A program made the translations under genes and the position numbers. DNA of 12,899 nt. Origin: Planctomycetota bacterium. GTDB taxonomy: Bacteria; Planctomycetota; UBA11346. Where the stretch lies: positions 1 through 12,899 of the forward strand of contig JBBQSO010000120.1 in assembly GCA_038213805.1 (NCBI GenBank). The letters are read 5' to 3'. Shown piece after piece: positions 1 through 12,899 of this stretch; position 1 is the first letter of the stretch, and every line of letters starts with the position of its first letter. Under the pieces are notes generated by a model that was not told where the DNA came from, searched no databases, and saw nothing but the letters and a program-made list of their open reading frames with translations.

Positions 1-59
1 GCCATCAGCCATCAGCCATCAGCCATCAGCCATCAGCCATCAGCCATCAGCCATCAGCC
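1..59. repeat. Tandem heptamer (GCCATCA)n, about 8.4 copies, truncated by the window start
   Basis: Perfect repeat read directly. It ends 1 nt before the GGAG (61-64) preceding the ATG at 71. Confidence 0.99.
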
Positions 60-70
60 CGGAGATCCCC

Positions 71-373
71 ATGTTCACCGTCTCCGTCACCATCCGCGTC
101 AAGGCCGCGCACCTCCAGGACTTCATCGCGGCCAGCCGTGACAACCACCTCGGGACGCGGCAGGAGCCCGGCAACCACCGCTTCGACGTCATCCAGGGCA
201 ACGCCGATCCGACGCACTTCGCGCTCTACGAGGTCTACGTCGACCAGGCCGCCTTCGCCGCCCACCAGCAGACCGCCCACTACGCGCGCTGGAAGACTGC
301 GGTCGAACCGTGGATGGCGGTGCCGCGCACGGCCGAAAAGGGCACGTTGCTCTTCCCAGCGCCGTACGCCTGA
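71..373 (+). CDS. lsrG: LsrG-like ABM-superfamily protein (putative phospho-AI-2/P-DPD isomerase)
   Basis: 100 aa. The motifs DF..ASRDNHLG..QEPGN.RFDV.Q, F.LYEVY.D..A..AH..T.HY and M..PR match LsrG as I recall it (NHLG, catalytic Glu, two His). GGAG RBS at 61-64. Confidence 0.8.
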   Translation: MFTVSVTIRVKAAHLQDFIAASRDNHLGTRQEPGNHRFDVIQGNADPTHFALYEVYVDQAAFAAHQQTAHYARWKTAVEPWMAVPRTAEKGTLLFPAPYA

Positions 374-472
374 CGTGCGGCCGCGAGGAAGATCAGCGGG
401 TCAGGGCAGCCCGGCACCTCGCTTGTCTCGGCGGCCCCGGCGGGCACAGTGTCGGTGGAGCATCTCTCTCGC

Positions 473-1780
473 ATGAAAGACCGCCTGCAGCTCACCCAGC
501 TCGCGACCCTCCCGGTGGTCCTGGTGCTCACCGTGCCGCCGGACGAGCGTGAGATGGAGAAGGAGCGCGAGGCCGAGATGCGCAGCCTGCTCGACACCGC
601 CGGCCGCACCGTCGCCGCGGTCTGCGTGCAGCACCTCGCCAAGCCGTCCTCCGGCACCTACATCGGCTCCGGCAAGGTCGTCGAGGTCGCGGCCGAGGTC
701 GCGAGCAGCGGCGCGCGTCAAGTGGTCTTCGACGTCCAGCTCAGCCCGCGCCAGCAGCGCAACCTTGAAGAGGAGATCGGCGCCAAGGTCCTCGACTACG
801 ATGAGCTGATCCTCGACATCTTCGCCCGCTACGCGCGCACCACCCAGGCCATGCTCGCGGTCGAGCTCGCCCAGCTGCAGTACGACAAGGCGCGCCTGCG
901 CCGGCTATGGACCCATCTCGACCGCCAGACCATCGGCGGCTCCTCGGGCACCGGCTCGGGCTTCAAGGCCGGTCCCGGCGAGAAGCAGATCGAGATGGAC
1001 CGCCGCCAGGTGCGCAAGCGTATCCAGGACCTGAAGGGTCGCCTCGAGGAGATCGAACAACGCAAGGACCGCGCGGTGAAGACCCGCAGCGACGCCTTCA
1101 ACATCGCCCTGGTCGGTTACACCAACGCCGGCAAGAGCACGGTGATGAACAGCATGACCAACGCCGGCGTGCTCGCCGAGAACCGCCTGTTCGCGACCCT
1201 CGACACGCGCACCGCGCAGCTCTTTTTCGACCGTTTCCACAACGTCGTGCTCTCCGACACCGTCGGCTTCATCCGCAACCTGCCGCCGACGCTGATCGCC
1301 AGCTTCCACGCCACCCTCGCCGAGGTGCGCGAGGCCGACCTGCTGCTGCACGTGGTCGACGCCAGCAGCGGCGTGATGGAGCAGCAGATCGCCGCCGTCG
1401 AAGAGGTGCTGAAGAACATCGGCATCGAAGGCGTGCCGGTGATCATGGTCTTCAACAAGGTCGACGTGGTCTACAGCAAGACCATCCTGCTCGCCTACCG
1501 CCGGCGCTACAAGCAGGCGATCTCGGTCAGCGCCCTGACCGGCGAGGGCATGGACCAGCTCAAGCTGCTGATCAAGGCGCACATCGACAGCCGCAACCGC
1601 AAGATCACCGTGCGCTTCCCGGTGACCAACGGCGCCCTCGACGCCTTCGTGCGCAGCCGCGCGCAGGTCACGGAAGAAAGCTACGACAACGACGACGCGG
1701 TGCTGACCATCGCCGCGGATGAGCGCCTGTTCGAGGAGTTGCGCGCGAATCCCGACCTGGTGGTCGACGCAGCGACCTGA
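473..1780 (+). CDS. hflX: Ribosome-splitting GTPase HflX
   Basis: N-terminal YIGSGKV, LSPRQQRNLE, LILDIFA, ELAQLQY and GPGEKQIEMDRR. G1 GYTNAGKS, G2 LFATLD, G3 DTVGFI, G4 NKVD, G5 SAL. ATG 473 has GGAG at 457-460; GTG 449 is an alternative start. Confidence 0.97.
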   Translation: MKDRLQLTQLATLPVVLVLTVPPDEREMEKEREAEMRSLLDTAGRTVAAVCVQHLAKPSSGTYIGSGKVVEVAAEVASSGARQVVFDVQLSPRQQRNLEEEIGAKVLDYDELILDIFARYARTTQAMLAVELAQLQYDKARLRRLWTHLDRQTIGGSSGTGSGFKAGPGEKQIEMDRRQVRKRIQDLKGRLEEIEQRKDRAVKTRSDAFNIALVGYTNAGKSTVMNSMTNAGVLAENRLFATLDTRTAQLFFDRFHNVVLSDTVGFIRNLPPTLIASFHATLAEVREADLLLHVVDASSGVMEQQIAAVEEVLKNIGIEGVPVIMVFNKVDVVYSKTILLAYRRRYKQAISVSALTGEGMDQLKLLIKAHIDSRNRKITVRFPVTNGALDAFVRSRAQVTEESYDNDDAVLTIAADERLFEELRANPDLVVDAAT

Positions 1781-2055
1781 GGCGCGAGGCGCAGCGATTT
1801 CAGCGCGTCCGCACGGGTGGGAGTGGTGCGGAAGGGCGGCCCACCGCGCCGCAGCTCGACATGGTTACATGACCGGGATAAACCGGAGTTAATTGATCCA
1901 TCCGCACGACAGACGTGCCCGAACCGCTGCGCACATCCAGGAAGATCCAGCACGGCAGGCGACCTTGCCAGGATTGACCACCCGCAACATGCCTGACAAA
2001 GATGGGAAAGGCCGGCCCCTGAAGGACCGGCGTGCCCTCGGTCCAGGAGCCCTCC

Positions 2056-3573
2056 ATGCCCGGCAACGCCTCCGCCTCGACCACCGTCCGCTATGACGCG
2101 CCCGCCGCCCTCGCCGGCGCGCGTCCCGAGGGCGATCCGCTGTCCGGCGACCATGCGGACGCCGACGCGCGCACGCGCCTGGCGCCCGGGCCACAGGCCG
2201 ACGCGCGGCCGCAGGCCTTCCTCCTCGCCGGCGGCGCCAAGGGTGGCGATGGCACGGTGCAGGATGTGGTCAAGGTCGGGGGCGACGGCACGGTGACCTG
2301 GACTCCGCAGACGCCGAAAGGGCACGGCCTCATCGCCGGCATCGGGATGTTCGACCATGATGGTAAACCGGTGGCGATCGGTCGTCGCGACGCCCAGGGC
2401 TGGATCACCCTGGACAATCGCTATGGCGGCGGCCGGGCCAGCGAGGAAGCGGTGGTCGAAGCCGCGCACCGCAACCACTTCGGCCCGCTCCAGGACAAGG
2501 GCCCCAACGTCCTCGACGCTGAGATCGCCAAGAGCCTCGCGCCGCTGGTATCGCCCAGCGAGGTCGTGCCCGGCAGCCGCACGATTTCCATGTTCGTGGA
2601 CGGCACCGGCAGCTTCGTGAAGGAGCAGTCGAACATCACCAGTCTCTACCACGACACCAAGGGCACGCGCTTCTACTACGGCGGCCTGGGCAACGACGTG
2701 GAATACCCCGACGCCCTCGACCGCAACCTCGCGGGTGCGGTGGCCAAGGGCTTCGATCGCACCATCGATCGCATGTACGCCGACCTCAGCCATACCTGGG
2801 AGCCGGGCACCAAGGTCGACCTCTACGGCTTCAGCCGCGGCGGCGCGCAGGTGGTGGAATTCGCGCGCATGGTGCAGACGAAAGGCATCGAGGTGGGCGG
2901 CGTGCGCTACCAGCCCGAGATCGAGCACGTCGGCCTGTTCGACCCGGTCTACTCCGTCGGCCAGCCGGGCCAGGATTCCAAGGACATCATCGCCACGCTC
3001 GGCAGCCAGAAGGGCAACTACGTGATCGCCGACCTGCCCGCGAACATCAAGCACGCCGACGTGCTCTACGCCCAGCACGAAGAGCGCACCTTCTTCCCCG
3101 CCACGCGCTTCCTGCCCGACAGTCCCGACACCACTCTGCGCACCGCTACCGTCCCCGGCAGCCACAGCGACGACGGCGGCCACCGCGAGAACAATCAGCA
3201 CATCATGAAGCTCGCGCGCAGCTGGATGGAAGACGGCAACGCTGGCGCTGACAGCCCCTTCAAAGGCAGCTACCGGCTGAGCGCCCCGGAGTTCGCCGAG
3301 GCCACCAGCATCCATGCGCTGGGCAAGTTCGCGCCCGGCGCCTACGGCGCCCAGGCCTCCGATGGGTTCAACTTCTCCTCGATGCTGCACGTGACCGACA
3401 GCTTCGGCAATTCCGTGCCCAGCCACCAGTCGCACGACAACCATCAGCCGCGCGACCTATCATGGGCGGGCCCGTCAATCATCCCAGCCGGGCCGCTGCA
3501 CGACGCGCTGGCGCACCGGCGGGATGCACTGCTGAGGCTGGGGGAAAGGCACGAGGAGGGGGAGGGTAAGTGA
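2056..3573 (+). CDS. DUF2235 / Tle1-like alpha/beta hydrolase (putative phospholipase) with an uncharacterised N-terminal region
   Basis: Ordered motifs FVDGTG, SNI..LY, YYGGLG, LYGFSRGG (Ser codon 2833), GLFDPV (Asp 2941), ERTFF and VPGSHSDDGG (His 3163). AGGAG at 2045-2049 precedes ATG 2056. No obvious signal peptide. Confidence 0.85.
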   Translation: MPGNASASTTVRYDAPAALAGARPEGDPLSGDHADADARTRLAPGPQADARPQAFLLAGGAKGGDGTVQDVVKVGGDGTVTWTPQTPKGHGLIAGIGMFDHDGKPVAIGRRDAQGWITLDNRYGGGRASEEAVVEAAHRNHFGPLQDKGPNVLDAEIAKSLAPLVSPSEVVPGSRTISMFVDGTGSFVKEQSNITSLYHDTKGTRFYYGGLGNDVEYPDALDRNLAGAVAKGFDRTIDRMYADLSHTWEPGTKVDLYGFSRGGAQVVEFARMVQTKGIEVGGVRYQPEIEHVGLFDPVYSVGQPGQDSKDIIATLGSQKGNYVIADLPANIKHADVLYAQHEERTFFPATRFLPDSPDTTLRTATVPGSHSDDGGHRENNQHIMKLARSWMEDGNAGADSPFKGSYRLSAPEFAEATSIHALGKFAPGAYGAQASDGFNFSSMLHVTDSFGNSVPSHQSHDNHQPRDLSWAGPSIIPAGPLHDALAHRRDALLRLGERHEEGEGK

Positions 3574-3819
3574 GTGGCAGCGGCGGAAAGCGTACGGATG
3601 GGATGTAGCTCGTCACTGGTCCGGGAAGGTGCTGAAGCGCAGGGCATGTGCATCGCGTGAGGGCGTGATCGCGAGTCAGGGAGAGGATTGCCAAATTGCT
3701 GGGCGGCGTGCGGCGTTATGTCAGCGTCAGCGCATCAGCGCAGCCATGAATGAGCCCGCGGAGCGGGCGGCAGAAATTAGCCCAGGTCGTGAGCCCTGGG
3801 ACCAGATGCACGCTGCTAT

Positions 3820-3910
3820 AATCTCCTACGGTCCGCGATTCCTGCCGGCCAGAATGCCTTGGTTGCAGGCCGGGCCGAGTGCCGGCAGGAATCGCGGACC
3901 GTAGGAGATT
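3820..3910. repeat. Perfect 30-bp inverted repeat with 31-nt loop (hairpin H1)
   Basis: AATCTCCTACGGTCCGCGATTCCTGCCGGC (3820-3849) is the exact reverse complement of 3881-3910. Confidence 0.98.
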
Positions 3911-4123
3911 CCGTTCCGGGGGAATGTCTACGACCCGAGGATTGCGGGCGTCCGGCCGATCGCATTGGAGCCGAAATCCTGCCGGGGGAAATTCTGTCGC
4001 CCGCCTCCGCGGGCTAAAATTCTCGATTTGTGATGGTTCCCAGGGCTCACGCCCTACCCATTACCCACATCTCGAATGTTGGCGAAATTCGCGGAAAAAT
4101 AACCCCGAAATGCACCTGCCCAA

Positions 4124-4429
4124 AGCCTGCGGAGCGGGCGGCATCCACTAGCCCAGGGCGCGAGCCCTGGGAATCCAAACGTATGGAGGGGTCGAGCCCG
4201 CGCAGCGGGCGACATCGTTTTTTCCAGGGCGTAAGCCCAGGGAAATGCCCAGGAATGAATCAATCATGCATGAATCCCGCACGGTTCGCGGTTCCTGCCG
4301 GCTGCATCCTAGCCGTCATCGCAGACCATTGATCGGCAGGAACCGCGAACCGTGCGGGATTGGGGTTCGCTGCCATCTCGTCCCAGGGCTGACGCCCTGG
4401 CCTAGTCGATGTCGCCTGCTCCGCAGGCT
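4124..4429. repeat. Inner REP-like cluster with 49-bp inverted arms (4124-4172 / 4381-4429, 43/49 identical)
   Basis: Layout is A+B, A+B', hairpin H2, then inverted B+A. Arms aligned by eye. Confidence 0.9.
4273..4361. repeat. Perfect 28-bp inverted repeat with 33-nt loop (hairpin H2), homologous to H1
   Basis: AATCCCGCACGGTTCGCGGTTCCTGCCG (4273-4300) is the exact reverse complement of 4334-4361. It differs from the H1 arm at 5 positions. Confidence 0.98.
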
Positions 4430-4602
4430 CAGAAATCGGCAGATTTGCGATTATTATGTGCTGTCGACAGCAGTTGTGGGTAGTGGGTAGGGCTCACGCC
4501 CTGGGCTAATTTCTTTCGTCCGCTCAGCGGGCTCGCGGATTGGGCTGCGCAGAGTGGCTGTCAGGCTCAACGTATCGCTTCCACGCCTGCATGATGCACG
4601 CT

Positions 4603-5010
4603 TCAGCGATACCCATCCATCACCCCCAGCGGATAGCGCACCTCGCCACCCTCGTTCACCCCGCGCTCGGAGATCTCCTTGAGCGCGCGCAGCAGGTGCG
4701 CCTCCGACGAGACGATCAGCAGAGAGCCACCGCCCTGGTGGATGAACACGTAGCCCTCGCGACCAGGATTGGGCCGGAATACGGAAATGTACAGGCAGCA
4801 CACCGGATTCACCGCCGAGACCGTCAGGTCGTCGCCGATCGCACTGCCCGCGGCGCGCAGGAAGGCCATCACCGCGGCCTTGGTCGGCGCGCTCAGCGCG
4901 ATGCTGCTGCACGCGGGACCGGCGAATATCCGCGCCCGCTCAGCGCTGCCCGCGGCATGTGCCGTGGCCAGCGCGAGGATGAAGAGGATGGCCAGTCATA
5001 CGGCCGCCAT
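4603..5010 (-). pseudogene. Small exported protein gene with in-frame TGA at codon 5 (pseudogene, sequencing error or readthrough)
   Basis: GAGGTGGGGG-ATG directly follows the gyrB stop. The frame reads MAAV*LAILFILALATAHA-AGSAERARIF... and runs without further stops into the 4603-4872 ORF. Signal-peptide-like segment with an AHA cleavage site. Confidence 0.65.
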
Positions 5011-5018
5011 CCCCCACC

Positions 5019-7535
<2,517 letters not shown>

Positions 7536-7645
7536 CTACCACCGCGGGGGGGTCTGCAATCGCTGTGTGGTGATCAGGCCGGGCACCAAGACCGCCCGCA
7601 AGAGCGAGCTTGCGGGCCCACGGCTGGGGCCCAGGGTGGGCCGCC

Positions 7646-8557
7646 ATGACCGTGTCGAGCCCGTCGTCCGCCAGCACCGCGCCGGCCTTCCTGGCCAGCG
7701 CCGCGGCGCACGCCGAACGCGCCCTCGAGCAGTGGTTGCCGCCGGCTGAAACCGCGCCGGAACGCCTGCACGCGGCGATGCGTTACAGCGTGTTCGCTGG
7801 GGGCAAACGCCTGCGCCCGGCCCTGGTCCTGGGCGGCGCCCTGGCGGTGGCGGAAAACGCGGGCGCGACCGCGGCCTGCGCCGCCGGCATGGCGGCGGTA
7901 GAGCTGCTGCACACCTACACCCTGGTCCACGACGACCTGCCGGCGATGGACGACGACGACCTGCGCCGTGGCCGCCCGACCTGCCACAAGGCCTTCGACG
8001 AGGCCACTGCCATCCTGGTCGGCGACGCTCTGCAGACCCTCGCCTTCGAAGCGGTCGCCGAACTTGGGGCCGAGGCCGTGCGCGTGCTCGCGCGCGCCGC
8101 TGGCAGTCGCGGTGTGGTCGGCGGACAGCAGGACGACCTCGACGCCGAAGGTGCGCCGGTCGACGCCTCGCCCGCCTGCCGCGCGCGGCTTGAGCGCATC
8201 CACCGCGGCAAGACCGCGGCGCTGATCCGCGCGTCGTGCGAACTCGGTGCGCTCGCCGCCGGAGCACCGCCCGCCGAGCGCGCTGCGCTTGCCGCCTACG
8301 GCGAGGCGGTCGGCCTGGCCTTCCAGATCGCCGACGACGTGCTCGACGCCACCGCGACCTCGGCCCAGCTCGGCAAGACTGCGGGCAAGGACGCTGCGCA
8401 GGGCAAGCTCACCTACGTCGCGGTCTACGGGCTGGACGCCGCGCGTGCCGAGGCCGCGCGTCTGGAACGCGAGGCGGTCGCCGCGCTCGTCCCCTTTGGT
8501 GCCCGGGCGCGCACGCTGATCGATCTGGCGCGCTTCGTCGTCCAGCGGCAGAGCTGA
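7646..8557 (+). CDS. ispA: Short-chain polyprenyl (farnesyl/geranylgeranyl) diphosphate synthase
   Basis: AMRYS..GGKRLRP, FARM HTYTLVHDDLPAMDDDDLRRGRPTCH, AILVGDAL, GGQ..D, KTAALI, SARM FQIADDVLD and LGKTAGKD...KLTY. Confidence 0.93.
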   Translation: MTVSSPSSASTAPAFLASAAAHAERALEQWLPPAETAPERLHAAMRYSVFAGGKRLRPALVLGGALAVAENAGATAACAAGMAAVELLHTYTLVHDDLPAMDDDDLRRGRPTCHKAFDEATAILVGDALQTLAFEAVAELGAEAVRVLARAAGSRGVVGGQQDDLDAEGAPVDASPACRARLERIHRGKTAALIRASCELGALAAGAPPAERAALAAYGEAVGLAFQIADDVLDATATSAQLGKTAGKDAAQGKLTYVAVYGLDAARAEAARLEREAVAALVPFGARARTLIDLARFVVQRQS

Positions 8558-8562
8558 CGGTC

Positions 8563-9627
8563 ATGGACAGCGGAGCAGGTGCGGAGTGCGGAGTGCGGAG
8601 TGCGGAGTGGCCGCAGTGCGGGGGTCCCGTGCGAGGTCCGGGGGCTGGAGCGGATTTAAGGGTCGGTGACGACATCGCACCACACGCACTCCGCACTCCG
8701 CACTCCGCACTCCGCACCCGATGGTGGACATGCGGCGCCCTGCTGATCGCGGTTTCCAGCTTCGCAGCCCGCACTGCCGCGGTCGAGACCGCGTCGCCGC
8801 CGGCTTCGGGCTACGCCTTCACCGTCAACCACCCCGTGGTCTACGTCTACGACCTGACCCAGAGCGTCGGTTGGGAGAGCGCCGGCGACAAGCTCGCCTA
8901 CACTACCACCCTGGCCTGGAGCTTCACCCTGCGCGCCACCGCGGTGGCGGCGGAGCGCGTCGACCTCGAGGCGGTGATCCTCGCCGTCCAGGCCAGCCAC
9001 ATCGGCCCGGGCAGCGCGCACCGCATCGACAGCCGCGCCGAGGCCGACCAGGACGGCGGCGACGACGCCCTGCTCGGCCACCTGCTCGCGCTCAAGGGCG
9101 CGGTGCTGACCCTGGTGATGGATCCGCGTACTGGCCGCGTCGCCGAGGTCCACGGCGGCGAAAGCATCGTCGAGCGCATCAACCGTCGCGCGCCCGCGCC
9201 CTTCCCGGGTGAGGCGCCGCCGCTCGCCGCGCAGGCCACGGCGCTCTATTCCTCCGCGGCGTTGGCGCGCCAGTGGTCGGAGATGTTCGCGCTGCCCGGC
9301 GACGGCGGCGTGCAGCCCATCGCGCTCGCCGCGCCGCTCGCCGGCACGATCGAGCGGCGCTGGAACGGCACCACTTACACCCTCGCCCTGCCGAGCGGCA
9401 CCGACCACCTCGATGCGCAGCTGGTCAAGGACCCCAACCCGGTCAGCGCCAGCCTGGGCAAGCTCGTCGGCAGCGGCAAGGAGGCGCTCGTCGGCGGCCT
9501 GCTCCATGAGGCCACGGGCGATCTCGCTTTCACGCTGACGCTCAGTGCTTTGACGCAGCCGGTGGTGCAGAGCCATCATTTGACGTGGCGGCTGCGGTTG
9601 CTGCCGGCGGCTGCGCCGCAGCGGTGA
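8563..9627 (+). CDS. Hypothetical exported protein, probably co-transcribed with ispA
   Basis: ATG 5 nt after the ispA stop. Hydrophobic segment RWWTCGALLIAVSSFAARTAA followed by a beta-rich-looking region with strong G/C third-position bias. The longer 8236 start overlaps ispA and is unlikely. Confidence 0.7.
   Translation: MDSGAGAECGVRSAEWPQCGGPVRGPGAGADLRVGDDIAPHALRTPHSALRTRWWTCGALLIAVSSFAARTAAVETASPPASGYAFTVNHPVVYVYDLTQSVGWESAGDKLAYTTTLAWSFTLRATAVAAERVDLEAVILAVQASHIGPGSAHRIDSRAEADQDGGDDALLGHLLALKGAVLTLVMDPRTGRVAEVHGGESIVERINRRAPAPFPGEAPPLAAQATALYSSAALARQWSEMFALPGDGGVQPIALAAPLAGTIERRWNGTTYTLALPSGTDHLDAQLVKDPNPVSASLGKLVGSGKEALVGGLLHEATGDLAFTLTLSALTQPVVQSHHLTWRLRLLPAAAPQR
8578..8718. repeat. 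Inverted heptamer pair (GTGCGGA)4.. / ..(TCCGCAC)4: perfect 32-bp arms, 77-nt spacer
   Basis: 8578-8609 is the exact reverse complement of 8687-8718. Total length 141 bp. Confidence 0.97.
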
Positions 9628-9643
9628 GGATGGCTGGGTGGGA

Positions 9644-9816
9644 GGCCGATAGCTGATGGCTGATGGCTGATGGATCCTTCTCCTGGGTGTGGCACGCGGT
9701 CCGGCGCCGGCTAGGCCTTCTGGATTGGTTAGAGCCCCAACGATGCGACGGCATCAGCCATCAGCCATCAGCCATCAGCCATCAGCCATCAGCCATCAGC
9801 CATCAGCCATCAGCCA
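9644..9816. repeat. Inverted heptamer pair (GGCTGAT)~4 / (CATCAGC)9, 78-nt spacer
   Basis: GGCCGAT AGCTGAT GGCTGAT GGCTGAT GG at 9644-9673, and nine perfect CATCAGC copies at 9752-9814. Confidence 0.95.
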
Positions 9817-9941
9817 AGCCACAGTGCCAGTTGCGCTTATATCATATTTTCCAATGTCCGACCGCGATCTGCCCAGCTCCCAGCCCCGTGCTCCCATATT
9901 TGAGGTAGACTCCAACCGGTCCCTTGTCCTTGGAGGTGACG

Positions 9942-11537
9942 ATGTTCGGTGCATCCAAAACGGTGGTCGGGCTCGACGTCGGGTCCTACTCGGTCAAGGC
10001 GGTGGCCCTTCAGCCCAACCGCGACCGCCTCACGCTGCAGGGCTATGCGCAAGCGCGCATCGGCACCCAAGAACCGGCGGAGGTCATCCGCAAGGTGATC
10101 GACCAGCTCGGCTTCAAGCCGCGACGGATTGTGACCAGCGTATCCGGGCGCTCGGTGATCGTGCGCCAGGTCGAGACGCCGCGGCTGCCGCAGGACGAGC
10201 TCAAGGCGCACATCGCCTACGAGGCCGACAAGTACATCCCCTTCGGCAGCGACGAGGTGATCATCGATTGCCAGCCGCTGCCCGAGCGCGGCGAGGCCAA
10301 GGCCGCCAACATGCAGGTGCTGCTGGTCGCGGTGCGCCGCGGCTTCATCGAGGACCACATCAGCGTGCTCAAGGCCGCGGGCATCGCCCCCGAGATCATC
10401 GACGTGGACGTCTTCGCGCTGTCCAACGCCTATGAACTGCTCGGCCCCGGCCCGCTCGCCAACACCGAGAAGACCGCGACCGCGCTGATCGACGTCGGCG
10501 CCTCGAAGAGCAACATCGCCATCGTCCAGGGCACGCGCCTGCTCTTCACCCGCGAGGTCTACCTGGCGGGCAACGAGATCACCGACGCCATCGTGCGCAC
10601 CTTCAATGAGCCCGCCGAGGACATCGAGCGCATCAAGGCCGTGCCCGGCGACGCCGTCGAGGCGCTGATGGACGCGGCGATGCCGGCGTTCGAGGACCTC
10701 GCCAACGAGATCCGTCTGAGCTTCGACTACGTCGAGGGCCAGTTCGACGCCCAGGTCACCACCGTGGTGCTGACCGGTGGCTCGAGCCAGCTGCCCGGCA
10801 TCGCCGGCATCCTTGGCAACATCCTCGGCCGCCCGGTGCAGGTGCTCGACCCGCTCGCCGGGCTCGACCTGATCCCGAGCAAGTACGACATCCACGGCCT
10901 CGATGCCAACAGCCCGACGCTGACCGTCGCGCTGGGCCTGGCCGCGCACATCCTGCAGTTCAGTCAGAGCGGCCTGGGCGGCGCCAACAGCCACGGCTGG
11001 CAGCCACGCCAGGGTCGCGACGGCGGCGCGCGCACCGCCGGCACCGACAAGGGCATCATGCCCATGCCCGGCCACGCGCCCGCACCCGTCCCCGTGCCGG
11101 TGATGGTCGCCGCGCCCGCGCCGCTGGCGGCCCCGCCCGCGCCGCTGGCGTTCTCGCCGCCGCCGCCCGCGCCCATCATCGCTCCGCCGGCGCCGATCGC
11201 CCTGCGACCGGAAGAGATCAGCTACACGCCGCCATCGGTGCCCGCCGCCATGCCGGTGGCCAACGCCCTCGACCTGGTGCTGCCCGGCGAGGAGTCGCCG
11301 TCGGGAACGCAGCCGACCACCGATTCCTACGGCAACAACGAGTCCAACCGCAGCGGCCTGCTGGTGGTCCTCGACGAGGACCAGGAGATGCCGCCCAGCG
11401 AGCGCCACGAGCGCGGTACGATCTCGCGCAATTCGCCCATTGTCGGCTCGTCGCTGCTACGCGTCGAGGGCTTCAACGTGGACGATGAGAGCGACAAGGA
11501 GCCGTCGGGTGGGCTGCCGGAGCTGCCGAAGCTATAG
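9942..11537 (+). CDS. pilM: Type IV pilus assembly protein PilM (actin/FtsA-like) with ~190-aa C-terminal Pro/Ala-rich and acidic extension
   Basis: VGLDVGSYSVKAV, SVSGRSVIVR, EADKYIPF..DEVIID, VLLVAV, IDVDVFAL.N, ALIDVGASKS, AGNEIT, EIRLSFDY, VLTGGSSQLPGI and VALGLA. GGAGGT RBS at 9932-9937. Confidence 0.9.
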   Translation: MFGASKTVVGLDVGSYSVKAVALQPNRDRLTLQGYAQARIGTQEPAEVIRKVIDQLGFKPRRIVTSVSGRSVIVRQVETPRLPQDELKAHIAYEADKYIPFGSDEVIIDCQPLPERGEAKAANMQVLLVAVRRGFIEDHISVLKAAGIAPEIIDVDVFALSNAYELLGPGPLANTEKTATALIDVGASKSNIAIVQGTRLLFTREVYLAGNEITDAIVRTFNEPAEDIERIKAVPGDAVEALMDAAMPAFEDLANEIRLSFDYVEGQFDAQVTTVVLTGGSSQLPGIAGILGNILGRPVQVLDPLAGLDLIPSKYDIHGLDANSPTLTVALGLAAHILQFSQSGLGGANSHGWQPRQGRDGGARTAGTDKGIMPMPGHAPAPVPVPVMVAAPAPLAAPPAPLAFSPPPPAPIIAPPAPIALRPEEISYTPPSVPAAMPVANALDLVLPGEESPSGTQPTTDSYGNNESNRSGLLVVLDEDQEMPPSERHERGTISRNSPIVGSSLLRVEGFNVDDESDKEPSGGLPELPKL

Positions 11538-11542
11538 GGGAG

Positions 11543-11669
11543 AGGTCCGGAGGTCCGGAAGTCCGGGGTCCGGAAGTCTCGTTGGACGGCGTTGGTGCCG
11601 TCAGCATTGGCGTGGCCGCGTCACTTCGTCATCGATGTTCCGAAACTTCCGGGCCTCTGGGCTTCCGGA
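11543..11669. repeat. Degenerate inverted octamer pair (ARGTCCGG)~5 / (CCGGRCYT)~4
   Basis: AGGTCCGG AGGTCCGG AAGTCCGG GGTCCGG AAGTCTCG at 11543-11581. The reverse complement of 11637-11669 reads TCCGG AAGCCCAG AGGCCCGG AAGTTTCG GAAC. Confidence 0.8.
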
Positions 11670-11701
11670 GGCCCCTTCCGACTGGTAGGTTGGTCCCCGC
11701 C

Positions 11702-11968
11702 ATGACCCTCGGTCCCGATCCGGATATGGAGTTCGAGCTCTGCAACTGCACGGGCGTGCGGCGCGCGGAAGTGCTCGCCGCGCTCGCCGGTGGTGCGCGC
11801 AGCGTCGGCGAGCTGCGAGCTGCCACCGGCGTGTGCAGCGGCTGCCGCACGTGTGCCTGCGAATTGGAAGCGCTGCTGCGCCAGGTACGCGGTGGCGGGA
11901 TCGCCTGTGCCGCGCCCAAGGTGCCGCCAGCGCCGATCCGCGGGGTGGGGACGCGCGACGCGCATTGA
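11702..11968 (+). CDS. Bfd-like [2Fe-2S]-binding protein
   Basis: LCNCTGV...V..A...GARSV.EL...TGVCSGCRTC fits the CxC...CxxC BFD pattern. ATG 11726 is an alternative start. Confidence 0.8.
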   Translation: MTLGPDPDMEFELCNCTGVRRAEVLAALAGGARSVGELRAATGVCSGCRTCACELEALLRQVRGGGIACAAPKVPPAPIRGVGTRDAH

Positions 11969-11982
11969 GGAGCGCCTCGCGC

Positions 11983-12669
11983 TTACGGCTTGAAGATCCC
12001 CGCATCGATCGGCCGCCCATAATGCGCTTCGACCACGTCGACGGCGTAATGGTTGCCCTGCGGGTCATCGACACCGAGCCGCACCAGGTGGTCGTCCTTG
12101 TCGAACTCGAGGACCATGCCGGTGACCTGCTCCTTCGCCTCCGCCGTGCTCGGCGTCAGCGTGACGCGTGTAGTCGCCGTGCCCGCGTCGGTGAGCGGCG
12201 CGGCGAACAGCGTGAAATCCTTGCGCAGCACCGGCACATCGAAGCGGAAGCAGGCCAGCAGGCGCCGCCACTGCGCGTCGTCCTGACCGACGCGGGCGCG
12301 CTTCACATCGGCGGGGTCGTCGTTGGACAGGCGCTGCACCTCCCAGCGGTCGGTGCCGTCGCTGAGGAAGCTGTGCCGCCACTCCGCGTCGCTGGGCTTG
12401 CTGTAGACCAGGCAGTAGCGGTCGGGAAAGGCCAGGAAGAACGTGGCGGTAAGGATCTCGCCGGCGGTGGTCTCGCCGTCGTCGCGGCGCGAGCTGCGCT
12501 GGCTGAGGCGGCCATCGGCGGTGGCCAGCGTCTGGTGCACGCCGGCGATGCGCGCGAGCAGCGCATCGCTGGCAGCGTCCTCCGCCTGGCCGTGCGCCGC
12601 GCACAGGATCAGGACGAGCAGGCAGCGCAGCGCGTCGGGCAGCGAGCAGCGGAGGTGCGATCTGGTCAT
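11983..12669 (-). CDS. LolA-like outer-membrane lipoprotein carrier family protein
   Basis: Signal peptide (LRCLLVLILCAAHGQA), ATFFLAFPDRYCLVYSKP...SFLSDGTDRW, VTLTP, DDPQGN and C-terminal PIDAGIF, all resembling LolA-fold proteins. The start at 12669 was chosen from upstream AGGA motifs and is uncertain. Confidence 0.7.
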   Translation of the reverse strand: MTRSHLRCSLPDALRCLLVLILCAAHGQAEDAASDALLARIAGVHQTLATADGRLSQRSSRRDDGETTAGEILTATFFLAFPDRYCLVYSKPSDAEWRHSFLSDGTDRWEVQRLSNDDPADVKRARVGQDDAQWRRLLACFRFDVPVLRKDFTLFAAPLTDAGTATTRVTLTPSTAEAKEQVTGMVLEFDKDDHLVRLGVDDPQGNHYAVDVVEAHYGRPIDAGIFKP

Positions 12670-12763
12670 GCCTGGCGTTCCTGTCCTTGCCCACCGCTGG
12701 TGGGTGGGGATCATCGCTCCGGAGAGGTGCATGGCAACGCGCCCGTGCCGGTCCGGTCGATTT

Positions 12764-12899
12764 TCAGCCATCAGCCATCAGCCATCAGCCATCAGCCATC
12801 AGCCATCAGCCATCAGCCATCAGCCATCAGCCATCAGCCATCAGCCATCAGCCATCAGCCATCAGCCATCAGCCATCAGCCATCAGCCATCAGCCATCA
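12764..12899. repeat. Tandem heptamer (TCAGCCA)n, about 19.4 copies, truncated by the window end
   Basis: Perfect repeat read directly. Same unit and orientation as 1-59 and 9752-9816. Confidence 0.99.

Follow-up and report, generated by a model that had tools for sequence, protein, structure and literature searches.

The window, that is the whole stretch of 12,899 nucleotides of planctomycetotal DNA that was analysed, harbours between positions 4054 and 4490 what is very probably a Tn5/IS50-like (IS4 family) MITE, which has only its terminal ~16-20 bp in common with Tn5/IS50-like IS, is inserted in the centre of a REP stem-loop and itself carries REP units as cargo (Table 1). The element resides in a 1-kb spacer between two convergent genes. 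One of the neighbours is an open reading frame encoding a protein with a Tle1-like phospholipase domain that ends at 3573, and the other is a small minus-strand open reading frame ending at 4603 beside gyrB. A REP-targeting MITE without an ORF in its cargo had already been proposed in a sequence-only reading of this DNA, and our analysis agrees: six ORFs of 69-100 aa that overlap the repeat region or the adjoining gene gave no Pfam match at E≤0.01, and the ORF at 4454-4912 had no Pfam match either. Rfam microRNA families also gave matches, but with scores well short of the gathering thresholds; these are chance hits on long hairpins.

Two kinds of repeats mark the borders of the element. The 14-mer AGGGCTCACGCCCT is read at 4042-4055 and once more at 4489-4502. 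Just inside, ACCCATTACCCACA (4056-4069) and TGTGGGTAGTGGGT (4475-4488) are complementary at 13 of 14 positions. When up to two mismatches are allowed, the end motif is present at these two sites only, with 0.06 sites expected from shuffling and none of 200 shuffles reaching two. The duplicated 14-mer enclosing inverted ends unique in the window, as described in the sequence-only reading, is thus real. With the same tolerance, the 14-mer occurs six times in the window (expected 0.20), always within 3784-4502, and its two exact copies are those flanking the insert. The perfect 14-bp palindrome that had been noticed next to the right end is also present, and it is partly conserved in four other arms of the same type (contigs C3, C7, C12 and C19). 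The length of the target-site duplication had been given as anything between 4 and 14 bp. Within the window this ambiguity is genuine, because the target is palindromic, but it is removed by non-palindromic sites in relatives, and the duplication is therefore set at 10 bp and the element at 4054-4490. So delimited, the element starts with CT (4054), finishes with AG (4490) and comprises 437 bp. Its terminal inverted repeats match ends bounding Tn5-like transposase genes at 16/16 and 15/16 positions, and the start of the left-end 20-mer also flanks Tn5-like transposase genes in relatives.

Table 1 Features of the MITE, its target and the neighbouring REP units (positions in the window; a dot denotes no strand)
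Feature	Position	Strand	Basis
Intact REP unit, same family as the split one	3753-3800	-	Rfam RF01687 (Acido-Lenti-1), 40.4 bits
Left part of split REP stem-loop (CCCAGGGCTCACGCC)	4039-4053	.	20-bp hairpin-half class
Left copy of 10-bp target-site duplication (GGCTCACGCC)	4044-4053	+	10/10 identical to 4491-4500
Non-autonomous element (MITE), 437 bp, without transposase gene	4054-4490	.	Borders derived from complete homologous IS copies
Left terminal inverted repeat (CTACCCATTACCCACATCTC)	4054-4073	+	Outer bases match family end CTACCCATTACCCACA at 16/16
Cargo REP unit 1, 70 nt inside left end; intact stem-loop 4152-4171	4124-4171	-	RF01687, 34.7 bits
Cargo REP-like unit 2, degenerate stem-loop 4223-4242	4194-4244	.	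BLAST to REP units; motif map
Cargo long hairpin, relative of the 3820-3910 hairpin	4272-4360	.	70% identity between 3751-3911 and 4431-4272
Cargo REP unit 3, in opposite orientation to unit 1	4382-4429	+	RF01687, 26.1 bits
Perfect 14-bp palindrome (TGCTGTCGACAGCA)	4459-4472	.	2 nt inside right end
Right terminal inverted repeat (minus-strand reading CTACCCACTACCCACAACTG)	4471-4490	-	Outer bases match family end at 15/16
Right copy of 10-bp target-site duplication	4491-4500	+	Identical to left copy
Remainder of split REP unit: right stem-loop part, linker, second hairpin 4517-4532	4491-4534	-	Motif map; BLAST

The sequence-only reading had also held that removal of the insert together with one duplicate rebuilds an intact REP unit pairing with one further upstream. 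Indeed, 4039-4053 and 4491-4534 join into a single REP unit that consists of the stem-loop CCCAGGGC-TCAC-GCCCTGGG, a linker and the second hairpin, and this rebuilt unit is 89% identical (BLAST) to 3752-3797 in inverted orientation. The insertion point of the MITE is the dyad axis of the REP stem-loop. The upstream unit exceeds the gathering score of the RF01687 covariance model (37 bits), the two cargo units listed with RF01687 scores in Table 1 stay below it, and 4489-4533, on the right-hand side of the split unit, gives a partial match with 18.9 bits. DNA folding predicts two hairpins for the upstream unit (3750-3802, -13.2 kcal/mol); the values for cargo units 1 (4122-4173) and 3 (4378-4431) are -15.2 and -14.4 kcal/mol.

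Related ends are numerous in the genome from which the window stems (G000) and in two of its congeners, and they form a family restricted to this lineage. Among 41 genomes searched for an 18-mer end motif with at most one mismatch, G000 yielded 32 copies, the congeneric sister species G003 yielded 43 and the congener G010 yielded 14; two further genomes contained one copy each and the other 36 none. The reversed 18-mer, used as a control, gave no match. The G000 assembly is a bin of 180 contigs, 90% complete, in which repeats are poorly assembled, and many of its end copies are situated within about 400 bases of contig ends, which is what an assembly-breaking repeat would look like. When G000 was searched with a 16-mer (≤2 mismatches), 46 ends were recovered, 24 of which adjoin a hairpin of a 20-bp type, 13 a hairpin of a 19-bp type and nine other sequences, i.e., 37 of the 46 abut a REP hairpin half. 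The corresponding numbers for the fetched G003 loci are 42, nine and nine (51 of 60 classifiable ends at a hairpin half), with one more end too near a contig edge. This association is not due to chance, because intact stem-loops (≤2 mismatches) number only 54 in the 5.5 Mb of G000. The family strongly prefers a symmetrical GGC-N(3-4)-GCC hairpin core. Several copies at a duplicated motif core had been listed as possible support in the sequence-only reading; many were found, most of them joined to half a REP hairpin.

Taken by itself, the duplication in the window is weak evidence, because two unrelated hairpin halves match by chance in about 9% of cases, an estimate derived from loop counts (GTGA/TCAC loops account for 20 of the 54 intact hairpins), and it is the evidence at the family level that carries the case. 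In G003, 28 rows of paired ends were compiled. Eighteen of these show a perfect 10-bp duplication and three show one with 9/10 matches. Perfect 9-bp duplications are present in 19-bp hairpins at loci L028 and L069, and an 8-bp duplication is found at a non-hairpin site at L046. At L025 the flanks are inverted, the two rows for L047 represent alternative pairings, and L060 runs off its contig. The duplicated sequences include the rare loops GCAA, AAAC, AGGG and TGAC as well as non-palindromic targets such as GTCCAGAGCC, and neither chance matches nor a long inverted repeat accounts for them. In G000, three of ten distinct end pairs have perfect duplications (the window element, C42:29806-30204 and C148:4880-5265), one matches at 7/10 positions, and six are hybrid or inverted.

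The inverted flanks raise the question of whether the hairpin halves could simply be part of a terminal inverted repeat of ~31 bp, made up of half a hairpin and the 16-mer. Neither REP targeting nor a 10-bp duplication would then exist, and the direct repeat would be a by-product of the palindrome. Such a structure would fit the half hairpin found at so many G000 ends and the inversions seen not only at L025 but also at C42:34900-35309 and C65:12706-13100 in G000 and at the metagenome loci L089 and L130. However, the flanking loops are direct and not inverted in 18 of the 28 G003 rows, rare loops included, non-hairpin targets show clean non-palindromic duplications that start exactly at CT, and the sequences past the hairpin, unlike each other on the left and on the right, restore a canonical REP unit. 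Moreover, hybrid or inverted flanks are probably just the expected product of recombination between copies residing in identical or near-identical REPs, as proposed for ISRm22 (PMC1525189).

A further argument against a long terminal repeat is provided by a site free of the insertion. An element of 1.9 kb in G003 has the ends described here and is flanked by the duplication GGCAAACGCC; at the orthologous site on G000 contig C49, homologous flanks enclose an uninterrupted terminator-like hairpin. This was the only clean empty hairpin among the four candidates inspected after the flanks of 25 G003 end pairs had been mapped to G000, the sites on C12, C26 and C74 being unrelated intergenic DNA. 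An empty-site allele in related strains, which the sequence-only reading had listed as possible support, thus exists for a related insertion; for the insertion in the window, none was found in the orthologous regions of G010 and G003 or among contigs from public runs. In G010 the orthologous intergenic region has another small gene and lacks a REP cluster, and its G003 counterpart is distributed over the ends of two contigs and contains another element. Taken together, we consider a long terminal inverted repeat very unlikely and regard the hairpin halves as the remains of split REP targets.

The cargo of the MITE is best understood by comparison with a second copy. This copy, the nearest relative of the window element, is located at C19:436-880 in G000 and can be aligned over its full length (448 columns, 83.5% identity in BLAST). 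It has no target duplication. The cargo REP units and the long hairpin all have counterparts at homologous positions, and beyond the CT...AG ends the two copies are no longer similar. Partial copies are present on C3, C105, C148, C7 and C12. As the internal REP units occupy homologous positions in both copies, they are carried cargo that was aboard before the window and C19 copies diverged. Of the two possibilities left by the sequence-only reading, an element carrying its own target or one colonised by REPs at a later time, the first is therefore retained, and colonisation after the last amplification is not. The window's own cargo hairpins are still intact. Elsewhere in the genome, cargo hairpins have received nested insertions. 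On C148, an outer element with the two arm types of the window element (87.7% and 75% identity) and a single central stem-loop is split in this stem-loop by an inner element of 386 bp (4880-5265), which is flanked by a perfect GGCGTGAGCC duplication. At the end of C105, three ends of the same direction follow each other at distances of 99-110 bp and the innermost belongs to a transposase-bearing IS. Three ends of the same direction were also seen at the edge of C12, and C7 has five, two of which face the other three.

In G000, tens of copies of the REP family were found, namely 54 stem-loops and 29 RF01687 matches (16 of them above the cut-off) among the 150 scored out of 1660 candidates, in an assembly whose repeat regions are poorly resolved. 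The abstract of PMC2817692 puts REPs at >100 per genome. A Y1_Tnp (RAYT) gene is present at C97:14408-14752 (77.3 bits) and is bordered on either side by an RF01687 match, one scoring 46.5 and the other 44.9 bits, with the two on opposite strands, the classical REP-RAYT arrangement. A second RAYT gene, on C48, is flanked by REPs of a related type, with a 3-nt centre in the stem-loop. Target and cargo units alike are thus short, repeated, intergenic imperfect palindromes with two hairpins, and inverted copies of them surround a Y1 gene. We suggest that the Rfam family Acido-Lenti-1, classed there as an sRNA, represents a REP associated with RAYT genes.

The same findings could be taken to indicate a BIME-like REP cluster built by the RAYT/REP system, in which the 14-16-mer would be a REP module instead of a transposon end. 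The region is packed with REP units, one of the RAYT genes in the genome lies between inverted REP units, and 18 of the 29 intact RF01687 matches among the scored G000 candidates are located at fixed distances from the 16-mer, i.e., 41, 65, 68, 70, 125 or 137 nt inward of an IS end. This explanation is contradicted by the occurrence of the 16-20-mer at both borders of Tn5-like transposase genes, in a congener as well as in metagenomes, by its position next to a transposase C-terminus in G000 and by the target duplications of 8-10 bp. HUH/Y1 enzymes (IS200/IS605-type transposition) are not known to make duplications of this length. A pure REP cluster is therefore highly improbable, and the ends are better assigned to a MITE presumably mobilised by a Tn5-like enzyme.

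The evidence for such an enzyme comes from G000 itself and from its relatives. At the edges of contigs C55, C66 and C105, an end is directly followed by an inward open frame. Read on the opposite strand, this frame yields a protein C-terminus that finishes two bases from the end, and the piece of 61 residues matches Pfam Dimer_Tnp_Tn5 with 40.4 bits (cut-off 26.7). The rest of the gene was not found in the G000 bin, where tblastn with the transposase from the congener G002 retrieved only the fragment on C66. G002 contains a complete IS with the ends CTGCCCATTACCCATAAGTC and CTGCTCATTAGCCATAAGTC, starting with CTG, and a transposase of 468 aa with the domains Tnp_DNA_bind, DDE_Tnp_1 and Dimer_Tnp_Tn5, which is assigned to the IS4 family by NCBIfam (393.6 bits). 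The IS forms a composite with an adjacent short segment that has an end of its own, and this composite is flanked by a 10-bp direct repeat, CTTTGGAGAC, in a target that is not palindromic. In general, the ends of complete relatives begin with CTG or CTA, and their 10-bp duplications lie in non-palindromic targets.

A scan of metagenomes with a degenerate 20-mer returned 110 stretches, and the 80 loci fetched revealed five elements of 1445-1488 bp. Four of the five (L081, L089, L127 and L143) bear the window's end CTACCCATTACCCACAAGTC. L089 and L127 were scanned for domains along with L133, which has variant ends, and all three encode the full set of Tn5 domains. One of these elements sits in CCCAGGGCGTTGCCCTGGG with a 9-bp duplication, and a metagenome subfamily of 170 bp shows an 8-bp duplication at GGCTAGRC in three of five pairs. 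An exact scan for the transposase-side end gave two copies in genome contigs, both at contig edges, and no match in metagenome contigs. On plasmids, relatives of the full-length transposase amount to 585 records, all with less than 60% identity (best about 40%), and these are annotated only as 'IS4 family transposase' without a named IS. The autonomous DDE copy with the same ends that the sequence-only reading had listed as possible support is accordingly present in G002 and in metagenomes; in the assembly containing the window, it is represented only by the last 61 codons at the three contig edges. The 1.9-kb element of G003 was considered as the autonomous copy and dismissed, as none of its seven ORFs matched a Pfam family at E≤0.1. 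An IS110-like enzyme suspected in it on account of a DVSK-like start found no support.

Since the window derives from a fragmented, repeat-rich metagenome bin, a wrong join at the repeated 14-mer also has to be considered. Many family copies lie at the edges of the 180 contigs, public-run contigs are fragmented over the whole of 3780-4510, and the left junction is not bridged by any of the pieces listed. On the other hand, the right junction is covered by an exact contig of 97 nt (4417-4513, 0 differences), possibly from the assembly's own sample, and the independent copy on C19 shows both arms in identical order. In addition, one would not expect a chimeric join to produce a unit with terminal inverted repeats and a perfect duplication restoring a canonical REP. 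Among the listed pieces from public runs, no joint skips the element. A joint leading from 3780 to 4039 has a side of 22 nt and looks like a REP-to-REP cross-match, and it was disregarded. We thus rate an assembly artefact as extremely unlikely.

Tn5/IS50, a member of the IS4 family, resembles the family described here in that its three Pfam domains recur in the transposases of the complete relatives and in that the ends measure ~19-20 bp, with CT as the first bases. Further inward, their ACAAGT resembles the Tn5 outside end. Tn5 generates 9-bp duplications and has a weak target preference, whereas duplications of 8-10 bp and a strong preference for hairpin cores characterise the window family. 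Symmetrical targets in which the duplication begins and ends with G/C are preferred by Tn5 (PMC1525189).

REP-targeting IS are known from the IS3, IS110, IS4, IS256 and IS5 families (PMC1525189), and ISRm22 from Sinorhizobium meliloti, an IS4 family member, is reported by Tobes and Pareja 2006 to target REPs (PMC1525189). By description, ISRm22 is the closest precedent. All its genomic copies are located in REPs, on the axis of symmetry of a GC-rich palindrome, and hybrid direct repeats in three of nine copies are ascribed to recombination between copies (PMC1525189). In contrast to the MITE in the window, ISRm22 is an autonomous IS; its direct repeats are reported as 6 bp, a length that is ambiguous in a palindromic target, and the comparison, made by description only, covers a part of the article in which neither REP-carrying MITE derivatives nor nesting are described (PMC1525189).

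IS1397 and IS621 had been named in the sequence-only reading as known REP-targeting IS. This is correct with regard to targeting, but the window family is Tn5-like and belongs to IS4, not to IS3 or IS110. IS1397 and ISKpn1 (IS3 family) and ISPsy8 likewise insert into REP/BIME palindromes with a short duplication (PMC1525189). They differ by another transposase family (OrfAB, rve), duplications of 3-4 bp and ends unrelated to those in the window, and the domains found in our relatives (Tnp_DNA_bind, DDE_Tnp_1, Dimer_Tnp_Tn5) are not of the IS3 type. REP targeting is also shared by IS621, ISPpu9, ISPpu10 and ISPa11, members of the IS110 family guided by bridge or seek RNA (PMC1525189; abstracts of PMC11208160 and PMC12288879). 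Elements of the IS621 type have a DEDD recombinase, lack terminal inverted repeats and leave a 2-bp core or no repeat; the window family shows clear inverted ends, a 10-bp duplication and, in relatives, a Tn5-like DDE enzyme. REPINs and RAYT-associated REPs, reportedly described by Bertels and Rainey in 2011 and Nunvar in 2010, resemble the target and the cargo in being two-hairpin REPs that occur as inverted pairs around a Y1 transposase gene. They have neither IS ends nor a target duplication, while the 437-bp element has both.

We infer transposition chemistry, mobilisation in trans and possible current activity along the following lines. The transposase would be supplied in trans by full-length copies and would act by cut-and-paste insertion. 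It would bind the two CTACCCATTACCCACA ends (~19-20 bp), pair them and excise the element. The ends would then be joined to the two target strands 10 bp apart in a staggered attack, and gap repair would create the GGCTCACGCC duplication. The target was the centre of the REP stem-loop, CCCAG/GGC-TCAC-GCC/CTGGG (joints marked by slashes), from the REP family that also has units on both sides of a RAYT gene at another place in the genome. With three or four REP units as cargo, each new copy would bring along landing sites, and nested insertions would build up. The joints fall between CCCAG/GGC and GCC/CTGGG at any length of the centre, with 10 bp for a 4-nt centre and 9 bp for a 3-nt centre, which suggests, as a working hypothesis, that the position of the joint is dictated by each half-site or by the stem itself.

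Our analysis settles the anatomy of the element, with its 10-bp duplication and ends starting with CT. It ties a repeat thicket without annotation to a named enzyme family and explains why this assembly and its sister assemblies break at these sites. The dozens of insertions constitute a natural data set on the choice of symmetrical GC-rich hairpins by a Tn5-type enzyme, with the length of the duplication following that of the loop. REP targeting by the IS4 family was already published in 2006, and the element described here is a further REP-targeting member of this family, in the form of a MITE; our search of the literature on MITE, REP and Tn5/IS4 nesting found no description of a MITE that carries its own target REP and nests in itself. 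Current views are not overturned, and the element is a real but fairly ordinary case of selfish DNA nested in selfish DNA, in which MITEs carrying their own target give rise to nested 'dolls'. As a more tentative and rather doubtful extension, this Tn5-like lineage might read hairpin or palindrome geometry and not a fixed stagger, and its MITEs might be the main carriers of a RAYT-type REP (Acido-Lenti-1), because the majority of the intact units examined lie at fixed distances inside MITE arms. If this were true, two unrelated selfish systems would feed each other, with REPs serving as landing pads for the MITEs and the MITEs copying the REPs.

Runs of the heptamer CCCTAGA (other strand GGTCTAGGGT) are the main landing site outside REP units for the family of elements bounded by the Tn5-like IS ends. 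In some copies of the family, including a full-length IS, the two flanks repeat each other in inverted, not direct, orientation, and in the metagenomic locus L130 these inverted flanks agree at 19 of 20 positions. Such an arrangement would be explained by recombination between copies residing in identical REPs, or alternatively may have arisen by insertion into an extruded hairpin.

In the sister species G003, an element of 1.9 kb (L021:770-2698) is bounded by the ends of the family and by a duplication with no mismatches. The cargo of this element is made up of REP units, an ORF of 227 aa that matches no Pfam family, and a segment that resembles the gene located directly beyond the element's left end and is possibly a partial duplicate of that gene. 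The G003 spacer orthologous to that in the window (C12:1-450, locus L040) holds, past the first REP unit, a different, coding-looking element that extends to the contig edge. A long hairpin and the REP unit adjoining it together make up a repeat in its own right, about 165 bp in length; this repeat occurs in the window and elsewhere in the same genome (G000).

Table. Locations of family copies with inverted flanks, CCCTAGA-run landing sites, and long hairpins with the associated repeat (C, contig; L, fetched locus)
Feature	Source	Location	Remark
Inverted-flank copy	G003	L025	
Inverted-flank copy	G000	C42:34900-35309	
Inverted-flank copy	G000	C65:12706-13100	
Inverted-flank copies	Metagenome	L089, L130	
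CCCTAGA-run site	G000	C40:46750-46780	
CCCTAGA-run site	G000	C21:7885-7899	
CCCTAGA-run site	G000	C31:48866-48880	
CCCTAGA-run sites	G003	L063:1-1104 and 1307-1400	
Long, near-perfect hairpin	Window	3811-3915	Fold -43.5 kcal/mol (z -10.3)
Long, near-perfect hairpin	Window	4272-4360	
Hairpin + REP repeat	G000	C2:64081-64247	
Hairpin + REP repeat	G000	C8:13167-13337	
Hairpin + REP repeat	G000	C105:16790-16957	
Hairpin + REP repeat, further copies	G000	C3 and C19	

Beside the MITE, a minus-strand frame recognized by eye (window 4603-4998), with a signal-like start, LAILFILALATAHA, looks like that of a small secreted protein. No ATG, GTG or TTG is present in this frame upstream of the signal-like stretch, and the listed ORF within it (89 aa) begins only at 4872. 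A longer, Arg-rich listed ORF (4454-4912) extends into the MITE and looks spurious. The 513-aa ORF at 2032-3573 matches the catalytic domain of T6SS Tle1-like phospholipases (PF09994, 73.7 bits), and an overlapping 587-aa ORF on the opposite strand yielded no family match.

Rfam family RF01687, Acido-Lenti-1, is filed there as an sRNA. Its gathering score is reached by the REP unit at window 3753-3800, and Acido-Lenti-1 has a row in Table 1 of Weinberg 2010 (PMC2864571). Elsewhere in G000, a gene for a Y1 (RAYT-type) transposase has an RF01687-type REP copy on either side (region C97:14204-14998, corresponding to L073:1297-2091). Because these two copies lie on opposite strands and flank the transposase gene, our data suggest that RF01687 Acido-Lenti-1 is a RAYT-associated REP.
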